Positions 1-64,000 of a stretch of 64,000 nucleotides of DNA are shown piece after piece. Location of the stretch: the sequence record OZ035760.1; one strand, written 5' to 3'. Within the stretch, counting starts at the first letter, position 1; each line of letters starts with the position of its first letter. The translations under genes were made by a program, and so were the position numbers. The notes under the pieces were generated by a model. The model saw only the letters and a program-made list of their open reading frames with translations, ran no database searches and was not told the DNA's origin. The DNA is from Tequatrovirus NIC06P2.

Positions 1-2340
<2,340 letters not shown>

Positions 2341-2371
2341 ATATATTAAAGCATATTAAAGAGGATTAAAA

Positions 2372-4351
2372 ATGACTTTATTATCTCCGGGCATTGAGCT
2401 CAAAGAAACTACGGTTCAAAGCACCGTGGTTAATAACTCTACTGGTACAGCAGCTTTGGCCGGTAAATTCCAGTGGGGTCCTGCTTTTCAGATTAAACAG
2501 GTTACAAATGAAGTAGATTTAGTTAATACTTTTGGTCAACCAACCGCTGAAACTGCTGACTATTTTATGTCTGCGATGAATTTCTTGCAGTACGGAAATG
2601 ACTTACGAGTAGTTCGTGCTGTTGATAGAGATACCGCTAAAAACTCATCACCAATCGCTGGTAATATTGAATACACAATTTCTACCCCAGGTAGTAACTA
2701 TGCGGTTGGAGATAAAATCACAGTCAAATATGTTTCAGATGATATTGAAACTGAAGGTAAAATTACTGAAGTAGACGCAGATGGAAAAATTAAGAAAATT
2801 AATATTCCTACTGCAAAAATTATCGCTAAAGCGAAAGAAGTCGGTGAATATCCAACACTAGGTTCTAACTGGACTGCGGAAATTTCTTCATCTTCCTCTG
2901 GTTTAGCTGCAGTAATAACTCTTGGAAAAATTATTACTGATTCTGGTATTTTATTAGCTGAAATTGAAAATGCTGAAGCTGCTATGACAGCGGTTGACTT
3001 TCAAGCAAATCTTAAAAAATACGGAATTCCAGGAGTAGTAGCGCTTTATCCAGGAGAATTAGGCGATAAAATTGAAATTGAAATCGTATCTAAAGCTGAC
3101 TATGCAAAAGGAGCTTCTGCATTACTCCCAATTTATCCAGGTGGTGGTACTCGTGCATCTACTGCCAAAGCAGTGTTTGGATATGGACCGCAAACTGATT
3201 CACAATACGCTATTATAGTTCGTCGCAATGATGCTATTGTTCAAAGCGTTGTTCTTTCAACTAAGCGTGGTGAAAAAGATATTTACGATAGTAACATCTA
3301 TATCGATGACTTTTTCGCAAAAGGTGGTTCAGAATATATTTTTGCAACTGCACAAAACTGGCCAGAAGGCTTCTCTGGAATTTTAACTCTGTCTGGTGGA
3401 TTATCATCAAATGCTGAAGTATCAGCAGGAGATTTGATGGAAGCTTGGGACTTCTTTGCTGACCGTGAATCCGTTGATGTTCAACTGTTTATTGCAGGTT
3501 CTTGTGCCGGTGAATCTTTAGAAACAGCATCTACTGTCCAAAAACACGTCGTTTCAATTGGGGATGCTCGCCAAGATTGCTTAGTATTGTGCTCTCCTCC
3601 ACGTGAAACTGTAGTTGGAATTCCTGTAACTCGTGCAGTAGATAACTTAGTCAATTGGAGAACCGCAGCAGGTTCATACACTGATAATAACTTTAATATC
3701 AGTTCAACCTACGCAGCAATTGATGGTAACTACAAGTATCAGTATGACAAATATAATGATGTGAATCGTTGGGTTCCATTAGCAGCTGATATTGCTGGTT
3801 TATGCGCAAGAACTGATAACGTTTCTCATACTTGGATGTCTCCAGCTGGTTATAATCGTGGCCAGATTCTTAACGTTATTAAACTTGCTATTGAAACTCG
3901 CCAAGCTCAGCGCGACCGTTTATATCAAGAAGCTATCAACCCGGTAACTGGTACAGGTGGTGATGGTTACGTATTGTATGGTGATAAAACAGCTACTTCT
4001 GTTCCTTCTCCGTTTGATCGTATTAACGTTCGTCGTCTGTTTAATATGTTGAAAACGAATATCGGACGTAGTTCAAAATATCGTTTGTTCGAATTAAACA
4101 ATGCGTTTACTCGTTCATCATTCCGCACAGAAACTGCCCAGTACTTACAGGGAATTAAAGCTCTCGGTGGAATTTATGAATATCGTGTAGTTTGCGATAC
4201 AACAAATAACACTCCGTCAGTAATTGATAGAAATGAGTTTGTTGCAACATTCTACATCCAACCTGCACGCAGTATAAATTATATCCAACTTAACTTCGTT
4301 GCGACTGCTACTGGTGCAGATTTCGATGAGTTAACTGGTCTTGCAGGTTAA
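2372..4351 (+). CDS. 18: Contractile tail sheath protein gp18
   Basis: 659 aa, same length as T4 gp18 and recognised sequence. Confidence 0.95.
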   Translation: MTLLSPGIELKETTVQSTVVNNSTGTAALAGKFQWGPAFQIKQVTNEVDLVNTFGQPTAETADYFMSAMNFLQYGNDLRVVRAVDRDTAKNSSPIAGNIEYTISTPGSNYAVGDKITVKYVSDDIETEGKITEVDADGKIKKINIPTAKIIAKAKEVGEYPTLGSNWTAEISSSSSGLAAVITLGKIITDSGILLAEIENAEAAMTAVDFQANLKKYGIPGVVALYPGELGDKIEIEIVSKADYAKGASALLPIYPGGGTRASTAKAVFGYGPQTDSQYAIIVRRNDAIVQSVVLSTKRGEKDIYDSNIYIDDFFAKGGSEYIFATAQNWPEGFSGILTLSGGLSSNAEVSAGDLMEAWDFFADRESVDVQLFIAGSCAGESLETASTVQKHVVSIGDARQDCLVLCSPPRETVVGIPVTRAVDNLVNWRTAAGSYTDNNFNISSTYAAIDGNYKYQYDKYNDVNRWVPLAADIAGLCARTDNVSHTWMSPAGYNRGQILNVIKLAIETRQAQRDRLYQEAINPVTGTGGDGYVLYGDKTATSVPSPFDRINVRRLFNMLKTNIGRSSKYRLFELNNAFTRSSFRTETAQYLQGIKALGGIYEYRVVCDTTNNTPSVIDRNEFVATFYIQPARSINYIQLNFVATATGADFDELTGLAG

Positions 4352-4367
4352 TACGGTGCATTCTAAA

Positions 4368-4385
4368 GGCCTGCTTCGGCAGGCC
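4368..4385 (+). other. RNA hairpin GGCCUGC-UUCG-GCAGGCC after gene 18
   Basis: Perfect 7-bp stem with UUCG tetraloop, no U-run. Confidence 0.5.
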
Positions 4386-4386
4386 A

Positions 4387-4394
4387 TATAAATA
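4387..4394 (+). promoter_or_regulatory. T4 late promoter core TATAAATA
   Basis: Exact consensus directly after the gene 18 hairpin. Confidence 0.5.
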
Positions 4395-4445
4395 CACTAT
4401 ATCCTTAATTCTTTAATTCTATATGCCCTAGGTTAAACATAGGGA

Positions 4446-4453
4446 TATAAATA
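4446..4453 (+). promoter_or_regulatory. T4 late promoter TATAAATA upstream of gene 19
   Basis: Exact consensus 15 nt before the gene 19 ATG. Confidence 0.6.
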
Positions 4454-4467
4454 CTACAGAGGCTAAT

Positions 4468-4959
4468 ATGTTTGTAGATGATGTAACACGAGCGTTTGAA
4501 TCTGGTGATTTTGCTCGACCTAACTTATTCCAAGTAGAAATTTCTTATCTTGGACAAAATTTTACGTTCCAATGTAAAGCTACTGCTTTACCAGCTGGTA
4601 TTGTAGAAAAAATTCCAGTCGGATTTATGAACCGTAAAATTAACGTAGCAGGCGATCGTACATTCGATGACTGGACTGTTACAGTAATGAACGATGAAGC
4701 TCATGATGCTCGTCAGAAGTTCGTTGATTGGCAAAGCATTGCTGCGGGGCAAGGAAACGAAATTACTGGTGGAAAACCTGCAGAGTATAAAAAGAGCGCT
4801 ATCGTTCGTCAATACGCTCGTGACGCTAAAACAGTAACAAAAGAAATTGAAATTAAAGGTCTGTGGCCTACTAACGTGGGTGAACTTCAATTAGATTGGG
4901 ATTCAAACAATGAAATCCAAACCTTTGAAGTAACTCTTGCTCTCGATTATTGGGAATAA
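4468..4959 (+). CDS. 19: Tail tube protein gp19
   Basis: 163 aa, recognised as T4 gp19; late promoter upstream. Confidence 0.95.
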   Translation: MFVDDVTRAFESGDFARPNLFQVEISYLGQNFTFQCKATALPAGIVEKIPVGFMNRKINVAGDRTFDDWTVTVMNDEAHDARQKFVDWQSIAAGQGNEITGGKPAEYKKSAIVRQYARDAKTVTKEIEIKGLWPTNVGELQLDWDSNNEIQTFEVTLALDYWE

Positions 4960-4966
4960 AATGAAT

Positions 4967-4980
4967 GGGGAGAAATCCCC
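4967..4980 (+). other. RNA hairpin GGGGA-GAAA-UCCCC after gene 19
   Basis: 5-bp stem with GNRA tetraloop. Confidence 0.45.
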
Positions 4981-4991
4981 ATCCTGCTTAA

Positions 4992-6616
<1,625 letters not shown>

Positions 6617-6617
<1 letters not shown>

Positions 6618-6865
6618 TGGAAGGTTTAATTGAAGCTATTAAATCAAACGACCTCGTAGCCGCTCGTAAATTATTTGCTGAAGCCATGGCTGCAAGAACG
6701 ATTGATTTAATTAAAGAAGAAAAAATCGCTATCGCTCGTAATTTCTTAATCGAAGGTGAAGAACCTGATGACGAGGATGATGACGAAGACGAAGATAGTG
6801 ATGATAAAGACGACAAAAAAGACAAAGATTCTGATGAAGATGACGAAGACGAGGATGATGAATAA
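6617..6865 (+). CDS. 67: Prohead core protein gp67 with poly-acidic C-terminal tail
   Basis: 82 aa, N-terminus [13 protein letters not shown], Asp/Glu-rich tail; position between 20 and 68. Confidence 0.85.
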
Positions 6866-7290
6866 TGCTTCTGATCCCTGAAACTCATGAATTAGTTCTC
6901 GAGAATGTCGAAGCACTTATTCCTGAAGCACAGGGTCGCTTTGACGAATTGTCTTCTGCTTTAAATAAAGACGATATAAATACAATTGTCGAGAATATGC
7001 TTGATGATGAAACTGATTTAGCGGTTGCATTAGCTTCTATTAATGAAAATATGCCGTTAAATGAATTCATCGTTAAACATGTTTCCGCCCGTGGTGAAAT
7101 TACTCGCACTAAAGATCGCAAAACCCGCGAACGAAATGCATTTCAAACCACTGGGCTGTCTAAAGCAAAACGTAGACAAATTGCTCGTAAAGCTACCAAA
7201 ACGAAGATTGCCAATCCAGCAGGTCAATCTCGTGCTCAGCGTAAGCGTAAAAAAGCTCTTAAACGCCGTAAAGCATTAGGATTAAGCTAA
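6865..7290 (+). CDS. 68: Prohead core protein gp68
   Basis: 141 aa, basic C-terminus; synteny and length match T4 gp68. Confidence 0.85.
6975..6982 (+). promoter_or_regulatory. Possible late promoter TATAAATA inside gene 68
   Basis: Exact consensus, but about 300 nt upstream of gene 21. Confidence 0.3.
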
Positions 7291-7928
7291 TGAATGAACC
7301 CCAATTACTAATTGAAACTTGGGGTCAACCTGGCGAAATTATTGATGGCGTGCCAATGCTTGAATCTCATGATGGAAAAGACTTAGGTTTAAAACCGGGT
7401 TTATACATCGAAGGAATATTCATGCAAGCGGAAGTTGTCAATAGAAATAAACGTCTTTATCCAAAACGTATATTAGAAAAAGCGGTAAAAGACTATATTA
7501 ATGAGCAAGTTTTAACTAAACAAGCTCTCGGAGAATTAAATCATCCTCCACGCGCTAATGTTGACCCGATGCAAGCCGCTATCATTATAGAAGATATGTG
7601 GTGGAAAGGAAATGACGTATACGGACGAGCTCGTGTTATTGAAGGTGACCATGGTCCTGGAGATAAATTAGCAGCTAATATTCGTGCCGGATGGATTCCA
7701 GGAGTTTCTTCTCGTGGATTAGGTTCATTGACTGACACAAATAAAGGTTATCGTATCGTAAACGAAGGATTCAAATTAACTGTAGGTGTTGATGCAGTAT
7801 GGGGTCCAAGTGCTCCAGATGCATGGGTAACTCCTAAGGAAATTACCGAATCACAGACGGCGGAAGCCGATACAAGTGCCGATGACGCCTATATGGCTCT
7901 CGCAGAGGCCATGAAAAAAGCGTTATAA
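7290..7928 (+). CDS. 21: Prohead core protease gp21
   Basis: 212 aa, recognised as T4 gp21. Confidence 0.93.
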   Translation: MNEPQLLIETWGQPGEIIDGVPMLESHDGKDLGLKPGLYIEGIFMQAEVVNRNKRLYPKRILEKAVKDYINEQVLTKQALGELNHPPRANVDPMQAAIIIEDMWWKGNDVYGRARVIEGDHGPGDKLAANIRAGWIPGVSSRGLGSLTDTNKGYRIVNEGFKLTVGVDAVWGPSAPDAWVTPKEITESQTAEADTSADDAYMALAEAMKKAL

Positions 7929-7931
7929 ATA
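7924..7931 (+). promoter_or_regulatory. Late promoter TATAAATA upstream of gene 22
   Basis: Exact consensus overlapping the gene 21 stop codon. Confidence 0.55.
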
Positions 7932-7958
7932 TTATTATCTAAACAACAGGACTACAAA

Positions 7959-8768
7959 ATGCTTAAAGAACAACTGATTGCCGAAGCGCAGAAAATTGAT
8001 GCTTCCGTTGCTCTTGATAGTATTTTCGAATCAGTTAATATTTCTCCGGAAGCAAAAGAAACTTTCGGCACTGTATTCGAAGCTACCGTCAAGCAGCACG
8101 CCGTTAAATTAGCTGAATCTCATATCGCTAAAATTGCTGAAAAAGCAGAAGAAGAAGTAGAAAAAAACAAAGAAGAAGCAGAAGAAAAAGCTGAGAAGAA
8201 AATCGCTGAGCAAGCTTCTAAATTCCTTGACCATCTTGCAAAAGAATGGCTCACTGAAAATAAATTAGCAGTAGATAAAGGCATCAAAGCCGAACTGTTT
8301 GAATCCATGCTTGGTGGATTGAAAGAGCTCTTCGTTGAACACAACGTTGTTGTTCCAGAAGAATCAGTTGATGTTGTAGCTGAAATGGAAGAAGAACTGC
8401 AAGAACATAAAGAAGAATCAGCTCGTCTGTTCGAAGAACTCAATAAGCGTGACGCATATATCAATTATGTGCAGCGTGAAGTGGCATTGAGCGAAAGTAC
8501 TAAAGATCTGACTGAGTCTCAAAAAGAAAAAGTCTCTGCTCTGGTCGAAGGTATGGATTATTCAGATGCATTCTCAAGTAAATTGAGTGCAATCGTAGAA
8601 ATGGTGAAGAAATCTAATAAAGATGAAAGCACTATTACTGAGAGTATAAATACTCCTGATACTGAAGCAGCCGGACTGAATTTCGTCACTGAAGCTGTAG
8701 AAGATAAATCTGCACAAGGTGCAGAAGATATTGTAAGTGTATATGCGAAAGTCGCATCTCGTTTCTAA
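7959..8768 (+). CDS. 22: Prohead core scaffold protein gp22
   Basis: 269 aa, Glu/Lys-rich coiled-coil protein, recognised as T4 gp22. Confidence 0.93.
   Translation: MLKEQLIAEAQKIDASVALDSIFESVNISPEAKETFGTVFEATVKQHAVKLAESHIAKIAEKAEEEVEKNKEEAEEKAEKKIAEQASKFLDHLAKEWLTENKLAVDKGIKAELFESMLGGLKELFVEHNVVVPEESVDVVAEMEEELQEHKEESARLFEELNKRDAYINYVQREVALSESTKDLTESQKEKVSALVEGMDYSDAFSSKLSAIVEMVKKSNKDESTITESINTPDTEAAGLNFVTEAVEDKSAQGAEDIVSVYAKVASRF
8645..8652 (+). promoter_or_regulatory. Late promoter TATAAATA upstream of gene 23 (inside gene 22)
   Basis: Exact consensus 135 nt before the gene 23 start. Confidence 0.5.
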
Positions 8769-8786
8769 TTTTAAAGGTTAACACAA

Positions 8787-10352
8787 ATGACTATCAAAAC
8801 TAAAGCTGAACTTTTGAACAAATGGAAGCCATTACTGGAAGGTGAAGGTTTACCGGAAATTGCTAATAGCAAACAAGCGATTATCGCTAAAATCTTTGAA
8901 AACCAGGAAAAAGATTTCCAGACAGCTCCGGAATATAAAGACGAAAAAATTGCTCAGGCATTCGGTTCTTTCTTAACAGAAGCTGAAATTGGTGGTGACC
9001 ACGGTTACAATGCTACCAACATCGCTGCAGGTCAGACTTCTGGCGCAGTAACCCAGATTGGCCCGGCTGTTATGGGTATGGTACGTCGTGCTATTCCTAA
9101 CCTGATTGCTTTCGATATTTGCGGTGTTCAGCCGATGAACAGCCCGACTGGTCAGGTATTCGCACTGCGCGCAGTATATGGTAAAGACCCAATCGCTTCC
9201 GGCGCTAAAGAAGCATTCCACCCAATGTATGGTCCAGATGCAATGTTCTCTGGTCAGGGTGCTGCTAAGAAATTCCCAGCTCTGGCTGCTAGTACTGAAA
9301 CTGTTGTAGGTGATATCTATACTCACTTCTTCCAGGAAACCGGTACTGTATATCTGCAAGCTTCAGCTGTTGTGACAATTGATTCTAGTGCAAATGATGC
9401 AGCTAAATTAGATGCTGAAATTAAGAAACAAATGGAAGCAGGTGTACTGGTAGAAATCGCTGAAGGTATGGCTACTTCTATCGCTGAACTTCAGGAAGGT
9501 TTCAATGGTTCTACCGATAACCCATGGAATGAAATGGGCTTCCGTATCGATAAGCAAGTTATCGAAGCTAAATCTCGTCAGCTGAAAGCTGCTTACTCTA
9601 TTGAATTAGCACAAGACCTTCGCGCTGTTCACGGTATGGATGCTGATGCTGAACTGTCCGGTATTCTGGCTACCGAAATTATGCTGGAAATCAACCGCGA
9701 AGTTGTTGATTGGATTAACTACTCAGCTCAGGTTGGTAAATCTGGTATGACCCTGACTCCGGGTTCTAAAGCTGGTGTATTTGACTTCCAGGATCCGATT
9801 GATATTCGTGGTGCTCGCTGGGCGGGTGAATCCTTTAAAGCTCTGTTGTTCCAGATTGACAAAGAAGCAGTTGAAATTGCTCGTCAGACCGGTCGTGGTG
9901 AAGGTAACTTCATTATCGCTTCCCGTAACGTAGTTAACGTTCTGGCTTCAGTTGATACCGGCATTTCTTATGCTGCACAAGGTCTGGCTACCGGCTTTAA
10001 CACTGATACTACCAAGTCAGTATTTGCCGGTGTTCTGGGTGGTAAATACCGTGTATATATCGACCAGTATGCTAAACAGGATTATTTCACTGTAGGTTAT
10101 AAAGGTCCGAACGAAATGGATGCTGGTATTTACTATGCTCCATATGTAGCTCTGACTCCGCTGCGTGGTTCCGATCCGAAGAACTTCCAACCGGTAATGG
10201 GATTCAAAACTCGTTACGGTATCGGTATCAACCCATTTGCAGAATCCGCTGCTCAGGCTCCGGCTTCTCGCATCCAGAGCGGTATGCCTTCTATTCTGAA
10301 CAGCCTTGGTAAAAACGCTTACTTTAGACGTGTATATGTTAAAGGTATCTAA
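8787..10352 (+). CDS. 23: Major capsid protein gp23
   Basis: 521 aa, recognised as near-identical to T4 gp23 (MTIKTKAELLNKWKPLLEGEGLPEIANSK...). Confidence 0.97.
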   Translation: MTIKTKAELLNKWKPLLEGEGLPEIANSKQAIIAKIFENQEKDFQTAPEYKDEKIAQAFGSFLTEAEIGGDHGYNATNIAAGQTSGAVTQIGPAVMGMVRRAIPNLIAFDICGVQPMNSPTGQVFALRAVYGKDPIASGAKEAFHPMYGPDAMFSGQGAAKKFPALAASTETVVGDIYTHFFQETGTVYLQASAVVTIDSSANDAAKLDAEIKKQMEAGVLVEIAEGMATSIAELQEGFNGSTDNPWNEMGFRIDKQVIEAKSRQLKAAYSIELAQDLRAVHGMDADAELSGILATEIMLEINREVVDWINYSAQVGKSGMTLTPGSKAGVFDFQDPIDIRGARWAGESFKALLFQIDKEAVEIARQTGRGEGNFIIASRNVVNVLASVDTGISYAAQGLATGFNTDTTKSVFAGVLGGKYRVYIDQYAKQDYFTVGYKGPNEMDAGIYYAPYVALTPLRGSDPKNFQPVMGFKTRYGIGINPFAESAAQAPASRIQSGMPSILNSLGKNAYFRRVYVKGI

Positions 10353-10367
10353 TCTTTGACGATTTAA

Positions 10368-10396
10368 GGGACCTTCGGGTCCCTTTAGTTGTTTTT
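10368..10396 (+). terminator. Intrinsic terminator after gene 23
   Basis: GGGACC-UUCG-GGUCCC followed by T-rich run. Confidence 0.7.
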
Positions 10397-10400
10397 ATGG

Positions 10401-10408
10401 TATAAATA
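10401..10408 (+). promoter_or_regulatory. Late promoter TATAAATA upstream of gene 24
   Basis: Exact consensus directly after the gene 23 terminator. Confidence 0.6.
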
Positions 10409-10435
10409 AATCATATAAACCAAAAGGAAAGCGCA

Positions 10436-11719
10436 ATGGCTAAAATCAACGAACTTCTGCGCGAATCAACCACAACGAATAGCAACTCAATCGGTCGCCC
10501 AAATCTCGTTGCTTTGACTCGCGCTACCACTAAATTAATATATTCTGACATTGTAGCAACGCAAAGAACTAATCAACCTGTTGCTGCTTTTTATGGTATC
10601 AAATACCTTAACCCAGACAATGAATTTACATTTAAAACTGGTGCTACTTACGCTGGTGAAGCCGGATATGTAGACCGAGAACAAATCACAGAATTAACAG
10701 AAGAGTCTAAATTAACTCTCAATAAAGGCGATTTATTCAAATATAATAATATCGTTTATAAAGTATTAGAAGATACTCCATTTGCTGATATTGAAGAAAG
10801 CGACTTAGAGTTAGCTCTTCAGATTGCAATTGTTCTTTTAAAGGTTCGTCTATTTTCTGACGCAGCATCAACAAGCAAATTTGAAAGCTCTGATAGTGAA
10901 ATTGCGGATGCTAGATTCCAGATTAATAAATGGCAAACCGCAGTTAAATCTCGTAAACTTAAAACTGGTATCACAGTTGAATTAGCACAAGATTTAGAAG
11001 CAAATGGATTCGATGCTCCTAATTTCTTGGAAGATTTGCTTGCAACTGAAATGGCAGATGAAATCAATAAAGATATTCTGCAGTCTTTGATTACAGTGTC
11101 AAAACGCTATAAAGTTACAGGAATTACTGATAGTGGATTCATCGATTTGAGTTATGCATCTGCTCCTGAAGCAGGTCGTTCATTATACCGAATGGTATGT
11201 GAAATGGTTTCACATATCCAAAAAGAATCAACTTATACAGCAACGTTCTGTGTTGCTTCTGCTCGTGCCGCCGCTATTCTTGCTGCATCAGGTTGGTTAA
11301 AACATAAACCAGAAGATGATAAATATCTTTCACAAAATGCCTACGGGTTCTTAGCTAATGGTTTACCGCTTTATTGCGATACTAACAGCCCATTAGATTA
11401 TGTAATCGTTGGTGTAGTAGAAAATATCGGTGAAAAAGAAATTGTTGGATCAATTTTCTATGCTCCGTATACAGAAGGTCTCGACTTAGATGACCCTGAA
11501 CATGTAGGTGCATTTAAAGTTGTTGTTGATCCAGAAAGCTTACAGCCGTCTATCGGTTTATTAGTTAGATATGCTTTATCAGCAAATCCTTATACCGTAG
11601 CAAAAGATGAAAAAGAAGCAAGAATAATTGACGGTGGAGACATGGATAAAATGGCGGGTCGTTCAGATTTGTCTGTTTTATTAGGTGTTAAATTACCAAA
11701 AATTATTATCGATGAATAA
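10436..11719 (+). CDS. 24: Capsid vertex protein gp24
   Basis: 427 aa, gp23 paralogue, recognised as T4 gp24. Confidence 0.95.
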   Translation: MAKINELLRESTTTNSNSIGRPNLVALTRATTKLIYSDIVATQRTNQPVAAFYGIKYLNPDNEFTFKTGATYAGEAGYVDREQITELTEESKLTLNKGDLFKYNNIVYKVLEDTPFADIEESDLELALQIAIVLLKVRLFSDAASTSKFESSDSEIADARFQINKWQTAVKSRKLKTGITVELAQDLEANGFDAPNFLEDLLATEMADEINKDILQSLITVSKRYKVTGITDSGFIDLSYASAPEAGRSLYRMVCEMVSHIQKESTYTATFCVASARAAAILAASGWLKHKPEDDKYLSQNAYGFLANGLPLYCDTNSPLDYVIVGVVENIGEKEIVGSIFYAPYTEGLDLDDPEHVGAFKVVVDPESLQPSIGLLVRYALSANPYTVAKDEKEARIIDGGDMDKMAGRSDLSVLLGVKLPKIIIDE

Positions 11720-11725
11720 AACAAA

Positions 11726-11746
11726 GGGACCGAAAGGTCCCTTTTT
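11726..11746. terminator. Bidirectional intrinsic terminator between gene 24 and rnlB
   Basis: GGGACC-GAAA-GGUCCC followed by TTTTT; lies between convergent genes. Confidence 0.7.
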
Positions 11747-11748
11747 AT

Positions 11749-12753
11749 TTAGCTCACCAACTCAATCCAAGCTGGACGAAGTACATCTTGCACCATTTTA
11801 ACTAATTCCTTTTTAATCAAAGAAGGATTATCTGCTTGAGTTAGAGTAATACCTTCACGAGAAGTTTCTTCCAAAATATCTTGAACAGTTAGCCCCATCA
11901 CCTTTCCAAAATCCTTTGGACCAATTTCGCCAATTTTAGAAATAACGTTATTTACTCGGTTCAGTGTAACGTAACAAGCTAAAATCCCCACCAATTTGTT
12001 ATCAGCTTCTGACAGTTCAACTTTAGCTTTAATAGGCTTATCAGACTTTTTCTTTTCACTAAATTTGGAATTCTTGCATTTAATCGCTACACGATTGCGA
12101 TTAGGCAGCCAAGAAGGATAACAAGGTTTCAATACATATCCTTCAGCAGTAAATACTTCGCCTTTTGCTTCGGCATTCCAGACGCATTTATTTGCATCAA
12201 CTAATCCAGCATGGTCTACTGTAAAATTATAATCTTGGACGACAGAATCTAAATCATTTGGCAATTTAATAAGCTCTTCAAATTTACCGCGACCTAAAAG
12301 TGGAGCCATTTTAAATTTAAATGTATTACAGAATGATTCCATCATATAATCGTCGACATAAGTCACATCACCACTTTCTGTAGTGACAATAATGTCAAAT
12401 ACATAAAAATCTTTATCACCATAATCAACATTCTTCTGAATGCCAGGTCCAGCGAATTCGCCAAAGACTTGATAAGATACAACCGCTGAGGTTTCCATAA
12501 TATCTTGTACTGCTTTAATGGAATCAGCGTAATTCTTTAGAATAATTTCATACCCAAAGAAATCTTCAGCGGGAAGAATCGGTCCAGTACGTTTAGCGCA
12601 AGTTACTTTATCACGCTCAATAATCAATGAGAAATTTGTGCCGTGAATCTTTTCACGAGCTACCCATTCGCCGCCAGTCAATCCTAAGCTATAAAGTTTT
12701 TCAATAAATTTAGAGTTGTAATGATTTTCAAGACTGCTATACTTTTTAAACAT
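11749..12753 (-). CDS. rnlB: RNA ligase 2 (RnlB)
   Basis: 334 aa, recognised as T4 Rnl2, ligase motif KIHGTN. Confidence 0.93.
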
Positions 12754-12762
12754 AATTAATCC

Positions 12763-13041
12763 TCAAAATGTAATTTCTAACCAATCACCATCACGCTGAT
12801 CACTATTGACTTTAAAGCTGAATCCTTCTTTTCTCAGCCAATCACCAATTTCTTCAGTAATCAATTTATCACGAGCAATACAATAATAATTAAAATGTGT
12901 TTTACCTTGTTCAGCTGCTTTATTAGCAAGTTCCGAAAAATCTTTAATAAAACACTCTAGCTTAAACTGTTTACTTTTTAATGCTTTTTCGCGCAATTGA
13001 TTAGCAAAAGATTCATTTTCATAAAGATCATACTGTTCCAT
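12763..13041 (-). CDS. 24.2: Hypothetical protein (24.2-like)
   Basis: 92-aa ORF in the T4 24.2 position. Confidence 0.6.
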   Translation of the reverse strand: MEQYDLYENESFANQLREKALKSKQFKLECFIKDFSELANKAAEQGKTHFNYYCIARDKLITEEIGDWLRKEGFSFKVNSDQRDGDWLEITF

Positions 13042-13243
13042 TTTTCACCTTTTTATTGATATGTCTTTTTCTATAGACAACTTTTTCTCGAGTTTCAAAT
13101 TTATTCTTAGCAGTCATAGCTCGAGCCCATAATACAGCCACTTCTTTTGCCTGTAAGTTCAATTCACGAGCAATTTCAATGAATGACTTTCCAGACTCAT
13201 GAAGAGTAAACACCACAACCTCAGTTCTCATAATCAATCTCAT
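13028..13243 (-). CDS. 24.3: Hypothetical protein (24.3-like)
   Basis: 71-aa ORF in the T4 24.3 position. Confidence 0.6.
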   Translation of the reverse strand: MRLIMRTEVVVFTLHESGKSFIEIARELNLQAKEVAVLWARAMTAKNKFETREKVVYRKRHINKKVKNGTV

Positions 13244-13299
13244 GTTATCGAGTTGGTGCCATTATATACATCATTTTCTGATTGTGTTTTGTGTGCTTT

Positions 13300-13326
13300 C
13301 AAAATGAAGAAAGGGGCCGAAGCCCC
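13300..13326 (-). terminator. Hairpin and U-rich tract after hoc
   Basis: GGGGC-UUCG-GCCCC on minus strand followed by U-rich sequence. Confidence 0.5.
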
Positions 13327-13332
13327 TTATGA

Positions 13333-14463
13333 TTATGGATAGGTATAGATGATACCAGTTTCTAAAGCAGTTTTATGAATGATGTATCCATTACGCGATT
13401 CTTGGACATCAACTTCTGGATAATCTTTCATCATCTTCTGGAGAGTGTAACGATGCAAGTAGTACTTACTATCTGGATCGTCAGTTTTCCAATCTTTACC
13501 TTCTTCGGTCATTTTTTGGATTTCATCCATAACCCACCAACCGCACCAGATGTAAGCTGAAGTACGATGTGGAAGAGGATGGATATAAGGCAATTCACCT
13601 TCTGGTTCCGGAGCAACTTTATCAGTTACCTGAACTTGACCTGTTGTTTTAACTGTTTTGCTATCATAATCAGTTGCTGTAACGACAGCAGTAACTTCAA
13701 TAGTTTGACTTCCAACAGATGAGGTATCGACAGTATATACGTTAGTTGACCCTTCTACAGGAGAAGAATCTTTCTTCCATGAATATTCGATTTGTGCTTC
13801 TTCTGGAGCATCCGTAACATTAGCAGTAAATGTAGCCGAAGCATCTTGCTGAACGTTAATAGAAGGAGGAGTCAATGTAACCTGTGGATTCATTGTTTTC
13901 TTATTAACAGTCAATGATACTTCATTAGAAGTAACTTCCTTTTCATTGTAATTTTCTGCAGTTACTTGCGCTACACACTTAACTGTTTTAGCTCCAACTG
14001 TGGTAGGAGTATAGTTAAATGTAGTAGTAGTTTCTCCATCGACCAGAGAACCGTCAACATACCACTGATACGTAGCAGACGCTCCTGGTGGTTGAGAAGC
14101 TAAGGCAGCAGTAAATTCAATTGGAGTTCCAATCACTCCAGCATCAGGGCTACCAGGAGTTACAGCTAAGGTAGTTGTCTGTGTCTTATTTTGAACTGTG
14201 ATAGTTGTACTAATTTCAGCTGTTTCGGGACTATTATCGGCAACTTGATTTGTTGCAACTACTTTAATAGTCTTTTGACCGGCAGGTCCTTTTAGTACAT
14301 AACTAAAAGTTGCTGACGTTTCTTCCTGTGGAGCGTCGTCTACAGTCCAAGCATATGTAATAGGTCCATCTCCAGTTTGACCACTGGGTGTAGCAGTAAA
14401 CTGCTTGGTTTCATCAATAACCCCTGTCGGTGTTTTAGGAGTTATATCAACTGTAAAAGTCAT
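13333..14463 (-). CDS. hoc: Hoc, highly immunogenic outer capsid protein (Ig-like domains)
   Basis: 376 aa, Thr/Val-rich Ig-like repeats, recognised as T4 Hoc. Confidence 0.92.
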   Translation of the reverse strand: MTFTVDITPKTPTGVIDETKQFTATPSGQTGDGPITYAWTVDDAPQEETSATFSYVLKGPAGQKTIKVVATNQVADNSPETAEISTTITVQNKTQTTTLAVTPGSPDAGVIGTPIEFTAALASQPPGASATYQWYVDGSLVDGETTTTFNYTPTTVGAKTVKCVAQVTAENYNEKEVTSNEVSLTVNKKTMNPQVTLTPPSINVQQDASATFTANVTDAPEEAQIEYSWKKDSSPVEGSTNVYTVDTSSVGSQTIEVTAVVTATDYDSKTVKTTGQVQVTDKVAPEPEGELPYIHPLPHRTSAYIWCGWWVMDEIQKMTEEGKDWKTDDPDSKYYLHRYTLQKMMKDYPEVDVQESRNGYIIHKTALETGIIYTYP

Positions 14464-14472
14464 AAGTTATCC

Positions 14473-15153
14473 TTATTTTAATGTTACGAAAGAAGAATTA
14501 CGTGTTTCACGAATTAGAACTGATCCGTCGCGATTAATGTAATAAATTAAGCTAAATAAAGTTTGGTGTGCTGACGCATGCTCAAAACTTGTTGGGTGAG
14601 ATTTCCAATCCGGAGTTTCAGCAATCCATTGATAAATCCACCAAGGAACAGTGCAGAATCCTGGATTTTTTCCAATCAGCTGAAGATTCGGACTAAAGTT
14701 TTCCGGAAGAGTAAATACAGACGGCTTTTCAGATTCAATAATCTCAGCTACAGCTTGTTCAAACTTTTCTTCAACAAAGGGAGTGTCTTCAATCAAAACT
14801 GAGGTATTTTCAGGAATTTTATCCGTTTCTACTACTTCAATTTTAATATCAGATTTAACCGGAGAATCAATCAGAAGTGCTGCTTCTGGATTGACTTCTT
14901 CATCGTCATATTTTAATCCCTCTGCGGCATCAGCAGCATCAATTAAGTCTTTAATAGATAACCCATCAGTCTCTGGCATAGGTTCACTAGCGAGCTTCTG
15001 GAGGGCTTCTTCAATATCAGCAACGATATTATCAAAAGATTTATTCTTTTTGACCTTTATACCAAACTGTTCAGCGTATTCAGCTAATTTAGCTTTAGCT
15101 TCTTTGTTATCATCAAGAGCCTTCAGCTCTGCAATATAATCTTTATCTATCAT
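14473..15153 (-). CDS. inh: Inh, inhibitor of prohead protease
   Basis: 226 aa, same length and position as T4 inh (hoc.1). Confidence 0.8.
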   Translation of the reverse strand: MIDKDYIAELKALDDNKEAKAKLAEYAEQFGIKVKKNKSFDNIVADIEEALQKLASEPMPETDGLSIKDLIDAADAAEGLKYDDEEVNPEAALLIDSPVKSDIKIEVVETDKIPENTSVLIEDTPFVEEKFEQAVAEIIESEKPSVFTLPENFSPNLQLIGKNPGFCTVPWWIYQWIAETPDWKSHPTSFEHASAHQTLFSLIYYINRDGSVLIRETRNSSFVTLK

Positions 15154-15166
15154 AATATTTCCTCAG

Positions 15167-15174
15167 TATAAATA
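15167..15174 (+). promoter_or_regulatory. Late promoter TATAAATA upstream of uvsW
   Basis: Exact consensus 30 nt before the uvsW ATG. Confidence 0.55.
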
Positions 15175-15203
15175 TAGATATATTTATTACATGGTATTTA
15201 GAC

Positions 15204-16715
15204 ATGACTGACATTAAAGTACATTTTTATGATTTTAGTCACGTGAGAATTGATTGTGAAGAAAGTACATTTCATGAACTCCGTGATTTCTTTAGCTTTG
15301 AAGCTGATGGGTATCGTTTTAATCCGAAGTACAGATATGGCCACTGGGATGGACGAATCCGTCTTTTAGATTATAATCGTCTTCTTCCATTCGGCTTAGT
15401 CGGGCAAATTAAAAAGTTCTGTGATAACTTTGGCTATAAAGCCTGGATTGACCCACAAATTAACGAAAAAGAAGAATTATCAAGAAAAGATTTTGATGAA
15501 TGGCTTTCTAAATTAGAAATCTATTCAGGAAATAAAAGAATTGAACCGCACTGGTATCAAAAAGATGCAGTGTTCGAAGGATTAGTTAATCGTCGTAGAA
15601 TTCTTAATCTTCCAACATCTGCAGGTAAATCTTTAATTCAAGCTTTGCTTGCACGTTATTATTTGGAAAATTATGAAGGTAAAATTCTTATCATTGTTCC
15701 AACAACTGCTCTGACAACTCAGATGGCTGATGACTTCGTCGACTATCGTTTATTCAGCCATGCAATGATAAAGAAAATTGGCGGCGGAGCATCAAAAGAT
15801 GATAAATATAAAAATGATGCACCAGTCGTTGTTGGTACATGGCAAACTGTAGTTAAACAACCAAAAGAATGGTTCTCACAGTTTGGAATGATGATGAATG
15901 ATGAATGCCATCTTGCTACAGGAAAAAGTATTTCATCTATCATATCAGGTTTAAATAACTGCATGTTCAAATTCGGTTTGTCTGGTTCATTACGTGATGG
16001 CAAAGCCAATATCATGCAGTATGTTGGAATGTTTGGTGAAATATTTAAGCCAGTAACGACTTCTAAATTAATGGAAGATGGACAAGTAACTGAGCTAAAA
16101 ATTAATAGTATTTTTCTTCGCTATCCCGATGAGTTCACTACTAAATTAAAGGGAAAAACTTACCAAGAAGAAATAAAAATTATTACTGGGCTCAGTAAAA
16201 GAAATAAATGGATCGCTAAATTAGCTATTAAGCTTGCGCAAAAAGATGAAAACGCTTTTGTCATGTTTAAACATGTATCGCATGGTAAAGCTATTTTCGA
16301 TTTAATTAAAAATGAATACGATAAAGTTTATTACGTATCAGGGGAAGTTGATACCGAAACCCGCAATATAATGAAAACCTTAGCTGAAAATGGTAAAGGA
16401 ATAATTATAGTAGCGAGTTATGGTGTATTTTCTACTGGTATTTCAGTTAAAAATCTGCATCATGTTGTTTTAGCGCACGGCGTTAAATCTAAAATTATCG
16501 TATTGCAAACAATCGGTCGTGTATTACGTAAGCATGGTTCTAAAACAATCGCAACGGTCTGGGACCTCATAGATGACGCGGGCGTAGTTTCTAAATCAAA
16601 AACATCTTCTAAAAAATACTCGCATTTAAACTATCTTTTAAAACATGGACTTGATCGTATTCAGCGTTATGCTGATGAGAAGTTTAATTATGTGATGAAA
16701 GAGGTTAAACTTTGA
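15204..16715 (+). CDS. uvsW: UvsW SF2 DNA helicase
   Basis: 503 aa, helicase motifs PTSAGKS and DECH, recognised as T4 UvsW; late promoter upstream. Confidence 0.92.
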   Translation: MTDIKVHFYDFSHVRIDCEESTFHELRDFFSFEADGYRFNPKYRYGHWDGRIRLLDYNRLLPFGLVGQIKKFCDNFGYKAWIDPQINEKEELSRKDFDEWLSKLEIYSGNKRIEPHWYQKDAVFEGLVNRRRILNLPTSAGKSLIQALLARYYLENYEGKILIIVPTTALTTQMADDFVDYRLFSHAMIKKIGGGASKDDKYKNDAPVVVGTWQTVVKQPKEWFSQFGMMMNDECHLATGKSISSIISGLNNCMFKFGLSGSLRDGKANIMQYVGMFGEIFKPVTTSKLMEDGQVTELKINSIFLRYPDEFTTKLKGKTYQEEIKIITGLSKRNKWIAKLAIKLAQKDENAFVMFKHVSHGKAIFDLIKNEYDKVYYVSGEVDTETRNIMKTLAENGKGIIIVASYGVFSTGISVKNLHHVVLAHGVKSKIIVLQTIGRVLRKHGSKTIATVWDLIDDAGVVSKSKTSSKKYSHLNYLLKHGLDRIQRYADEKFNYVMKEVKL

Positions 16716-17404
16716 ATTATAAATTAATATACGATAATTTAATTAATAGAGCCCAGAATCGGGCTCGCCTTAATGGATACACTGAAACTCATCATATAAT
16801 TCCTAGATGTATGGGCGGTACAGATGATAAGTGTAATTTGGTAGAACTAACAGCTGAAGAGCATTTTATAGCTCATAAACTTTTAGCTAAAATTCATCCA
16901 AACCATTACGGTATAATTAAAGCCGTTATATGTATGGGGATGAATTCAAAGACTCATGAAAGACACGTTAATAAATCTTACGCCTGGGAACGTCGTAAAA
17001 TGGCAGAACTTCAATCAGGTGAAGGTAATCCATTTTACGGAAAACACCATACGGAAGAACATAAACAATATATGTCAAAACTCATGAAAAATCGTCCAAT
17101 TACGTGGGGAAGTAAAATTAGTAAAACTAAAAGAATGAACCCAACAAAATGGACTGAAGAAGCTAAAAGATTGCATTCTATCAATCAATCAGGTAAAAAT
17201 AATGGCATGTATGGAAGGAAACATTCCGCTAAATCTATTCAGAAAATTAAAGATAACATGCCAGATAATTCAGGAGCTAATAACCCAGCTGCTAAACCTA
17301 TAGAAGTAAATGGTGTTAAGTATAAATGCATGAAAGATGCTTCTAAAGCTACTGGATTATCAATGTACAAACTAAGAATACTTAGAAAAACAGTTAATTT
17401 ATAA
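16712..17404 (+). CDS. Free-standing HNH homing endonuclease with NUMOD3-like repeats; probable TTG start
   Basis: 230 aa; HNH motif THHIIPRCMGG...NLVELTAEEHFIAHK; repeats NPFYGKHHTEEHK and NNGMYGRKHSAKS; no ATG before codon 35. Confidence 0.8.
   Translation: MNYKLIYDNLINRAQNRARLNGYTETHHIIPRCMGGTDDKCNLVELTAEEHFIAHKLLAKIHPNHYGIIKAVICMGMNSKTHERHVNKSYAWERRKMAELQSGEGNPFYGKHHTEEHKQYMSKLMKNRPITWGSKISKTKRMNPTKWTEEAKRLHSINQSGKNNGMYGRKHSAKSIQKIKDNMPDNSGANNPAAKPIEVNGVKYKCMKDASKATGLSMYKLRILRKTVNL
16712..17404 (+). mobile_element. Free-standing homing endonuclease gene inserted between uvsW and uvsW.1
   Basis: HNH endonuclease ORF at a junction where, as I recall, T4 has no such gene. Confidence 0.6.
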
Positions 17405-17416
17405 GGGCTTCGGCCC
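17405..17416 (+). other. GC hairpin GGGC-UUCG-GCCC immediately after the HNH gene stop
   Basis: 4-bp GC stem with UUCG loop, then TTT and the uvsW.1 RBS. Confidence 0.4.
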
Positions 17417-17429
17417 TTTGGAGAAAAAG

Positions 17430-17624
17430 ATGTTACTAGGATTTAAACAATTTCTTTATGAAGCTTCTATTGATGAATTTATGGGTAAAATTGCCTCTTG
17501 TCAAACATTAGAAGGTTTAGAAGAACTTGAAGCTTATTATAAGAAAAGAGTCAAAGAAACTGAATTAAAAGATACTGATGACATCTCTGTAAGAGATGCT
17601 TTGGCAGGAAAAGAGCTGAATTAG
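17430..17624 (+). CDS. uvsW.1: UvsW.1-like small helical protein
   Basis: ORF track starts at TTG 17418; ATG 17430 with RBS GGAG at 17420-17423 preferred; position matches T4 uvsW.1. Confidence 0.6.
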   Translation: MLLGFKQFLYEASIDEFMGKIASCQTLEGLEELEAYYKKRVKETELKDTDDISVRDALAGKELN

Positions 17625-17715
17625 AAGATTCAGACGATGAAGTAGAAGAAAGCTTTTAAATTAAAAAAAGGCCCAACCAAAAAGGAAGGGCCAAAACTAT
17701 AGACTAAAGGTCACA

Positions 17716-17883
17716 CTATAGCAAAAGTTGTGTTTCATTTAATTGTTCTTCCGAACTTTCTGAAACTGGTAGTTCTTTAATGTAATTATAGCAAGGCCCA
17801 GGATGTACAGGACCTTTGTCTGTTTCAACAACCAATGCAGAATCGATTGGAGTTTTACAGACAACACAAATCTTATCTGACAT
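17716..17883 (-). CDS. uvsY.-2: Small Cys-containing protein (uvsY.-2-like), 55 aa
   Basis: Minus-strand ORF MSDKICVVCKTPIDS..., below the track length cutoff; synteny. Confidence 0.4.
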   Translation of the reverse strand: MSDKICVVCKTPIDSALVVETDKGPVHPGPCYNYIKELPVSESSEEQLNETQLLL

Positions 17884-17911
17884 GATTGTCTCCTCTGAAT
17901 TATATATCTAT

Positions 17912-18136
17912 TTATACAACTCTCATATGCATATCAATGCCCATATCTTTAGAATAAAAATATTCATCAAGATATCCGGCAAATTTTCCTTTAATATAAA
18001 GGACATCTTCACCACATGGGTGGTCGGCCAGGATACGAATATCCTGACGCTTAAGATTATACTTTTTCATTAAGAATTGAATTTCCGTTTCAAATTCTTC
18101 TTCATAATTAAAAGCATCATCAATGCTATATCTCAT
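17912..18136 (-). CDS. uvsY.-1: Hypothetical protein (uvsY.-1-like)
   Basis: 74-aa ORF directly upstream of uvsY. Confidence 0.6.
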   Translation of the reverse strand: MRYSIDDAFNYEEEFETEIQFLMKKYNLKRQDIRILADHPCGEDVLYIKGKFAGYLDEYFYSKDMGIDMHMRVV

Positions 18137-18549
18137 TATTTTCCAGCCTCAAATGCTCGCATGTCTTGAATATGCTTAATAGCAAATCCACGTGATTTAA
18201 TAGCATCAAGAGCTCCGCTACAGAAATCCAATAAAATCCCCCAATACTGTAACGAGGTATCAACCTTTAAAACATCCTTATCAGCTGATAAAACTGTCTT
18301 CATTTCTGATTTCTCATAGCGGTCCATACTAAATTCATCACCATCTCCTCGTCCCGAGTAGTAGTCTAATCTAGCTTTAAGAGCAACTTTTTTCTGTGCG
18401 TCAATTCTAAGCATTTCCTTTTTAATACTTGAATGCTTATTAAGCCATTTACTATATAACATCACATTATTAGCTGCTTCATACTGTAATTTAGTCGAAT
18501 CTATAAACACATCTTTCTTCAATTCTTCTTGAAGATCTTCTAATCTCAT
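18136..18549 (-). CDS. uvsY: UvsY recombination mediator protein
   Basis: 137 aa, same length as T4 UvsY; synteny. Confidence 0.9.
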   Translation of the reverse strand: MRLEDLQEELKKDVFIDSTKLQYEAANNVMLYSKWLNKHSSIKKEMLRIDAQKKVALKARLDYYSGRGDGDEFSMDRYEKSEMKTVLSADKDVLKVDTSLQYWGILLDFCSGALDAIKSRGFAIKHIQDMRAFEAGK

Positions 18550-18615
18550 ATTGTTCTCTATTCAATTGTTATTGGATGGACTTAGATTCATTATACCACG
18601 TTTTAACGTGAAGCA

Positions 18616-19014
18616 TTATACTCTATTACTGGAAGCCAGCTGCAGTTTTATCTGCTCAATATCATCAGGGTTATCGATGACCGAAAAGCGTATTTCTACT
18701 ATTAGAGTATAATCGTCATAAACGGGTATCACATTAACTGATAATTTATCAATACGTGGCTCATAGTTTCTTACTGCGCTTTCAATATTGCGCTCAACTG
18801 TGTCAGCAGTAAGAGGAGTCATATTTTCAAAAAGCTGGTCTGATAAATCACATCCAAATTCAGGGTCAAACGGTCTTGAACCTTTTCTTGTTGTAATAAT
18901 TCCCAAAAGACTGTTTTTAATTGACCTTAATCCAAGTGATCTGGAAACATCTTTGTTCCAATCCATTTTCATTTCCGGGTCAATATCAGAATAAAGCTTA
19001 TTAATATTTGCCAT
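18616..19014 (-). CDS. 25: Baseplate wedge protein gp25
   Basis: 132 aa, recognised as T4 gp25. Confidence 0.92.
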   Translation of the reverse strand: MANINKLYSDIDPEMKMDWNKDVSRSLGLRSIKNSLLGIITTRKGSRPFDPEFGCDLSDQLFENMTPLTADTVERNIESAVRNYEPRIDKLSVNVIPVYDDYTLIVEIRFSVIDNPDDIEQIKLQLASSNRV

Positions 19015-19640
19015 TATAGTAACTCAAAGAACTCTTTGAGGCCTCTTATTACGTGAGCATGGGTTTTTCCACACTCTGGACACTTAATTGGAACAGCCAA
19101 ATAAACGGTAGGTTTTAAAAGCATATCTTTTATAGCTACAATATCTGACTCTGTGATGATAGAATATAAATCTTCCAGTTCTTTTTCATTTAAGTCTTCA
19201 ACTGGAATGCTTTCCCCGTTAGCATGAATCGTTTCTATACATGATACTATCATGTGGGCTATATTTTTATCATCAAAAATTTTAGGGTAATGGAATTTAA
19301 TTTTAATGTCACCCAGTGTATACCAGAGGTCTTCTGGTGCATCTATTTGTGTATGTAATAGATTTATATGGGTTGGTATTTCAGTTCCACAGGTGCACTT
19401 CCAGGAGTTTTCGTGATTAACTTCGCCGAGAGAATGTGCCCATAAATGAATCAGCAGTAGTTCTGATTCTTGGCGGTTTAAATCTTTTGCATTTGTGCAG
19501 TCTTTGATTAGCTTTTTAACAATTACTTCTACAGAACCATTATTTTTGGCAGTAATAAGTTCTAGATATTCTTTAAGCGTGAATGCGCGACAATTGATTA
19601 TTTTAGAACCAACTCTCACATCAAATTTGTATTCATACAT
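19014..19640 (-). CDS. 26: Baseplate hub protein gp26
   Basis: 208 aa, synteny and length match T4 gp26. Confidence 0.9.
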
Positions 19641-19661
19641 ATTTAGCTCCTTTATTTATCA

Positions 19662-19669
19662 TATTTATA
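19662..19669 (-). promoter_or_regulatory. Late promoter TATAAATA for gene 26 (minus strand)
   Basis: Minus-strand half of the palindrome TATTTATAAATA at 19662-19673; RBS AAGGAG follows. Confidence 0.55.
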
Positions 19670-19673
19670 AATA
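19666..19673 (+). promoter_or_regulatory. Late promoter TATAAATA for gene 51 (plus strand)
   Basis: Plus-strand half of the same palindrome; RBS AAGGAG follows. Confidence 0.55.
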
Positions 19674-19690
19674 GAATAAAAGGAGCATCT

Positions 19691-20440
19691 ATGGCAAACA
19701 TTATTCGTTGTAAATTACCAGATGGTGTTCATCGTTTTAAACCATTTACGGTAGAAGATTATCGAGATTTTTTGTTAGTTCGAAACGATATAGAACATCG
19801 GTCACCACAAGAACAAAAAGAAATAATTACTGATTTAATTGATGATTATTTTGGAGACTATCCGAAGACTTGGCAATCATTTATATTTTTGCAGGTATTT
19901 GTAGGGTCAATAGGTAAAACAAAAGTACCAGTCACATTCGTATGTCCAAAATGTAAAAAAGAAAAGACAGTTCCATTTGAAATATATCAAAAAGAATTAA
20001 AGGAACCTGTTTTTGATGTAGCTAATGTTAAAATTAAATTAAAGTTTCCTTCTGAGTTTTATGAAAATAAAGCAAAGATGATTACTGAAAATATTCATTC
20101 CGTTCAAGTAGATGAAATGTGGTATGACTGGAAGGAAATTAGCGAATCAAGTCAAATAGAACTTGTTGATGCCATCGAGATAGAAACATTAGAAAAAATT
20201 CTCGATGCAATGAATCCTATTAATTTAACATTACATATGTCATGTTGTAATAAGTATGTAAAAAAATACACTGATATAGTAGATGTGTTTAAGCTATTAG
20301 TTAACCCAGATGAAATATTTACTTTTTATCAAATTAATCACACACTCGTAAAAAGTAATTATAGCTTAAATTCAATAATGAAAATGATTCCTGCTGAGCG
20401 CGGATTCGTATTAAAACTGATTGAGAAGGATAAACAATAA
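19691..20440 (+). CDS. 51: Baseplate hub assembly protein gp51
   Basis: 249 aa, divergent from gene 26 as in T4. Confidence 0.9.
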
Positions 20441-21615
20441 TGAGTATGTTGCAACGCCCAGGATATCCAAATCTCAGCGTTAAATTATTTGATAGCTACG
20501 ACGCTTGGAGTAATAATAGATTTGTTGAATTAGCTGCTACTATTACTACATTAACTATGCGGGATTCTCTTTATGGCCGAAATGAAGGAATGCTGCAGTT
20601 TTATGATTCTAAAAACATCCATACAAAAATGGATGGAAATGAAATAATTCAGATTTCTGTAGCTAATGCAAATGATATTAATAATGTTAAAACACGAATT
20701 TATGGATGTAAGCATTTTTCCGTGTCAGTAGATTCAAAAGGTGATAACATCATTGCTATTGAATTGGGAACTATTCATTCTATAGAAAATCTTAAATTCG
20801 GTAGACCATTTTTCCCTGATGCAGGTGAATCTATAAAAGAAATGCTTGGTGTCATTTATCAGGATCGCACATTATTAACTCCAGCAATAAATGCTATAAA
20901 TGCTTATGTTCCTGATATTCCATGGACTAGCACATTTGAAAACTATTTGTCATATGTAAGAGAAGTTGCTCTAGCTGTAGGAAGCGACAAATTTGTATTT
21001 GTATGGCAAGACATCATGGGAGTTAACATGATGGACTATGATATGATGATAAATCAAGAACCATACCCAATGATTGTCGGTGAGCCATCTTTAATAGGTC
21101 AATTCATCCAAGAATTAAAATATCCATTAGCATATGATTTCGTTTGGTTGACTAAATCGAATCCTCACAAACGTGACCCAATGAAAAATGCTACTATCTA
21201 TGCTCATTCATTTTTAGATTCTTCACTGCCAATGATTACTACAGGAAAGGGTGAAAACTCTATTGTAGTGTCAAGGTCAGGTGCTTATTCTGAAATGACT
21301 TATAGGAATGGCTATGAAGAAGCTATTCGTCTTCAAACTATGGCACAATATGACGGCTATGCTAAATGTTCTACTGTCGGCAATTTTAACTTGACTCCTG
21401 GTGTTAAAATTATTTTTAATGATAGTAAAAACCAATTTAAAACAGAATTTTACGTTGATGAAGTTATCCACGAATTATCTAATAATAATTCAGTAACTCA
21501 TCTATATATGTTCACTAATGCAACGAAACTGGAAACAATAGACCCAGTTAAGGTTAAAAATGAATTTAAATCTGATACTACCACTGAAGAAAGTAGTTCT
21601 TCCAATAAGCAATAA
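20440..21615 (+). CDS. 27: Baseplate hub protein gp27
   Basis: 391 aa, recognised as T4 gp27. Confidence 0.92.
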
Positions 21616-22093
21616 AGAAGTTTCTATTCCTAAAATGGGTCTTAAACACTATAACATTTTAAAAGATGTTAAAGGTCCTGATGAAAATTTAAAACTTCTT
21701 ATTGATTCTATTTGTCCGAATTTATCACCGGCAGAAGTTGATTTCGTTTCTATTCATCTATTGGAATTTAATGGAAAGATTAAATCTCGTAAAGAAATAG
21801 ATGGTTATACTTATGACATTAATGATGTTTATGTATGCCAAAGATTGGAATTTCAATACCAAGGAAATACATTTTATTTTAGACCTCCTGGAAAATTTGA
21901 ACAATTTTTAACGGTGAGCGATATGTTATCTAAATGCTTGCTTAAGGTCAATGATGAAGTTAAAGAAATTAATTTTCTTGAGATGCCAGCATTCGTTTTA
22001 AAATGGGCAAATGATATTTTTACAACTTTAGCAATTCCTGGCCCTAATGGTCCAATAACTGGAATTGGCAATATTATTGGATTATTTGAATGA
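21560..22093 (+). CDS. 28: Baseplate hub distal subunit gp28
   Basis: 177 aa, overlaps the gene 27 end as in T4. Confidence 0.88.
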
Positions 22094-23862
22094 AAAAGCC
22101 ACAAGAAATGCAAACGATGCGTAGAAAAGTTATTTCAGATAATAAACCAACACAGGAAGCGGCTAAATCCGCTTCCAACACTTTATCTGGACTTAACGAT
22201 ATATCTACGAAATTGGATGATGCTCAAGCTGCCTCTGAATTAATAGCTCAAACTGTCGAAGAAAAATCGAATGAAATAGTTGGAGCAATTGACAACGTAG
22301 AAAGCGCAGTGAGTGATACTACCGCAGGTTCTGAGTTAATTGCCGAGACTGTTGAAATTGGCAACAATATTAATAAAGAAATAGGCGAATCACTCGGAAG
22401 CAAATTAGATAAATTAACGAGTTTATTAGAACAAAAAATTCAGACAGCTGGAATTCAGCAAACTGGAACGAGTTTAGCAGTAGTCGAAAATGCTATTCCT
22501 GTTAAAGTCGTCGAGGATGATACAGCTGAATCTGTGGGTCCTTTATTACCGGCTCCTGAAGCAGTTAATAATGATCCTGATGCTGATTTTTTCCCTACTC
22601 CTCAGCCAATTGAACCAAAACAAGAGTCTCCAGAAGAGAAGCAAAAAAGAGACGCATTTAACTTAAAAATATCTAATGCATTAGATAAATTAACAAAGAC
22701 AGTTGATTTCGGATTTAAGAAATCTATTTCAATTACTGATAAAATATCTAGCATGCTATTTAAGTATACCGTCAGTGCTGCTATTGAAGCTGCTAAAATG
22801 GTTGCATTGATAATGGCTGTTGTTATTGGAATAGACCTGCTGATGGTTCATTTTAAATACTGGTCAGATAAATTTTCAAAAGCCTGGGATTTATTTAATA
22901 CTGACTTTACTAAATTCTCTAGCGAAACCGGAACATGGGGTCCTTTATTACAGAGCATCTTTGATTCTATTGATAAAATTAAACAACTTTGGGAAGCGGG
23001 AGATTGGGGTGGATTGACAGCAGCTATTGTTGAAGGACTCGGAAGTGTTCTTTTTAATTTAGGAGAGCTTATTCAATTAGGTATGGCTAAATTATCTGCT
23101 GCAATTCTTCGAGTCATTCCTGGTATGAAGGATACCGCTGATGAAGTAGAAGGAAGAGCATTGGAAAATTTCCAAAATTCTACTGGAGCATCTCTCAATA
23201 AAGAAGACCAAGAAAAAGTTGCAAATTATCAAGATAAACGAATGAATGGAGACCTTGGTCCGATAGCAAAAGGATTAGATAAAATTGCTAATTGGAAAAC
23301 TCGTGCATCTAACTGGATTCGTGGTGTAGATAATAAAGAAGCGCTGACTACCGACGAAGAGCGTGCGTCAGAAGAAGAAAAATTAAAGCAACTTTCACCG
23401 GAAGAAAGAAAAAATGCTTTAATGAAGGCTAATGAAGCTCGTGCCGCGATGATTCGCTTTGAAAAATATGCTGATTCAGCTGATATGAGTAAAGACTCAA
23501 CGGTTAAATCAGTTGAATCTGCTTATGAAGACCTTAAAAAACGGATGGATGATCCGGATTTAAATAATTCACCGGCAGTTAAAAAAGAACTTGCTGCTAG
23601 ATTTTCTAAAATTGATGCTACTTATCAAGAGCTCAAGAAAAATCAGCCTAATGCCAAACCTGAAACTTCTGCTAAATCGCCAGAAGCAAAACAAGTCCAG
23701 GTAATAGAAAAGAACAAAGCACAGCAAGCTCCTGTTCAACAAGCATCTCCTTCGATCAATAATACTAATAATGTTATTAAGAAAAATACTGTCGTTCATA
23801 ATATGACACCCGTAACGAGCACGACTGCTCCTGGTGTATTTGATGCGACCGGAGTTAATTAA
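22090..23862 (+). CDS. 29: Tail tape-measure / baseplate hub protein gp29
   Basis: 590 aa, same length as T4 gp29. Confidence 0.92.
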   Translation: MKKPQEMQTMRRKVISDNKPTQEAAKSASNTLSGLNDISTKLDDAQAASELIAQTVEEKSNEIVGAIDNVESAVSDTTAGSELIAETVEIGNNINKEIGESLGSKLDKLTSLLEQKIQTAGIQQTGTSLAVVENAIPVKVVEDDTAESVGPLLPAPEAVNNDPDADFFPTPQPIEPKQESPEEKQKRDAFNLKISNALDKLTKTVDFGFKKSISITDKISSMLFKYTVSAAIEAAKMVALIMAVVIGIDLLMVHFKYWSDKFSKAWDLFNTDFTKFSSETGTWGPLLQSIFDSIDKIKQLWEAGDWGGLTAAIVEGLGSVLFNLGELIQLGMAKLSAAILRVIPGMKDTADEVEGRALENFQNSTGASLNKEDQEKVANYQDKRMNGDLGPIAKGLDKIANWKTRASNWIRGVDNKEALTTDEERASEEEKLKQLSPEERKNALMKANEARAAMIRFEKYADSADMSKDSTVKSVESAYEDLKKRMDDPDLNNSPAVKKELAARFSKIDATYQELKKNQPNAKPETSAKSPEAKQVQVIEKNKAQQAPVQQASPSINNTNNVIKKNTVVHNMTPVTSTTAPGVFDATGVN

Positions 23863-23870
23863 GGAATAAT

Positions 23871-24965
23871 ATGGCAATTGTTAAAGAAATAACTGCTGAT
23901 TTAATTAAAAAGTCCGGTGAGAAAATTTCAGCCGGACAGAGTACTAAATCAGAAGTAGCAACTAAAACATACACTGCCCAGTTTCCAACTGGGCGTGCTA
24001 GTGGTAATGACACTACAGGGGACTTCCAGGTAACAGATCTATATAAGAATGGATTATTATTTACTGCATACAATATGTCATCTAGGGATTCTGGAAGTCT
24101 TAGATCGATGAGATCTAACTACTCTTCTTCATCTTCGAGTATTTTAAGTACAGCTAGAAACACTATTAGTAGTACAGTATCAAAACTATCAAATGGATTA
24201 ATATCAAATAATAATTCAGGAACAATAAGTAAAGCTCCTATCGCAAACATTCTTTTACCGAGATCTAAATCTGATGTTGATACATCATCACATAGATTTA
24301 ATGATGTTCAAGAAAGCCTTATCAGTAGAGGCGGAGGTACTGCTACTGGTGTGCTAAGTAATATTGCTTCAACCGCAGTATTTGGGGCACTGGAAAGTAT
24401 AACACAAGGTATAATGGCTGATAATAATGAACAGATTTATACGACAGCCAGAAGTATGTATGGTGGTGCTGAAAATAGAACTAAAGTGTTTACATGGGAT
24501 TTGACTCCACGTTCAACAGAAGATTTAATGGCTATTATTAATATCTATCAATATTTTAACTATTTTTCTTATGGTGAAACGGGTAAATCTCAATATGCTG
24601 CTGAAATAAAGGGGTATTTAGATGATTGGTATCGTTCTACGTTAATTGAACCTTTATCTCCGGAAGACGCAGCTAAAAATAAAACACTATTTGAGAAAAT
24701 GACATCGAGTTTAACTAACGTTCTAGTGGTTTCAAACCCGACAATTTGGATGGTGAAAAACTTTGGTGCAACATCTAAGTTTGATGGAAAAACGGAAATA
24801 TTTGGTCCATGCCAAATACAGAGCATCAGATTTGATAAAACACCTAATGGTAACTTTAATGGATTAGCTATTGCTCCAAACCTCCCTAGTACATTTACTC
24901 TTGAGATTACTATGAGAGAAATTATCACGTTAAACCGTGCTTCTTTATATGCGGGGACTTTTTAA
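23871..24965 (+). CDS. 48: Baseplate tail-tube cap protein gp48
   Basis: 364 aa, synteny and length match. Confidence 0.92.
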   Translation: MAIVKEITADLIKKSGEKISAGQSTKSEVATKTYTAQFPTGRASGNDTTGDFQVTDLYKNGLLFTAYNMSSRDSGSLRSMRSNYSSSSSSILSTARNTISSTVSKLSNGLISNNNSGTISKAPIANILLPRSKSDVDTSSHRFNDVQESLISRGGGTATGVLSNIASTAVFGALESITQGIMADNNEQIYTTARSMYGGAENRTKVFTWDLTPRSTEDLMAIINIYQYFNYFSYGETGKSQYAAEIKGYLDDWYRSTLIEPLSPEDAAKNKTLFEKMTSSLTNVLVVSNPTIWMVKNFGATSKFDGKTEIFGPCQIQSIRFDKTPNGNFNGLAIAPNLPSTFTLEITMREIITLNRASLYAGTF

Positions 24966-25930
24966 TGTATTCTTTAGAGGAATTTAATAATCAAGCAATA
25001 AACGCAGATTTCCAACGTAATAATATGTTTAGCTGCGTTTTTGCGACAACTCCATCAACTAAAAGCTCTTCGTTGATAAGTTCAATTAGCAACTTTTCTT
25101 ATAATAACTTGGGCCTAAATTCAGATTGGTTAGGATTAACTCAAGGCGATATTAATCAGGGAATTACCACGCTAATTACAGCTGGCACACAAAAACTGAT
25201 AAGAAAATCAGGGGTTAGTAAATATCTTATTGGTGCCATGAGTCAACGTACAGTTCAAAGTTTATTAGGCTCATTTACAGTTGGTACATATTTAATTGAC
25301 TTCTTTAACATGGCATATAACTCATCTGGATTGATGATATACTCTGTAAAAATGCCAGAGAATAGATTATCCTATGAAACTGACTGGAACTATAATTCTC
25401 CTAATATTCGTATAACTGGGAGAGAATTAGACCCTTTGGTTATTTCATTTAGAATGGATTCAGAAGCTTGTAACTATCGTGCAATGCAAGACTGGGTTAA
25501 CTCTGTTCAAGACCCAGTAACTGGACTGCGTGCTTTGCCGCAAGATGTCGAGGCAGATATTCAGGTTAATCTTCATTCTCGTAATGGATTGCCTCATACT
25601 GCGGTGATGTTCACTGGATGCATTCCAATATCAGTGAGCGCTCCTGAGTTATCATATGATGGAGATAACCAAATAACTACATTTGACGTTACTTTTGCGT
25701 ATAGAGTGATGCAGGCTGGAGCAGTTGATAGGCAAGCTGCGCTTGAATGGCTTGAATCTGCTGCTATAAATGGTATTCAAAGCGTTCTCGGAAATAGTGG
25801 AGGTGTTACTGGACTATCTAATTCGCTTTCACGACTCAGTAGATTAGGGGGAACTGCAGGAAGCATTTCAAACATTAATACTATGACGGGAATTGTCAAC
25901 TCGCAAAGTAAAATATTAGGAGCAATATAA
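24965..25930 (+). CDS. 54: Baseplate tail-tube initiator gp54
   Basis: 321 aa, synteny and length match. Confidence 0.92.
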   Translation: MYSLEEFNNQAINADFQRNNMFSCVFATTPSTKSSSLISSISNFSYNNLGLNSDWLGLTQGDINQGITTLITAGTQKLIRKSGVSKYLIGAMSQRTVQSLLGSFTVGTYLIDFFNMAYNSSGLMIYSVKMPENRLSYETDWNYNSPNIRITGRELDPLVISFRMDSEACNYRAMQDWVNSVQDPVTGLRALPQDVEADIQVNLHSRNGLPHTAVMFTGCIPISVSAPELSYDGDNQITTFDVTFAYRVMQAGAVDRQAALEWLESAAINGIQSVLGNSGGVTGLSNSLSRLSRLGGTAGSISNINTMTGIVNSQSKILGAI

Positions 25931-25934
25931 CAAT

Positions 25935-25960
25935 GGGGACCTTTCGGTCCCCATGTTTTT
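25935..25960. terminator. Terminator between gene 54 and the convergent alt-region ORF
   Basis: GGGGACC-UUUC-GGUCCCC followed by T-run. Confidence 0.65.
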
Positions 25961-26249
25961 ATTTACGGAATGAAATAAAAGCAGCAACTGAAGCAACTAA
26001 ACTGTCTTCAATATAAACCTCAATTTTTACCGGAGCTTCTGACTCAAATTTACCTGTTACTACACCTTGGAAAATACTTTCAGTCTGTTCTGGCTTTGAA
26101 AAATTTTCAGAAGGAAAAATTCCGAACTTTTTATCTGTTCCAAAAATTTTGATAAATTCATCATAAACTGCTTCATTAAAAGCATTATCAGCAGGAATAA
26201 CGCCTTCAACTGCAAGTTCTTGACCCAAAAAGCGCAAAGAAGATTTCAT
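25959..26249 (-). CDS. Hypothetical early protein downstream of alt (alt.-1-like)
   Basis: 96-aa ORF with early promoter and RBS GAGGAA upstream. Confidence 0.55.
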   Translation of the reverse strand: MKSSLRFLGQELAVEGVIPADNAFNEAVYDEFIKIFGTDKKFGIFPSENFSKPEQTESIFQGVVTGKFESEAPVKIEVYIEDSLVASVAAFISFRK

Positions 26250-26256
26250 TTTGTGT

Positions 26257-26310
26257 TCCTCATGTTATGTTAGTAAGGCTACTATAACACAACACGAGGG
26301 ACTTGTAAAC
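26257..26310 (-). promoter_or_regulatory. Early promoter (GTTTAC, 17-bp spacer, TATAGT) plus leader; copy A of a 54-bp repeat
   Basis: Minus strand gtttacaagtccctcgtgttgtgttatagtag...catgagga upstream of ORF 25959-26249. Confidence 0.55.
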
Positions 26311-28373
26311 TACATTTTGAACTTTTTAGACATTCCGTTGATGTTAACCAAAGAAGCCAAGATTTGAGAAACTTCGTTTTCCTCTTCTTTTGATTCTTCT
26401 ACAAGGAATTGATTAAATCCAGTCATTGGACGAACTTCACCAGTTTCCATTAAATGGTCGCCATCATAGATTACCGATTCGGTGAGCTCTTCCGTGGTCA
26501 TAACTTCAGCTTGAATGAGTTTTGTATTATTAGATGTTGTTCCGTCATTATTAGAAGCATCAGTTATTTTATTAACTTTGACCATCAATCCACGCGGTAG
26601 AATAACTTCAGCTTCTGTTGCTATTCCGAGACTTCCTGGATATACAACATTAACTTTATGAGCTCCATCAATTGCCCATCCTATTTGAACTTTAACGTAT
26701 TCAGGATTTTCTTTATACGCTCTTATTTCGTTTGGATTAATAGTTATTCCTTCTTCATTTTTATCAACTGTTAATTCATTGCGAGCTTCTGGTTCTAAAA
26801 GACCAATACCAGCATGTGTAATTCCAAAACGTCCAAAAATGATAGGAGTTAAAGAAGTAGATACAAAATTTCTGAAGTAGAACACTTTATTTTTAACTAA
26901 CGCTTCATATATAGGAGCAGTCATACTTTGAGCACGATAAACTGTAATGCCTTCTGGTATACGGTCACCATTTTCAAAAGCTGAATCTAAGTTATTTATA
27001 GCAGATTCAATTTCTTTTTCACTCATTACATCATATCGTTCTGGATTGTAACGACCTAAAAGAAGATTATTGATGTCAGTATATCCTGAACCGCAATATT
27101 CTCTAATGCCACGCTTTTGTGATGGAGTATATTTAGAACCATCGCGGGCAATAGTAATATCAATCATTGGACCAGCACCAATTCCAGAAAAACTGTAAAT
27201 CATTCGTTTGAGGAATTTAGTTTTTGCTGCGTTCCAGGAATTTTTAGTTATTTCTTCCCAGACTTCATCTGGTTGTCCTTTACGATTTTTATTATGATTA
27301 GCAAGCCATTTATCTTTATAATCTTCAAAGAATTGATTTACAGCTGCTGCGTATTTCTCTAAACATTTTATTGAAGTAGTTGGTTCATTTTTAATTGCAT
27401 TAAAAATTACTTCTTTAATTTTTTCTGAAACTTCACCGACCCGACTCAGCGGAAAGAATTTATAATCATAGTGAAGTTCATCTGCCGTTCCTTCAGCAAT
27501 AATTTTTGCTGCCTTTGTTTTAGAAGCTAATGAATTAATTCCAATTTTCATTTCTTCTGCTTCGGGAATTAAAGGTGCAGTAGCTGGTTTATTAAAATTA
27601 GCTGCTGTAGATTCATACTTCTGGAATAATTCACTTTCAAATCTAGAAGATTCCAATGACTGACTTTGTGCAATTGCTCTACGGGAAATTTTAACTTTAA
27701 CGATTACGGCTTGGTCAGAACGTTTATCATTTTCTTGTGCAATTGATGCTGCAATTGCTTCATTTTTAGTTACCTGATTTCCGGTATCTTTGTTGATATA
27801 AACATCACCAACCTTCGATTCAACCTTAGTAAAGAGTTCAGTACTAATTTCTGGAACTCCTGGAATGTCTTCTAGTGATACGTTTTTACGATGTATAAGA
27901 ATATATGCATACTTTTTATCGTAATCCCAGAGTTCCTTAAGAAGGACGTATCTGCCACCTGAACGACTACGGATAAGTCTATCAGCAATAACTTGAATTT
28001 GTCGAGCTTGACCAGCGGTTTTAGACTTAAGAATACGTAGCATACAAGCATCAATTTTATATTGACGCATTGTTTGCATTGCAACAGTAAAAACTGAATT
28101 GATATAATTAATTGGACTTGGACCAAGACCTTTTAATTTAGCAATTGAACCTTTAGCAGTTAATGTAAAAGGAACAATGTGCATCATTTTATCGCCCATT
28201 TTTAAATCGCGATTAGTATCACCTCCAGATGTATAGGTACATAAACGAAAGCCTGGTTGTTCAATTGCATCATCAACGTGAACTGAAAAAATTTGCGGTA
28301 TTTTCTTCTTTGGATTTAAGTTTGTAATCGGAAGAGTAGTATCTTCGTCAAATAATTCTGTAATGAGTTCCAT
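26310..28373 (-). CDS. alt: Alt, packaged mono-ADP-ribosyltransferase
   Basis: ORF 26310-28376; T4 Alt begins MELITELFDEDTTLPITNL, so start placed at the second ATG; late promoter upstream. Confidence 0.92.
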   Translation of the reverse strand: MELITELFDEDTTLPITNLNPKKKIPQIFSVHVDDAIEQPGFRLCTYTSGGDTNRDLKMGDKMMHIVPFTLTAKGSIAKLKGLGPSPINYINSVFTVAMQTMRQYKIDACMLRILKSKTAGQARQIQVIADRLIRSRSGGRYVLLKELWDYDKKYAYILIHRKNVSLEDIPGVPEISTELFTKVESKVGDVYINKDTGNQVTKNEAIAASIAQENDKRSDQAVIVKVKISRRAIAQSQSLESSRFESELFQKYESTAANFNKPATAPLIPEAEEMKIGINSLASKTKAAKIIAEGTADELHYDYKFFPLSRVGEVSEKIKEVIFNAIKNEPTTSIKCLEKYAAAVNQFFEDYKDKWLANHNKNRKGQPDEVWEEITKNSWNAAKTKFLKRMIYSFSGIGAGPMIDITIARDGSKYTPSQKRGIREYCGSGYTDINNLLLGRYNPERYDVMSEKEIESAINNLDSAFENGDRIPEGITVYRAQSMTAPIYEALVKNKVFYFRNFVSTSLTPIIFGRFGITHAGIGLLEPEARNELTVDKNEEGITINPNEIRAYKENPEYVKVQIGWAIDGAHKVNVVYPGSLGIATEAEVILPRGLMVKVNKITDASNNDGTTSNNTKLIQAEVMTTEELTESVIYDGDHLMETGEVRPMTGFNQFLVEESKEEENEVSQILASLVNINGMSKKFKM

Positions 28374-28396
28374 CATATCCTCTCTAGTGTTTATTC

Positions 28397-28404
28397 TATT
28401 TATA
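28397..28404 (-). promoter_or_regulatory. Late promoter TATAAATA upstream of alt
   Basis: Exact consensus on minus strand about 23 nt before the alt ATG. Confidence 0.55.
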
Positions 28405-28410
28405 AAATTA

Positions 28411-28426
28411 AAGGCCCGAAGGCCTT
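28411..28426 (-). other. Hairpin AAGGCC-UUCG-GGCCUU upstream of the alt late promoter
   Basis: 6-bp stem, tetraloop; directly precedes TATAAATA on minus strand. Confidence 0.45.
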
Positions 28427-28614
28427 TAATAATCTATTGGTAAGAGAGTACGATATATTTCAAACTTTGGACCTTTTTCATAGGCATCAAATGTTTCTGT
28501 GAATTTATTATAAGCATATGCATCTATAAATTCAATCATGATTTGTGATACAGAAGTAGAAACATCTCCACCTTCTTTTTGAGCCACGACAATTGTTTCT
28601 AAGTAAGCTTTCAT
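28426..28614 (-). CDS. Hypothetical small protein between gene 30 and alt
   Basis: 62-aa ORF overlapping the gene 30 stop by 4 nt. Confidence 0.5.
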   Translation of the reverse strand: MKAYLETIVVAQKEGGDVSTSVSQIMIEFIDAYAYNKFTETFDAYEKGPKFEIYRTLLPIDY

Positions 28615-30074
28615 AGACCAGTTACCTCATGAAAATCACCAAATACATCTTCGAACGTATTAGCTTTAGTTTTATCTTCGCGCAAACGAATCGCAATCGG
28701 AAGAAATAATTTAACGTAATCAGTGCGGCCATCAGATTTTAACCAACCGTTGCATTCGCACTCTAGAATTTTTCCAATATAATAATTTTGGTTTTCCATA
28801 ATGCGAGTACGGTCAAGTTCATGCGATTTTACACCGGCTTTATCTTTTAAGCCTGAACCAGCATTTACCTTAATTTTTCCACACTCTGACTCAAGAATAA
28901 ATCCACCTGCTTTAGTAGGGTCTTTACGGTGAGGATAAATTCCTACAATTTTTAAATCAACATCAATTACTTCTTTAAATTTATAAAGATTTTTTGAACG
29001 AGCATTTTCCCATAATCCATCGATATTTTTGAGAATAATACCTTCAAGACCTTGGTCAATATACTTTTTATAAATTACCTTAGCTTCATCTAGGTTATTT
29101 ACTACTTGGTTTTCAATTAAAATTACTTTATCATATCCTGATGTCATTTGTTCTAATTTAGAAAAACGTACATCATATTTTAAACGAAATGCTGGAAGAC
29201 CGTATATTTCTACCAACGGAACATAATCCCAGACCTGAAACTTCATGCATTGAGCTTCTTTTTCTGAAATAGTTCCCTTTAAAGATTTATTAGCGATTCC
29301 ATTAGAAGTAGTACGTGATTCAGCTACTTCAGCAAACTCTTTAGCTTTACTAATTTCAGGATAAGCATCAAAAAGAAAATCTAGGCCTTCTGGCTCCTTT
29401 TTAACTTGCTCATGGTATACCAATTCGCCATCAATTAACACACCTTCTGGATGAATCTGGCGGGCTTCAGCGGTCATTTTGATTAACTCTTCTTTAAGAA
29501 GATCTAATCCTAGGTATTCATTACCAGCTCGTGATAAAAGACGGACATCATCTAATTCATCACCTCTAACTTCAGCAAAGCACCGAGCTCCATCAGCTTT
29601 TAACTGGGCAAAGGCTGGAAATTTGATATTCTTATTAATGCCTTTTTCATCATAAGAACTTGCAAGCATTTGAGGTTGTTCAGGAATTAAACCTGGCCAA
29701 ACTTTGTTCGCAATAGATACTGAAGCACCACATTCAAGGTCTCGCATCATCACTCGACGCAAAACTTCAACATCATCTTTTTTACCATCGGTGATATATC
29801 CAGATAATTCCTCAATTGCCGCATTTCCGGTCAATTTCCGAGTAGCTAACGTGAATTCAATGAAGTCAAGCATATCGGTAAGAGTCAACATTCCAAAACT
29901 CTGGGTAGCAATACCAGGTTTAGGCCATTTCTTGATATAATACTGCAACCCACGAGAATAAGTCAGACGATATACTCGTTTAAGCAATTCATTATCTTTA
30001 TTCTTTTCAAGAATTGCTTGCTTCTGCTTAGTTGAACCAATAGATGCTATTTCGTTCAGAATTTTAAGAATCAT
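28611..30074 (-). CDS. 30: ATP-dependent DNA ligase gp30
   Basis: 487 aa, recognised as T4 DNA ligase (adenylation motif KADGAR). Confidence 0.96.
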   Translation of the reverse strand: MILKILNEIASIGSTKQKQAILEKNKDNELLKRVYRLTYSRGLQYYIKKWPKPGIATQSFGMLTLTDMLDFIEFTLATRKLTGNAAIEELSGYITDGKKDDVEVLRRVMMRDLECGASVSIANKVWPGLIPEQPQMLASSYDEKGINKNIKFPAFAQLKADGARCFAEVRGDELDDVRLLSRAGNEYLGLDLLKEELIKMTAEARQIHPEGVLIDGELVYHEQVKKEPEGLDFLFDAYPEISKAKEFAEVAESRTTSNGIANKSLKGTISEKEAQCMKFQVWDYVPLVEIYGLPAFRLKYDVRFSKLEQMTSGYDKVILIENQVVNNLDEAKVIYKKYIDQGLEGIILKNIDGLWENARSKNLYKFKEVIDVDLKIVGIYPHRKDPTKAGGFILESECGKIKVNAGSGLKDKAGVKSHELDRTRIMENQNYYIGKILECECNGWLKSDGRTDYVKLFLPIAIRLREDKTKANTFEDVFGDFHEVTGL

Positions 30075-30340
30075 TGTTCATCCTTTAGAGTTTGGTTTAC
30101 AGCTCTATTATAAATCAATTCATCATTAAGCTCAGTCAAAGACCTGTGGTACGTGGTTCTAACTTTATTTCCTTGCATCCAGTGCTTGACGTAAATGAAA
30201 CCTTGCTCTACACATTTTTTAAAAATTCGTTCGTCTTTTTGAGCTCGGAATTCTGGATTGCATCTAAAAAATTGATTTACGTGACCGTAATCACGTGTAG
30301 TATTACCTTCATTTTCATAAATAGTGTGAACAACAAACAT
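30071..30340 (-). CDS. 30.1: Hypothetical protein (30.1-like)
   Basis: 89-aa ORF coupled to the gene 30 start. Confidence 0.6.
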   Translation of the reverse strand: MFVVHTIYENEGNTTRDYGHVNQFFRCNPEFRAQKDERIFKKCVEQGFIYVKHWMQGNKVRTTYHRSLTELNDELIYNRAVNQTLKDEQ

Positions 30341-31179
30341 TAGAATGCTCCTTGGAAAATATTATCACCACTAGTAGGTCTATTATACAAATACTCTATG
30401 CCACCAGGTTTAATATAGTTCCATGTCTGAAACGGATGTGTCTGATATGGATGATATAGATGATTATAAGGATTAAATCCAGGAGTTCTCCAGGTAGTGT
30501 TCCAAGGAAAAGAATCGTTTTTGATCATCTTCTCGATTGCATCTTTTATAGCTTTTTCACTATCAAAGCTTTCTTTATTTTCCTTTGGTGAAAAAAGCTT
30601 ATTCTCTACATCGTTCCATGTATAAACTCGCTGAGCAGTTTTTGGAATATTGTCACGCTCTCCTCGAGCCATCCAATAAACAGGAACATTTAATATTTCA
30701 CTCGCGTGATCGCAGTGGTGAGCGAGATCGTCAATATAACAAATTACGTTATATTTCTCTTTTGCCTTTTTGAACAACTCTTCTTTTGAAGAATCATGAC
30801 CACACATCATTACTTCTGAGAAGGCACCAGGAAAAAGAGCATTCAAATTAAATTGACGATTCAACAGAGCGTCAATAGAATCACCCAATGCTGTAACAGC
30901 TACAAAATTATAATCTTCTTTTAATTTGTTAATTACACACAGAGCATCTTTATATGGAGACAAGTAACGAATAAAATCTGATCGATTGTATTTTTCAATT
31001 AACTTAACGCCAAGTTCTTCATCACAATTAAAAAGTTTACCAGGAGAAATAAATTTTTCATCTTGAATCATTTTTAAAATATGTTCTAACGGAAGATTAT
31101 ATTTCTGAGCAAAATAAGGAAGGCCTGATTGCCAGCTTAAACATACTCCATCAATATCAGTTAAAATAGTAGGCTTCAT
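30340..31179 (-). CDS. 30.2: HAD-superfamily hydrolase-like protein (30.2-like)
   Basis: 279 aa, N-terminal motif DIDGV typical of HAD phosphatases. Confidence 0.7.
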   Translation of the reverse strand: MKPTILTDIDGVCLSWQSGLPYFAQKYNLPLEHILKMIQDEKFISPGKLFNCDEELGVKLIEKYNRSDFIRYLSPYKDALCVINKLKEDYNFVAVTALGDSIDALLNRQFNLNALFPGAFSEVMMCGHDSSKEELFKKAKEKYNVICYIDDLAHHCDHASEILNVPVYWMARGERDNIPKTAQRVYTWNDVENKLFSPKENKESFDSEKAIKDAIEKMIKNDSFPWNTTWRTPGFNPYNHLYHPYQTHPFQTWNYIKPGGIEYLYNRPTSGDNIFQGAF

Positions 31180-31640
31180 AGAGAGTCTCTTAATAGGTTT
31201 AACACATCAATAAATTCAGCTTCGGTTAGTATTGTATCATCTTTTGTTAGACCACTAGCCATGCTGTGCTTCAAAACTTTTCCTTTCGAGGCTTGTAATG
31301 CATCACGAAAGCCCTTGTTTTGGATCGCTGCTTCAAAATATGCATTTGTGTATAATTCTTTCCACGCCGGGGAGTATCTTGAAAACGGAACTCCAAGCCA
31401 GAAGAGGGTCCCACGGTCCTGAGCTTTAGCATAAGACCTTCCAGCTTGTTGGGCGGCAAGCCCGGATAACCCAAATATACGACGTTGTTGTTCAACATTT
31501 TTCACCTTGCATCCTTGGAGGAATCCTTCGAGACCTCCAAATTGGATGCCATCCATAACGAAAGGCCATTGGGCGAAATTACTTAATGCACATGATGGCC
31601 ACCTAAAATTGCTTCTAATCTCTAACTCAGACATTTTCAA
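31176..31640 (-). CDS. 30.3: NADAR (YbiA-like) domain protein (30.3-like)
   Basis: 154 aa; motif LSNFAQWPFVMDGIQF...EGFLQGCK aligns with the E. coli YbiA NADAR core. Confidence 0.7.
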   Translation of the reverse strand: MKMSELEIRSNFRWPSCALSNFAQWPFVMDGIQFGGLEGFLQGCKVKNVEQQRRIFGLSGLAAQQAGRSYAKAQDRGTLFWLGVPFSRYSPAWKELYTNAYFEAAIQNKGFRDALQASKGKVLKHSMASGLTKDDTILTEAEFIDVLNLLRDSL

Positions 31641-31833
31641 TGCTTATAATTTCAACATCAGCCCAATGACCATAGCAAGGAAGACGAAATTCAATTGGCC
31701 AGTTAGGGTCCTTTTCTAATATAATAGACTTAACTTGTGGTTCTTCATGTTCATCGGTATATGGACCTTTATATGTTACTTTATATGTGACCTTAATGTA
31801 CTGAATTCCAAAAATCTTATTAATTATATTCAT
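31627..31833 (-). CDS. Hypothetical small protein
   Basis: 68-aa ORF within the translationally coupled minus-strand operon. Confidence 0.5.
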   Translation of the reverse strand: MNIINKIFGIQYIKVTYKVTYKGPYTDEHEEPQVKSIILEKDPNWPIEFRLPCYGHWADVEIISIENV

Positions 31834-32027
31834 ACTAATTCCTTTAATCCATAGATAGGAGATAATTCATCACCCATACGAATGTCTTCATTTCCATCTA
31901 CCCAGGAAACAATATAAGCCTCTTTTATTTGAACACCACACCATTTAAATGGAGGTAGAACCTTAGAAATTAATCCAGGTATACCAACTCCCTTTAATTC
32001 AACAGTTTGACCTAAAAAGAATTTCAT
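31830..32027 (-). CDS. Hypothetical small protein
   Basis: 65-aa ORF, coupled to neighbours. Confidence 0.5.
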   Translation of the reverse strand: MKFFLGQTVELKGVGIPGLISKVLPPFKWCGVQIKEAYIVSWVDGNEDIRMGDELSPIYGLKELV

Positions 32028-32314
32028 TAGAACCTCATTTGAAAACCGTGCGATTTAACATTACCGCCGCCAATATCAGAAATGTTAATTTCACGCGCAA
32101 TTGAAGGGTCAATGTCAATTTCGCGATTGAGTTTAGTGATAGCTAAAGTATCACGCCCATTTACTGTACGGAATTCTAAAGGACAAACCACATCAACGTA
32201 GTTTTTAATCGATTCGCTAGTAGGTTGCAAATGTGCAGGAAGGTCTTTAGGTGCCTTTGAGAAAACAACTTCACAGAAATTTTTGCGGGTATCAAAATAA
32301 GTAGTCATAAACAT
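32027..32314 (-). CDS. Hypothetical protein; start moved to the internal ATG with RBS GAGGA
   Basis: ORF track 32027-32365; the upstream part contains an intergenic GC hairpin, and the internal ATG has a good SD. Confidence 0.5.
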   Translation of the reverse strand: MFMTTYFDTRKNFCEVVFSKAPKDLPAHLQPTSESIKNYVDVVCPLEFRTVNGRDTLAITKLNREIDIDPSIAREINISDIGGGNVKSHGFQMRF

Positions 32315-32331
32315 AGTATTTTCCTCAGTAA

Positions 32332-32345
32332 GGGGCCGAAGCCCC
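32332..32345 (-). other. Intergenic mRNA hairpin GGGGC-UUCG-GCCCC
   Basis: Between two minus-strand ORFs; no U-run on the sense strand. Confidence 0.45.
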
Positions 32346-32354
32346 TGTTTTATT

Positions 32355-32720
32355 TTAAATATCAAATTCGTTAAGAACTACATCAAAGATTGCTTCAAGA
32401 TGCTCAGGTTTAGCTCTGTTACTCAAAATATGACGAATCCAAGTTTTAACCAGAAGCTTACGATTAGCGCCATTCCAGCAAGGATGGGTCCCTAAATCGC
32501 GTTGACGAAAATCATCATCCAGAGCGATTTTAAAGTTGGAACCTTCCATTGTGATTGAAACCGTGATGCCATTTTCAAATCGCATATAAACGTAATTAGG
32601 AGTCATATACTGTTCAATTTCGCATACTGATCCATTTTGATGTTTCCAAAGGCAAATAGTATCAATAGAACCTGCAATACCATTAGAAACATATTTACGT
32701 TCAAAGTTGATGTAGTTCAT
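32355..32720 (-). CDS. Hypothetical protein
   Basis: 121-aa ORF with early promoter upstream. Confidence 0.55.
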   Translation of the reverse strand: MNYINFERKYVSNGIAGSIDTICLWKHQNGSVCEIEQYMTPNYVYMRFENGITVSITMEGSNFKIALDDDFRQRDLGTHPCWNGANRKLLVKTWIRHILSNRAKPEHLEAIFDVVLNEFDI

Positions 32721-32746
32721 TTTTATTCTCCGAGATGTTTAATTGC

Positions 32747-32786
32747 GGTACAGGTATATAATATCATATCCTGTACCAAAGTAAAC
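32747..32786 (-). promoter_or_regulatory. Early promoter (GTTTAC, 17 bp, TATTAT) with -10 flanked by inverted repeat
   Basis: Minus strand GTTTAC-tttggtacaggatatga-TATTAT; arms ggtacagg/cctgtacc. Confidence 0.5.
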
Positions 32787-32788
32787 AA

Positions 32789-33121
32789 TTATTTTACTAC
32801 TTTCCAGTGCTTCATGTCAAGTTTACCAACTTTTTTCATCTTCTCAATCAAACGTTCGGCACGTTGGCGAGCTGTAACATAATACCATTCGCCTAATTCA
32901 TTTTGTTCAATTTTTCCAACGATTACTGTATTCAATTCATAAATCCAACCAGTAAAGAAATTATGAACTTGGATTGTAAAGGTGAAATCTGTTCCCATAC
33001 CTTCTGTTGTTTCTACTTCAATAATATCACCTTCAACTGCCATTAAGAACCACATAGTTTCATCATATTTACCATTGAAGCATTTAGTTTTAACTGCAGC
33101 GTTCAGATTAATCGTTTTCAT
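32789..33121 (-). CDS. Hypothetical protein
   Basis: 110-aa ORF with early promoter upstream. Confidence 0.55.
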   Translation of the reverse strand: MKTINLNAAVKTKCFNGKYDETMWFLMAVEGDIIEVETTEGMGTDFTFTIQVHNFFTGWIYELNTVIVGKIEQNELGEWYYVTARQRAERLIEKMKKVGKLDMKHWKVVK

Positions 33122-33142
33122 TTTATTCTCCTTTGTTTGTGT

Positions 33143-33178
33143 AAGATAATACTATCACAAAGGAACCATACTGTAAAC
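33143..33178 (-). promoter_or_regulatory. Early promoter-like element (GTTTAC ... TGTGATAGTAT)
   Basis: Minus strand upstream of ORF 32789-33121. Confidence 0.4.
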
Positions 33179-33194
33179 AACTTTGTGCAATCTT

Positions 33195-33226
33195 TGGAAA
33201 ATAAAAAAGGACTCCCGAAGGAGTCC
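33195..33226 (-). terminator. Intrinsic terminator after the basic-protein ORF
   Basis: Minus strand GGACUCC-UUCG-GGAGUCC followed by UUUUUU. Confidence 0.65.
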
Positions 33227-33231
33227 TCAAC

Positions 33232-33450
33232 TTATGCTTTCTGCTTACCAAAACGAGAAGCATCATCTCGAAGAACCGCACGTGCTCGGCGCATGATCTT
33301 CTCAACAGTTTGATTGATACGAGAGTTCGACCCACGCTTGTAACCAGCGCGTTTAGAATCACCAACTTTCTTTTCAACTGCTTTCTTTGCTTTAGCTTGT
33401 TTTGCCATTATAAATTCTCTTTTAAATGAAAATGCAGGACTTATTGGCAT
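33232..33450 (-). CDS. Small highly basic protein (possible start at internal ATG 33408)
   Basis: 72-aa ORF, Lys/Arg-rich, followed on the minus strand by a UUCG hairpin and U-run. Confidence 0.45.
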   Translation of the reverse strand: MPISPAFSFKREFIMAKQAKAKKAVEKKVGDSKRAGYKRGSNSRINQTVEKIMRRARAVLRDDASRFGKQKA

Positions 33451-33628
33451 TGCCTGCGCAAGCCCTCAAGGGGAACATAGGTTTTGAATATTTACCGACA
33501 GGATAACCATAAACCTCGTCATCATACCACCAAGACTTACACAGATAACACTTTTCTGACGCATGATAGTAACATTCAAGAGGTACACCATAAAACTGCC
33601 GGGGTCTTAAAACTATAATGATTCGCAA
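33422..33628 (-). CDS. Possible small Cys-rich protein
   Basis: 68-aa ORF overlapping a neighbour; weak support. Confidence 0.3.
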   Translation of the reverse strand: MRIIIVLRPRQFYGVPLECYYHASEKCYLCKSWWYDDEVYGYPVGKYSKPMFPLRACAGNANKSCIFI

Positions 33629-33696
33629 ATCATTAATCAGACAGTTCGATGGCTCCTCGATTTTAGCTCACACTAAGGCAGTGAATCTCCAATAAA

Positions 33697-33945
33697 TTAC
33701 TTCAGTGTTACCACAAAGTGACGAACTGCTTTTCGTGCAGCAGAAGCCAAAGGCTTAGCATATTTAAGTTCATCTTTTTCCTGAAGCTCAGCAGCTAATG
33801 CAGTTTGAGCAGGATTCAGATGTTTGAAATAACGCAGGATTTCAAGAGCTTCGGCTTCAACATCAATAGATGCGCCATAGTTTTCGTGACCATTATTCCA
33901 TGCGTTTCGTTGCAGTTCAAGAGCGTGTTGTAATTGTTTAATCAT
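33697..33945 (-). CDS. rIII: rIII lysis-inhibition accessory protein
   Basis: 82 aa, recognised as T4 rIII. Confidence 0.9.
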   Translation of the reverse strand: MIKQLQHALELQRNAWNNGHENYGASIDVEAEALEILRYFKHLNPAQTALAAELQEKDELKYAKPLASAARKAVRHFVVTLK

Positions 33946-34092
33946 TTAAAAATTCTCGTTAGAGATTAAAACTCGGTAGTCACGTTCTTCTGAATTTCAT
34001 CTTCTTTCGACAGATCTCTCAGTTGTAGACTACCACGTAGAATTGTTCGGTTAACTTATTATTCCGACACCCAATTCATATTATTATTTATA

Positions 34093-34428
34093 TCACTTAT
34101 AAAGACACGGAATAGCTTTATAGTGACAGGTAACAAATTTTTGTTTAATTTCTTTTGGCTGCTTAAGACCCAGAGCTACAAAAGGATGTGGAACATTTCG
34201 AATTTGACCAACTGGAAGAGAAGTCAAATCACCAACTTCGCAGAAACCTTCAGGAACATCAGGACCGACAGAGTGAACTACACACAGTTCAGGAACTTCA
34301 CCTTGGACACGTTTACCAATAATAAGTCCTGATTCTGTGACTTCTTCATCACCAGCTTGTGCAGGTTCAGAAACTAAAATAACATATTCACCGACAGCAC
34401 GAATTGGTAGCTGTTGTACTTCAGACAT
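34093..34428 (-). CDS. 31: gp31 co-chaperonin (GroES analogue)
   Basis: 111 aa, recognised as T4 gp31. Confidence 0.95.
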
Positions 34429-34458
34429 TGTTTTTCCTTTTTGTTAACAGATGAATTA

Positions 34459-34485
34459 ATAATAACAAATAATTCTTAAAGCATT
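34459..34485 (-). promoter_or_regulatory. Middle (MotA-dependent) promoter upstream of gene 31
   Basis: Minus strand MotA box aaTGCTTtA, 12-bp spacer, -10 TATTAT. Confidence 0.45.
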
Positions 34486-34793
34486 TATTTACCAATAAAT
34501 TGGAGTAAATGCTCAACTTTCATACCATTAACAGAAATCAATTTGTCAATAGAAAAACCTCGCCATGCACCAAGTTCAACATCAAATACTGGAATCATGT
34601 CAGTAGATTCTTTCCGAGTAGATTCAGTTAATTTACCAGTTTGCATGGTTGGCATAAAGTCTGCGTCACGAGTACCTTTCATAGTACGAATAGTACCATC
34701 AGACTTTTCAAAAACTACGTTTGAAACACCCATGGACAATTTAGTTTTCAAAATTTCACGAATTGCTACTTTCTGCTCAGTTGTCAGTTTCAT
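34485..34793 (-). CDS. 31.1: Hypothetical protein (31.1-like)
   Basis: 102-aa ORF, synteny. Confidence 0.6.
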   Translation of the reverse strand: MKLTTEQKVAIREILKTKLSMGVSNVVFEKSDGTIRTMKGTRDADFMPTMQTGKLTESTRKESTDMIPVFDVELGAWRGFSIDKLISVNGMKVEHLLQFIGK

Positions 34794-35033
34794 TTATTTA
34801 CCTATCACAGTTTTAATATGAGTTGTTCCACGTTCTTTAAGGGTGGAAAGTAATTTTTGGCATTTTTCTAAATCAGATTTCCAACTATATGGTCTATCAA
34901 TACTAGTCCAATCAGTTTTATAATACTGTTTCCATTTAGAGAAAAAATATTTCTTATACTCTACAGCAAATGAGATGTTCTCATTAGAATAAGAACTAAT
35001 TGCTGTGAGCTTTACCAAACGAAATTTCATCAT
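34794..35033 (-). CDS. 31.2: Hypothetical protein (31.2-like)
   Basis: 79-aa ORF, synteny. Confidence 0.55.
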   Translation of the reverse strand: MMKFRLVKLTAISSYSNENISFAVEYKKYFFSKWKQYYKTDWTSIDRPYSWKSDLEKCQKLLSTLKERGTTHIKTVIGK

Positions 35034-35611
35034 TCACCACAGAATTCGTTGATATTTTCCCAGTTTAACTTATTCAAGTTTTTCTTAGGAACATTAAACA
35101 CTTCAATACCTGCATTTCGCAAAATATCATCCCAACCAGGTTTATTTTTGTCGTATGTTTCGCAATAAACTAGTTTTTTAATTCCAGATTGAGCTATCGC
35201 TTTTGCGCAATCCGGACATGGAGAAAGTGTTACATACATAGTAGCACCTTCAATAGAAGAACCATTTCGTGCAGCAAACAAAATTGCATTTAGTTCAGCA
35301 TGAATTTCATTTTTAGATGACCATTCCGAGTGAGCACTACGATGTTCTTTTGCCAAGACAAAACGATCAGTTGAACCAAATGATACGCATTCAGGCTTAT
35401 GGCCTTGAATGATAGTATGTTTAGGCTTATTCAACAACCATCCTTGCTCAGCAGCATAATCACAACAGTTCACACCCCCTGCGGGTGAACCATTATACCC
35501 AGTAGAAATAATACGTCCATTCTTTTCAATTACTGCTCCTACCTTCCAGGAGCAACATTTTGATTCTTGTGATACTAAATATGCAATTTGAAGTACTGTA
35601 CTCGCTTTCAT
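35030..35611 (-). CDS. cd: dCMP deaminase
   Basis: 193 aa, zinc-binding motifs HAE and PCPDC, recognised as T4 Cd. Confidence 0.95.
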   Translation of the reverse strand: MKASTVLQIAYLVSQESKCCSWKVGAVIEKNGRIISTGYNGSPAGGVNCCDYAAEQGWLLNKPKHTIIQGHKPECVSFGSTDRFVLAKEHRSAHSEWSSKNEIHAELNAILFAARNGSSIEGATMYVTLSPCPDCAKAIAQSGIKKLVYCETYDKNKPGWDDILRNAGIEVFNVPKKNLNKLNWENINEFCGE

Positions 35612-35946
35612 TTCATAATCACCAGATAAGCAGATTTAGCAGTTTCAACACGATAAATTTCGTGACGAAGTTTAGTTATACTTTTAATAATAGAACTAAT
35701 TATATTCTGCCCATCTTTAAAGCGGTTTTTCTTGTCAATAAAAATTGCGCCAATCATCTTTTTGTGAAGCTCAACTGGATACTTCGTCACAATAATAGCA
35801 TCATATACAGAAGGATGAATACTATTCACCAGAGTATCATTCATTAAAGTTATTCTAATGAACTGCGCTGTTTCAGAATCAAGCGCTCTATGATCGCCAG
35901 TATCATTTTCAAGACAATTATCAATTATATCAGTTAAATTCATCAT
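35608..35946 (-). CDS. Hypothetical protein (cd.1-like)
   Basis: 112-aa coupled ORF. Confidence 0.55.
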   Translation of the reverse strand: MMNLTDIIDNCLENDTGDHRALDSETAQFIRITLMNDTLVNSIHPSVYDAIIVTKYPVELHKKMIGAIFIDKKNRFKDGQNIISSIIKSITKLRHEIYRVETAKSAYLVIMK

Positions 35947-36179
35947 AGTACGCCATACACCCTTTGTGCTTCAACTAATCCATCAAAATCCAATTTGAGA
36001 TGTGTTATTTGGTCACCATCACCTGGATTCACAATTACTAATACTGAACGAGGAGTTTCGGTAATAACGCGAACCGATGTTTCTGGAAATCGTTCAGAAA
36101 CCTTATTTACCAATTCCTGAGCAAATAGTTTAACTTTTTCTTGGAATTCTTTAACAGTAATTGGTTTTTCACTTAGCAT
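35943..36179 (-). CDS. Hypothetical protein (cd.2-like)
   Basis: 78-aa ORF with early promoter upstream. Confidence 0.55.
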   Translation of the reverse strand: MLSEKPITVKEFQEKVKLFAQELVNKVSERFPETSVRVITETPRSVLVIVNPGDGDQITHLKLDFDGLVEAQRVYGVL

Positions 36180-36200
36180 TTTGTTTTCCTCATTTGTTTT

Positions 36201-36239
36201 GGTAGAGCTATAATATCACAACTCTACCATAAAGTAAAC
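36201..36239 (-). promoter_or_regulatory. Early promoter (GTTTAC, 18 bp, TATTAT) with inverted repeat around -10
   Basis: Minus strand GTTTAC-tttatggtagagttgtga-TATTAT; arms ggtagag/ctctacc. Confidence 0.5.
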
Positions 36240-36241
36240 TA

Positions 36242-36517
36242 TTAAATTGCTTTGAATTCTGATGTCTGCGATTCAAAACGAATATCACCTTTGATGACTA
36301 ACTCAGCGTCAAGACCGAATACGACAATGATATGCGCGGAACCTGGATACAGCGTAATGGCAATAGAATCCACCTGGTCTGGAAGCAAAGTGTTCAATAC
36401 ATGAGTCACTTGAGCATGAATTCGAAGCTCGGCTGCGTTATCAAGCTTTTCAAACATATTATTAGCGATAATTTGGCTAAAAACTACTTCTACGATTTTA
36501 GAATAAGTCGGAAACAT
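36242..36517 (-). CDS. Hypothetical protein (cd.3-like)
   Basis: 91-aa ORF. Confidence 0.55.
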   Translation of the reverse strand: MFPTYSKIVEVVFSQIIANNMFEKLDNAAELRIHAQVTHVLNTLLPDQVDSIAITLYPGSAHIIVVFGLDAELVIKGDIRFESQTSEFKAI

Positions 36518-36519
36518 AT

Positions 36520-36712
36520 TTACCTCACATAATTTTCTTCAAGCCAATCAATAACATCCAACGCATTATCAAAAGTTGAACCATCTACTTTTTCTTCTGT
36601 TTCATAATCAAGAACATCTAAGCCTAATCTTCCGTTAACAATAGGCCATAAACAAAATAGATATTTCTTTTCTTTTTCAATTTTATCACAAAGACGATAA
36701 ATCTTTTCTAGG

Positions 36713-36720
<8 letters not shown>
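36520..36720 (-). CDS. Hypothetical protein (cd.4-like)
   Basis: 66-aa ORF. Confidence 0.5.
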
Positions 36721-38135
<1,415 letters not shown>

Positions 38136-38369
38136 TTATTTTTTCTCAACCAATGATTGAATATAATCATGCAGGTCTTTAGATGCTTTACCCCACTTAT
38201 TTTGATATTCATTTTTGAGATTAGCGCGTGATTGAGCTAATAAAACATCATTAGTTGGAGGTAAAGATTCTAATCGCTGAATCTGGCGTCCATAAATCAT
38301 TGCAGCCATCTCGGATTCATAAATCAATCCTTTAAGATGTTCAAATTGATGCCATGAAATCATTTGCAT
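38136..38369 (-). CDS. Hypothetical protein
   Basis: 77-aa ORF. Confidence 0.5.
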   Translation of the reverse strand: MQMISWHQFEHLKGLIYESEMAAMIYGRQIQRLESLPPTNDVLLAQSRANLKNEYQNKWGKASKDLHDYIQSLVEKK

Positions 38370-38659
38370 TTATCCTCTTTTAACTCTTGACGATAATAAC
38401 ATATCATAGTTTTCTGGTCATGTACATATCGTTTTACATCATTAAGCCAAATACGAAATTCCTGGGAATCTTCAAATGGCATACCGACCCAAGCTTTACC
38501 ATCGATAACTTTAACTTGCCAAGATAGTTTAGCTTCATCATATGACTTTATTTGTACAGGCCAATTAGGATGAACTGTTTCTTTCTTTACTTCTAGAGGC
38601 TTTGTCGAACAACCAACTAGAAGACCAATAGATAATATTACTGCTGATAGTTTAATCAT
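38360..38659 (-). CDS. Outer-membrane lipoprotein, probable o-spanin
   Basis: 99 aa, signal peptide with lipobox LLVGC; adjacent to and overlapping the i-spanin-like gene. Confidence 0.6.
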   Translation of the reverse strand: MIKLSAVILSIGLLVGCSTKPLEVKKETVHPNWPVQIKSYDEAKLSWQVKVIDGKAWVGMPFEDSQEFRIWLNDVKRYVHDQKTMICYYRQELKEDKCK

Positions 38660-39009
38660 TTAGAAAGGTCCTGGATGTCTTCTGCGAACTTGTTGAAGGA
38701 GTTGTTGATTTGTTTTTCAACCAATCCTGGCTTATGAGCCACCACATCCGCCTTCTTTGCGTCTTTGCGCAGTTTTTCATTTTCACGCTCAATAGCAGCA
38801 ATTGCCTCACGATTTTTATTATTCATCGCATCAATATAATTATACTGAATTCGCAAATTATTTAATGCTAAGGCGTTTTCATTGGCCGTTTTTGTAATTT
38901 CAGTAACTGATGTTTCTAATCTTTCTACCTTATTTTTTAAAATAATAGATGTTCCGCCAAATGCTATTACAAGTAATAGCAATCCAGCTGTAAAATTACT
39001 TACATGCAT
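38656..39009 (-). CDS. N-terminal TM plus coiled-coil protein, probable i-spanin
   Basis: 117 aa, one N-terminal TM helix then coiled-coil periplasmic domain; Rz-like architecture. Confidence 0.6.
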   Translation of the reverse strand: MHVSNFTAGLLLLVIAFGGTSIILKNKVERLETSVTEITKTANENALALNNLRIQYNYIDAMNNKNREAIAAIERENEKLRKDAKKADVVAHKPGLVEKQINNSFNKFAEDIQDLSK

Positions 39010-39506
39010 AAAGTTTTAATAACCTCTATAATATCGTCTTGAGAAAGACCGTTAATTAAAATATGATGTTCAGCTGGAGATTTAGAAATTTTAAAGCATG
39101 CCTCAACATCTTCTGCCATATCCGATGCACTACGATTTGGATTACTAATACCAAGGCGGTGTTTTCCCGTCAAAGGATTAACGATGATATAGCATTTGCA
39201 GCTATTGATATGAACATTGGGTTGAGTCTGATTAATGAACACTTCACAATCATACTTAGCGAGTTGATTTTCTAAAAAGACTTTCATCTCTTCAACCGCA
39301 TCAGGAAGCATATCACGGGCTTGCTCAAGACGACGATTTCGATATTCTTTAATGGTCGTTTTCCGCTTGACTTGCTTAGCTAAATCTTTCTTAAGATCAG
39401 TGATATATCCAACTCGACGATTTCCTTTGAATACAGAAATCCCATCTGTAGTATCACCGTATGCTTCAACGACCATTTCAGTAGTAATAAGCTGCAAATC
39501 CATCAT
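39000..39506 (-). CDS. alc: Alc, host transcription terminator (unfolds host DNA transcription)
   Basis: 168 aa, position between pseT region and rnlA, length matches T4 Alc; early promoter upstream. Confidence 0.8.
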   Translation of the reverse strand: MMDLQLITTEMVVEAYGDTTDGISVFKGNRRVGYITDLKKDLAKQVKRKTTIKEYRNRRLEQARDMLPDAVEEMKVFLENQLAKYDCEVFINQTQPNVHINSCKCYIIVNPLTGKHRLGISNPNRSASDMAEDVEACFKISKSPAEHHILINGLSQDDIIEVIKTLCM

Positions 39507-39510
39507 AAAG

Positions 39511-39564
39511 TCCTCATGTTATGTCAGTAAGACTACTATAACACAACACGAGGGACTTGTAAAC
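39511..39564 (-). promoter_or_regulatory. Early promoter plus leader upstream of alc; copy B of the 54-bp repeat
   Basis: Identical to copy A except 2 mismatches. Confidence 0.55.
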
Positions 39565-39567
39565 AGC

Positions 39568-41155
<1,588 letters not shown>

Positions 41156-41182
41156 AATAAAATGGGCCTTGCGGCCCACTCC

Positions 41183-41685
41183 TTAAAAATATTTTTTAAA
41201 ACTCATCATAACTTTATCATCAACATCATTATCAATCTGTGCAACAAGGTAAGATGACAGTTCTACTTCTTGTGGCGCGGATTGAACATTATCAGAATTA
41301 AGATATTCACGAATCCAAGGATATGGATGTTTAACCGGAGCATCGGTAATTGGGCATGGAAGACCACACTGTTTCATACGAGATACAGTTAAGTAATCAA
41401 TAAAGCTCCACATGCTATTTGTATTTAATCCAGGAACATCGCCATCTTTAAATAAATGAACTGCCCAATCTTTTTCTTGGCGGTTAACTTCCATGAAAAT
41501 ATCAACTGCTTCTTGTTCACACTCTTGAGCAATTTTAACCCATTCATCGCCATCAGTGCCAAGTTGAAGTTGACGAATAATATATTGAGTGCCTTTAAGG
41601 TGAAGCTGCTCATCACGTGCAATGAACTTCATAATCTTGGCATTACCTTCCATGATTTCCATATTCTTGTGGAAGTTAAAGGTAC
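41183..41685 (-). CDS. nrdB: Ribonucleotide reductase small subunit NrdB, exon 2
   Basis: Continues ...C-TFNFHKNMEIMEGNAKIMKF, matching the R2 protein after the SFA junction; 3' splice site after G. Confidence 0.88.
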
Positions 41686-42776
41686 CGTTATGTTCGATTG
41701 AGCTCGCTAATTCTCAACCCGTTCTCTTATGAACTGCTACATATTACTATGCAGACCAGACTATATCACAATCCCAGAGGGATTCTCCCCATTTCGAGTC
41801 GCTTGACCCTACGTCCGAAGACTAGTCGTTGAACCTTGCTTTGCAATTGTCGCCGTGCCATCGTTTATATGTTGATGGTGATAAATCTTTCTTATCACAA
41901 TATGGACAATTCAATTGAATTCTATTTGGATTTAATTTACATCTGTCATTATGTTTTAGATAAAATCCAGGACCTTTACCAATGTGACCGCAGAAATCAC
42001 ATGTGATTTCTTTTTGTGCAGGATGGGTCCCGTTCTTAACCATTTCTAATGTTTTTGCTGATGTTCTTTTCTTATGGTCTTCTGACAAGAAATGATGTGA
42101 ACCGTCATTTACCCGTTTTGATTGAGTTTCTGACTGCATTTTACCACCGCAAAATACATGAGTACCTTCTTTTATAGCTGCAATATTGCGTTCTTTAACT
42201 TTTGCAATATGCTCAGCTTGTTGAAAATTATGTATACCTAATGCAACTCTATTTAAATTAGATTTACGCTGTATTTCACCGTCTAAAAGATGAAATGTAC
42301 CATTTTCTATCTTAGATTTAATAGAGGCAATATTTTTAGCTCGTACTTCAGGGATATTAAAAATCTGGATTTCTCTAGATTTTGCGGCTTTAGAAGCTAA
42401 TTCAGAAATTTCTTCAGGAGAATATTTCATTCTAAGCTTTATAGCATGACAAGCCTGGTAATCTTTTTGAGCTAAATGTATATCATAATGTTCCTGTATA
42501 GAAAGGCACATCAAATTATCTAAATCATTATTTTCACGGTTACCGTCTTTATGATGGATTTCGTATGTTCTTCCATCAGAATCTTTAGGTATAGGTCCGT
42601 TAGCATCTATCCAAATTTTTCTATAGTTCAATTGTGCATCCTCTTAAAAGTATAATCATATTTATATTATACTAATTAAAGGTGCAAGCAAAACCTTGGC
42701 TGCTAGTTTTCCTATAAAGGACTTTCCAGCAATTAAAGGAGTTTTCGATAAACGTTACCGTTTAAAGGCGCATTTT
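41686..42776 (-). mobile_element. Group I self-splicing intron in nrdB (about 1091 nt) carrying I-TevIII
   Basis: Exon 1 frame stops immediately after ...YVSFA; conserved group I elements R (TTCAACGACTAGTC) and S (GATATAGTC) on minus strand near 41759-41833; boundaries inferred to within 1-2 nt. Confidence 0.85.
41822..42631 (-). CDS. I-TevIII: I-TevIII HNH homing endonuclease, full length
   Basis: 269 aa, HNH motif EIHHKDGNRENNDLDNLMCLS...EHYDIH plus C-terminal Cys/His zinc-finger region. Confidence 0.92.
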   Translation of the reverse strand: MNYRKIWIDANGPIPKDSDGRTYEIHHKDGNRENNDLDNLMCLSIQEHYDIHLAQKDYQACHAIKLRMKYSPEEISELASKAAKSREIQIFNIPEVRAKNIASIKSKIENGTFHLLDGEIQRKSNLNRVALGIHNFQQAEHIAKVKERNIAAIKEGTHVFCGGKMQSETQSKRVNDGSHHFLSEDHKKRTSAKTLEMVKNGTHPAQKEITCDFCGHIGKGPGFYLKHNDRCKLNPNRIQLNCPYCDKKDLSPSTYKRWHGDNCKARFND

Positions 42777-43452
42777 ACGCAAAAGATACATAAAAACGAA
42801 TAGCTTCTAAGGCATTAATAACGTGTAAACAGAGGTAAAGAGACTTCATTAAAGCACGTTTAGCTTCGGCTTCTTGTTTAATAGCTCGGTTTAAACGAAA
42901 GTCGGCATCAGGAGATTCTTTAGCTAGTTCTACAAATTCTTTAGCATTTTCCCATTCACGGGTTTTAACCAAGACATCATCATAATAGCGACCGATAGAT
43001 TCAGCACGTTTCATGATAGCTTCATCTAATACAATCTCATCAAATACCTTCGATGGATCAGTATAAAGATTTCGCATGATATGAGTATATGAACGACTGT
43101 GAATAGTTTCACTAAAAGTCCACGTAGCAACCCATGTATCAAGACTTGGGTCTGAAATTAATGACATAAGTACAGCAGACGGTGCACGACCCTGAATGCT
43201 ATCTAGAAGTGATTGATACTTCAGGTTATTAGTAAAAATATCCTGCTGATATTGAGGAAGCTTATTAAATTGTGCAGCATCCATCATCAAGTTTACTTCT
43301 TCAGGACGCCAGAAAAATGATAAGGACTTCTCTGTAAGTTCTTCAAATACTCGATGCCGTTGAATATCATAACGCGCAATACCAAGACCTGAACCAAAAA
43401 ACATAGGTTCTTTTAAAACATCAACTGGATTTGTATTAAAAACTGTGCTCAT
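42777..43452 (-). CDS. nrdB: Ribonucleotide reductase small subunit NrdB, exon 1
   Basis: 225 codons recognised as T4 NrdB N-terminus (MSTVFNTNPVDVL...). Confidence 0.9.
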
Positions 43453-43503
43453 AAATTTTCCACTTAGTTAATAGTTGGTGACTCGTCCGTGAGTCAAATT
43501 ATA

Positions 43504-45768
43504 TCATAATTTACAGGATGAACAATCTTCAGCTTTTGGAGTTTCTATTTCATAATCATCAGTACCAGAACCATCGCGGGTATTATGATAATAGAAATTT
43601 TTTCCGCCAAAATACCAGAAATACAAAAGGTCATCAATCATTATTGACATTGGAACCTTTCCTTTTGGAAAAATCTGCGGGTCATAGTATGTATTCGCTG
43701 AAGCTGATTGACATACCCATTTCAGCATAATAGCTACCTGCGTAAGATAAGGTTTATTACCTTTCTTAGCTAATTTCCACGTATAATCATAGAGGTCTAT
43801 GTTATGTTCAATATTGGGCACGACTTGATTAAAGGAACCCTCTTTTGATTCTTTAACAGAGACTGGTCCACGTGGAGGCTCGATACCGTTTGTACTGTTA
43901 GAAACTTGGGAAGATGACTCACATGGCATAAGTGCTGATAATGTGCTATTACGGATGCCAAAGAGCTTAAGGTCTTCCCGCAACGCCGACCAGTCACAAA
44001 CGTATTTTGGAGCTGCGATTTGGTCAATCTTTTTATTGTACCAGTCGATAGGTAATTCGCCTCGAGACCAACGAGTGTCTGAATAATATTCGCAAGGTCC
44101 TTTTTCTTTGGCGAGCTTAATGGATGCTTTAATGAGTCCATACTGTAATCTCTCAAATAGTTCATGTGTTAAATCGTTAGCATCTTCATAAGAAGCAAAG
44201 TTACTTGCTAGCCAAGCTGCATAGTTGGTAACACCTACACCGAGGTTACGACGCTTTTTAGCTTTTTCTGCTTCAGGAACTGGATATCCTTGGTAATCCA
44301 ACAGATTATCAAGAGCACGAACTTGAACTTCTGCCAATTCATTAATTTTATCTTGGTCTTGCCAGTCAAAATTATCTAATACGAATGCAGAAAGAGTACA
44401 CAATCCAATTTCAGCATCAGGGCTATTCACATCATTTGTTGGAATAGCAATTTCACAACACAAGTTACTCTGACGAATAGGTGCCTTTTCACGAATAAAC
44501 GGAGTATAGTTATTCGTATTATCAATGAACTGTACATAAATCCTTGCTGTTCCTGATCGTTCAGTCATGAGCAATTCAAATAGTTCACGAGCTTTAATAC
44601 GCTTTTTACGAATATTAGGGTCTTTTTCTGCTGCTTCGTATAATTCACGGAAACGGTCTTGGTCTTTAAAATAAGAATAATAAAGCTCTCCACCCATTTC
44701 ATGTGGACTGAACAAAGTAATGTAATCGTTCTTTCCGAATCGTTCCATCATCAAATCATTCAGCTGAACACCATAATCCATATGACGAATGCGGTTTTCT
44801 TCTACGCCTTTGTTATTTTTCAAAACGAGAAGATTTTCAACTTCCAAATGCCAAATAGGATAATAAGCAGTAGCAGCGCCGCCACGAATTCCACCCTGTG
44901 AGCATGATTTAACAGCAGTCTGAAAATGTTTCCAAAAAGGAATAACACCAGTATGGCGTACTTCACCCATGCCAATCTTAGAACCTTCGGCACGAATCAT
45001 ACCAACGTTAATACCAATTCCAGCGCGTTTAGAGATATATTCAACAATTGAAGCGGAAGCCTTATTGATAGACTTCAATGAATCTCCTGCCTCAATAACA
45101 ACACATGAACTAAACTGCCGAGTCGGAGTACGGCAACCAGCCATAATAGGAGTTGGCAATGAAATCTGTCGAGTAGATACTGCTTCATAAAAACGAATAA
45201 CATGTTTTAATCTATCAACAGGTTCATCTTGATGCAATGCCATTCCAATAGTCATAAATGCAAACTGTGGAGTTTCATAAATTTGACCAGTGGTTTTATC
45301 TTTAACTAGATATTTTTCTTTTAATTGCATCGCCCCGGAATAAGTAAATTCCATATCCCGCTCGTGCTTAATTTTTGATTCTAAAAATGTAATTTCTTCT
45401 GCTGAATATTTTGACAATAATTCAGGGTCGTATTTACCTTCATTTACACAGTAAGAAATATGGTCAATAAATGAACGTGGTTCATACTGCCCATAAACAT
45501 GCTTACGAAGAGCAAACATTAAACAACGTGCAGCTACATATTGATAATCAGGCTCTTCAACCGAAATAGAATTCGCAGCGGCCTTAATGACAATAGTCTG
45601 AATATCATCAGTTGTCATTCCATCACGGAGATAAGATTTAATATTTTCATATAATTCATAAGGATCTACTGATGTTCCTTCAGCTGCCCAAGATAAAACT
45701 TTAATAATTTTTTGTGGGTCAAAGCTCTGAGAAACACCACTACTTTTGATAACATTAATTAATTGCAT
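43504..45768 (-). CDS. nrdA: Ribonucleotide reductase large subunit NrdA
   Basis: 754 aa, same length as T4 NrdA, C-terminal redox cysteines CSSCKL. Confidence 0.96.
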   Translation of the reverse strand: MQLINVIKSSGVSQSFDPQKIIKVLSWAAEGTSVDPYELYENIKSYLRDGMTTDDIQTIVIKAAANSISVEEPDYQYVAARCLMFALRKHVYGQYEPRSFIDHISYCVNEGKYDPELLSKYSAEEITFLESKIKHERDMEFTYSGAMQLKEKYLVKDKTTGQIYETPQFAFMTIGMALHQDEPVDRLKHVIRFYEAVSTRQISLPTPIMAGCRTPTRQFSSCVVIEAGDSLKSINKASASIVEYISKRAGIGINVGMIRAEGSKIGMGEVRHTGVIPFWKHFQTAVKSCSQGGIRGGAATAYYPIWHLEVENLLVLKNNKGVEENRIRHMDYGVQLNDLMMERFGKNDYITLFSPHEMGGELYYSYFKDQDRFRELYEAAEKDPNIRKKRIKARELFELLMTERSGTARIYVQFIDNTNNYTPFIREKAPIRQSNLCCEIAIPTNDVNSPDAEIGLCTLSAFVLDNFDWQDQDKINELAEVQVRALDNLLDYQGYPVPEAEKAKKRRNLGVGVTNYAAWLASNFASYEDANDLTHELFERLQYGLIKASIKLAKEKGPCEYYSDTRWSRGELPIDWYNKKIDQIAAPKYVCDWSALREDLKLFGIRNSTLSALMPCESSSQVSNSTNGIEPPRGPVSVKESKEGSFNQVVPNIEHNIDLYDYTWKLAKKGNKPYLTQVAIMLKWVCQSASANTYYDPQIFPKGKVPMSIMIDDLLYFWYFGGKNFYYHNTRDGSGTDDYEIETPKAEDCSSCKL

Positions 45769-46085
45769 AAGTCCTCAACTTGAAAATCGTCTTTAAACAA
45801 TCGGTTAACTATATGAGCTATTATATCACCATGACACGGCTTTGGTTTACATGTGCATCCTAGCCTCATTCCACGTAAAGGCTCTAAATGTGCTTTAGTT
45901 ATTTCTCCGGATTTAATTCGACGTATAAAATCTTTTTTGAATAATTCAATGGCAGCCTCCCGGCTGCCAGCATCTTTACCGACGTAATTTCCCCAAAATG
46001 TACCGCGGTGAATATTAACATCAAAGTCGGATTTGTATTTATTCACTACCCGGCATAGACGGCCCACGCTGGAATAATTCGTCAT
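45759..46085 (-). CDS. Hypothetical protein (nrdA.1-like), CxC...C...H motif
   Basis: 108-aa ORF, synteny. Confidence 0.55.
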
Positions 46086-46302
46086 ATTGTTTTTCCGTTA
46101 ATACAGTAATATCGTAGTAACAGTCAGAAGAAGTTTTAACTGTGGAAATTTTATTGTCAAAATATTCACGAGTCATTTTATGAGTATAGTATTTTTTACC
46201 ATAAATGGTAATAGGCTGTTCTGGTCCTGGAACTTCTAACTCGCTTGGGTTAGGAAGTGTAAAAAGAACTACACCAGAAGTATCTTTAAATCGTAAAATC
46301 AT
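46039..46302 (-). CDS. Hypothetical protein (nrdA.2-like)
   Basis: 87-aa ORF, synteny. Confidence 0.5.
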
Positions 46303-47159
46303 ATTGCCATTTTCCCTTTAATTGCTGGATGCGATTCATAATTTTCAAGGATAAAATCTTTCGGTTTCATGTATTCAGTTAACCAGTAAAGCTGTGTTTC
46401 GGTGTCACAATTTCCAAACTCTATAGGCCAGTCAATTTTAAGTTCGCACAGTTCTTTAGGCTCACGACGTAAAATTTCTTTACATTGCTCAGTATGATTC
46501 ATATAGATGTGAGTATTACCACCAGAAAATATCAAATCTCCTGGGATAAGATTACACATCTTAGCCACAATATGCGTCAAGGCAGCGTACGAGGCAATGT
46601 TGAATGGCAAGCCCAAGAAAACATCTACACTTCTTTGGTACCATTGTAAATCAAGATAACCATTACGCACATTAAACTGATAGAACATATGACAGGGCGG
46701 TAATGCCATTTGATTGATTTCAGCTGGATTCCATGCTGAAACGATTTGACGTCGATCAGTTGGTAATTTTTTAATACGATCAATAGTTTCAACTAATTGA
46801 TCCACACCACCGAAATCACGCCATTGTTTACCGTATATAGGACCAAGTTCACCACTATGATATCCTAGGTCTTTAGCCTGGTTTTCATAGTTATCGTCCC
46901 AAATAGTTTTACCTTGAATAAGACTACCATGAGTGCGAAGACGTAAATCATTAACATTGGTAGAACCGGAAATAAACCATAGAAGCTCAGCAATGCATGC
47001 ATTCCAGGCGAGCTTTTTAGTTGTTACTGCAGGAAAACCTTTGGTTAAATCCCAACGCAATTTAGTACCGAACAAAGCAATTGTTCCTGTGCCCGTTCGA
47101 TCATCGGTTTCATAGCCATTTTCAAAAATGTCTTTAATTAAATCTTGGTATTGTTTCAT
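46299..47159 (-). CDS. td: Thymidylate synthase, uninterrupted (no intron)
   Basis: 286 aa continuous ORF recognised as T4 thymidylate synthase. Confidence 0.95.
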
Positions 47160-47203
47160 TTAGTACCTTATATAAATTATAATACATTTTATGAAGCTAA
47201 TAA

Positions 47204-47551
47204 TTAATACGGTTTAGCATCAAATTTTCTCTCAATTTCAGGCGTGAAATATAATTCTTTACCGCGTTTGGAAAAACGACCAATAATATGATAATTATTC
47301 TCATCAAACGTGATATTACCAATATCCATAGCTTTCAACCAAATATCGATATTTCTATCCAGCTTTATGTCAAAATTCCAATACGGAGAACTATTACCGA
47401 AAATACTGCAAGCGGATTCAGTGAAACAACTGCTATAAATCTTGTCTTTAGGAACTACTAATTGATAGACGCCTTTAATAAACTGAGGACCCTGCCATTT
47501 TGGTTGTTTCGCGTCTTTTTCTAATAGAATAGGGTAATAATTAAAATTCAT
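47204..47551 (-). CDS. Hypothetical protein inserted between frd and td
   Basis: 115-aa ORF, no recognisable motif; occupies the junction where T4 frd and td overlap. Confidence 0.55.
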   Translation of the reverse strand: MNFNYYPILLEKDAKQPKWQGPQFIKGVYQLVVPKDKIYSSCFTESACSIFGNSSPYWNFDIKLDRNIDIWLKAMDIGNITFDENNYHIIGRFSKRGKELYFTPEIERKFDAKPY

Positions 47552-47570
47552 ATTTCCGCCACGCGTTATT

Positions 47571-48397
<827 letters not shown>

Positions 48398-48407
48398 ATT
48401 ATTTTCC

Positions 48408-48650
48408 TTAAACAGACTTTTTCACAATTTTCCAATCAGCTTTAAACTGTTCAACGTCAGAATGGTAAATCCAGAATCCTGCGCTTTCTCCATCCTCATA
48501 AAGAGGGCATCCATCACATTCACCTTCCCATCCCATACCACGTAAAAGATGTTCAGCTTTTTCAACAAGTTCAGAATCTTTACCGATGATATTAAAATAC
48601 CATTTACCTCTAACTTCTGAATCTTTGATGCTTTGGCGTTGTAATCTCAT
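48408..48650 (-). CDS. Hypothetical protein (frd.2-like)
   Basis: 80-aa ORF with early promoter upstream. Confidence 0.55.
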   Translation of the reverse strand: MRLQRQSIKDSEVRGKWYFNIIGKDSELVEKAEHLLRGMGWEGECDGCPLYEDGESAGFWIYHSDVEQFKADWKIVKKSV

Positions 48651-48669
48651 TTTATTCTCCTTAGTTGAT

Positions 48670-48705
48670 AGGGTAATAGTATCACACTACTACCCTGATG
48701 TAAAC
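48670..48705 (-). promoter_or_regulatory. Early promoter (GTTTAC, 17 bp, TACTAT) with inverted repeat around -10
   Basis: Minus strand GTTTAC-atcagggtagtagtgtga-TACTAT; arms agggta/taccct. Confidence 0.5.
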
Positions 48706-49070
48706 TACTTTTTGAAAGTTTTTCGCAAAAGTTCAATGATTTCGTCTACATTGTTTTCATCTACAATGCAGTGAATTTTTGTTACGCCATAAACCTGGTC
48801 TTTGACTTCATCTTCTTCAGAAGTCGGTTCTTTATACTCACGAAAACAATGAAATTCGTCTTCACAAACGTTAAAGTAAAAATGCTTTCCATTTGCACAT
48901 TCAATGTGTTTTATTGCTCTAAATCCATCAGCAAAGAAAGCTTCTTTAACTTCAAACCACCCGCCATTTTCTTCAATAATTTTAACTATTGATGAATTAG
49001 AACGTGGGCGATAATTAATAAATGTATCAATAAGTCTTGGAACAAGTTCATACTTTTTGCCAATATACAT
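48705..49070 (-). CDS. Hypothetical protein (frd.3-like)
   Basis: 121-aa ORF. Confidence 0.55.
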   Translation of the reverse strand: MYIGKKYELVPRLIDTFINYRPRSNSSIVKIIEENGGWFEVKEAFFADGFRAIKHIECANGKHFYFNVCEDEFHCFREYKEPTSEEDEVKDQVYGVTKIHCIVDENNVDEIIELLRKTFKK

Positions 49071-49113
49071 TACGTTTTCCTCATTTTAACGGGCTATAAT
49101 AGCCTCTTGATAA

Positions 49114-49341
49114 TTATTGTTCAATCAGTCCCATGTAAAATTCTGCGTCTTCAGAATCCATGCCATCACAATATTCATTAGCCATAAAGCGGGTGAGGTC
49201 TTCAAGAGGACCTTCAATAACGATTTGAATACTCCAATACTTAGAATCTTGCACGCTTGTGATACTAAGTTCAGGATAACGATTACGAATAATCTCTTCA
49301 ATATATTCAAAATCAACGATGTCAATATCAACTTTAGCCAT
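49114..49341 (-). CDS. Hypothetical acidic small protein
   Basis: 75-aa ORF with GTTTAC-type early promoter upstream. Confidence 0.5.
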
Positions 49342-49379
49342 ATTATTTTTCCCCTTTAATTATCAGCAGTATTGCCGAT

Positions 49380-49413
49380 AGTTGTATAGTACCATGGAAG
49401 GACAAGGATGTAA
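49380..49413 (-). promoter_or_regulatory. Early promoter-like element (GTTTAC ... TACTAT)
   Basis: Minus strand upstream of ORF 49114-49341. Confidence 0.4.
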
Positions 49414-49440
49414 ACCGTTTTGTGAAAAAATTTTTGAAAT

Positions 49441-49465
49441 AAAAAAGGGGACCTCTAGGGTCCCC
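49441..49465 (-). terminator. Intrinsic terminator after gene 32
   Basis: Minus strand GGGGACC-loop-GGUCCCC followed by UUUUUU. Confidence 0.65.
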
Positions 49466-49487
49466 AATTAATTAGTAATATAATCTA

Positions 49488-50396
49488 TTAAAGGTCATTC
49501 AAAAGGTCATCTAGGTCCGTGTCATCAGCACTAGATGAACTGCCAGAGCTTGAGCTCATAAAATCATCTTCAGTTTTTGTATTGAAGTCATCAACATTGA
49601 ATGCATCCAAATCATCAGCAACTTTATCAGCTTTCTTAGCAGCAGTTGCAGCGGCACCGCCCATCACAGCAGTTCCCATGACTTGACCGAATTTAGTGCT
49701 CAGTTCTTCAAACGATTTGAATTTATCTTTAGAAGTCATTTCAGAAAGGTCAACCATTTGTTCGAACAGTTCTTTCTGGAAAGATTCATCGTCAATGTTT
49801 GGAATCGCAGATTGATTCAGGAATTTAGATTCGTCGTAGTTACTAAATCCAGAAACCTGTTTAACTTTCAGTACAAAGTTAGCACCTTCCCACGGACAAG
49901 TTACATCAACTGGAGTTTCACCCATTTCAACATCAACCGCAATCATCGCGTTGATTTTATCCCAGATTTTCTTACCGAAGCGGTATTTAAATACTTTACC
50001 TTCGTTTTCTGGAGCAGCTGGGTCTTTTACAACAAGAATGTTAGCCCAGTAAGAAGTTTTACGTTTAACAAGACTGTACTCTTTATTGTCAGTGTTGTAC
50101 AGATCATTTTTACTGATGTATTGACATACTGGGCAAGAATCGTAATCACCGTGGGTAGATGAACATGTTTCAATATACCATTTACCATTTTTCTTGAAAC
50201 CGTGATTTACAAGAATTGCGAATGGTGCTTGTTCATCATTTTTAGACGGAAGAAAACGAATTACTGCTTGACCGTTACCCGCATTGTCGAGTTTCAGTTT
50301 CCACTCGCCTTTATCTTCAGAAGAAAAACCACCTTTATTTCCAGCCAGTTTAGCCATTTGTGCAGCGAGTTCAGCAGTAGATTTACGTTTAAACAT
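49488..50396 (-). CDS. 32: gp32 single-stranded DNA-binding protein
   Basis: 302 aa, recognised as T4 gp32 including acidic C-terminus; operator upstream. Confidence 0.97.
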
Positions 50397-50470
50397 TTTT
50401 ATTTCCTTTTTAATTTAATTAACAGTTGGTGCTATGACGATGTATGACCTCATAGCTGGTCAGTGAGATA
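50397..50470 (-). promoter_or_regulatory. Gene 32 autoregulatory translational operator (pseudoknot plus A/U-rich leader)
   Basis: Minus strand tgacc-gctatga-ggtca-tacatcg-tcatagc (H-type pseudoknot, 50431-50462) followed by aattaaattaaaaaggaaataaaaATG. Confidence 0.7.
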
Positions 50471-50479
50471 ATTATAATC

Positions 50480-50487
50480 TATTTATA
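50480..50487 (-). promoter_or_regulatory. Late promoter TATAAATA upstream of gene 32
   Basis: Exact consensus on minus strand upstream of the gene 32 leader. Confidence 0.5.
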
Positions 50488-50495
50488 ACAAGCAA

Positions 50496-51149
50496 TTAAT
50501 ACTTACAAGATTTCACAGTTTCAATGAAAACATTTTTAGCTTTCTGTGAATCAATATTTAAAATTTTTCTATAAGCCTTTAACTTTATAGAATAATTATT
50601 CCAGACTAAATTATCAGTCTGATCATCATGTTTATCAATTATATTTAAAAACGAATCAAGCAAGATAAACGTCTCAAACGAAATTATGTTCGATTGTAGA
50701 AGTTTAAAAATATAACTTGATTGAACTTTTGGATTATACTCAAAGATTTCTTTAAAAGCAGAAACTTCAACTTTTTTACTAAAATAATAAATGTTGCGAA
50801 TATCTTCTTCAAACTTAAATTTAATTTGCTTTAAGCGTCCGATATATTCACGATAAAACACAAGTGCATCAGCGTCAGAGATGTCACCAATCCAAGCATC
50901 TTGGTTAGCAACCAAATTACTTATAAAGATTAAAGCAAGTTCCTTTAATTTATATTTTTCTGATAACTTCTGGAAAAAATACTTATCCCTTCGCTTTTGA
51001 TAAGCGGCATCAGACACCCGCATGCACCAATTATACTTAATTACATCATACTTTCCATTCATATGCTGTTTTATCATTAAGTATAATTTATAAACTGATT
51101 TACCATCAATGTATCTTTCACCACCAGCAGGCATGCGGAGTTTAATCAT
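50496..51149 (-). CDS. 59: gp59 helicase loader
   Basis: 217 aa, recognised as T4 gp59. Confidence 0.93.
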   Translation of the reverse strand: MIKLRMPAGGERYIDGKSVYKLYLMIKQHMNGKYDVIKYNWCMRVSDAAYQKRRDKYFFQKLSEKYKLKELALIFISNLVANQDAWIGDISDADALVFYREYIGRLKQIKFKFEEDIRNIYYFSKKVEVSAFKEIFEYNPKVQSSYIFKLLQSNIISFETFILLDSFLNIIDKHDDQTDNLVWNNYSIKLKAYRKILNIDSQKAKNVFIETVKSCKY

Positions 51150-51484
51150 AGTAGAAAATCTAATGTATTAGTTTTTTCACAACGAACAACAGAAGGACGT
51201 AAAAGATTTTCGTCGATAGCTTCTGACTGAATTTTTTCAATTATACCCGAAGGAATAAATTTAGCAAATTGAGTTTCAGGAATAGAGTTTTCTTCCAAGA
51301 ATGCTGTCGTAGCTTCAAGATAACTCATTCCAAACTCTTCTACCATTTTTTCAATAATAAATCCATTTTCTTGACGATCAAGAAGCTTTGCTATTTCATC
51401 CTTTTCTTTCTTAATTGAAAGTTCTTTTTCTGAAAGACCGGTCTCATCGACCGGACGAATATCATTTAGAGAAAACTGTGTCAT
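51146..51484 (-). CDS. 33: gp33 late transcription co-activator
   Basis: T4 gp33 begins MTQFSLNDIRPVDETGL, so start at the internal ATG (112 aa). Confidence 0.9.
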   Translation of the reverse strand: MTQFSLNDIRPVDETGLSEKELSIKKEKDEIAKLLDRQENGFIIEKMVEEFGMSYLEATTAFLEENSIPETQFAKFIPSGIIEKIQSEAIDENLLRPSVVRCEKTNTLDFLL

Positions 51485-51731
51485 AAAGTTCAACTACCTC
51501 TTCAGTTTCAGCTTCAAACACATCACGGTTATCTTTATGATACAAAGCTAATAGACGATTAAACATCTTACCATCAACGCCAAGTTCATCTTTGGCACGA
51601 ATTCGAATATCTTTAATCAGTTCATTATAACCGGAAATTTTCAGTTTATGATCAGATGCTTCTTTAATAAATTTAGCCAAGTCTTCGCCATGGATAGCTT
51701 CATCAAATTCAACCATTTCTTTTTTAGCCAT
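51462..51731 (-). CDS. dsbA: DsbA double-stranded DNA-binding protein
   Basis: 89 aa, synteny and length match T4 dsbA. Confidence 0.88.
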   Translation of the reverse strand: MAKKEMVEFDEAIHGEDLAKFIKEASDHKLKISGYNELIKDIRIRAKDELGVDGKMFNRLLALYHKDNRDVFEAETEEVVELYDTVFSK

Positions 51732-51739
51732 TATTCACC

Positions 51740-52657
51740 TCAAAATTCATTAATGCTATTAGTTAATTTAGAAAGACCCGCTTTTACAAAATATGAATAA
51801 ATTTTGCCACGCGGTGGTAATTTATATGAATTATAGTAATTCACAATGTTTGAAGCAATATTATCAGGAATATAATCAAAATCAATTAGAACTAGATTTT
51901 CTTTATAACGATTATATTCAGATTCTGTGAGAAGCACCTTAGCTTGCTCACGGTCATTAGCAATAGCTTCAACGATTGAAGTTTTCATTGAAGGAGTTCG
52001 TTCACCTTCAACTCTGGTAAACCAAAAGTCAGATCGTACTTTAACTGAAGCAACGTTATCCTTTTTGTCGCCTTTAAGGATTTTAGTCATACAGTCAATT
52101 TCAGCAGAACCGCTTTTAATTTTAACCCATTTCTTGTGCATCGGTGACCATTGCTTAACATTTGGGTATTTGTGAAGTTGAGTAAAGTCACCATCCGATG
52201 AAATGATTAAAATCTTGTGTCCTTCTAAAGAGAACTTTTTAACAAGAACAGCAATGTGGTCATCTGCTTCATACTTATCAATATCCATAACAATGTATGG
52301 CATATAAGCTTTCAATTCATCTATAACTTTATGGCTGGATTCAAAATAACCTTCCCAGTCCCAAGTCGATTCTTCTCGTGCTTTTCCACGGTTTTTCTTA
52401 TAATAATACGCGAAATCACGACGCCAATATCCAGATTTCGCGTTATCAATACACAGTACAATTTTAGTGTATCCAAGAGTTTTTGCTTTTTTGACATTAA
52501 ACTTAATTGAGTTCAATATCAAATGACGAACCATTGATAAATTAATTTTTTCTTTATCTGGAAAGTTTACCAAAGCAGTTGAAAGCGCAATTTGACTAAA
52601 GTCAATTAAGCAGATTCCTTCTTTGTAATCTTCATCCAGCATCATTTCTAAATCCAT
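51740..52657 (-). CDS. rnh: RNase H (5'-3' exonuclease / flap endonuclease)
   Basis: T4 RNase H begins MDLEMMLDEDYKEG; start at internal ATG with RBS GAGG (305 aa). Confidence 0.93.
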   Translation of the reverse strand: MDLEMMLDEDYKEGICLIDFSQIALSTALVNFPDKEKINLSMVRHLILNSIKFNVKKAKTLGYTKIVLCIDNAKSGYWRRDFAYYYKKNRGKAREESTWDWEGYFESSHKVIDELKAYMPYIVMDIDKYEADDHIAVLVKKFSLEGHKILIISSDGDFTQLHKYPNVKQWSPMHKKWVKIKSGSAEIDCMTKILKGDKKDNVASVKVRSDFWFTRVEGERTPSMKTSIVEAIANDREQAKVLLTESEYNRYKENLVLIDFDYIPDNIASNIVNYYNSYKLPPRGKIYSYFVKAGLSKLTNSINEF

Positions 52658-52687
52658 ATGAACCTCGTTCAATTAGTGAGATTTCTA

Positions 52688-52716
52688 TTATATACCATCC
52701 AAATCTTAAAGTAAAC
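52688..52716 (-). promoter_or_regulatory. Early promoter for rnh (GTTTAC, 18 bp, TATAAT)
   Basis: Minus strand GTTTAC-tttaagatttggatggta-TATAAT, then RBS GAGG and rnh ATG at 52657. Confidence 0.5.
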
Positions 52717-52719
52717 AAG

Positions 52720-52727
52720 TATAAATA
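52720..52727 (+). promoter_or_regulatory. Late promoter TATAAATA upstream of gene 34
   Basis: Exact consensus about 35 nt before the start. Confidence 0.6.
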
Positions 52728-52761
52728 CTTATTATTGAAAACACAATAGGAGCCCGGGAGA

Positions 52762-55700
52762 ATGGCCGAGATTAAAAGAAAGTTCAGAGCAGAAGATGGT
52801 CTGGACGCAGGTGGCGATAAAATAATCAACGTAGCTTTAGCTGATCGTGCCGTAGGAACTGACGGTGTTAACGTTGATTACCTAATTCAAGAAAACACAG
52901 TTCAACAATACGATCCAACTCGTGGATATTTAAAAGATTTCGTAATCATTTATGATAACCGCTTTTGGGCTGCTATAAATGATATTCCAAAACCAGCAGG
53001 AGCTTTTAATAGCGGACGCTGGAGAGCATTACGTACCGATGCTAACTGGATTACGGTTTCATCTGGTTCATATCAATTAAAATCCGGTGAAGCAATTTCG
53101 GTTAATACTGCAGCTGGAAATGACATCACGTTTACTTTACCATCTTCTCCAATTGATGGTGATACTATCGTTCTCCAAGATATTGGAGGAAAACCCGGAG
53201 TTAACCAAGTTTTAATTGTAGCTCCAGTACAAAGTATTGTAAACTTTAGAGGTGAACAAGTACGTTCAGTACTAATGACTCATCCAAAGTCACAGCTAGT
53301 TTTAATTTTTAGTAATCGTCTGTGGCAAATGTATGTTGCTGATTATAGTAGAGAAGCTGTAATTGTAACACCAGCGAATACTTATCAAGCACAATCAAAC
53401 GATTTTATCGTACGTAGATTTACTTCTGCTGCACCGATTAATATTAAACTTCCAAGATTTGCTAATCATGGCGATATTATTAATTTCGTCGATTTAGATA
53501 AACTAAATCCGCTTTATCATACAATTGTTACTACATACGATGAAACGACTTCAATACAAGAAGTTGGAACTCATTCCATTGAAGGCCGTACAACGATTGA
53601 CGGTTTCTTGATGTTTGATGATAATGAGAAATTGTGGAGATTGTTTGACGGGGATAGTAAAGCGCGTTTACGCATTATAACGACTAATTCTAATATTCGT
53701 CCAAATGAAGAAGTTATGGTATTTGGTGCGAATAACGGAACAACTCAAACAATTGAGCTTAAGCTTCCAACTAATATTTCTGTTGGTGATACTGTTAAAA
53801 TTTCCATGAATTACATGAGAAAAGGACAAACAGTTAAAATCAAAGCTGCTGATGAAGATAAAATTGCTTCTTCAGTTCAATTGCTGCAATTCCCAAAACG
53901 CTCAGAATATCCGCCTGAAGCTGAGTGGGTTACAGTCCAAGAATTAGTTTTTAATGGTGAAACTAATTATGTTCCAGTTTTAGAGCTTGCTTATATAGAA
54001 GATTCTGATGGAAAATACTGGGTTGTACAGCAAAACGTTCCAACTGTAGAAAGAGTAGATTCTTTAAATGATTCTACTAGAGCAAGATTAGGCGTAATTG
54101 CTTTAGCTACACAAGCTCAAGCAAATGTCGATTTAGAAAATTCTCCACAAAAAGAATTAGCAATTACTCCAGAAACGTTAGCTAATCGCACTGCTACTGA
54201 AACTCGCAGAGGTATTGCAAGAATAGCAACTACTGCTCAAGTGAATCAGAACACCACATTCTCTTTTGCAGATGACCTTATCATTACTCCTAAAAAGCTG
54301 AATGAAAGAACTGCTACAGAAACTCGTAGAGGTGTCGCTGAAATTGCTACGCAGCAGGAAACTAATACAGGTACTGATGATACTACAATCATTACTCCTA
54401 AAAAGCTTCAAGCTCGTCAAGGTTCTGAATCATTATCTGGTATTGTAACTTTTGTATCTACTGCAGGTGCTACTCCAGCTTCTAGCCGTGAATTAAATGG
54501 TACGAATGTTTATAATAAAAACACTAATAATTTAGTTGTTTCACCTAAAGCTTTGGATCAGTATAAAGCTACGCCTACTCAACAGGGTGCAGTAATTTTA
54601 GCAGTTGAAAGTGAAGTAATTGCTGGACAAAGTCAGCAAGGATGGGCAAATGCTGTTGTAACGCCAGAAACGTTACATAAAAAGACATCAACTGATGGAA
54701 GAATTGGTTTAATTGAAATTGCTACGCAAAGTGAAGTTAATACAGGAACTGATTATACTCGTGCAGTCACTCCTAAAACTTTAAATGGTCGTAAAGCAAC
54801 TGAAAGTTTAAGTGGTATAGCTGAAATTGCTACACAAGTTGAATTCGACGCAGGCGTCGACGATACTCGTATCTCTACACCATTAAAAATTAAAACCAGA
54901 TTTAATAGTACTGATCGTACTTCTGTTGTTGCTCTATCTGGATTAGTTGAATCAGGAACTCTCTGGGACCATTATACACTTAATATTCTTGAAGCAAATG
55001 AGACACAGCGTGGTACACTTCGTGTAGCTACACAGGTTGAAGCTGCTGCAGGAAAATTAGATAATGTTTTAATAACTCCTAAAAAGCTTTTAGGTACTAA
55101 ATCTACTGAAGCACAAGAAGGTGTTATTAAAGTTGCAACTCAGTCTGAAACTGTGACTGGAACGTCAGCAAATACTGCTGTATCTCCAAAAAATTTAAAA
55201 TGGATTGTGCAGAGTGAACCTACCTGGGCAGCTACTACTGCGATAAGAGGTTTTGTTAAAACTTCATCTGGTTCAATTACGTTCGTTGGTAATGATACGG
55301 TAGGTTCAACACAGCCATTAGAATCATATGAGAAAAATAGCTATGCAATATCACCATATGAATTAAACCGTGTATTAGCAAATTATCTGCCGTTAAAAGC
55401 AAAAGCTGTAGATAGTAATTTATTGGATGGTCTAGATTCATCTCAGTTCATTCGTAGGGATATTGCACAGACGGTTAATGGTTCACTAACCTTAACCCAA
55501 CAAACGAATCTGAGTGCCCCTCTTGTATCATCTAGTACTGCTACGTTTGGTGGTTCAGTTTCGGTAAATACATTAACTATTTCTAAAACTGGAACAGCAG
55601 CTCGTCTGATTTTTGAGAAAGGACCTCAAACTGAAACTAACCCAGCGCAGACGATGACTATCAAAGTTTGGGGAAACCAGTTTAGTGGCAGACCAGATTC

Positions 55701-56631
55701 AACGCGTTCTACTGTATTTGAAGTTGGTGATGAAACATCTCATCACTTTTATTCTCAGCGCAATACAGCTGGAAAGATATTGTTTAATATCAATGGTACT
55801 GTAATGCCGATAGATGTAAATGCTTCTGGTTCATTGAATGCGAATGGCGTTGCAACATTTGGTAATTCAGTTACTGCTAATGGAGAATTTACCAGTAAAT
55901 CAGCAAATGCTTTTAGAGCAATAAATGGAAATTACGGATTCTTTATTCGTAATGCTGGTAATGACACCTATTTTATGCTCACTGCAGCCGGTGATCAGTT
56001 TGGTGGATTTAATGGATTACGTCCATTATCAATTAATAATCAATCCGGTCAAGTTACAATTGGTGAAGGGCTTATCATTAGTAAAGGTGGAGCAACAATT
56101 AACAGCGGTGGTTTAACTGTTAACTCGAGAATTCGTTCTCAGGGTACTAAAACATCTGATTTATATACCCGTGCGCCAACATCTGATACTGTAGGATTCT
56201 GGTCAATCGATATTAACGATTCAGCCACTTATAACCAGTTCCCAGGTTATTTTAAAATGGTTGAAAAAACTAATGAAGTGACTGGGCTTCCATACTTAGA
56301 ACGTGGCGAAGAAGTTAAATCTCCTGGTACATTGACTCAGTTTGGTAACACACTTGATTCGCTTTACCAAGATTGGATTACTTATCCAACGACGCCAGAA
56401 GCGCGTACCACTCGCTGGACACGTACCTGGCAGAAAACCAAAAACTCTTGGTCAAGTTTTGTTCAGGTATTTGACGGAGGTAACCCTCCTCAACCATCTG
56501 ATATCGGTGCTTTACCATCTGATAATGCTACAATGGGAAATCTTACTATTCGTGATTTCTTACGAATTGGTAATGTTCGCATTGTTCCTGACCCAGTGAA
56601 TAAATCTGTTAAATTTGAATGGGTTGAATAA
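52762..56631 (+). CDS. 34: Long tail fibre proximal subunit gp34
   Basis: 1289 aa, same length as T4 gp34; late promoter upstream. Confidence 0.96.
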   Translation: MAEIKRKFRAEDGLDAGGDKIINVALADRAVGTDGVNVDYLIQENTVQQYDPTRGYLKDFVIIYDNRFWAAINDIPKPAGAFNSGRWRALRTDANWITVSSGSYQLKSGEAISVNTAAGNDITFTLPSSPIDGDTIVLQDIGGKPGVNQVLIVAPVQSIVNFRGEQVRSVLMTHPKSQLVLIFSNRLWQMYVADYSREAVIVTPANTYQAQSNDFIVRRFTSAAPINIKLPRFANHGDIINFVDLDKLNPLYHTIVTTYDETTSIQEVGTHSIEGRTTIDGFLMFDDNEKLWRLFDGDSKARLRIITTNSNIRPNEEVMVFGANNGTTQTIELKLPTNISVGDTVKISMNYMRKGQTVKIKAADEDKIASSVQLLQFPKRSEYPPEAEWVTVQELVFNGETNYVPVLELAYIEDSDGKYWVVQQNVPTVERVDSLNDSTRARLGVIALATQAQANVDLENSPQKELAITPETLANRTATETRRGIARIATTAQVNQNTTFSFADDLIITPKKLNERTATETRRGVAEIATQQETNTGTDDTTIITPKKLQARQGSESLSGIVTFVSTAGATPASSRELNGTNVYNKNTNNLVVSPKALDQYKATPTQQGAVILAVESEVIAGQSQQGWANAVVTPETLHKKTSTDGRIGLIEIATQSEVNTGTDYTRAVTPKTLNGRKATESLSGIAEIATQVEFDAGVDDTRISTPLKIKTRFNSTDRTSVVALSGLVESGTLWDHYTLNILEANETQRGTLRVATQVEAAAGKLDNVLITPKKLLGTKSTEAQEGVIKVATQSETVTGTSANTAVSPKNLKWIVQSEPTWAATTAIRGFVKTSSGSITFVGNDTVGSTQPLESYEKNSYAISPYELNRVLANYLPLKAKAVDSNLLDGLDSSQFIRRDIAQTVNGSLTLTQQTNLSAPLVSSSTATFGGSVSVNTLTISKTGTAARLIFEKGPQTETNPAQTMTIKVWGNQFSGRPDSTRSTVFEVGDETSHHFYSQRNTAGKILFNINGTVMPIDVNASGSLNANGVATFGNSVTANGEFTSKSANAFRAINGNYGFFIRNAGNDTYFMLTAAGDQFGGFNGLRPLSINNQSGQVTIGEGLIISKGGATINSGGLTVNSRIRSQGTKTSDLYTRAPTSDTVGFWSIDINDSATYNQFPGYFKMVEKTNEVTGLPYLERGEEVKSPGTLTQFGNTLDSLYQDWITYPTTPEARTTRWTRTWQKTKNSWSSFVQVFDGGNPPQPSDIGALPSDNATMGNLTIRDFLRIGNVRIVPDPVNKSVKFEWVE

Positions 56632-56639
56632 GAGGTATT

Positions 56640-57755
56640 ATGGAAAAATTTATGGCAGAGTTTGGACAAGGATATGTCCAAACGCCATTTTTATCGGAAA
56701 GCAATTCAGTAAGATACAAAATAAGTATAGCGGGTTCTTGCCCGCTTTCTACAGCAGGACCATACGTTAAATTTCAGGATAATCCTATCGGAAATCAAAC
56801 ATTTAGCGCAGGCCTTCATTTAAGAGTTTTTGACCCTTCCACCGGAGCATTAGTTGATAGTAAGTCATATGCTTTTTCGACTTCAAATGATACTACATCA
56901 GCTGCTTTTGTTAGTTTCATGAATTCTTTGACGAATAATCGAATTGTTGCTATATTAACTAACGGAAAGGTTAATTTTCCTCCTGAAGTAGTATCTTGGT
57001 TAAGAACCGCCGGAACGTCTGCCTTTCCATCTGATTCCATATTGTCAAGATTCGACGTATCATATGCTGCTTTTTACACTTCTTCTAAAAGAGCTATTGC
57101 ATTAGAGCATGTTAAACTGAGTAATAGAAAAAGCACAGATGACTATCAAACTATTTTAGATGTTGTATTTGACAGTTTAGAAGATGTTGGAGCTACCGGG
57201 TTTCCAAGAAGAACGTATGAAAGCGTTGAGCAATTTATGTCAGCGGTTGGTGGAACTAATAACGAAATTGCGCGTCTACCAACTTCAGCTGCTATAAGTA
57301 AATTATCTGATTATAATTTAGTTCCTGGTGATGTTCTTTATCTTAAAACACAACTATACGCTGACGCTGATTTACTTGCTCTTGGAACTACAAATATATC
57401 TATCCGTTTTTATAATTCATCTAATGGATATATTTCCTCGACACATGCTGAATTTACTGGACAAGCTGGTGTTTGGGAATTAAAGGAAGATTATGTAGTT
57501 GTTCCAGAAAACGCAGTAGGATTTACGATATATGCACAAAGAACTGCACAAGCTGGCCAAGGTGGCATGAGAAATTTAAGCTTTTCTGAGGTGTCAAGAA
57601 ATGGTAGTATTTCGAAACCCGCTGAATTTGGCGTCAATGGTATTCGAGTTAATTATGTCTGTGAATCCGCTTCACCTCCGGATATAATGGTACTTCCTAC
57701 ACAAGCATCGTCTAAAACTGGTAAAGTGTTTGGGCAAGAATTTAGAGAAGTATAA
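56640..57755 (+). CDS. 35: Long tail fibre hinge connector gp35
   Basis: 371 aa, recognised as T4 gp35. Confidence 0.95.
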   Translation: MEKFMAEFGQGYVQTPFLSESNSVRYKISIAGSCPLSTAGPYVKFQDNPIGNQTFSAGLHLRVFDPSTGALVDSKSYAFSTSNDTTSAAFVSFMNSLTNNRIVAILTNGKVNFPPEVVSWLRTAGTSAFPSDSILSRFDVSYAAFYTSSKRAIALEHVKLSNRKSTDDYQTILDVVFDSLEDVGATGFPRRTYESVEQFMSAVGGTNNEIARLPTSAAISKLSDYNLVPGDVLYLKTQLYADADLLALGTTNISIRFYNSSNGYISSTHAEFTGQAGVWELKEDYVVVPENAVGFTIYAQRTAQAGQGGMRNLSFSEVSRNGSISKPAEFGVNGIRVNYVCESASPPDIMVLPTQASSKTGKVFGQEFREV

Positions 57756-57760
57756 ATTGA

Positions 57761-57786
57761 GGGAGCCTTCGGGTTCCCTTTTTCTT
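57761..57786 (+). terminator. Intrinsic terminator after gene 35
   Basis: GGGAGCC-UUCG-GGUUCCC followed by TTTTTCTTT. Confidence 0.65.
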
Positions 57787-57794
57787 TATAAATA
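57787..57794 (+). promoter_or_regulatory. Late promoter TATAAATA upstream of gene 36
   Basis: Exact consensus directly after the gene 35 terminator. Confidence 0.6.
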
Positions 57795-57817
57795 ATATTA
57801 AAATAAAGGGGCATACA

Positions 57818-58507
57818 ATGGCTGATTTAAAAGTAGGTTCAACAACTGGAGGCTCTGTCATTTGGCATCAAGGAAATTTTCCATTGAATCCAGCCGGTGA
57901 CGATGTACTCTATAAATCATTTAAAATATATTCAGAATATAACAAACCACAAGCTGCTGATAACGATTTCGTTTCTAAAGCTAATGGTGGCACAGATTCT
58001 CAAGGTTTCCAAAAAGAAGTAGAATTTAAAAAAGGTGTTAAGATTTCTGCAACGTTTTCTGGCGGTTCAAACCTGAATGGGTTATATTCTGGCAATGGAG
58101 ATGGAGCTTCCAGAGAAAAAGCTAACATGGATTTACGTTCATGGTACGGCATTGGTATTTGGAACTCATGCACAGGTGATGGGATCCAGGGACGCACAAT
58201 CTGGTTTAATGTCAGGCGTGGTACAGTTGAAACACTTGGCGATATTGTTTCGGGCAAACAAGTTATTTCTAATGCTTCAGGACCGACCGGCCCAGCACAC
58301 TTAACTCGCAAAGATTATGTTGATGGAGCAATAAATAATGTTACAGCAAATGCGAACTCTAGAGTGTTGCGTTCTGGTGACACTATGACAGGTAATTTAA
58401 CGGCGCCAAACTTTTTCTCGCAGAATCCCGCATCTCAACCTTCACATGTTCCACGATTTGACCAAATCGTAATTAAGGATTCTGTTCAAGATTTCGGCTA
58501 TTATTAA
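57818..58507 (+). CDS. 36: Long tail fibre distal connector gp36
   Basis: 229 aa, N- and C-termini recognised as T4 gp36. Confidence 0.93.
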
Positions 58508-58515
58508 GAGGACTT

Positions 58516-61500
58516 ATGGCTACTTTAAAACAAATACAATTTAAAAGAAGCAAAACCGCAGGTGCACGTCCTGCTGCTTCAGTATTAGCCGAAGGTGAAT
58601 TGGCTATAAACTTAAAAGATAGAACAATTTTTACTAAAGATGATTCAGGAAATATCATTGATTTAGGTATTGCTAAAGGCGGCCAGGTTGATGGTGATGT
58701 GACTATCAATGGTAAATTAACATTAAATGGCGCGTATGTTCAGACGCTGGCTGGTATTAATACTACGGGTGGTATTAATTCTGGGGCCGCTATAAGTGCA
58801 ACAACTTATTATGCTCGGTCTGGTTCTTTTTATGCTCGTGCTCCAGATGCCAATGCGAATACACATGTTTGGTTTGAAAATAACAATGGTATAGAACGTG
58901 GTGTGATTTGGGCTGTTCCGAACACTTCAGACCTAGGCTCGGTACGTATTCGAGCAAAAACCACAGGCGGTGTTTTCGCCGGCGAGTACAGTTTCCGCTC
59001 TGATGGCCGATTTGATGTTCCTGTAGCAGTTAAAATCGGCGGAGCAGCGATGCTAACCAAAGATGGCAACATTACCTCTGGTTCTATGTTTGGCGGTAAC
59101 CTTAACAACTATTTGACTTCTATTAAAAATGACATTGTTGCTGGTGATAATAAGAAAGTAAGTAAAACCGGTGACACGATGTCCGGCAACTTGACTATTA
59201 ACGCTAACTTAAAAGTCGAAAACTCTAATGGAACGTTTGTTGATTTAGGTTCAGAGAACTCTGATAAGTATAGCAGATTAACTCTTGCTCGTAAAATTGG
59301 CGATGGCGCTGGTGTAGCAATGCTTAAAGTTACTCCTGAAGGAAACGTGCAATTTGGTTATCAACCTACAGTTGCTACTCCATCTCCTACCAAGTATATT
59401 CTAATTAAACCTAACGGTCTTGAAGTAGAAGGTGATTTAGTTTTTAAGCAAACTTATCGTGGTGTTGAAGAAGCATTTGATATTACTGATCAGACTATTG
59501 ACCTTAATAGCCTTATTATTAGAGGATCAGATTTAGGTACTCGTAAGCTGTATAAATGCAGATCATCTGGAGGTGGTTCTAATATATTGAACAAACCTAC
59601 ATCTGACGGCAACTTTACTCTTGAAGTTCTGTCTTTACGCAAGGTTTCTGATACCGATTGGTCATGTAAGCAGACCTTTACTACAAAGAACAATAATGTT
59701 GTAGGCGTATATGTTCGCTACGGGCAAGGCGGCTCATGGTCTGCATGGCAAGAAGTTGTATCTGGCGTTCAGCCAATTAATTTAGGTGGTACTGGAGCAA
59801 CTTCTGCAGCTGCTGCCCGTAATAACCTTGGTGTTGGTGCAGGCCAAACTGTAACATTCGGTAATTTAGTTACCACCGATTTAACTGCAAACGGAAACGT
59901 TAGATTAGTTGGAAGACTGAACTTTGGTTCTAATTCTCAGTCGGCTGGTGTATTACGCGCCAACGAAGGTGGGGCTGTTGTTTTAAGTTCTGCAAGTGGT
60001 GCAAACATCCACATCAGAGCGGGCGGCGATACTTCTACTGGTGAAACTCGCTTTGAGCCAAATGGCAACGTTGTAGTTGGTGGAGCTATTACAACATCTC
60101 AGCGTATTACAGTTAATGCTGCCACCGATGCTATTGTTGTTAACGCTCCAACTCAAGCATCATCCAACTATATTCAGGGTCGTAAAGCTGGTGTCGCTAA
60201 ATGGTATGTCGGCATTGGCGATGATGGTGATGCAGTACGTCTACATAACAATGTATATTACCATGGTATTGGATTGAGCGCTGATACTGTCGATATTACC
60301 AAGCCTCTTAAAGTCGGAAATGCCAAACTAGGAACTGATGGTAATATCACCGGTGGTTCTGGCAATTTTTCTAACTTGAACACAACATTAAACCGTAAAG
60401 TTAATGTTGGTACATGGTCAGGTGTTGATAAAGTAGTAGGTTGGTACTGGTACAAATTTGCTACTGTAACAATGCCACAATCTGCATCTACCGCGCGTTT
60501 CAAAATTATCGGCGGGAATGGTTATAATGCTAATGCTCCTGAACAAGCATCTGTAAGTGAAATTGTTCTTAGAACTGGTAATAATAATCCTAAATCTATT
60601 AATGCGGTGCTGTGGTCTAGCACTAGTACCGGCCCGTCAAACATTGCTACAGTGAATACATCTGGCGATAATTATGATGTATATGTATACATGGGCAATT
60701 TTGCCCAATCTTTATTGGTTGAATATGATGCTACAGATACTCGTTATATTTCGGTAATCGGTCTTAATGGTGCATCTCAATCACCGGTAGAAGAGCTTCC
60801 TGTGAATAATGTTAAAGGTCGTGTTTTTAAACTTCTTAATAACAGCTCGGGTGTTTTTGATGCAGATAGTTCTAATATTTCTACAAACGCAACTTTTGTG
60901 GCAAATACTCCTTTAGGATTCCGTCACAAATCTAACGGCGACGAAAGTGGCTCTGCCGCTACTCTGCTTTATAATGATGGTACTACGTTCCACATATTAT
61001 TAACAGATAAAAATACCAATACTGATAGAACTAAAGCCTCTGGTTCTTATAATAGCTTGAGACCTTTTTCTATCGATATCGCTTCAGGTAAAGTAACTAT
61101 TTCACACTCTATGAGCGTTTTTGGGGTATCAGAGTTTTATACTGGCCTTAACATCAAAAATAATGGAATTAACTTTGATAAGTCTGGTGCTAACCCGAGA
61201 AACATGAGAATATTCCATGCCGGAGATGCCACACGTGGTAACCGTATTGAAATTGCTGATGATTCAAGTTATTTGGTTTATTTCCAACGTTTACCGGGCG
61301 GCGCTAACCAGTGTACATTTAACTCTGCTGCTCTTTCTGGTATAACACAGACTAACTCTTTTGGTATTAATACAACAAATGCATGGGGTGGTAACTCAAT
61401 TACAATAGGTGATAACGATACTGGTTTTAGACAAGTAGGCGATGGGCTTTTAGAAGCGTGGGCGAACAATGTTAAAGTTGTTAGATTCACCTCAGGTGAA

Positions 61501-61845
61501 GTTTATTCCGAGAAAAACGTCAACGCTCCTAATGTTTACATTCGTTCTGATGTTCGCTTGAAATCTAATTTCAAACCTATTAAAAATGCGCTCGAAAGGG
61601 TTGAGCAACTTGATGGTTTAATCTATGACAAAGCTGAATATATAGGCGGTGAACCTGCTCAAACAGAAGCGGGTATTATAGCTCAAACGTTGCAAGACGT
61701 TTTACCAGAAGCAGTCCGTGAATCAGAAGACAGCAAGGGTAATAAAATACTCACTGTTTCTTCTCAAGCCCAGATTGCTCTTCTGGTTGAAGCTGTGAAA
61801 ACACTTTCTTCTCGTGTAAAAGAACTTGAATCTAAACTTATGTAA
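58516..61845 (+). CDS. 37: Long tail fibre distal subunit gp37 with C-terminal intramolecular chaperone (peptidase S74-like) domain
   Basis: 1109 aa; N-terminal part T4-like; C-terminal about 98 aa after RSDVRLK match the self-cleaving chaperone consensus ([24 protein letters not shown]). Confidence 0.93.
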
Positions 61846-61847
61846 AA

Positions 61848-61863
61848 GAGGGCTTCGGCCCTC
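61848..61863 (+). other. Hairpin GAGGGC-UUCG-GCCCUC between genes 37 and 38
   Basis: 6-bp stem with UUCG loop, no clean U-run. Confidence 0.45.
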
Positions 61864-61875
61864 TAAGGATTTTTA

Positions 61876-62658
61876 ATGGCAATTGTAGGTGTTCCTGGCT
61901 GGATTGGTGAATCTGCCGTGAATGAAACTGGACAACGTTGGATGGATGCTGCAATGAGAGCAGTTCGTGTTTCAGTTCCCGGTTGGATGAGCTCAATGGC
62001 TGGACAATCTAAAGAAATTATTCACACGCTTGGAGCAGACCATAACTTCAATGGTCAATGGTTCCGAGATAGGTGTTTTGAGGCAGGTAGTACACCTATA
62101 GTGTTTAATATTACAGGTGATTTAGTATCATATTCTAAAGATGTTCCTTTATTCTTCATGTATGGAGATACACCGAATGAATATGTTCAGTTGAATATAC
62201 ACGGCGTAACGATGTATGGACGTGGCGGTAATGGCGGTAGCAATAGTCCTGGCTCAGCTGGAGGTCATTGTATTCAAAATGATATTGGTGGGAGACTAAG
62301 AATTAATAATGGTGGAGCTATTGCTGGCGGCGGCGGTGGCGGTGGCGGCGGATATTATTCTCCTTTTTCACAAATGAGATTGACCTTTGGCGGCGGTGGC
62401 GGTCGTCCTTTTGGTGCGCCAGGCGGATCTATTGATATGCAATCAGGCGCGACTGGTGGTACTATTTCTGCACCTGGCTCAGGATCCGTGAATGGTATCT
62501 ATAATGGCGGAAACGGTGGTGAAGTAGGTTCCGCGGGAGGTAGATGCAATATTCGCGGTCAAGGATCTGAATATAATGGCGGCGCTGCTGGTTATGCTGT
62601 CATAGGGTCCGCTCCAACGTGGCAAAATGTTGGAGCAATATATGGTCCAAGAGTATAA
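61876..62658 (+). CDS. 38: gp38 receptor-binding adhesin, T2 type (glycine-rich motifs)
   Basis: 260 aa; conserved N-terminus [11 protein letters not shown], poly-Gly motifs [11 protein letters not shown] and GGGGGRPFG separated by variable segments. Confidence 0.85.
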
Positions 62659-62688
62659 TGTGAATAAATACCCTTAAAAGGAGGGTCT

Positions 62689-63345
62689 ATGGCAGCACCT
62701 AGAATATCATTTTCGCCCTCTGATATTCTATTTGGTGTTCTAGATCGCTTGTTCAAAGATAATGCTACCGGGAAAGTTCTTGCTTCCCGGGTAGCTGTCG
62801 TAATTCTTTTGTTTATAATGGCGATTGTTTGGTATAGGGGAGATAGTTTCTTTGAGTACTATAAGCAATCAAAGTATGAAACATACAGCGAAATTATTGA
62901 AAAGGAAAGAAATGCACGCTTTGAATCTGTCGCCCTGGAACAACTCCAGATAGTTCATATATCATCTGAGGCAGACTTTAGTGCGGTGTATTCTTTCCGC
63001 CCTAAAAACTTAAACTATTTTGTTGATATTATAGCATACGAAGGAAAATTACCTTCAACAATAAGCGAAAAATCACTTGGAGGATATCCTGTTGATAAAA
63101 CTATGGATGAATATGCAGTTCATTTAAATGGACGTCATTATTATTCCGACTCAAAATTTGCTTTTTTACCAACTAAAAAGCCTACTCCCGAAATAAACTA
63201 CATGTACAGTTGTCCATATTTTAATTTGGATAATATCTATGCTGGAACGATAACCATGTACTGGTATAGAAATGATCATATAAGTAATGACCGCCTTGAA
63301 TCAATATGTGCTCAGGCGGCCAGAATATTAGGAAGGGCTAAATAA
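62689..63345 (+). CDS. t: Holin T
   Basis: 218 aa, single TM segment, recognised as T4 holin. Confidence 0.95.
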   Translation: MAAPRISFSPSDILFGVLDRLFKDNATGKVLASRVAVVILLFIMAIVWYRGDSFFEYYKQSKYETYSEIIEKERNARFESVALEQLQIVHISSEADFSAVYSFRPKNLNYFVDIIAYEGKLPSTISEKSLGGYPVDKTMDEYAVHLNGRHYYSDSKFAFLPTKKPTPEINYMYSCPYFNLDNIYAGTITMYWYRNDHISNDRLESICAQAARILGRAK

Positions 63346-63618
63346 TTATTTGTTCGTATACATCTCTAGATATCGATATACACCCTCAAAACCCTCGTTG
63401 AATTCGTCGATGAGGGTTTTCTTATCTTCTTGAGTTAATTCAGAAACAATTTTACGGAATGAATTCTGATTTAATTTTCTACCTTCATGCGTTACTCCAA
63501 TCTCATTCAGAAATGCAATAAAATTAGCACGATTCTCAACAATATCTTCTCTGGAAAATTTAATCAAAATAGAAGCAACAGTAATAATTTCACGAACTGT
63601 ATCAATATTTTTATTCAT
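63346..63618 (-). CDS. asiA: AsiA anti-sigma-70 factor
   Basis: 90 aa, recognised as T4 AsiA. Confidence 0.95.
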   Translation of the reverse strand: MNKNIDTVREIITVASILIKFSREDIVENRANFIAFLNEIGVTHEGRKLNQNSFRKIVSELTQEDKKTLIDEFNEGFEGVYRYLEMYTNK

Positions 63619-63630
63619 TAACTATACCAC

Positions 63631-63783
63631 TCAATTAGTTGACTTTGTTATAATATCATCAGACGCTTGATTTGTAAACTGGTCTGTGTTATTTTCTTCA
63701 AAAATTTTTTCTACGAATTCCTTGAACGATTCACGTTCCTGAGCTACATTATGCTCGATTACCTTTTCAAGATTATGACTCAT
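63631..63783 (-). CDS. Possible small acidic protein (50 aa)
   Basis: Minus-strand ORF MSHNLEKVIEHNVAQERESFKEF..., below track cutoff; start overlaps the stop of the next ORF (ATGA). Confidence 0.35.
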   Translation of the reverse strand: MSHNLEKVIEHNVAQERESFKEFVEKIFEENNTDQFTNQASDDIITKSTN

Positions 63784-64000
63784 TCGAAATAATCTTCAAT
63801 TTCATAATCATGGACATAAATCATTATAGTTTTTAATACATCATCAATACTTTTTCCTGGAGCTGGAATTACGTAAAAATATCCTGCTTTTGAGAGGTCT
63901 TTATAAGTTCCAATCAAGAAATCATTATTCTCAAGATGTAGTTCTTCAACTAATTCATTAACAATTGAGTGGTATAAATTTGGTAGAAACTTATATAGCT
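63780..64000 (-). CDS. Partial ORF, 3' end only; possibly arn (anti-restriction) by synteny
   Basis: Open minus-strand frame from window edge ending ...DYEIEDYFE; N-terminus outside window. Confidence 0.4.
   Translation of the reverse strand, partial: LYKFLPNLYHSIVNELVEELHLENNDFLIGTYKDLSKAGYFYVIPAPGKSIDDVLKTIMIYVHDYEIEDYFE

Follow-up and report, generated by a model that had tools for sequence, protein, structure and literature searches.

SegE is a GIY-YIG endonuclease encoded between inh and uvsW, with its target in uvsW, and T4 mobA and I-TevIII are carried passively and do not cut. The endonuclease I-HmuI contains NUMOD3 and may in this resemble the protein described below, with which it gave no match in sequence or fold searches. 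I-TevI, an intron-encoded GIY-YIG nuclease, has a modular design consisting of nuclease, linker and a sequence-tolerant DNA-binding module. T4 MobB, MobC and MobD have an N-terminal HNH domain, and their genes are free-standing and co-directional with their neighbours. Another closely related system is T4 mobE, a promoterless gene with an internal terminator, whose product nicks nrdB in a polymorphic region (PMC2790892, PMC2988022).

The window analysed here comprises 64,000 nucleotides of Tequatrovirus NIC06P2 (sequence record OZ035760.1). A preliminary description had placed an HNH homing endonuclease gene lacking an ATG start between the helicase gene uvsW and the small uvsW.1, and had suggested profile searches, BLASTP against the T-even Mob proteins and an alignment of the junction with related phages. 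The analysis supports, with a probability of about 0.85, a free-standing Mob-family HNH homing endonuclease gene at this junction (hereafter the uvsW-junction endonuclease), together with the scheme of expression and homing proposed below. The gene is most probably a selfish mobile nuclease gene, ordinary in kind and neatly built. It is already annotated as a homing endonuclease in GenBank records of T6, PST ('mobD', with the note 'MobE'), ZN18 and others, and is thus no new gene discovery; a literature search found no experimental study of it. It adds an uncharacterised Mob-type endonuclease, present in the laboratory phage T6, to the T-even system. The features of the locus are as follows.

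15167–15174, plus strand: T4 late-promoter motif TATAAATA, a perfect match in the inh–uvsW spacer (motif scan).
15204–16715, plus strand: helicase gene uvsW, 503 aa, which owes its four final codons and its stop to the insert; annotated uvsW or DNA helicase in T6, PST and ZN18.
16586–16694, plus strand: diverged uvsW 3' tract, made up of block A (16586–16623, VVSKSKTSSKKYS instead of VKPKSANTKKKYV) and eight fixed sites at 16628–16694.
16701–17389, plus strand: insert of 689 bp, delimited by comparison with empty-site phages; a shared GAAA(A) leaves its ends ambiguous.
16701–16715, plus strand: GAGGTTAAACTTTGA, the re-coded end of uvsW, in which E V K L stop stands in place of T V N L stop; GAGG and TTG lie within it.
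16712–17404, plus strand: HNH homing endonuclease ORF, 230 aa, TTG start; T6, ZN18 and PST have this 693-nt CDS in their annotation too.
16749–16766, plus strand: internal GC-rich hairpin GAGCCC-AGAATC-GGGCTC, codons 13–19.
16790–16876, plus strand: HNH catalytic motif, residues 27–55, HHIIPRCMGGTDDKCNLVELTAEEHFIAH.
16991–17077, plus strand: first NUMOD3 motif, residues 94–122, best stretch of Pfam PF07460 (E = 7.7e-14).
17180–17359, plus strand: second NUMOD3, linker strand and helix-turn-helix, residues ~157–216, resembling the I-TevI DNA-binding domain.
17390–17404, plus strand: ACAGTTAATTTATAA, T V N L stop, the tail that uvsW had originally and that now serves as the last four codons and stop of the endonuclease.
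17405–17416, plus strand: native junction hairpin GGGCTTCGGCCC, GGGC-TTCG-GCCC, followed by TTT and the uvsW.1 RBS GGAG (17420–17423).
17430–17624, plus strand: uvsW.1, ATG at 17430, shortened to 64 aa by a one-base-shorter A-run at 17609–17612.

By its sequence, the protein joins a Mob-family HNH nuclease domain to a C-terminal DNA-binding half resembling that of I-TevI, in which two NUMOD3 motifs are followed by a helix-turn-helix. The N-terminal HNH motif of the preliminary description, which reads HHIIPRCMGG...CNLV...EEHFIAH, was confirmed by an alignment of 64 homologues, in which H28, N42, H51 and H55 were invariant and H27 nearly so; the Pfam HNH profile matched with E = 0.0079 and 16.8 bits, under the curated cut-off of 21.4 bits. 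The suggested profile searches gave a match to PHROG 655 'homing endonuclease' (E = 1.6e-61) and placed Pfam NUMOD3 (51.8 bits versus a cut-off of 20.4) on two stretches. Two of the three NUMOD3-like repeats described before were recovered in this way, but the third, GANNPAAKP, was not scored as NUMOD3 and aligns, in the comparison with PDB 1I3J (the I-TevI DNA-binding domain), with the linker strand leading into the I-TevI-type helix-turn-helix. The 1I3J match was obtained by phmmer (E = 0.006, residues 157–216), and the Pfam I-TevI_DNA-bd profile gave E = 0.03. A Foldseek search with the structure model returned 1i3j_A as the best match (E = 0.067, probability 1.00, TM(target) 0.52). The model contains a beta hairpin at 196–203 followed by helices at 206–213 and 217–226, and these helices, together with the 1I3J match, bear out the predicted helix-turn-helix-like tail.

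The BLASTP comparison with the T-even proteins matched MobE (5e-32), MobB (1e-26), MobD (1e-25) and MobC (1e-19), with nuclease-domain identities of 52% for MobE (106 aa), 59% for MobD (75 aa), 44% for MobB and 45% for MobC. The Mob-type architecture proposed earlier holds for the nuclease domain, but the DNA-binding half is of the I-TevI type and unlike the T4 Mob C-termini. MobE shares with the uvsW-junction endonuclease the MNY N-terminus and the HNH motif. In both genes the start codon overlaps the stop of the upstream gene, there is no promoter of their own, a GC-rich hairpin lies at codons ~13–19, and a polymorphic patch in the neighbouring conserved gene separates carriers from non-carriers. 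MobE differs in being a protein of 141 aa without the NUMOD3/helix-turn-helix half, and its gene lies between nrdA and nrdB, with nrdB as target, whereas the presumed target here, at another site, is uvsW; mobE begins with ATG in an intergenic spacer, and the present gene with a TTG embedded in the last codons of uvsW. MobB, MobC and MobD have unrelated C-termini, no 5' internal hairpin and different loci, and the label 'mobD' in PST reflects nuclease-domain similarity only, not orthology. The likeness to I-TevI concerns residues 157–216, which align with its minor-groove helix and helix-turn-helix, and the modular build described above, which the two proteins share.

The junction alignment gave the insert ends 16701 and 17389. 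The empty junction reads ...GTAATGAAA / ACAGTTAATTTATAAGGGC, and the occupied one reads ...GTGATGAAA / GAGGTTAAACTTTGAATT on the left and ...CTTAGAAAA / ACAGTTAATTTATAAGGGC on the right. The gene order given previously is correct, but the placement is not simply intergenic: the insertion lies within the last five codons of uvsW and brings a replacement tail with its own Shine-Dalgarno sequence and start. The same K-E-V tail, with GAGG 7 nt before TTG, occurs in two other TTG-start lineages. The displaced original tail is identical to the uvsW 3' end of LH2, OES_C-2, JEP6 and teqskov. The GC hairpin noted earlier between the endonuclease stop and the uvsW.1 RBS was rightly located; it belongs to the native junction and is also found in endonuclease-free phages. 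The T4 reference agrees with the original uvsW tail apart from a known error in its sequence immediately ahead of the hairpin. All three genes lie on the plus strand in the same orientation, and since uvsW and uvsW.1 are both complete ORFs, no splicing is needed. The anatomy illustrates how a selfish gene can enter a junction without spare intergenic DNA and with neither neighbour damaged, the means of entry being a re-coded host tail, a borrowed stop and hairpin, a weak start that is probably coupled, and a conserved putative attenuator hairpin.

It was found that 48 of ~500 Tequatrovirus records (~10%), T6 included, carry the gene, and that the site is empty in T4 and ~450 others, in agreement with the proposed insertion and with the uninterrupted uvsW–uvsW.1 adjacency given earlier for T4. 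Close relatives thus differ in whether this one site holds the gene, as expected of a mobile element. Eight further lineages, 55–70% identical, were met at this junction, both in metagenome contigs and in T4-like phages of Escherichia, Klebsiella and Morganella, and the order uvsW, gene, uvsW.1 was kept in all nine lineages. The T4-like phages of Klebsiella contributed 23 records at 60–80% identity, with a patchy distribution (Roth16 is a carrier, pKp20 is empty). Pattern scans of IMG/VR for start variants and for more junctions returned 2 and 3 contigs only, too few for population statistics.

The uvsW gene of the carriers is also marked next to the insert. In a comparison of 8 carrier loci with 5 empty-site loci over 900 nt, all fixed differences fell in 16586–16694, and the eight at 16628–16694 are all third-position and synonymous. 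The last 150 nt of uvsW contain 37 differences, compared with ~1–2% elsewhere and none beyond the insert; outside the tract, the uvsW body of the window has 18 differences to the empty-site phage T4 and 24 to the carrier T6. The block A allele was present in exactly 52 records, namely the 48 carriers and LH2, OES_C-1, -2 and -3, which are recombinant-like empty-site phages, the LH2/OES_C allele combining a block A of the carrier type with 70 final nucleotides of the empty type; a donor search found no closer allele of the tract outside these 52 records. The pattern is repeated in Jiaodavirus, where Roth16 (carrier) and pKp20 (empty) show 30 differences in the last ~150 nt of uvsW, out of 38 over its last 697 nt, and 4 in uvsW.1.

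An internal positive control is provided by the other end of uvsW, where a SegE-linked tract with 39 differences in 150 nt tracks segE. T4 SegE is thus comparable in flanking uvsW beside a ~150-nt diverged tract, but it belongs to another nuclease family, sits at the opposite end of the gene and is absent from the window: the inh–uvsW interval (15154–15203, 50 bp) is empty, as had been described, whereas segE occupies it in T4, T6, PST and LH2. Presence and absence of segE and of the uvsW-junction endonuclease gene occur in all four possible combinations. Flanking polymorphisms linked to the insert, as expected from co-conversion and immunity around a homing endonuclease gene, are therefore observed, and the best candidate for the co-conversion tract, and for the region that serves as target or confers immunity, is 16586–16694. 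Alternatively, this tract could have been brought along passively from a foreign donor, and the target would not have to lie in it.

In the proposed scheme, the enzyme would nick or cut, during mixed infection, the uvsW 3' region of a co-infecting phage without the gene, and repair from the carrier genome would copy the gene in together with the diverged uvsW tract. The carrier may be shielded from its own enzyme by the silent differences of the tract or by interruption of the site. Should the target of the enzyme lie at the uvsW 3' end, exclusion of T4/T2 markers of the uvsW/uvsY region would be expected in crosses with T6-type phages. If true, a classic system would contain a marker-exclusion locus not described before, and two unrelated endonucleases, SegE and the uvsW-junction endonuclease, would target uvsW from its opposite ends.

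It is conceivable, but unlikely, that the gene is a decaying or inactive relic, which homed in once and is now carried passively without cutting, like T4 mobA and I-TevIII. The weak start codon and the restriction to ~10% of genomes would suit this, as would the copy of phage BF15, which has a frameshift at codon 160 and encodes 195 aa; this frameshift shows that the gene is dispensable. However, eight of the nine Tequatrovirus copies read were intact at 230 aa with no more than five amino-acid differences, the catalytic H, N and H residues were invariant across the 64 homologues, and all nine lineages retain full-length ORFs at one site. The persistence of such ORFs in nine diverged lineages implies continuing selection for function or repeated homing, and the enzyme is probably active.

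Clearly less probable is a domesticated or weaponised nuclease, kept for damaging co-infecting relatives or another target, or for aiding UvsW recombination. The location in the uvsW/uvsY recombination cluster and the predicted late co-transcription are compatible with such a role, related HNH proteins exist in Vibrio phage ICP1 (40% identity over residues 1–99), and homing endonucleases of phages have been reported to help in competition or in the amplification of anti-defence genes (PMC13096335). On the other hand, the 10% patchiness together with a tightly linked conversion tract is the classic signature of selfish homing, and no sign of a host-beneficial role was seen in the present data. 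The two roles are not mutually exclusive.

As for its start, the absence of an ATG, as previously stated for the ORF 16712–17404, was borne out. The frame is shut by TAA 16706–16708 just 5' of the TTG, and no in-frame ATG precedes the one at 16811, within ...THHIIPRC/MGG, which is codon 34 if numbered from TTG and 35 if numbered from the frame opening. TTG 16712–16714 overlaps the uvsW stop TGA 16713–16715 (TTGA) and stands 7 nt after the Shine-Dalgarno sequence GAGG (16701–16704). Its use as initiator, proposed in the preliminary description, is supported by the invariant MNY of T4 MobB, C, D and E, the Met of which aligns with it, by orthologues at the same junction, which have ATG, GTG or TTG at this position overlapping the uvsW stop, and by its retention in 9 of 9 Tequatrovirus copies read. 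TTG or GTG was found in five of the nine junction lineages, and the 81 nt around TTG showed at most 2 mismatches in all 48 carrier records. Hardly credible is a start at the internal ATG of codon 34 (16811), giving the 197-aa protein annotated in phages FL08 and W143: it is the earliest ATG of the frame and is used by these two GenBank records, but it would cost the HNH motif its paired histidines, one of which is the invariant H28, it has no Shine-Dalgarno sequence ahead of it (ATAATTCCTAGATGT), and the 33 codons upstream show conservation and can be aligned with the N-termini of T4 MobB–E and of upstream-ATG orthologues. A frameshift fusion of UvsW and the endonuclease was rejected, since TAA 16706–16708 closes the frame 3 nt before TTG; a slippery motif is also lacking, and the starts of orthologues are plain ATG codons. 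The insertion anatomy explains two annotation problems in GenBank: some records begin the gene at the internal ATG, cutting off catalytic histidines, and some treat uvsW and uvsW.1 as the halves of one helicase gene that has been split.

A motif scan found no consensus promoter of the endonuclease's own. The motif at 15167 is likely the source of a uvsW–endonuclease–uvsW.1 transcript, and the gene would be transcribed late with uvsW from it. Translation would be low and coupled to uvsW termination, through the TTGA overlap and the weak TTG codon, and may be further damped by the mobE-like hairpin at codons 13–19. This hairpin has a best local fold of -13.3 kcal/mol, matched by none of 200 shuffles, and all nine junction lineages have it, as does T4 mobE, with stems that differ in sequence; folding showed it absent from T4 mobB, mobC and mobD. 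Since MAFFT placed the stems of the 5' region out of register (loop lengths differ, with a 3-nt offset), the evidence consists of per-lineage folds with shuffle controls and not of pair counts. By position it is the homologue of the intrinsic terminator inside T4 mobE, which was demonstrated experimentally (PMC2790892). The stem is followed by GCCUUAAUGG, and because a clear U-run is lacking, terminator function is not assured.

It is tempting to speculate that the uvsW-junction endonucleases constitute a Mob subfamily of their own, faithful to this site and built as a conserved cassette, a reading which, taken with all its parts, has about even odds. In this design, host C-terminal codons would be re-coded into the gene's own ribosome-binding site, non-ATG starts would be tolerated or preferred, the internal attenuator hairpin would covary, and the cassette would end on a duplicated copy of the host gene's tail.

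A late promoter for uvsW.1 embedded in the endonuclease gene was considered and rejected, as TATAAATG at 17321 and TATAAATT at 16718 are only 7/8 matches and are unconserved across lineages. In 12 other loci, uvsW.1 has an A5 run and a 76-aa product.

The comparison of the uvsW/uvsW.1 junction among phages showed that the endonuclease gene is an insertion, as the preliminary description had proposed, the junction being uninterrupted in T4 and in most Tequatrovirus records. A megablast search with the region from uvsW through uvsW.1 matched 745 phage records, only 48 of which covered the endonuclease. With a synthetic empty-site query, for which a two-piece match was taken as occupied and a one-piece match as empty, 500 Tequatrovirus records were divided into 48 occupied and about 452 empty junctions. 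T6, PST, ZN18, HY03, ACG-C40 and UFV-AREG1 are among the carriers; empty sites occur in T4, LH2, OES_C-2, JEP6 and teqskov. The reading frame and its flanking elements were found where the preliminary description had placed them.

Elements of the junction
16701-16704: GAGG, ending 7 nt upstream of the TTG
16706-16708: TAA, upstream closure of the endonuclease frame
16712-17404, plus strand: endonuclease ORF, 230 aa
16712-16714: TTG, sole canonical initiator 5' of the HNH motif
16713-16715: TGA, uvsW stop, overlapped by the TTG
17405-17416: GC hairpin, followed by GGAG
17430: uvsW.1 ATG
Empty junction: ...TACGTAATGAAA / ACAGTTAATTTATAAGGGCTTCGGCCC
Occupied junction, left: ...TATGTGATGAAA / GAGGTTAAACTTTGAATTAT
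Occupied junction, right: ...CTTAGAAAA / ACAGTTAATTTATAAGGGC

The insert comprises 689 bp (16701-17389), with GAAA(A) microhomology at each end, and its insertion point lies within the final five codons of uvsW. It brings a new uvsW tail, E-V-K-L-stop, which replaces T-V-N-L-stop and contains both the GAGG and the TTG in 15 nt. The endonuclease frame continues into the displaced original tail, so that the protein ends in ...RKTVNL, and the gene takes over the old stop of uvsW, the hairpin and the ribosome-binding site of uvsW.1.

An ATG does not appear in this frame until codon 34 (codon 35 in the preliminary description), within the HNH motif THHIIPRC/MGG. In each of the nine junction lineages the endonuclease start codon, which is TTG in four of them, ATG in another four and GTG in the remaining one, overlaps the stop of uvsW. 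The TTG was kept in 9/9 Tequatrovirus copies read, and the 81 nt around it showed at most two mismatches in 48/48 carrier records. GAGG 7 nt 5' of the TTG, encoded by the K-E-V tail, is present in three of the four TTG lineages; a Shine-Dalgarno sequence is absent from most of the ATG-start lineages. This pattern suggests that the weak start codon is offset by a strong ribosome-binding site, for which the UvsW tail may have been re-coded. For T4 endonucleases, stop-start overlaps and, in mobA, a GUG start have been described (PMC2988022), and the overlap and non-ATG start found here therefore fit known practice. In FL08 (PP400785.1) and W143 (MZ189262.1) the GenBank CDS begins instead at the internal ATG of codon 34; the resulting 197-aa protein lacks the catalytic HH.

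Matches of the endonuclease protein (T4 Mob sequences drawn from the T4 record)
Pfam NUMOD3: E=7.7e-14, two stretches, exceeding the cut-off
Pfam HNH: E=0.0079, under the cut-off
Pfam I-TevI DNA-binding domain: E=0.03
PHROG 655 'homing endonuclease': E=1.6e-61, residues 1-217
PDB 1I3J (I-TevI DNA-binding domain): E=0.006, residues 157-216
T4 MobE: 52% identity, 106 aa aligned
T4 MobD: 59% identity, 75 aa aligned
T4 MobB: 44% identity, 136 aa aligned
T4 MobC: 45% identity, 107 aa aligned

T4 MobB, MobC, MobD and MobE share the N-terminus MNY with the endonuclease, the TTG being read as Met, and Y3, H28, P31, G36, N42, E50, H51 and H55 are invariant among 64 homologues. From these residues, the profile matches and the identities with T4 Mob proteins, the predicted product joins a Mob-type HNH nuclease to a DNA-binding module of the I-TevI type. 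Three NUMOD3-like repeats had been proposed; two stand, and the third (GANNPAAKP) is a linker leading into the helix-turn-helix.

Full-length homologues with 55-70% identity were found in Klebsiella phage Roth16, Escherichia phage PSD2002, GenBank record MT446411, Morganella phage Rgz1 and four metagenome contigs, always in the order uvsW, gene, uvsW.1, which gives nine lineages including the window. The UvsW tail is copied at the endonuclease C-terminus in several of them, and the embedded, tail-duplicating design is thus a feature of the clade. In MT446411 uvsW ends in ...VIKQVEI-stop and the endonuclease in ...LIKQVEI-stop, with a 19-nt direct repeat flanking; the tails in PSD2002 are MKEVQI-stop and MKQVDL-stop. 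In Escherichia phage BF15 (MW822007.1, CDS 1041-1628) a frameshift at codon 160 leaves 195 aa, in which neither the helix-turn-helix nor the second NUMOD3 motif remains; this may be a degenerating copy.

The insertion is accompanied by divergence of the uvsW 3' end. The final 150 nt contain 37 differences (~25%) between the window and the empty-site phages T4, JEP6 and teqskov, compared with ~1-2% in the rest of uvsW and essentially no excess in uvsW.1. The pattern recurs in Jiaodavirus: between Roth16 (carrier) and pKp20 (empty), 30 differences fall in the final ~150 nt, out of 38, nearly all silent, over the final 697 nt; uvsW.1 has 4, and homology picks up again in the uvsW tail. Over 900 nt, only eight differences are fixed between 8 carrier and 5 empty-site loci, all third-position synonymous and within 16628-16694; without LH2 and OES_C-2 there are 29, every one in 16586-16694. 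The allele of block A (16586-16623), the first part of this tract, occurs in exactly 52 records, namely the 48 carriers and the empty-site phages LH2 and OES_C-1, -2 and -3. These four combine carrier-type block A (VVSKSKTSSKKYS in LH2 and OES_C-2) with an empty-type final 70 nt, a pattern that could be the expected product of a crossover or short conversion tract halting before the gene. No closer uvsW C-terminal allele, as a possible donor, was found in the other phages of the collection searched. Candidate cut sites are block A or the silent-site cluster, within 16586-16694, and the junction interrupted by the insert; LH2 and OES_C-2 would be useful natural chimeras for target mapping.

A second tract lies at the 5' end of uvsW; the gene is a known target of SegE (PMC2988022). 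The inh-uvsW spacer (15154-15203, 50 bp) lacks segE, as previously noted, and the uvsW 5' end of the window is the segE-minus allele. Within nt 1-150 of uvsW (15204-15353), 39 differences track the presence of segE between inh and uvsW (T4, T6, PST and LH2 versus the window, ZN18, JEP6 and teqskov), which gives the tract analysis an internal positive control. All four combinations of segE and endonuclease presence exist, and outside both tracts uvsW of the window is no further from T4, with 18 differences, than from T6, with 24; the two genes therefore move independently of the backbone. The uvsW gene thus has an independent endonuclease insertion site on either side, each with a diverged tract of its own.

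A perfect match to the late promoter, TATAAATA, is located at 15167-15174; no consensus promoter of the endonuclease's own was found. Near-consensus T4 late-promoter motifs occur just past the endonuclease start (TATAAATT, 16718-16725) and 109 nt 5' of the uvsW.1 ATG (TATAAATG, 17321-17328), neither being conserved in other lineages. Codons 13-19 (16749-16766) contain a GC hairpin that 0/200 shuffles equalled. A counterpart whose stem sequence differs occupies the same place in T4 mobE, and likewise in 9/9 junction lineages, whereas T4 mobB, mobC and mobD lack it. In mobE, which has no promoter and encodes an enzyme that nicks nrdB within a polymorphic patch, the hairpin was shown by experiment to be an internal terminator limiting transcript levels (PMC2790892). 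The CTTCGGCCC core recurs at 61853-61861, inside a GAGGGCTTCGGCCCTC hairpin 3' of another gene's stop and 5' of a ribosome-binding site and ATG; like that at 17405-17416, it is a UUCG-loop intergenic hairpin.

GenBank already annotates the gene, labelling it 'mobD' (note 'MobE') in PST and 'homing endonuclease' in T6, ZN18 and other phages. The collection of papers searched contained none describing or testing it, and the UFV-AREG1 paper names both flanking genes 'UvsW helicase', leaving the gene between unmentioned. Its anatomy is tidy, unsurprising to a specialist, and lends itself to testing. Several records name uvsW.1 'DNA helicase' or 'C-terminal part' of UvsW, which goes back to an old T4 sequence error persisting in NC_000866. 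In the window, uvsW.1 (17430-17624) has A4 at 17609-17612 compared with A5 in 12 other Tequatrovirus loci; the frameshift shortens UvsW.1 from 76 to 64 aa with loss of the acidic tail RAELEDSDDEVEESF, and reflects either a sequencing error in the homopolymer or a genuine truncation.

Follow-up and report, generated by a model that had tools for sequence, protein, structure and literature searches.

A duplicated 54-bp early-promoter cassette with a predicted hairpin over the ribosome-binding site upstream of alt.-3 and alc in Tequatrovirus

A number of genes in phage T4 and its relatives are preceded by a hairpin that sequesters the ribosome-binding site (RBS) and encloses an internal promoter. 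Described examples are e, soc, 49, I-TevI/II/III and segB of T4, together with mobE of phage Aeh1 (PMC3014915, PMC2988022). In these known cases, the enclosed promoters are late (or middle) promoters, and it is early/middle translation that is blocked. A second kind of compact regulatory unit, the PeSL (promoter-early stem-loop) cassette, occurs in RB49/phi1, PST/T4 and nt-1/KVP40 (Arbiol 2010; Comeau 2014; PMC2839356, PMC4122927); it is defined by a stem-loop that lies upstream of a promoter and acts as a terminator or attenuator, and its many copies cluster in hyperplastic regions beside indels or ORFans (PMC4122927, PMC2839356). The early promoters of T4 follow a consensus of GTTTAC, 17 bp and TGnTATAAT with an A-rich UP region (PMC2988021, PMC1524935).

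The DNA considered here is a window of 64,000 nucleotides from Tequatrovirus NIC06P2 (OZ035760.1), a T4-like phage other than T4 itself, in which positions are counted from the first letter. It contains two copies of an element that combines an early promoter with a predicted RBS-hiding hairpin. Among the structured translation initiation regions compiled in the reviews consulted, alc is absent, with 0 occurrences of the gene in PMC3014915, and a description of an early-promoter version of the RBS-hiding hairpin was not found in the searchable literature; older T4 reviews may record the promoters or the repeat.

The 54-bp repeat and its genomic setting

Copy A of the element (26257..26310) lies between the alt stop codon and alt.-3, and copy B (39511..39564) between the rnlA stop codon and alc, both on the minus strand. 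Read from 26310 to 26257, copy A is GTTTACAAGTCCCTCGTGTTGTGTTATAGTAGCCTTACTAACATAACATGAGGA; copy B (39564 to 39511) departs from it by two substitutions, C33->T and A40->G, leaving 52/54 positions identical. The near-identical repeat of 54 bp, with two mismatches and a separation of 13.2 kb, that was proposed in an initial annotation of the window is thereby borne out: the copies share one orientation at a start-to-start distance of 13,254 bp, a mismatch-tolerant search of the window returned these two sites only, and 0/100 dinucleotide-preserving shuffles held a 54-mer match at ≤3 mismatches. Searched for repeats as a whole and against itself, the 64-kb window yielded the A/B pair as its sole family of long near-exact direct repeats (D4). 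The repeat is confirmed as real and non-random. Its edges are sharp, the first base being the G of GTTTAC and the last bases GAGGA, and the flanks are unrelated; at copy A, the element's base 1 is also the final base of TAG, the stop codon of alt.

As a BLAST query, the 54-mer by itself matched 996 places in 499 phage records, or about two per record. Both copies were read in 18 genomes (T4, T2, T6, RB18, PP01, pSs-1, ime09, F26, sutha, fPS-90, several metagenomic genomes and the window itself), and in 18/18 one copy stood upstream of alt.-3 and the other upstream of alc. Scans of sequence collections with a 22-mer and with the invariant 3' half recovered 6-10 Tequatrovirus loci each, which were entered in the polymorphism table and added no diversity. 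A 94%-identical copy of the element was also encountered in MG010123.1, a 32-kb record labelled 'Staphylococcus phage SAJK-IND' that is probably a mislabelled or contaminated T4-like contig.

The gene downstream of copy A encodes a 96-aa homologue of Alt.-3 with a DUF5498 domain (25959..26249, minus strand), and that downstream of copy B is alc (39000..39506, minus strand), which encodes a 168-aa inhibitor of host transcription (Pfam ALC). Upstream are the gene of a 688-aa ADP-ribosyltransferase, alt (26310..28376, minus strand), at copy A and rnlA, for RNA ligase 1 (39568..40692, minus strand), at copy B. A time-resolved transcriptome and proteome of T4 placed alt.-3 and alc together in the class 'early RNA, early protein', alt among the late genes, and rnlA in the class 'early RNA, late protein' (PMC9697503). 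The suggestion made from the repeat, that the two downstream reading frames are co-regulated, fits this common class of alt.-3 and alc.

The block between the copies comprises alt, alt.1, 30, 30.x, rIII, 31, cd, pseT and further genes up to alc. It had been described as running from alt through rnlA; in fact it ends with alc, and rnlA lies outside. The block includes genes 30 (DNA ligase) and 31 (co-chaperonin), classic essential genes of T4. Recombinational deletion between the repeats, which the initial annotation had envisaged, would remove both and would therefore be a dead end, leaving no viable phage; the persistence of about two copies per record in the 499 records fits this. The polymorphisms common to A and B suggest instead that sequence has been exchanged between them, as set out below.

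Further features were noted around alt. The window has a single alt gene (26310-28376, minus strand), which is a chimera joined at about 26420-26620: nt 4-1958 match the first of the alt paralogues in T6 (95%), and its final ~310 nt match the second one at the C-terminal end. In most relatives, two complete alt paralogues stand in tandem, and remnants (alt.-1/alt.-2) are present in T4, F26 and fPS-90; the chimera looks like the product of an unequal crossover between paralogues. At the alt.1/alt boundary (28427-28397, minus strand), the late-promoter box TATAAATA comes directly after a stem-loop, AAAGGCC-TTCG-GGCCTTT, that has a T-run, which gives a compact junction of terminator and then late promoter.

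Early promoter and predicted hairpin

Each copy contains a predicted sigma-70 early promoter on the minus strand. That of copy A (26281..26309) consists of a -35 hexamer TTTACA (26309-26304), a 17-bp spacer, the TGn motif of an extended -10 element (26289-26287) and a -10 box TATAGT (26286-26281); that of copy B (39535..39563) has TTTACA at 39563-39558, a spacer of the same length, TGn, and TATAGT at 39540-39535. With a G before TTTACA and TGT as the extended -10 element, both copies present the T4-type early promoter pattern. The core of GTTTAC, 17 bp and TATAGT recognized in the initial annotation is thus found in both, along with the extended -10 motif that it had not listed. Variants of the -10 box in relatives are TACAGT, TATAAT and TACAAT. 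Transcription is predicted to begin at about A37 of the element, ~7 nt past the -10 box (~26274 in copy A and ~39528 in copy B), which leaves a leader of ~18 nt within the repeat; the RBS GAGGA had been correctly assigned, and with this predicted start the earlier figure of roughly 25 nt for the leader would be too long. Annotators of the Yersinia phage fPS-90 predicted an early promoter at the site orthologous to the alc copy. Mapped T4 5' ends at alc or alt.-3 were not found in the searchable literature. The RegB cleavage site GGAG is absent from the Tequatrovirus leader, which has GAGGA.

As had been stated, the other early-promoter-like sites of the window share only the consensus. The reading of the element as promoter plus leader is sound as far as it went; what it missed is a hairpin in which the promoter spacer pairs with the Shine-Dalgarno (SD) sequence. 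In copy A, the predicted RNA hairpin (26258..26299, minus strand) has 18 pairs, including 2 G.U, and is formed by a 5' arm at 26299-26280, a loop at 26279-26276 and a 3' arm at 26275-26258, the last containing the SD GAGG (26261-26258). That of copy B (39508..39559, minus strand; SD GAGG at 39515-39512) has 22 pairs and one bulged C, its helix being longer than that of copy A, with one end at the final A of TTTACA and the other 1 nt short of the alc AUG. In the element, positions 12-31 (promoter spacer and -10 box) make up the 5' arm, and positions 36-53 (the entire predicted leader including the SD GAGG) the 3' arm.

Folding of the sense RNA gave -23.3 kcal/mol for copy A (z -5.0) and -27.3 / -24.4 kcal/mol for copy B (z -3.9), and with each copy 0/200 shuffles folded as well. 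The antisense strand folded more weakly (-19.6 kcal/mol and z -2.9 for copy A, -15.4 kcal/mol and z -1.7 for copy B), because the G.U pairs of the sense strand, two in copy A and three in copy B, turn into C.A. This difference points to a structure that would act at the RNA level, on the coding strand. Of the two differences between the copies, one falls in the loop and the other turns a U-A pair into U.G. Partition-function calculations returned a probability of 0.00 that the SD is unpaired in RNAs starting 0-200 nt upstream, and of 0.5-0.7 for RNAs begun at the predicted start site. That start, A37, falls in the 3' arm, such that transcripts from the embedded promoter are predicted to have no 5' arm. 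Searches of Rfam 15 gave 0 hits at copy B and, at copy A, only sub-threshold chance hits (e.g., MIR6140 at 19.8 bits vs a gathering score of 140). The possibility of an intrinsic terminator, for which a U-run behind a GC-rich stem would be expected, was rejected: the terminator scan picked up neither copy, and there is no T-run, the tails being AACACAAAAUG and CUUUAUGAUG.

Sequestration of the SD, which these thermodynamic data support, could also serve translational coupling, with the SD inaccessible on polycistronic RNA up to the moment at which a ribosome completing alt or rnlA opens the base of the stem; translation of the downstream gene would then depend on that of the upstream one and not be switched off. 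Such coupling would suit the position of the upstream stop codon, which abuts or overlaps the -35 hexamer at copy A (TAG|TTTACA) and in several other genera, and which places the anti-SD 7-15 nt past the stop, near the reach of a terminating ribosome. From the size of the ribosome footprint, however, a ribosome that terminates there would be expected to open no more than the first few pairs of a stem of 18-22 bp; in Roskildevirus, moreover, 20 nt separate the stop codon from the -35 hexamer downstream of it, and coupling leaves unexplained why the embedded promoter always yields transcripts that lack the 5' arm. Coupling is regarded as an unlikely explanation beside the one preferred here, in which the hairpin silences read-through RNA.

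Other pairings and short reading frames were observed around these promoters. Among the other early-promoter-like sites of the window that were tested, none has a spacer able to pair with its own SD. At two of them on the minus strand, 36238-36210 and 32785-32758, the spacer can pair with the initial ~10 bases transcribed from that same site (GGTAGAG/CTCTACC and GGTACAGG/CCTGTACC; z near -4); the -10 box falls in the loop, and the SD lies outside the helix. The alc promoter of Tegunavirus is of this same type. A small hairpin inside the promoter spacer recurs in early promoters of several genera (the alt.-3 promoters and the Mosigvirus alc promoter), examples being GCAC-AAGGAA-GTGC, CACA-TGGA-TGTG and CCAC-ATGGAAT-GTGG, and is also found in the MotA-box-like promoter upstream of rnlA (window 40738-40724, minus strand). 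In both copies of the element, the AUG of cAUGAGGA, at element positions 48-50, starts a mini-ORF that has 5 codons in copy A (26263-26246) and 4 in copy B (39517-39503, both minus strand), each ending in a UGA that overlaps the main start codon (AUGA) despite differing intervening sequences. The mini-ORF is not conserved in other genera.

Variation within Tequatrovirus and among genera

Across the 18 Tequatrovirus genomes, there is no fixed difference between the copies, and the consensus sequences of A and B are identical. Thirteen positions are polymorphic, and 6/13 vary in A as well as in B, with identical alleles (C15T, G16A, T27C, G29A, G32A and T33A). The chance of that overlap is p = 0.0004 with all 54 positions free to vary, but 0.04 with 25 free positions and 0.16 with 20, so that the evidence for gene conversion weakens if few positions can vary. 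Copy A differs on average by 2.6 positions from copy B of another genome and by 3.0 from another copy A; the distance between A and B within a genome is slightly lower, at 2.2 differences (permutation p = 0.026). These values fit occasional gene conversion between the copies, and recurrent mutation under a shared constraint is a possible alternative source of the shared alleles.

Within the genus, no pair of the helix changes on both sides (0 pairs), because the sequences are too similar; 4 pairs show a one-sided change and are still paired, and 4 pairs have some unpaired cells. Among independent changes in the 5' arm, about four preserve the pairing and four disrupt it; G29A, one of the disruptive changes, makes for a better -10 box. 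Pairwise divergence is 0-1% over positions 36-54 (leader and SD) and 5-7% over positions 1-35, the latter diverging at least as fast as flanking coding DNA (2-4%). Conservation is much stronger in the 3' arm than in the 5' arm, so that the leader is constrained by something in addition to pairing.

For comparison at a greater distance, rnlA-alc intergenic regions were taken from 13 other genera using Alc as the protein query. The architecture is shared by 8/13, namely Gelderlandvirus, Jiaodavirus, Dhakavirus, Karamvirus, Moonvirus, Roskildevirus, Bragavirus and Winklervirus: an early promoter of the form TTTACA-(16-17)-TAnnAT is present, and the helix begins at the first base after the -35 hexamer. 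In all eight, the partner arm holds the SD, yet the sequences of the arms differ, as in the pairs TCTCCGTTTAGTT / AACTAAACGGAGA, TCCTCATCAG / CTGATGAGGA and ACCTCTCATTTTTA / TGAAAATGAGAGGT, and further in TCTCCTCAT / ATGAGGAGA and TCCTCATTTCGTTG / TAACGAAATGAGGA. The duplex of each spacer with its own SD region amounts to -15 to -23 kcal/mol (z -4.5 to -7.7; 0/500 shuffled spacers), vs a mean of -8 kcal/mol for spacers combined with SD regions across genera. A standard MAFFT alignment of the nine genera misaligned the arms, for which reason RNAalifold predicted no structure from it, and it was replaced by one anchored on the -35 hexamer. In the anchored alignment, 9/10 pairs changed on both sides and 97.5% of cells were paired, values of which neither was reached in any of 500 shuffles (0/500), and pairing fell to 42-55% in slid controls with the partner moved by 1-3 columns; the 5' arms are positionally homologous in this alignment, and the 3' arms were placed by each sequence's own fold, which is a bias towards structure.

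The exceptions are of several kinds: Mosigvirus has alc without such a hairpin, the spacer hairpin of Tegunavirus is present and ends short of the SD, Gualtarvirus has a different geometry in which the SD is not sequestered at alc, Gaprivervirus has an extra ORF inserted, and Ac42 has a different gene order. In Gaprivervirus VR25, this extra ORF of 77 aa between rnlA and alc is annotated as a second 'inhibitor of host transcription', and it is accompanied by a terminator of its own, a sequence resembling a promoter, and a hairpin that includes an SD and is situated entirely downstream of the -10 box. Judged from these comparisons of sequence, the pairing of spacer with SD at alc is an ancestral, ancient design. 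It is this conserved architecture, and not recent duplication alone, that explains a unit running exactly from the -35 hexamer to the SD.

The same comparison bears on whether the inverted repeat might work as DNA, as a cruciform or as a palindromic operator through which a protein of the phage or of the host would control the promoter. The arms do flank the -10 box, a typical operator position, and the stems in other genera are perfect Watson-Crick palindromes. Operators, however, keep their sequence and not their pairing, whereas these arms differ between genera and stay complementary; the two to three G.U pairs of Tequatrovirus pair on the sense strand only, and the 3' arm always coincides with the SD, which a function at the DNA level would not require. 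A DNA-level role is accordingly given hardly any credence.

A plainer reading is that a strong early promoter and its leader were duplicated, the inverted repeat being incidental, and that the consequences are recombination between the repeats and co-expression of the two genes. The promoter consensus and the 52/54 identity on which it relies are real, 54 bp is near the homology length reported for T4 recombination (Singer et al. 1982, as cited in PMC2839356), the shared polymorphisms indicate exchange between the copies, and double-sided covariation is absent within the genus. An incidental inverted repeat would not be expected, however, to be rebuilt at alc in eight genera with 9/10 pairs covarying, and whereas the spacer of a promoter can usually vary freely, the one here pairs with the SD (z -4.5; 0/500 shuffles). 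Loss of the interval from A to B would moreover carry the cost already noted of the essential genes 30 and 31, and about two copies per record have been kept across 499 records. Plain duplication is therefore considered improbable as a full account.

The alt.-3 copy appears to have a different history. In five other genera, alt.-3 directly follows alt and has its own early promoter, the spacer of which is not complementary to the SD and contains a small internal hairpin instead; among the genera examined, the pairing of spacer with SD at alt.-3 is confined to Tequatrovirus. In a Kanagawavirus (Kosakonia phage 305), the alt.-3 spacer GAATGAACG is perfectly complementary to codons 2-4 (CGTTCATTC), a pairing by which the region where translation starts may likewise be hidden in RNA that reads through from upstream. 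The alt.-3 promoter that already existed in the ancestor of Tequatrovirus probably received the alc cassette by ectopic gene conversion, the direction being that suggested by these distributions. The cassette would thus have overwritten the alt.-3 promoter, and the copies would have exchanged sequence since. The conversion may have been bounded by motifs that both promoters already had, GTTTACAAG at one end and CATGAGGA at the other, which would explain the sharp edges of the repeat. A similar exchange between the alc and alt.-3 promoters of Mosigvirus was considered and not claimed, the identity of 0.77 being too weak against a background of 0.6-0.74.

Proposed function and relation to known systems

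The account that is considered reasonably probable is that the element unites an early promoter with an RBS-hiding hairpin such that alt.-3 and alc are translated well only from their own immediate-early RNA. As DNA, the cassette would be a strong T4-type sigma-70 early promoter that fires immediately after infection, and RNA begun at the predicted start would carry an 18-nt, A/C-rich, unstructured leader ending in the SD GAGGA. Within RNA initiated upstream, the same cassette would fold into a hairpin of 18-22 bp with the ribosome-binding site buried; only transcripts begun at the embedded early promoter would escape the 5' arm. Both alt.-3 and alc would then be translated efficiently from their own early transcripts and poorly from later read-through RNA.

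The source of such read-through would be late alt mRNA at copy A and rnlA-containing mRNA at copy B. A late-promoter consensus, TATAAATA, is present at 28397..28404 (minus strand), ~20 nt upstream of the alt start codon, and on the minus strand no intrinsic-terminator-like site follows alt until the one at 25954-25933, past alt.-3; that site belongs to a bidirectional terminator-like stem-loop (25933..25954) between alt.-3 and gene 54. Read-through across copy A from the TATAAATA upstream of alt is therefore plausible, and late alt mRNA would cross copy A and alt.-3 with the SD buried. Upstream of rnlA, a MotA-box-like promoter TGCTTC...TACTAT is predicted at 40744-40719 (minus strand); its counterpart is absent from the published list of T4 middle promoters. 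Both the read-through and a translational block in vivo are inferred.

A broader proposition is put forward tentatively, with somewhat less than even confidence: that the spacer of an early promoter can double as an anti-SD for immediate-early genes situated behind later genes, an 'early-only translation gate', and that the cassette is transplantable by ectopic gene conversion, as from alc to alt.-3. If this were true, whole modules of promoter plus translation control would move between loci in phage genomes, and the DNA that positions RNA polymerase would also encode the RNA that silences read-through copies.

Should the preferred account be confirmed, the element would be the reverse case of the textbook T4 mechanism, in which embedded late promoters delay lysozyme and homing endonucleases. 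Alc, which shuts off host transcription, and Alt.-3 (DUF5498) would be withheld from later read-through RNA, providing a reason for alc expression to be confined to the first minutes of infection and tying Alt.-3 to the same immediate-early programme. The comparisons among genera suggest that the spacers of T4-like early promoters can carry information at the RNA level, conserved across at least nine genera, which is of relevance to promoter annotation and to the engineering of T4-like therapeutic phages. The two copies further offer a clean natural example of concerted evolution in a 54-bp regulatory module. Practical impact is expected to be modest, as the class of mechanism is already known and the function here is predicted.

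Like the PeSL cassettes, the element is a compact intergenic unit of stem-loop, sigma-70-like promoter and SD (PMC2839356, PMC4122927), and a short repeated piece of regulatory DNA that is a substrate for recombination. It was therefore asked whether it might be a mobile terminator-promoter cassette of that type, with a stem-loop that attenuates upstream transcription and a sequence that mediates modular shuffling of genes, a reading to which the exchange between copies and the position of copy A beside a region variable among relatives (two alt paralogues, remnants or a chimera) would lend themselves. The PeSL stem-loop sits upstream of its promoter as a terminator, however, whereas the hairpin here overlaps the promoter, spanning spacer, -10 box and SD, and hides the last; it is without a T-run and was not scored as terminator-like. 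Instead of many copies there are two, at about two places per record (499 records) and at the same two loci in 18/18 genomes, with no association with gene shuffling, the flanked genes alc and alt.-3 being conserved. Membership of the PeSL family was rejected on the position of the stem, the missing T-run and the two conserved loci, and this origin is thought very unlikely.

With ordinary T4 early promoters, the element has in common the -35 hexamer, the spacer length, the extended -10 and -10 motifs and the A/T-rich upstream sequence. It is unlike them in that they have only the consensus in common, whereas the likeness of A to B extends over the full 54 bp and their spacer is able to pair with the SD. 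The closest resemblance is to the hairpins of T4 e, soc and I-TevI: a stable helix is predicted to bury the SD in transcripts initiated upstream, a promoter is placed so that transcripts from its predicted start are without the 5' strand of the helix, and the arrangement is conserved among related phages. It departs from those cases in that the anti-SD is the 17-bp spacer itself, in that the cassette is present twice, and in that the embedded promoter is an early sigma-70 promoter and the predicted block falls on later read-through RNA, reversing the timing. The element thus belongs to the RBS-hiding hairpins with an internal promoter, and is atypical among them in that its promoter is early, not late or middle.

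What the first reader, a model, noticed from the sequence alone, without database searches (positions are those of the whole stretch)
31176..31640. NADAR-like (YbiA-family) protein with an altered catalytic motif, in the same early block as the Alt ADP-ribosyltransferase
The 154-aa product aligns with the NADAR core of E. coli YbiA (phage LSNFAQWPFVMDGIQFGGLEGFLQGCK against YbiA FSNFAAWPIKVDGKTWPTSEHYFQAQK). NADAR enzymes remove ADP-ribose from guanine in DNA and can neutralise DarT-type toxins. Here the conserved Glu is kept but the adjacent His is Gly (EH to EG), so activity may be altered or lost. The genome also packages Alt (26310-28373), so the phage encodes both a writer-like and an eraser-like ADP-ribosylation protein within 5 kb.
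Basis: partly seen in the sequence, partly recalled or inferred. Interest (0 to 1): 0.4.

Follow-up and report, generated by a model that had tools for sequence, protein, structure and literature searches.

The report
T4 AdfN, known anti-DarT NADAR enzyme
This gene is the near-identical copy of phage T4 gene 30.3 (adfN), an enzyme already shown by experiment to strip ADP-ribose off phage DNA and so defeat the bacterial DarTG1 defence; the "altered motif" is the normal signature of this phage family, so the finding is correct but already known.

Summary
The ORF is real. It lies on the minus strand at 31176..31640; the likely start is the ATG at 31634, giving 152 aa. It is 150/152 identical to T4 gp30.3 and matches Pfam PF08010 (Phage_30_3) at E=3.5e-70. 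NADAR membership holds at profile level (hhalign 94%, E=1.3e-7). It also holds at fold level: the AF2 model has pLDDT 93, and the only meaningful Foldseek PDB hits are the three solved NADARs. T4 gp30.3 has already been characterised as AdfN. It is a guanine-ADP-ribose DNA glycohydrolase, necessary and sufficient for T-even resistance to DarTG1 (Nat Commun 2025; Toxins 2024; HIDEN-SEQ preprint).

The "EH to EG, activity may be lost" idea is not supported. Gly37 is invariant in 53 family members. The active, crystallised Phytophthora NADAR has Gln at that position. The published catalytic residues E36 and K43 are present. The real family-specific change is His123 replacing the last-strand Glu/Asp.

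Nothing supports an Alt "writer/eraser" pairing. The substrates differ, alt has its own late-promoter motif, and distant homologue loci show no transferase nearby. Verdict: already known, low interest.

The parts
31176..31634 (-). adfN (T4 gene 30.3) coding sequence, 152 aa plus stop, from the ATG used in the T4 annotation.
   Evidence: ORF list. 150/152 identical to T4 NP_049816 with no gaps. PF08010 at 234.6 bits against a cut-off of 36. 9 nt differences from T4 across the 459-nt CDS, 7 synonymous and 2 conservative (R70K, I125M).
31527..31529 (-). Codon GAA = Glu36, the distal-ribose-coordinating catalytic Glu. It corresponds to PnNADAR E43, E. coli C7 DarG1 E88 and YbiA E48.
   Evidence: Sequence. 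Invariant in 53 family members. Aligned to YbiA E48. The E36A mutant of T4 AdfN is impaired.
31524..31526 (-).
   Evidence: Invariant Gly in all 53 aligned gp30.3-family proteins. PnNADAR has Gln here.
31506..31508 (-). Codon AAG = Lys43, the phosphate/adenine-coordinating Lys. It corresponds to PnNADAR K50, EcC7 K95 and YbiA K55.
   Evidence: Sequence. Conserved in at least 90% of the family. The K43A mutant of T4 AdfN is impaired. Role of the equivalent Lys is described.
31266..31268 (-). Codon CAC = His123, the family-defining residue at the end of the last beta-strand. It replaces Glu (YbiA type) or Asp (DarG1 type).
   Evidence: Invariant in the family. The model has a strand at residues 120-122. 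The hhalign alignment ends at L121 = YbiA L123, so ungapped extension places H123 on YbiA E125 (this step is inference). Literature statements.
31179..31223 (-). C-terminal residues 138-152, the terminal alpha-helix. This is the part lost in the non-functional RB69 allele (frameshift at gene position 411).
   Evidence: Helix H138-151 in the AF2 model. Intact and identical to T4 here. RB69 truncation and DarTG1 sensitivity described.
31627..31634 (-). Overlap ATGTCTGA: the adfN start codon overlaps the end of upstream gene 30.4 (31627..31833). No obvious Shine-Dalgarno sequence is present, which suggests translational coupling.
   Evidence: Read from the sequence. Identical in T4. Coupling itself is inference.
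31176..31179 (-). Overlap ATGA: the adfN stop overlaps the start of downstream gene 30.2 (30340..31179), a HAD-like protein.
   Evidence: ORF coordinates. Same arrangement in T4.

Best explanation
The ORF is the orthologue of T4 gene 30.3, now called adfN (anti-DarT factor NADAR). It is a minimal, core-only NADAR-fold ADP-ribosylglycohydrolase. When a host DarT1 toxin ADP-ribosylates guanine N2 in replicating phage DNA, AdfN binds the ADP-ribosyl group and cleaves the N-glycosidic bond, so the DNA is restored and replication proceeds. In this model Lys43 sits on the phosphates and adenine, and Glu36 and His123 flank the distal ribose. The enzyme is specific for guanine adducts. It therefore counters DarTG1 but not the thymine-modifying DarTG2.

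Shown by experiment for the 99%-identical T4 protein: in vitro G-ADPr hydrolysis; loss of plaquing of T4 and T2 deletion mutants on DarTG1 hosts; rescue of RB69; impairment of the E36A and K43A mutants.

Shown here: orthology, an intact full-length allele, the NADAR fold, and conservation of E36, K43 and H123.

Inferred: that this phage's allele (R70K, I125M) behaves like T4's, and the exact chemical role of His123.
For: - Orthology: 150/152 identity to T4 gp30.3 with identical termini. Synteny ligase-30.1-30.2-30.3-30.4 matches T4. PF08010 at E=3.5e-70.
- Selection: 7 of 9 nucleotide differences from T4 are synonymous in this frame, which indicates purifying selection.
- Sequence homology to NADAR: family profile hits YbiA in PDB (E=0.005). 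hhalign to YbiA gives 94% probability, E=1.3e-7.
- Fold: AF2 model pLDDT 93.2, pTM 0.88. The top three Foldseek PDB hits are exactly the three solved NADARs (2b3w, 8bau, 8bat) and everything below them is noise.
- Residues: E36, G37 and H123 are invariant and K43 is at least 90% conserved in 53 homologues.
- Published function of T4 AdfN/gp30.3: PMC11825919, PMC11125620, PMC12945103, bioRxiv 10.1101/2025.11.20.689424.
Against: - No experiment exists on this particular phage or allele.
- The Pfam NADAR model PF08719 does not hit the protein at E<=1. Superfamily membership therefore rests on profile-profile and fold evidence.
- T4 AdfN does not rescue DarT1 toxicity in uninfected cells and only partly rescues non-T-even phages. 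The mechanism in vivo therefore needs something more than the bare enzyme.
- The E36A and K43A mutants retained partial rescue.
Confidence: 0.93

Rival explanations
1. Degenerate NADAR: loss of the His next to the catalytic Glu (EH to EG) leaves an inactive or binding-only pseudoenzyme.
For: YbiA has His49 where this protein has Gly37. The Pfam NADAR HMM does not match.
Against: - Gly37 is invariant across the whole family, which marks it as a constrained signature rather than decay.
- The catalytically active, crystallised PnNADAR has Gln at this position, and the His is not among the published mechanistic residues.
- T4 AdfN, with the identical motif, hydrolyses G-ADPr in vitro in three studies.
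- The substitution pattern against T4 indicates purifying selection.
Confidence: 0.02
2. Eraser for the phage's own ADP-ribosyltransferases: AdfN reverses or limits modifications written by Alt (or ModA/ModB), and this explains the proximity of alt and 30.3.
For: alt lies about 2.8 kb away on the same strand. A bioinformatic survey noted that T4-like NADARs are encoded along with ARTs (PMC9503650). T4 AdfN works fully only during T-even infection.
Against: - NADARs characterised so far act on base-linked ADP-ribose: guanine, and for some families cytidine. Alt is annotated as an RNA polymerase (protein) ADP-ribosyltransferase.
- The adfN deletion phenotype is specific to DarTG1 hosts, and the gene is non-essential on K-12.
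- A late-promoter consensus TATAAATA sits 21 nt upstream of alt, which suggests separate regulation.
- Loci of distant gp30.3 homologues show no ART Pfam domain within 4-6 kb.
Confidence: 0.03
3. Small-molecule N-glycosidase: like E. coli YbiA (riboflavin-intermediate N-glycosidase), or as proposed for phage NADARs in 2022, the main substrate is a soluble ADP-ribose derivative or immune signal rather than DNA.
For: YbiA is the closest solved structure. Iyer et al. proposed soluble ADPr derivatives as the preferred substrates of phage NADARs. L002 carries NUDIX and Thg1 genes near a distant homologue.
Against: - Direct in vitro DNA de-ADP-ribosylation, and the DarTG1-specific genetic requirement of the T4 orthologue.
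- The YbiA-defining last-strand Glu is replaced by His.
- A secondary soluble substrate is not excluded.
Confidence: 0.02

Closest known systems
T4 gp30.3 = AdfN (anti-DarT factor NADAR), Pfam PF08010 Phage_30_3
   Same: 99% identical protein of the same length, with the same neighbours (30.2 downstream, 30.4 upstream, DNA ligase nearby) and the same overlapping start and stop signals. E36, K43, H123 and the C-terminal helix are all present.
   Different: Two conservative substitutions, R70K and I125M. Met at position 125 is common in other family members. No experimental data exist for this allele.
DarG1, the DarT1-associated NADAR antitoxin (e.g. E. coli C7, Geobacter lovleyi; PDB 8bat)
   Same: Same fold (Foldseek hit). 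Same reaction, removal of ADP-ribose from guanine N2 in DNA. Same Glu and Lys seven residues apart. Reported as the closest NADAR clade to the AdfN-T4 cluster.
   Different: No N-terminal extension. His instead of the catalytic Asp in the last strand. Not encoded next to a DarT toxin. The T4 protein cannot replace DarG1 as an antitoxin in uninfected cells.
E. coli YbiA (PDB 2b3w), YbiA-type NADAR
   Same: Best structural match (TM 0.67, E=5.8e-5). YbiA also hydrolyses G-ADPr in vitro.
   Different: YbiA has Glu125 where gp30.3 has His123, and His49 where gp30.3 has Gly37. gp30.3 has an extra beta-hairpin (residues about 76-87) that is absent from YbiA in the hhalign alignment. YbiA is a housekeeping riboflavin-pathway enzyme in a LexA-controlled operon.
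AdfN-Bas32 and AdfN-Bas60, NADARs of T5-like and Vequintavirinae phages
   Same: Phage-encoded stand-alone NADARs that counter DarTG1 and are specific for guanine adducts.
   Different: They belong to different NADAR clades and were acquired independently. They neutralise DarT1 without phage infection, whereas the T4-type protein needs the T-even context.

Membership tests
gp30.3 / AdfN phage NADAR family (PF08010) | Match to the PF08010 profile above the gathering score | tested here: met
   234.6 bits against a cut-off of 36, E=3.5e-70, covering profile positions 1-138 of 138.
gp30.3 / AdfN phage NADAR family (PF08010) | Histidine in the last beta-strand in place of the Glu (YbiA type) or Asp (DarG1 type) | tested here: met
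   H123 is invariant in 53 members. It follows strand 120-122 in the model and falls on YbiA E125 by ungapped extension of the hhalign alignment. Definition taken from the literature.
gp30.3 / AdfN phage NADAR family (PF08010) | Full-length protein with the C-terminal helix, which is missing in the inactive RB69 allele | tested here: met
   152 aa with a C-terminus identical to T4. Helix at 138-151 in the model.
gp30.3 / AdfN phage NADAR family (PF08010) | Counter-defence against DarTG1 during infection | not testable with these tools
   Published for T4 and T2 deletion mutants and by transposon sequencing. Not tested for this phage.
NADAR superfamily | YbiA-type alpha+beta fold (helical core flanked by small beta-sheets) | tested here: met
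   AF2 model pLDDT 93.2. The Foldseek PDB top three are YbiA 2b3w (E=5.8e-5, TM 0.67), PnNADAR 8bau and G. lovleyi NADAR 8bat, with no other hit below E=1.
NADAR superfamily | Conserved Glu and a Lys seven residues later (PnNADAR E43/K50; EcC7 E88/K95) | tested here: met
   E36 is invariant and K43 is at least 90% conserved. They align to YbiA E48 and K55.
NADAR superfamily | Match to the Pfam NADAR profile PF08719 | tested here: not met
   Not listed at E<=1. A family member, P0082, carries precomputed hits to both PF08719 and PF08010. Profile-profile comparison with YbiA is significant. The miss therefore reflects how Pfam splits the families rather than non-homology.
NADAR superfamily | Hydrolysis of guanine-linked ADP-ribose | not testable with these tools
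   Published for the T4 protein in vitro.
   The position is His123 and is invariant. The literature treats phage NADARs as a separate family.
DarG1 (DarT1-associated NADAR antitoxin) | N-terminal fold extension, catalytic Asp in the last strand, and a gene adjacent to darT1 | tested here: not met
   The protein is only 152 aa and the NADAR core alignment starts at residue 16. It has His, not Asp. Its neighbours are 30.2 and 30.4, with no DarT.

The most novel reading that the evidence does not exclude
What remains unknown about AdfN-T4 is why it works fully only during T-even infection; the authors postulate an unidentified phage 'potentiating factor'. The evidence here does not exclude that this factor is encoded in the same translationally coupled gene string. 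The most obvious candidate is gp30.2. Its start overlaps the adfN stop (ATGA). This work shows it to be a HAD-type, 5'(3')-deoxyribonucleotidase-like phosphatase with intact DxD and DD motifs. Against this reading, distant gp30.3 homologues lack an adjacent 30.2 homologue. No direct evidence links the two proteins.
Probability: 0.05. Interest if true: 0.45.

Novelty: already known. Interest (0 to 1): 0.08.

Why it matters
It matters little as a discovery. The gene, its fold, its catalytic residues, its enzymatic activity and its role against DarTG1 were published between 2022 and 2026 for a protein that differs at 2 of 152 residues. The practical value is for annotation: most database records still call this ORF a 'hypothetical protein', and it can be named adfN. 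An intact allele predicts that this phage resists DarTG1, unlike RB69. Two points correct the first-stage reading. The Glu-Gly motif is normal for the family. The feature that really distinguishes the family is His123.

Tried and rejected
- Single-sequence phmmer against PDB gave only E=1.1 to YbiA. This is not enough alone, so a family profile, hhalign and fold search were added.
- Pfam NADAR (PF08719) gave no hit at E<=1. NCBIfam gave no hit for gp30.3 or gp30.2.
- I tested whether the gp30.2 linkage or an ADP-ribosyltransferase neighbour is conserved around distant gp30.3 homologues (P0044, P0082, P0045; loci L002-L007). The gene downstream of the homologue in L002 has no similarity to gp30.2. 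No ART Pfam domain lies within 4-6 kb. These results therefore do not support an operon-level writer/eraser or 30.2/30.3 module outside T4-like phages.
- I considered and rejected an RB69-type frameshift in this allele. The reading frame is intact to the same stop as in T4.
- I considered the internal out-of-frame ORF 30.3' as an alternative product of the region. The few substitutions against T4 give no sign of constraint on it.

Full report
**Observation.** The window carries an ORF at 31176..31640 on the minus strand, 154 aa if read from a TTG. Two codons downstream is an ATG (31634). This is the start used in the T4 annotation, and it gives a 152-aa protein. The ATG overlaps the end of the upstream gene (ATGTCTGA), and the stop overlaps the start of the downstream gene (ATGA). 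The Glu-Gly pair, where YbiA has Glu-His, is real: GAA GGA at 31529-31524 on the minus strand. It is 688 aa and 66% identical to T4 Alt.

**Identity.** The protein matches Pfam PF08010 (Phage_30_3) over the full profile at E=3.5e-70 and PHROG 652. The surrounding 2.5 kb is 97-98% identical to many Tequatrovirus genomes. Compared with T4 (locus L001), the protein is 150/152 identical to gp30.3 with no gaps. At the DNA level there are 9 differences across the 459-nt coding sequence. Seven are synonymous and two are conservative (R70K, I125M), which is the pattern of a gene under purifying selection. Gene order matches T4: ligase, 30.1, 30.2, 30.3, 30.4.

**Is it a NADAR?** The single-sequence match to YbiA is marginal (E=1.1), and Pfam's NADAR model PF08719 does not hit. 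I therefore tested the claim independently in three ways.
- A profile of 53 diverse family members (35-86% identical to the query) finds YbiA in the PDB at E=0.005, and nothing else credible.
- hhalign of that profile against YbiA gives 94% probability, E=1.3e-7, over residues 16-121 against YbiA 27-123.
- An AlphaFold2 model built from the alignment is confident (pLDDT 93.2, pTM 0.88). Foldseek against the PDB returns exactly the three solved NADARs as its top three hits: YbiA 2b3w (E=5.8e-5, TM 0.67), Phytophthora NADAR 8bau and Geobacter lovleyi NADAR 8bat. Every other hit has E>1.

**What is already known.**
- T4 gene 30.3 has been renamed adfN, for anti-DarT factor NADAR (Johannesman et al., Nat Commun 2025, PMC11825919).
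- Deleting it from T4 or T2 abolishes plaquing on DarTG1 hosts, and expressing it rescues RB69.
- The purified protein removes ADP-ribose from DarT1-modified DNA, and the E36A and K43A mutants are impaired.
- RB69 is DarTG1-sensitive because a frameshift at gene position 411 removes the last 15 residues.
- An independent group showed that T4 gp30.3 hydrolyses guanosine-ADP-ribose in vitro (Toxins 2024, PMC11125620; Toxins 2026, PMC12945103).
- A transposon-sequencing preprint found adfN insertions lost specifically on DarTG1 hosts.
- With the ATG start, the window protein has E36 and K43 at exactly the published positions, and it keeps the full C-terminal helix.

**The 'altered catalytic motif'.**
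- In the 53-sequence alignment E36, G37, F38 and Q40 are invariant. 'EGFLQ' is the family signature, not a lesion in this phage.
- The crystallographic and mutational analysis of NADARs names a Glu, a Lys seven residues later, and a last-strand acidic residue as the mechanistic set. These are PnNADAR E43, K50 and E125, and E. coli C7 E88, K95 and D171. The residue following the Glu is not in that set.
- The active PnNADAR has Gln at that position (SSEQYF).
- The real peculiarity of the gp30.3 family is elsewhere. The last-strand Glu/Asp is replaced by an invariant His123, codon CAC at 31268-31266. By ungapped extension of the hhalign alignment, H123 falls on YbiA E125 (this last step is inference).
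- For the same reason the protein is not 'YbiA-family' in the strict sense, and it is not a DarG1. It lacks the N-terminal extension, the Asp and a darT neighbour.

**The Alt connection.** alt is about 2.8 kb away on the same strand, and a 2022 survey had already remarked that T4-like NADARs sit with ARTs. Nothing supports a functional writer/eraser pair.
- T4 Alt is annotated as an RNA polymerase ADP-ribosyltransferase, packaged in the capsid. Characterised NADARs act on base-linked ADP-ribose.
- The adfN phenotype is DarTG1-specific.
- A T4 late-promoter consensus TATAAATA lies at 28397-28404 on the minus strand, 21 nt upstream of alt. alt is therefore not simply part of the same early unit.
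- In three distant gp30.3-homologue loci, no ART domain was recorded within 4-6 kb.

**Mechanism.**
- Shown for T4 and inferred here: after infection of a DarTG1 host, DarT1 ADP-ribosylates guanine in phage DNA and blocks replication. AdfN hydrolyses the ribosyl-guanine bond and restores the DNA.
- Inferred from homologous structures: Lys43 holds the diphosphate and adenine, and Glu36 and His123 flank the distal ribose.
- Unresolved in the literature: T4 AdfN does not protect uninfected cells from DarT1 and only partly rescues non-T-even phages. An additional T-even factor is therefore suspected.
- I looked at the translationally coupled neighbour gp30.2. It is a HAD-type protein with invariant D8xD10, K132 and D150-D151. 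Its profile has a weak hit to 5'(3')-deoxyribonucleotidase 2jao, E=0.008.
- gp30.2 is not found next to the distant gp30.3 homologue examined, so any link between the two is speculative.

**Verdict.** The feature is already known (T4 AdfN), so the interest is low. The confidence that this is a functional AdfN is about 0.93. The residual doubt is only that this particular allele is untested.

Noticed in passing
window 30340-31179 (minus strand): gp30.2 has no Pfam or NCBIfam hit, and its start overlaps the adfN stop (ATGA). It looks like a HAD-superfamily phosphatase. D8xD10, K132 and D150-D151 are invariant in 29 homologues, and the family profile weakly hits 5'(3')-deoxyribonucleotidase (PDB 2jao, E=0.008). 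The conserved core is about 200 aa with a variable C-terminal tail.
   Followed up: partly
window 31271-31498 (minus strand): The out-of-frame internal ORF annotated in T4 as 30.3' is open here too (75 aa). All three nucleotide differences from T4 inside it change its amino acids (E>K, F>S, F>S), while two of the three are silent in the adfN frame. This small sample gives no sign that 30.3' is under selection as a protein.
   Followed up: partly
window 26310-28376 (minus strand) and 25959-26249: Alt is a mosaic relative to T4. Residues 1-250 are nearly identical, while the remainder, including the C-terminal half, is only about 50% identical with several indels. The T4 genes alt.-1 and alt.-2 (a partial duplication of alt) have no counterpart: only the alt.-3-like ORF lies between gene 54 and alt.
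   Followed up: partly
window 28397-28404 (minus strand): An exact T4 late-promoter consensus TATAAATA lies 21 nt upstream of the alt start. The window holds 20 such motifs against 8.5 expected by chance.
   Followed up: no
database homologues P0007, P0014, P0015, P0017, P0051, P0094: Several natural T4-like phages carry truncated gp30.3 fragments (86-109 aa), or fragments fused to pieces of other Pfam families (PF06919, PF11097, PF06019, PF26911). This suggests frequent deletions in this region and repeated natural loss of adfN, as in RB69.
   Followed up: no
L002 9115-11294; L006 1-186: Distant gp30.3 homologues sit in varied phage contexts. A 308-kb contig has NUDIX and Thg1-like genes about 3-5 kb away. 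A 70-kb contig has a DNA ligase about 4 kb upstream, which echoes the ligase-30.3 proximity seen in T4.
   Followed up: no

Follow-up and report, generated by a model that had tools for sequence, protein, structure and literature searches.

We found that the ribonucleotide reductase gene nrdB of Tequatrovirus NIC06P2 (sequence record OZ035760.1; the whole 64,000-nucleotide stretch of DNA that was analysed is called the window here) is interrupted by a 1,091-nt group I intron that carries an open reading frame (ORF) for the endonuclease I-TevIII. The element is very probably a functional nrdB intron of the type known from phage RB3, whereby we infer splicing, late expression and cleavage from its near-identity with the introns of RB3 and T4. 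It is the already known full-length RB3-type nrdB group I intron, an element that was reportedly first described in RB3, together with its full-length I-TevIII, by Eddy and Gold in 1991 and whose endonuclease was characterised in 2007. The coordinates of the exons, the helices of the ribozyme core, the ORF and its expression signals are collected in Table 1.

Both parts of the gene were found as a preliminary description of this DNA had placed them. The exon 1 ORF (43452-42775, minus strand; 225 codons) covers the N-terminal part of the small subunit of a class Ia ribonucleotide reductase and ends in ...AIRFYVSFA, followed by a TAA at 42777-42775, and the frame restarts about 1.1 kb downstream, at 41685, as (C)TFNFHKNMEIMEGNAK. 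When 42777 is joined to 41685, the split codon T/GT (here and below the slash marks a boundary) specifies cysteine and the product is a NrdB of 392 amino acids; the ligated junction would consist of TTTTGCGT at the end of exon 1 and GTACCTTT at the start of exon 2. The spliced protein matches the Pfam family Ribonuc_red_sm (E = 1.1e-36), and its residues 3-388 align end to end with Escherichia coli R2 structures (E = 4e-125), without a gap at the junction (FYVSFAC/TFNF in the phage versus FYVSFACSFAF in E. coli).

At the DNA level, the spliced sequence aligned without any gap to nrdB of phages Pinarejo and T2, whose alleles are naturally intronless. The bases that flank the two boundaries are unlike (T/A at the 5' end, and G/G followed by T at the 3' end), so that a shift by one base in either direction would break the match with the intronless alleles, and the gap-free match thus makes the splice sites exact. 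The approximately 1.09-kb intron that had been proposed for positions 41686-42776 is exact in its coordinates as well, since the alignment with the intronless alleles delimits 1,091 nt. The positions and the bases given for the splice sites also stood (U42777 as the last base of the 5' exon and G41686 as the last base of the intron), but the uncertainty of 1-2 nt that had been attached to them did not, since the boundaries are exact. For annotation, the exact join for nrdB is 43452..42777 and 41685..41183 on the minus strand.

Table 1. Position of the nrdB exons, the intron, its predicted helices and the I-TevIII expression signals in the window
Feature	Position	Strand	Remarks
nrdB exon 1	43452-42777	minus	676 nt; 3' end is the U of the P1 U-G wobble pair
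Group I intron	42776-41686	minus	1,091 nt; starts AAAAUGCGCC, ends CAUAACG with terminal G at 41686
P1	42780-42768	minus	exon GCGU (42780-42777) pairs with internal guide GCGC (42771-42768); invariant in 7 sequences
P2 hairpin	42764-42749	minus	GUAA loop; three compensatory pairs
P3, 5' strand	42741-42736	minus	
P4	42731-42726 with 42706-42701	minus	
P5	42721-42718 with 42713-42710	minus	one compensatory pair
P6 and P6a, 5' strands	42700-42684	minus	ORF and its expression signals lie in the P6a loop
Putative I-TevIII operator	42693-42674	minus	TTTTGCTTGCACCTTTAATT; 17/20 copy of the spliced homing site, TTTTGCGT joined to GTACCTTTAACT
Ribosome-binding-site (RBS) hairpin	42686-42635	minus	start of the P6a loop; dG -14.9 kcal/mol, z = -4.7
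T4 late-promoter box	42666-42659	minus	TATAAATA; apical loop of the RBS hairpin
I-TevIII Shine-Dalgarno	42645-42640	minus	AAGAGG; within the 3' arm of the RBS hairpin
7-nt direct repeat, copy 1	42635-42629	minus	ACAATTG
I-TevIII ORF	42631-41822	minus	269 aa, 810 nt; TTG start at 42631-42629; TAG stop
7-nt direct repeat, copy 2	41850-41844	minus	ACAATTG
P6a and P6, 3' strands	41844-41833	minus	overlap the last I-TevIII codons
Element R	41833-41820	minus	TTCAACGACTAGTC
P7, 5' strand	41827-41823	minus	element R
P7.1	41822-41813	minus	UUCG loop
P7.2	41809-41796	minus	one compensatory pair
P3, 3' strand	41790-41785	minus	
P8	41783-41771	minus	
Element S	41767-41759	minus	GATATAGTC
P7, 3' strand	41763-41759	minus	element S
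P9	41754-41737	minus	GUAA loop; compensatory pair
P9.1	within 41754-41692	minus	partner ambiguous
P9.2	41719-41696	minus	compensatory pairs
nrdB exon 2	41685-41183	minus	503 nt including the TAA stop at 41185-41183

A 1,451-nt region of the window has 100% identity with Escherichia phage AV121 and 99.1% with phage RB3, and it recurs at 99-100% identity in dozens of T4-like phage genomes, which excludes a chance pattern. The intron alone is 100% identical to the introns of AV121, JK45 and G2469. In RB3 (X59078, KM606994), the nrdB intron resides in the same host gene at the same insertion site, measures 1,091 nt in the genome record and agrees with the window intron at 1,090 of the 1,091 bases. 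The sole difference is at intron position 212 (T in the window, G in RB3) and places Y23 in the endonuclease here and D23 in that of RB3. In contrast, the exons of the two phages differ at 53 of 1,179 positions (4.5%), and a near-identical intron between exons that have diverged is what one would expect if the element had moved recently from one diverged genome to another. The two loci also differ in mobE, which lies between nrdA and nrdB in RB3 and is absent from the window.

We mapped 14 helices, P1 to P9.2, with the Rfam alignment as a guide, and evaluated their pairing in an alignment, with the ORF loop trimmed, of a shallow set of seven sequences (the window, T4, PD112, DCP80, SG1, S16, and HY03). 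Standard pairs occupied 96.8% of the cells across the 14 helices and seven sequences, compared with 31-44% in controls in which the 3' partners were slid by 1-3 columns, and the 14 helices were 95-100% paired in the seven sequences. Eight compensatory pairs were detected (three in P2, one each in P5, P7.2 and P9, and two in P9.2), versus 0 in the slid controls. P3, P4, P6, P7 and P8 showed no compensatory change among the seven aligned sequences; P3, P4, P6 and P8 are supported by the Rfam covariance-model alignment, and P7, which the RF00028 structure does not annotate as a helix, is supported by the conserved elements R and S. These two elements were found within the stretch (approximately 41759-41833) to which the preliminary description had assigned them. 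RNAalifold, which is unable to draw the P3/P7 pseudoknot, independently recovered P1, P2, P4, P5, P6, P6a (in a shifted register), P7.1, P7.2, P9 and P9.2.

Within P1, U42777 pairs with G42771, which provides the U-G pair at the 5' splice site. The P6a register of the manual map is unlike that of RNAalifold and contains a C-A mismatch in three of the seven sequences. For P9.1, the manual map uses GAAC at 41695-41692 as the partner and RNAalifold uses GAAC at 41724-41721; both are possible and neither covaries. In the mapped intron, neither P9.0 nor a convincing P10 was assignable, and a trial P9.0 pairing (202-203/272-273 of the mini-intron), which had been mis-specified, was 0% paired and was dropped. 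An extension of P7.1 and P7.2 between P7 and the 3' strand of P3 is a hallmark of subgroup IA, which includes the T4 introns. Judged from the mapped helices, the core from P1 to P9.2, including P7.1 and P7.2, is complete and of group IA type.

Scanning the whole 64-kb window with Rfam at the curated gathering threshold yielded zero matches. A permissive scan of 41500-42950 did recover the group I intron family (RF00028, 33.9 bits, E = 1.5e-6); the covariance-model search that had been suggested as a check on the intron thus matched the family but stayed under the gathering score of 50 bits. The model aligned well with the 3' half of the intron, and its 5' half was forced into the ORF. Two ORF-less relatives of the same intron, in phages vB_vPM_PD112 (PD112) and DCP80, reached 68.6 and 74.1 bits, respectively, and the introns of T4 (598 nt) and SG1 (420 nt), like the window, had no RF00028 match at the gathering threshold. 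The PD112 intron is identical in sequence to that of the window in every mapped helix and scores 68.6 bits without the ORF, and therefore it is the 785-nt insert within the P6a loop that lowers the score of the window. On this comparison, the sub-threshold score is an effect of the insert and the core is not defective. We rejected the null result at the threshold as an argument against the intron, because the permissive scan and the ORF-less relatives explain it.

The intron ORF matches Pfam HNH_3 at residues 4-48 (E = 6e-13) and contains two C-terminal zinc-finger motifs (CX2CX12-13HX3C) that start at C211 and C242, in agreement with the intact HNH and zinc-finger ORF of 269 amino acids that had been proposed for 41822-42631. 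Its C-terminal codons run through the 3' strands of P6a and P6 and then J6/7, and end in a TAG within the 5' strand of P7. I-TevIII belongs to the HNH enzymes and cleaves DNA as a dimer (PMC1865063). All four of the HNH residues H26, H27, N39 and H48 are present here; in the RB3 enzyme, H26A, H27A, N39A and H48A each abolish cleavage (Robbins et al. 2007, PMC1865063), and C211/C214 and C242/C245, which are likewise present in the window ORF, bind zinc and are required for DNA binding (PMC1865063). The preliminary description had stated that a full-length I-TevIII was described in RB3, and the RB3 record bears this out: in X59078, the coding sequence begins 145 nt into the intron and comprises the same 810 nt with the same TTG start and the same stop, and the RB3 protein (AIT72961, CAA41802) is identical to that of the window at 268 of 269 residues. 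By its sequence, the ORF is an intact I-TevIII that has kept all the published essential catalytic and zinc-finger residues. A search of solved structures with the I-TevIII sequence gave no significant match, and a Pfam match of residues 74-114 to FlgM (E = 9e-6; 26.2 bits against a cutoff of 25 bits) was deemed a spurious hit to a low-complexity helical segment.

Upstream of the ORF, the hairpin that includes the Shine-Dalgarno sequence in its 3' arm and the late-promoter box in its apical loop is unusually stable; its stability was reached by one of 200 shuffled sequences. An RNA beginning at 42653, the start that we assumed just downstream of the late box, is essentially unstructured (-1.4 kcal/mol). 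In the published model for the three T4 intron endonucleases, the enzymes are not translated from early pre-mRNA but can be translated from late transcripts (PMC2988022), and the late box and the Shine-Dalgarno hairpin seen here match this model. A scan of 41000-43600 for sigma-70 promoters and terminators returned counts equal to the shuffled expectation, with models that exclude T4 late promoters. We also detected, eight bases upstream of the late-promoter box, a copy of the spliced homing site that is the sole match in the 64 kb and was found in none of 100 shuffles. A putative I-TevIII operator is mentioned in a review (PMC2988022), and the copy at 42693-42674 corresponds to it.

Taken together with the published work on T4 and RB3, the mapped structure suggests that the nrdB pre-mRNA would fold into the group IA-type core, after which an external guanosine would attack after U42777, held by the P1 U-G pair. 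The released exon 1 would then attack after the terminal G41686, and the exons would be joined to encode the 392-residue NrdB. On early nrdB transcripts, the hairpin is predicted to bury the I-TevIII ribosome-binding site, as both the sequence and the published model imply; transcripts from the late promoter would start in the hairpin loop and lack its 5' arm, leaving the site free, so that the enzyme would be made late. The I-TevIII dimer would bind the intronless nrdB of a co-infecting phage, and repair from the intron-carrying copy would transfer the intron; both of these steps are established for RB3 and are presumed here. The nrdB introns of RB3 and T4 both splice (PMC1865063), and GTP-dependent self-splicing is on record for both versions. 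The RB3 intron homes in an I-TevIII-dependent manner (Robbins et al. 2007, PMC1865063), in line with the earlier view that the intron of the window is putatively mobile.

The preliminary description had presented the T4 intron as a form of about 0.6 kb with a deleted I-TevIII, and the alignment to the T4 and RB3 introns that it had proposed agrees with this. In T4 (NC_000866), nrdB spans 1,765 nt and its intron 598 nt, with the same insertion site and ribozyme core as in the window. The T4 intron lacks 491 nt between the imperfect repeats GAAGAACATA and GAAGACCATA, whereby the HNH domain is gone and the frame is shifted, leaving 22 N-terminal codons and a C-terminal ORF of 97 amino acids. Outside this deletion, T4 differs from the window by seven substitutions and two 1-nt indels, and the 97 C-terminal residues of the ORF are the same. 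The T4 form is thus clearly the derived one, to judge from this alignment, a derivative by frameshifting deletion. On its own, the T4 nrdB intron is immobile (PMC1865063, PMC2790892), and it is mobilised in trans by the endonuclease mobE, a neighbour of nrdB (PMC2790892).

The ORF-less introns of PD112 (304 nt) and DCP80 (309 nt) share the insertion site and the core with the window; what is missing from them is precisely the 785-nt segment between the two copies of the direct repeat ACAATTG. The PD112 intron corresponds to the window intron minus this segment and minus two more nucleotides in the P6a loop, with zero substitutions. Retention of the promoter, hairpin, Shine-Dalgarno sequence and TTG in both introns suggests that they arose by deletion and do not represent an ancestral ORF-less state. 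The deletion ends of these variants were misplaced by global MAFFT alignment, and the endpoints given here are from direct string comparison. Phage T4 has further group I introns in genes of nucleotide metabolism, in td (I-TevI) and nrdD (I-TevII), with the ORF looped out (PMC2988022), and like the I-TevIII intron they combine late or middle promoters with hairpins that sequester the ribosome-binding site (PMC2988022). The enzymes differ in that I-TevI and I-TevII are GIY-YIG monomers and I-TevIII is an HNH dimer (PMC1865063). The 64-kb window has no td intron.

The intron matched 128 phage records, and at least 84 of these cover 80% or more of it. The remaining intron-bearing records are mostly of the T4 type (598 nt), with a few of 420 nt (SG1) or about 305 nt (PD112, DCP80, and SP21535). 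The full-length "wild" form is common, not rare. A query with exons plus intron matched 635 records, several hundred of which gave matches to the nrdB exons and none to the intron, and a contiguous intronless junction is present in many records (e.g., RB32, T2, and RB51). The shortened forms (598, 420 and about 305 nt), which make up a decay series, together with the intronless records fit the cycle of gain, decay and loss expected for homing elements.

Could the intron splice while its endonuclease is inactive or altered, leaving it immobile or, like the T4 copy, mobilised in trans only? We consider this very unlikely. The substitution that separates the window enzyme from that of RB3 is near the catalytic H26 and H27 (residue 23 is three residues before H26), and the window is without mobE, the trans-mobiliser of the T4 intron (PMC2790892). 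All 269 codons are intact, however, and every residue needed for catalysis and zinc binding is present. HY03 and S16, whose full-length orthologues are divergent (98% and 90% identity, respectively), also have Y23, which is thus probably the common allele, with D23 a peculiarity of RB3. The near-zero divergence of the intron, set against the 4.5% divergence of the exons, argues further for recent active spread. There is a slim chance that the Y23 enzyme is unlike the D23 enzyme of RB3, the one variant of I-TevIII that has been characterised biochemically, in how actively or in what manner it cleaves. If it is, the low homing efficiency and the dependence on a dimer that have been published might be those of an atypical variant. 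I-TevIII would also be the only source of mobility at the nrd locus in this phage, which is without mobE.

Most public records, including that of the 100% identical AV121, contain two separate NrdB coding sequences (nrdB_1 and nrdB_2) from automated annotation, together with a gene labelled as "hypothetical" or "homing endonuclease". The default Rfam search misses the intron on account of its ORF insert, and consequently most public genomes list nrdB as two fragments. Those annotations and the lack of an intron call in the window at the default Rfam threshold would suit a truly split or disrupted nrdB, with the insert a dead remnant that does not splice and the halves separate polypeptides or a pseudogene, a reading that is more improbable still, since the junction falls within a codon and exon 2 opens without a start codon (its first ATG, at 41662, would lose conserved residues), the iron-ligand helices from both exons make up one fold, all the core helices are intact and identical to those of introns that score above the Rfam threshold, and the intron is one base away from that of RB3, which homes and which, like the T4 version, splices (PMC1865063). 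Positive support for either this reading or an impaired endonuclease extends no further than the automated annotations and one substitution. The practical value of the present analysis is in annotation, as group I introns with an ORF fall below the default Rfam threshold, and its value as a discovery is small. The RB3 genome record already annotates nrdB as a two-piece join that encloses I-TevIII.

The nrdB exons of NIC06P2 (41183-41685 and 42777-43452) differ from those of phage RB3, which carries a full-length nrdB intron, at 53 of 1,179 positions (4.5%); between the two phages, the group I intron (41686-42776) differs at just one position in 1,091 (0.09%). The exon sequence flanking the insertion is also free of differences from RB3, over 49 nt at the end of exon 1 and 16 nt at the start of exon 2. 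At the sequence level, this low intron divergence together with the identical flanks is consistent with recent homing and co-conversion. The sole intron difference falls in codon 23 of the I-TevIII homing endonuclease, three residues N-terminal of the catalytic H26, where RB3 has GAC (Asp) instead of the codon in the window (see table). The divergent full-length I-TevIII of phages HY03 and S16 has the same residue at this position as the window.

Features at and around the nrdB locus, with a comparison intron
Feature	Location	Strand	Remark
td (thymidylate synthase gene)	window 46299-47159	-	single continuous 286-aa ORF
Gap from nrdA stop to nrdB start	window 43453-43503		just 51 nt
Copy of spliced I-TevIII homing site, 17/20 match	window 42674-42693	-	intron-internal
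I-TevIII codon 23	window 42563-42565	-	TAC (Tyr)
GGGCC-GCAA-GGCCC hairpin, then AUUUUAUU	window 41164-41184	-	directly past nrdB stop
Similar intron 3' end	L008 2501-2587		Pseudoalteromonas phage pYD6-A, ATPase gene

The same intron was found as a series of decay forms in the phages PD112 (L004 1201-1504), DCP80, SG1 (420 nt) and T4. In the ORF-less forms, precisely the stretch between two 7-nt direct repeats, ACAATTG (window 42629-42635 and 41844-41850), is deleted. These forms look derived, since they still have the promoter and the hairpin as well as the Shine-Dalgarno sequence and the TTG. The 491-nt deletion of the T4 intron is bounded by GAAGAACATA and GAAGACCATA.

T4 has the td intron with I-TevI, whereas the unbroken td ORF of the window contains neither, yet the nrdB intron is full-length. 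Neither mobE nor nrdB.1 is present in the short gap between nrdA and nrdB in the window; the former, a free-standing HNH endonuclease gene, is found in both RB3 and T4, and the latter in T4. The defunct T4 intron has been reported to be mobilised in trans by MobE (PMC2790892).

Within the intron, the imperfect homing-site copy precedes the late-promoter box by 8 nt. Such a match occurs once in the window and in none of 100 shuffles, and it fits the putative I-TevIII autorepression operator mentioned in PMC2988022. The final ~90 nt of the intron, from P7' through P9.2 and including the 3' splice site, show 80-92% identity to the 3' ends of introns located in unrelated genes of unrelated phages, for example the ATPase gene of an N4-like phage and genes for T7-like DNA polymerases. 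This similarity suggests a widely shared 3' module.

At the default Rfam threshold, the intron was not detected in the window. Phage AV121 and most matching public records annotate NrdB as two separate CDSs, accompanied by a "homing endonuclease" or a "hypothetical protein"; nrdB appears as a single feature only in T4, the RB series and a small number of further records.

The hairpin following nrdB is placed between AAGGAG (41184-41179) and the denA ATG (41155), and is not among the terminators listed by a consensus terminator scan. It could be a terminator or stabiliser; alternatively, it could draw a distant Shine-Dalgarno sequence near the start codon.

Follow-up and report, generated by a model that had tools for sequence, protein, structure and literature searches.

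The dihydrofolate reductase (frd) and thymidylate synthase (td) genes of Tequatrovirus NIC06P2 are separated by a 115-codon gene, referred to here as X, which is very probably an old, vertically inherited member of the frd-td operon and not a recent arrival. This corrects a T4-centred view of the region, as the textbook overlap of frd and td would be the exception, resulting from a 415-bp deletion between 9-bp repeats. The best overall explanation combines this vertical inheritance with a binding-module function for the X protein and is, in our judgement, a likely one, but its functional part taken by itself is tentative and may well be wrong.

Organisation of the frd-td junction in NIC06P2

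The analysis covered a 64,000-nt stretch of sequence record OZ035760.1, referred to below as the window. All of the features that define the junction lie on the minus strand and are given here in the direction of transcription, with the source of each in brackets.

47571 to 48152, minus strand: frd, dihydrofolate reductase, 193 aa, the upstream gene of the operon (ORF list; annotation in matching records)
47569 to 47577, minus strand: TAAATGAAA, upstream copy of a 9-bp direct repeat, at the end of frd (window compared with T4 sequence)
47552 to 47570, minus strand: frd-X spacer aataacgcgtggcggaaat, 19 nt, with a weak GGCGGA/GGA ribosome-binding site (sequence)
47204 to 47551, minus strand: gene X, 115 aa, start MNFNYYPILLEKDAKQPKWQGPQF, PHROG 1928, function unknown (ORF list, PHROGs)
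47160 to 47203, minus strand: X-td spacer, 44 nt (spacer comparison)
within 47160 to 47203, minus strand: central ~30 nt of the X-td spacer, TTAGCTTCATAAAATGTATTATAATTTAT, an indel (spacer comparison)
47192 to 47198, minus strand: AGCTTCA, MotA-box-like, with one mismatch (at T) to TGCTTYA (pattern match)
47176 to 47181, minus strand: TATAAT, a perfect -10 hexamer, 10 nt past the MotA-like box (sequence)
47166 to 47169, minus strand: AAGG, the td Shine-Dalgarno sequence, 6 nt ahead of the ATG (sequence)
47154 to 47162, minus strand: TAAATGAAA, downstream copy of the 9-bp direct repeat, at the start of td (window compared with T4 sequence)
46299 to 47159, minus strand: td, thymidylate synthase, 286 aa, uninterrupted and without a group I intron (ORF list; annotation in matching records)

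Gene X as a conserved coding gene

Pairwise dN/dS was calculated for the window ORF and six Tequatrovirus orthologues, and values of 0.00-0.07 were obtained in all pairs except one (FriedrichMiescher versus RB68), which rests on 2 synonymous and 2 non-synonymous differences. The NIC06P2 gene differs from that of T2 by 11 synonymous and 0 non-synonymous changes, from that of JoYop by 21 and 1, and from that of NHEP29 by 31 and 9, respectively. For td, dN/dS is 0.02-0.10, so that X is at least equally constrained. Judged by these substitution patterns, X is a real gene under strong purifying selection, and it is evidently made as a 115-aa single-domain protein.

These results agree with much of what an earlier note on this DNA had described. 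Its coordinates for the 115-aa ORF, the end of frd and the start of td are all right according to the six-frame ORF list and the minus-strand sequence, and the string TGTATTATAAT that it singled out does occur on the minus strand, at 47186..47176. The suggestion that the ORF is coding, and more than a chance reading frame, is borne out by the low dN/dS and by tblastn matches in 580 phage records. Similarly, the absence of a recognisable motif was reproduced in Pfam, NCBIfam and PADLOC scans of X, which gave nothing, even at E values up to 10 in the case of Pfam.

Other kinds of feature were also sought in the region. No Rfam family came near its gathering score in the X region, and folding of the 44-nt X-td spacer was no better than that of shuffled sequences (z = 0.11). 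Profile HMMs of X and Y, a related gene described below, matched X alone among all six-frame ORFs of the window, with no paralogue elsewhere. A literature search on X under the names RB32ORF229c, phrog_1928 and frd-td junction gene found no paper or experiment.

Distribution and synteny across T4-like phages

The 580 phage records with X homologues fall into two groups by identity. In 362 records the tblastn match has at least 90% identity, and about 356-362 Tequatrovirus records carry X alone at the junction, whereas in the remaining 218 the homologues are less than 60% identical. The X protein is 100% identical in T2 and RB14, T6 also carries the gene, and the RB14 feature that overlaps it is labelled RB32ORF229c. 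The position between frd and td is common to T2, T6, RB14 and RB32. Across 20 kb the window is at best 96.9% identical in DNA to another Tequatrovirus, and there is no difference of substance at X.

Eight loci from other genera were fetched for comparison, namely those of Kanagawavirus (Entb_45, PEi26), Jiaodavirus (ValerieMcCarty04), Roskildevirus (Cronus), Moonvirus (Moon), Winklervirus (CHI14), Gelderlandvirus (STML-198) and an unclassified Klebsiella phage. An X homologue lies directly after frd in seven of the eight. Identity is 26-48% for the homologues found after frd in Kanagawavirus, Jiaodavirus, Moonvirus, Winklervirus and Gelderlandvirus and one gene further in Roskildevirus, where Cronus has a Y-like paralogue between frd and X. 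According to their annotation, the most divergent family members (in Providencia, Morganella and Proteus phages and in Yersinia phage MHG19) still adjoin frd or td, and the family occupies the same locus in every lineage examined, at identities down to 17%. The position between frd and td was confirmed in the window, in T2, in seven of the eight other-genus loci and in a 32-kb metagenomic contig, L018. This contig has the order frd-X(115)-Y(113)-Z(69)-td, with an X homologue of 63% identity, and Entb_45 has the same gene order.

The genes at the junction are also closely packed. Annotation tables give frd/X overlaps of 1-23 nt in eight lineages (five of the fetched loci together with JoYop, NHEP29 and contig L018) and X/Y, Y/Z and Z/td overlaps of 4-17 nt. 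Read together, gene order and overlaps establish X as an evidently translationally coupled member of a frd-(X-Y-Z)-td operon. The state of the junction nevertheless varies among close relatives, which may have X, Z or nothing at this position; X is absent from T4 and apparently from Mosigvirus too.

A separate observation concerns the DNA around the gene. Phages that fall to 59-86% identity farther out agree at 94-100% over a block at 47030..47740 of the window, which comprises X, ~170 nt at the end of frd and ~130 nt at the start of td. In several pairs the figures are 94-97% for the block and 82-86% for td beyond it. In NHEP29, for example, a frd gene of 59.5% DNA identity adjoins an X of 88% identity. 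The frd-X-td junction seems, from these alignments, to have been exchanged as a unit, and such a conserved block is also what ordinary T-even mosaic recombination gives.

Origin of the T4 junction

In the T4 record the frd stop overlaps the td start as ATGA, and the earlier note's account of T4 was therefore right in that X is not the standard T4 arrangement. At the junction T4 reads ...gtatataaatgaaacaatacc, i.e. one copy of TAAATGAAA, and the frd end, this single copy and the td start are the same as in the window. The T4 sequence ...cagtatataaatgaaacaatacc corresponds to that of the window minus the 415 bp between the two TAAATGAAA copies, and a 1231-nt query is matched in T4 over 814-816 bp. 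The two copies are 415 bp apart, and recombination between them yields exactly the T4 junction. The T4 td used for comparison is made up of exon 1, I-TevI and exon 2. Records with a T4-type junction number a few dozen at most, by rough estimate.

Because X orthologues are common across Tequatrovirus and lie beside frd in other genera, T4 would represent the derived, deleted state, and X would be ancestral, vertically inherited and non-essential. With X distributed across genera in this way, a deletion in the T4 lineage is far more parsimonious. Formally, the 9-bp repeat is also what a target-site duplication would leave, and it is the phylogenetic distribution alone that argues for deletion.

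It follows that the earlier note's picture of an extra ORF inserted between frd and td has to be reversed, since T2 and RB14 have the identical protein, T6 also has the gene, it occurs in ~360 records, and orthologues stand beside frd in other genera. The note had left it to a comparison of T-even junctions whether the gene is rare or widespread; it is widespread, and T4 is the outlier. X is dispensable to the extent that T4 and apparently Mosigvirus do without it.

As a sequence feature X is already known, being a hypothetical protein in hundreds of genomes and ordinary in kind: T2 has the identical protein, and the arrangement is common, with T4 as the exception. No evidence for a new kind of system was found in this analysis. 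Most T4 relatives hold one to three small genes at the frd-td junction, and T2 and T6 (with X) compared with T4 (without it) offer a natural knockout comparison. The tight constraint on X and its confidently predicted fold without a close solved relative add to its value for follow-up.

The companion genes Y and Z

Profile comparison by hhalign identifies Y as a paralogue of X, with a probability of 99.3% and E = 9e-21. Phages of Kanagawavirus, Moonvirus, Winklervirus and Gelderlandvirus and related ones have it as the second gene after frd, in one operon with X; it is absent from the window. Both proteins carry the motifs LLxxDxxQKKW, HG(I/V)Y, GN and GRFxKxG and have the same predicted domain, but Y differs from X by an insertion of 25-35 residues (PTIxEYKRNPxKY) after the conserved Trp.

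The sequence at 47197..47220 of the window (minus strand), which covers the final 17 nt of X and 7 nt beyond it, is ATGCTAAACCGTATTAATTATTAG (MLNRINY*). It corresponds to the beginning of Y (MLNLIKI...) in contig L018, i.e. the Y start codon and four codons. The stretch may be a relic of a deleted Y or a by-product of the coding constraint on X, and because it lies inside the coding 3' end of X the Y-like codons are not independent evidence. No relics of Y or Z other than this start codon and four codons were found when the window spacer was compared with contig L018.

Z encodes 68-69 aa (MSNKLKVKDVP...) and replaces X at the junction in ~135 records from Tequatrovirus and Dhakavirus. Across genera its identity is 69-81% (loci L011:1917-2123, L002:2673-2879, L009:2648-2854 and L018:4670-4879), and it has homologues of 40-43% identity in Phapecoctavirus (phAPEC8-like) phages. 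Z has no match in Pfam.

Protein family and predicted fold of X

X matches PHROG 1928 with E = 8.4e-36, residues 4-111 aligning with profile positions 2-125 of 126, and all 44 aligned family members match the same PHROG. When 1.84 billion cluster representatives were searched exhaustively with HMMER, only 42 clusters matched, of which 39 are full-length, single-domain proteins of 95-139 aa and the other three are short fragments. In the alignment of 44 members W19, G91, K95 and G97 are invariant, L9, G27, Y29, F93 and F102 are nearly invariant, and the shared motifs are LLxxDxxQKKW, HG(I/V)Y, GN and IGRFxKxG.

Sequence comparison with characterised proteins was uninformative. A Pfam scan of the 44 members gave 12 scattered one-off weak matches with E above 0.01 and no consistent family, two family profiles run against the PDB gave no solved relative below E = 0.016 (those at that level being unrelated), and no catalytic motif of any known family was found in X.

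AlphaFold2 models of X reached a pLDDT of 80.8 with 10 sequences and a pLDDT of 91.3 with a pTM of 0.84 with 44 sequences. Both models share one layout, in the order b-b-b-(b)-helix-b-b, with strands at 6-12, 27-34, 38-40, 48-50 and 62-64, then at 80-82, 86-96 and 99-104, and a helix at 68-77. The confident prediction for X is thus a small beta-barrel of OB-like topology, in which a single helix separates strands 3 and 4. A Foldseek search of the model against the PDB gave nothing below E = 0.66, and a structure search of BFVD returned only uncharacterised proteins of T4-like phages, Aeromonas phages included. As neither search gave a characterised match, no structural relative of the fold can be demonstrated; among known domains, OB-fold nucleic-acid-binding ones (HIN, Teb1/RPA, S1, PriB) would offer a near comparison.

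Possible functions of X

Several conserved aromatic and basic residues would lie at the ligand-binding positions of an OB-fold in the model, namely K18 and W19 in the loop after strand 1, Y29 in strand 2, and R92, F93 and K95 in the last hairpin. Judged only by their place in the secondary structure, they may cluster on one face. X may therefore be pictured, with low confidence, as a non-enzymatic binding module. It would be made in step with DHFR and thymidylate synthase from one early/middle polycistronic mRNA, and could act on or with the nucleotide-precursor machinery, for instance as a tether that joins Frd and Td to one another or anchors them to nucleic acid or the replication complex. 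On this view X would be neither a nuclease nor a mobile element.

The linkage of X to frd and td is unbroken across deep divergence, which suggests that X has an auxiliary part to play alongside the nucleotide-precursor enzymes. Since dTMP is made without X in T4 and Mosigvirus, any role with Frd or Td must be auxiliary. The linkage could also be historical and not functional.

The main rival holds that X is an anti-defence or host-takeover accessory, a small early inhibitor of a host immunity or housekeeping factor, which phages encountering that factor would retain and T4 would have lost. Many T-even counter-defence proteins are small early proteins, as X would be. The protein is small, single-domain and phage-restricted, without enzymatic motifs; close relatives have X, Z or nothing at one junction; and T4 does without it. 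An anti-defence role fits the strict synteny and the very low dN/dS less well, however. In every lineage of Tevenvirinae examined, X sits in a metabolic operon with translational coupling and not in a variable island, the dN/dS of 0.00-0.07 in all pairs but one gives no sign of diversifying selection, and in most lineages the gene has no promoter of its own. PADLOC, which covers defence proteins only, gave no match to X. We regard this explanation as unlikely, and the anti-defence cargo proposed in the earlier note sits poorly with such strict operon synteny and very strong purifying selection.

A bolder version of the binding-module idea is that PHROG 1928, including both X and Y, is a new small beta-barrel family that couples DHFR with thymidylate synthase, or both of them to gp32-coated DNA, or else that it forms an unrecognised class of counter-defence protein. 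Coupling of the enzymes by X would be the separate-subunit counterpart to protozoan DHFR-TS fusions. If true, coupling or counter-defence would explain why X has stayed beside frd and td in nearly all T-even-type lineages except T4 and Mosigvirus. This proposal is improbable on present evidence.

The X-td spacer and the promoter question

Another proposal concerns the 44-nt spacer and not the protein: in T2-type phages it would contain a MotA-dependent middle promoter that gives td, nrdA and nrdB a start of their own. MotA middle promoters have the consensus (a/t)(a/t)(a/t)TGCTT(t/c)A near -30, placed 11-13 bp upstream of a TAnnnT -10 element. In the window, ATTAGCTTCA at 47201..47192 fits six of the seven core positions of the MotA box, and is followed by TATAAT at 10 nt or by TAATTT at 12 nt. 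A perfect TATAAT with a six-of-seven box at near-canonical spacing would favour such a promoter, and MotA-type patterns are enriched in the window (TGCTTYA, 8 versus 3.1 expected; AGCTTYA, 10 versus 2.7 expected). Furthermore, T2-type phages carry the promoter-like element as a discrete 30-nt indel. The spacer has the same 44-nt length and near-identical sequence in T2, T6, RB14 and RB32 as in the window, and it is identical over all 44 positions in T2, RB68, KMB39, JE01 and FriedrichMiescher.

Several details weigh against this proposal. The mismatch in the MotA box hits the TGCTT core, and the spacing of 10 nt to the -10 falls short of the 11-13 of the consensus. Transcription would be predicted to start 6-8 nt past TATAAT, at 47170-47168, on the td Shine-Dalgarno sequence, leaving a leader of ~10 nt. 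A sigma-70 scan of 47160..47203 reported no site, TATAAT having gone unreported because there is no -35. The TG at 47186-47185 is 3 nt from TATAAT, not 1, and for this reason the element is not a canonical extended -10. Moreover, JoYop and NHEP29 lack the indel and keep X and td with spacers of 13-15 nt. The case for td having its own promoter, as the earlier note proposed, is consequently weak, with no -35, a non-canonical TG spacing and a 30-nt indel missing in JoYop and NHEP29. A MotA-dependent start is rather improbable, and would possibly be a lineage-specific middle promoter, not a general property of X.

The homing-endonuclease label

Some GenBank records (those of the BASEL phages and of ValerieMcCarty04) name the product of X "putative homing endonuclease". 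The passages of the BASEL methods that deal with annotation place it within a comparative-genomics setup, and no motif-based criterion is stated there for the label. X does resemble T4 segG, segF and mobE in that it lies between conserved genes, is polymorphic among T-even phages and is flanked by a locally homogenised tract; it is unlike them in having no nuclease motif or fold, half the size, a fixed position across genera and translational coupling.

That X is a free-standing homing endonuclease, cutting X-less junctions and copied in by repair, can hardly be right: besides the annotation, it would account for a presence that is polymorphic between two conserved genes, as with segG or mobE, and for X with ~170 nt of frd and ~130 nt of td being more conserved than the outer flanks, like a co-conversion tract, but none of the 44 family members matches a nuclease Pfam family (GIY-YIG, HNH, LAGLIDADG), hhalign of the family against I-TevI gives a probability of 1%, the invariant residues are W, G, K and G with no conserved His, Cys or acidic pair, the Seg and Mob proteins of T4 are about twice as large, no nuclease is among the structural matches to the model, the BASEL label has no motif-based criterion in the passages cited above, and homing genes are sporadic in distribution, just the opposite of a fixed position down to 17% identity with tandem paralogues.

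Individual nuclease classes were also considered. With respect to GIY-YIG, residues 27-29 of X read G(I/V)Y, and neither YIG nor conserved catalytic residues follow. No HNH Pfam match was obtained for any of the 44 members, whereas the HNH_3 domain of a 269-aa ORF elsewhere in the window was easily detected. The distribution is likewise not of the homing-gene type, with X at the same locus in every lineage examined.

Neighbouring nucleotide-metabolism genes

Elsewhere in the window, nrdB is apparently interrupted (41822..43452, minus strand). The ORF at 42775..43452 (minus strand) matches only the N-terminal half of the profile of the ribonucleotide reductase (RNR) small chain, and it is followed by the 269-aa ORF at 41822..42631 (minus strand), which is intact and contains the HNH_3 domain. 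Its length is that of full-length I-TevIII of phage RB3. A scan at Rfam gathering thresholds reported no group I intron at nrdB. On the basis of these ORFs, nrdB seems to carry an intron with an intact endonuclease while td is intronless. Between nrdA (43504..45768) and the start of nrdB there are only ~51 nt (window 43453..43503), which leaves no room for a free-standing HNH gene of the mobE type. In T4, mobE is described as lying between nrdA and nrdB (PMC2790892).

The operon is flanked by small genes at 45759..46302 and 48152..49070 (minus strand), which fall into families that have names but are uncharacterised, namely DUF4326 (nrdA.1-like), DUF5496, DUF5417 (frd.1-like) and FRD2. The 81-aa ORF at 48152..48397, directly upstream of frd, had no Pfam match at E values up to 0.001. 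Within td itself, a 60-nt patch at ~46910..46969 is 62% identical to T2, JE01 and JoYop, while the neighbouring 60-nt windows are 77-98% identical. By this comparison, the patch is apparently a local hypervariable or mosaic segment inside an essential enzyme gene.

Follow-up and report, generated by a model that had tools for sequence, protein, structure and literature searches.

The right end of the window, meaning the whole 64-kb stretch of DNA that was analysed, carries the long-tail-fibre locus of a T-even phage on the + strand according to the ORF list. Outside the fibre region, many Tequatrovirus genomes share about 96-97% identity with the window. The genes of the locus and the features of gp37 are as follows:

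52762-56631, + strand: gp34, 1289 aa (ORF list)
56640-57755, + strand: gp35 (ORF list)
57818-58507, + strand: gp36 (ORF list)
58516-61845, + strand: gp37, full ORF, 1109 aa (ORF list)
58516-61545, + strand: predicted mature gp37, residues 1-1010, distal half-fibre, ending in NAPNVYIR
61546-61548, + strand: TCT codon of Ser1011, the predicted nucleophile, with which the released domain begins
61561-61563, + strand: codon of Lys1016, predicted general base of a Ser-Lys dyad (Ser+5)
61546-61842, + strand: C-terminal intramolecular chaperone domain, Peptidase_S74 type, Ser1011-Met1109, 99 aa
61843-61845, + strand: TAA stop codon of gp37 (ORF list and sequence)
61876-62658, + strand: gp38, T2-type adhesin, 260 aa (Pfam GP38 and Gp38_N)
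62689-63345, + strand: holin t (ORF list)

The gp37 ORF encodes the 1109 aa given in a preliminary description of this DNA, and the feature singled out there, at 61546-61845, runs from the serine codon through the stop codon. As had been noted, the serine encoded by TCT at 61546-61548 immediately precedes DVRLK, in the context NAPNVYIR-S1011-DVRLK1016-SNFKPI. A predicted cut before Ser1011 leaves residues 1-1010, in agreement with the mature form of roughly 1010 residues that had been proposed. The domain had been correctly placed at the end of the protein, but the 98 residues assigned to it have to be changed to 99, counted from the conserved serine. It thus occupies the extreme C-terminus of the distal long-tail-fibre subunit (the last 99 of 1109 residues). 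Besides gp37, no ORF of at least 60 aa overlaps 61546-61845 on either strand, and an overlapping gene or an opposite-strand feature at this position was rejected on that ground.

The assignment to the S74 type, which had been made from the letters of the translation, was borne out by the profile search. Pfam Peptidase_S74 (PF13884, 'Chaperone of endosialidase') matched gp37 residues 1011-1068 with E=1.8e-14 and 54.2 bits, the curated gathering cut-off being 22 bits, and the profile was covered end to end (positions 1-58 of 58). This match is far beyond chance. A homologue search over 5.8 billion proteins returned 24 sequences, mostly short fragments, which suffices for an alignment and not for a description of diversity. 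Almost no variation is seen at Ser1011 and Asp1012 in the alignment with 23-24 homologues, and none at Lys1016, Gly1053, Ala1056 and the VLPEA block at 1062-1066; gp37 keeps both the catalytic pair Ser-x4-Lys (S1011/K1016) and the G..AQ....VLPEAV core. A degenerate or inactive S74 domain was rejected, since the catalytic residues and the core are intact and the domain shares 77-80% identity with that of T2. Using tblastn against phage genomes, the C-terminal region of gp37 was present in 1,560 phage records, with matches that include coliphage, Klebsiella, Salmonella, Aeromonas, Vibrio and cyanophage fibre genes.

Some short protein entries labelled 'tail fiber domain-containing protein [Escherichia coli]' (P0002 and P0004, 95-121 aa) start with the cleavage motif or a little ahead of it and consist of little more than the chaperone domain. 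One such entry lies on a contig of 168,860 bp. These entries are probably from phage genomes filed under E. coli, in which g37 was called as fragments.

When the PDB was searched with the single sequence, S16 gp37 was matched with E=4e-10, together with a marginal match to MyRF; coiled-coil matches to haemagglutinin HA2 (E of at least 0.25) were set aside as spurious, the profile search having settled the matter. The latter gave S16 gp37 (6f45, 7e-20), the ICA domain of MyRF (7dc3, 2e-11), a tail fibre (8jov, 6.5e-11) and the GA-1 neck-appendage chaperone (3gud). The stretch SDRRIKK of S16 aligns with that of gp37 at Ser1011, and the 3gud crystal chain starts exactly at the serine aligned with Ser1011 (SDERHK...).

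The fold was predicted with an AlphaFold monomer model built on the last 148 residues of gp37. The mean pLDDT was 81. Over the chaperone part, values were mostly 85-98, falling to 72 at query residues 81-90; in the stretch that leads up to the cleavage site (query 33-45, corresponding to gp37 994-1006), this monomer model stayed below 50. The model consists of a mixed α/β part at 1011-1082 followed by a 26-residue terminal helix at about 1083-1108 (query 122-147), which presumably forms a trimeric coiled coil in the fibre. Foldseek against the PDB ranked the MyRF ICA domain (7dc3) at the top with E=8e-6, a TM score of 0.62-0.65 and 24% identity; MyRF is a eukaryotic membrane-bound transcription factor, and its homology with gp37 is at the domain level only. 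It was followed by 3gw6 ('Intramolecular Chaperone', endosialidase K1F), 3gud and 6f45. The gp37 residues that precede the cleavage site align with the mature S16 tip in the last of these.

The likeness to endosialidase and T5 chaperones that had been recognized at the outset was thus recovered in the Ser/Lys dyad, the core motif and the fold. The chaperones of K1F (3GW6), GA-1 gp12 (3GUD) and T5 pb1 (4UW8) share with gp37 the family profile, the Ser-x4-Lys dyad and an α/β body with a C-terminal helix, and each forms the C-terminal end of a fibre or spike protein that is trimeric. In structural alignments with chaperones of the K1F, GA-1 and T5 family, however, only 13-22% of the residues are identical, and 3gw6, whose chain includes stalk residues, superposes poorly overall on the model (rmsd about 18 Å). 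The client proteins also differ, being a triple β-helix tip capped by gp38 in this phage, the sialidase stalk in K1F and the bullet domain in T5.

Among phages with a comparable fibre, T2 shows the same gene at the same position, in the order g36-g37-g38-t. T2 gp37 (1341 aa) gave a Pfam S74 match at 1243-1300 with E=3.3e-15, and it has the identical NAPNVYIR cleavage motif and likewise 99 aa counted from the serine. The C-terminus of the window gp37 is 80% identical to that of T2 over 148 aa and, by BLASTP, 77% over 167 aa, and it is 97% identical to that of phage ECO78 over the last 148 residues. PMC3157838, citing Drexler 1986, describes the C-terminus of gp37 in T2 and T6 as being proteolytically cleaved, after which gp38 caps the fibre, and credits the processing of T2 gp37 to Drexler, Riede and Henning 1986.

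The similarity is not uniform along the protein. According to BLASTP, residues 1-162 are 63-64% identical to T4 and ECO78 gp37, residues from about 598 to 870 are 51% identical to T2, and residues 943-1109 are 77% identical to T2 and 94% to ECO78, while the central shaft (residues 163-597) had no match in T2, T4 or ECO78 gp37. Pfam gp37_trimer matches at residues 545-613. In comparison with T2, the shaft is mosaic and shorter (1109 versus 1341 aa for the whole protein), the window gp37 being some 200-230 residues shorter than both T2 and ECO78 gp37. In a nucleotide search of phage records, none covered at least 80% of the g37-g38 DNA, and the best match was FL12, with 66% coverage and 92.5% identity. 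From these comparisons, gp37 gives the impression of a mosaic fibre protein whose shaft module may be uncommon. Modular shuffling of this kind is usual in fibre genes, the C-terminal tip and chaperone module travelling jointly with the matching gp38 N-terminus (PMC3157838).

The partner gp38 is encoded directly downstream of g37 and matched Pfam GP38 with E=7.3e-72 and Gp38_N with E=3.5e-18, as expected from the earlier proposal of a T2-type fibre with a separate gp38 adhesin. In its N-terminal attachment domain, W9, W22 and W37 are at positions identical to those in T2 and ECO78 gp38. The T2 gp38 N-terminus, with the same three tryptophans, is nearly identical to that of the window protein, whereas the specificity region differs, and only residues 1-145 of the window gp38 align (62%). 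In S16, three gp38 tryptophans insert into pockets on the gp37 tip, as described in PMC6851490 and PMC7917993, and W9, W22 and W37 are presumably their counterparts. To judge from these sequences, the fibre of this phage is of the T2 type, with a gp38 adhesin predicted to cap the tip of gp37.

T4 gp37 (1026 aa) occupies the same gene position but, as had been stated beforehand, it is devoid of the domain: Pfam gave no S74 match in it and instead Collar and Phage_fiber modules at its C-terminus, neither of which was detected by Pfam in the window gp37. BLASTP showed no similarity between the window gp37 and the T4 gp37 C-terminus, the two proteins sharing only the N-terminal 162 aa (64%) and one weak internal match. 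Neither was there any BLASTP similarity to T4 gp38, an unrelated assembly factor of 183 aa as opposed to the window adhesin. The locus is thus not of the T4 type, with a Collar/needle gp37 tip and a gp38 assembly factor. The role of gp38 and gp57 as chaperones in T4, also mentioned in the preliminary description, is given in PMC3157838, where they act in place of a built-in domain. The gp37 chaperone takes the place of the T4-type gp38 chaperone; this says nothing about dependence on the general chaperone gp57A, whose gene is outside the window.

The cleavage site was compared with those of better characterized relatives. The gp37 of Salmonella phage S16 (6F45; Dunne et al. 2018) is the best PDB sequence match and shares both SD.R.K at the cleavage point and a polyglycine gp38 adhesin as partner. 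According to PMC7917993, its last 113 residues are autocleaved between two serines (DLNVS^SDRRIKK), exposing the docking surface for gp38. The S16 chaperone is longer (113 aa after DLNVS versus 99 aa after NVYIR), and the sequences of the mature tips differ. The 6f45 entry has a construct sequence of 204 residues that includes the chaperone domain, while the modelled chains have 68-72 residues, as would be expected if the chaperone had come off before crystals formed; N-terminal disorder may contribute. For the T4-like fPS phages of Yersinia, cleavage has been predicted at DVYIR^SDGRLKI (PMC7917993), which resembles NVYIR|SDVRLKS in the window gp37. In T5 pb1, the Thr1263-Ser1264 bond is cut, Lys1269 activating Ser1264 only after correct folding of the trimer, and the change of the serine to alanine prevents cleavage (PMC4690869); the spacing of Ser1264 and Lys1269 is the same as that of Ser1011 and Lys1016. 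The conserved serine departs with the chaperone in K1F and T5 (PMC4690869). According to PMC7917993, PMC7289586, PMC3157838 and PMC4690869, autoproteolytic release has been found experimentally in T5, K1F and S16, and processing has been reported for T2. Since the spacing matches that of T5 and the site matches those of S16 and the Yersinia phages, it is predicted for this phage that the cut falls between Arg1010 and Ser1011, that mature gp37 has 1010 residues, that a chaperone of 99 aa is released and that gp38 caps the fibre.

At P1, the window gp37 has Arg where T5 has Thr and S16 has Ser. The difference is no real objection, because the Arg is shared with T2, where processing has been observed. 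In T5, upstream residues of the mature part, Arg1250 and Asp1239, act as a folding sensor (PMC4690869); their counterparts in gp37 are not identifiable because the mature tips cannot be aligned.

The analysis establishes the domain with its catalytic residues and class of fold, the near-identity to T2, the lack of the domain in T4 gp37 and a T2-type gp38. We consider it very probable that Ser1011-Met1109 is a Peptidase_S74-type chaperone which folds the gp37 trimer, cleaves itself off and is released, with gp38 docking afterwards. That this phage cleaves and releases the domain, and in which order the steps follow, we infer by analogy with T2, S16, T5 and K1F. The terminal helix and the α/β body would align three gp37 chains in register from the C-terminus, and folding of the distal triple β-helix would be nucleated in this way. 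After correct folding of the trimer, Lys1016 would activate Ser1011, which would cut the Arg1010-Ser1011 bond in each chain. The trimer of the 99-aa chaperone would then leave, so that mature gp37 (1-1010) would end in ...NVYIR, and the exposed surface would receive one copy of the T2-type gp38 through W9, W22 and W37.

A separate protease of the phage or the host might remove the C-terminal segment, which would then be a pro-peptide and no chaperone. The original 1986 work on T2 is said to have shown the processing of gp37 without identifying the protease responsible, which leaves a place for such an enzyme. Nevertheless, both sequence and fold put the domain in an autoproteolytic family, and the recombinant proteins of K1F, T5 and S16 cleave themselves in E. 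coli without other phage proteins, a reaction blocked by exchange of Ser for Ala (PMC7917993, PMC4690869), so that an external protease appears extremely unlikely here. Very unlikely too is an S74-like domain that has ceased to be cleaved and remains part of the virion, where it would permanently cap the C-terminus of gp37 and serve in trimerisation. The single point in favour of such a cap is that cleavage in this phage is drawn from homology. Against it, neither the catalytic Ser and Lys nor any part of the core motif has been lost, and T2, where processing was shown, has a domain that is 77-80% identical. Moreover, a retained chaperone would sit on the tip at which gp38 docks, according to the S16 work (PMC7917993), and a mutant T5 fragment that kept its chaperone lost competitive inhibition of infection (PMC4690869).

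A chaperone that folds the trimer and then releases itself is thus the preferred reading. That the released trimer has a second role, such as gating or timing the capping by gp38 or an effect in trans on other proteins of the fibre, or that Arg at P1 reflects a variant of the activation, is highly improbable.

The interpretation first proposed for gp37 is supported and already established, being the textbook arrangement of T2-type fibres. Its presentation as a distinctive trait did not hold, because this organization is the documented norm for fibres of the T2, T6 and S16 type (PMC3157838, PMC7917993, PMC7289586). Among T-even phages it is usual for a self-cleaving gp37 to be combined with a gp38 adhesin, and T4 departs from this (PMC3157838, PMC6851490), T4 being the less common type according to the authors of the S16 structure (PMC6851490). 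No new biology is added, and the value of the result lies in correct annotation and in engineering. For annotation, the mature gp37 of this phage is best taken as residues 1-1010. For recombinant fibres and host-range swaps, the 99-aa chaperone must be retained in the construct, and the tip of gp37 and the N-terminus of gp38 must continue to fit each other.

A hairpin was observed at 61847-61864 on the + strand, after the stop codon of gp37 and ahead of the ribosome-binding site and start codon (ATG, 61876) of gp38. It has a G+C-rich stem of 7 bp and a UUCG tetraloop (AGAGGGC-UUCG-GCCCUCU), and is followed by AAGGAUUUUU. Its free energy is -13.4 kcal/mol, with z = -2.1 relative to shuffled sequences. 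Stable intercistronic C(UUCG)G hairpins are a feature of T4 mRNAs. The hairpin resembles them and may serve in stabilisation of the transcript or in partial termination.

The window contains 20 copies of the T4 late-promoter consensus TATAAATA, where 8.5 would be expected. Two copies, at 52720-52727 and 57787-57794 on the + strand, are located just upstream of g34 and g36, and the other 18 sites are elsewhere. Directly upstream of g37 or g38 there is none, which suggests that g36, g37 and g38 are transcribed together.

RNA elements were also considered and rejected, since over the whole 64 kb there was no tRNA gene and no Rfam family reached its gathering threshold, and this includes group I introns. 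In T4, td and nrdB contain introns. On the - strand of the window, an uninterrupted ORF of 286 aa is located at 46299-47159; 286 aa is the length of T4 td, and the ORF is a candidate td only.
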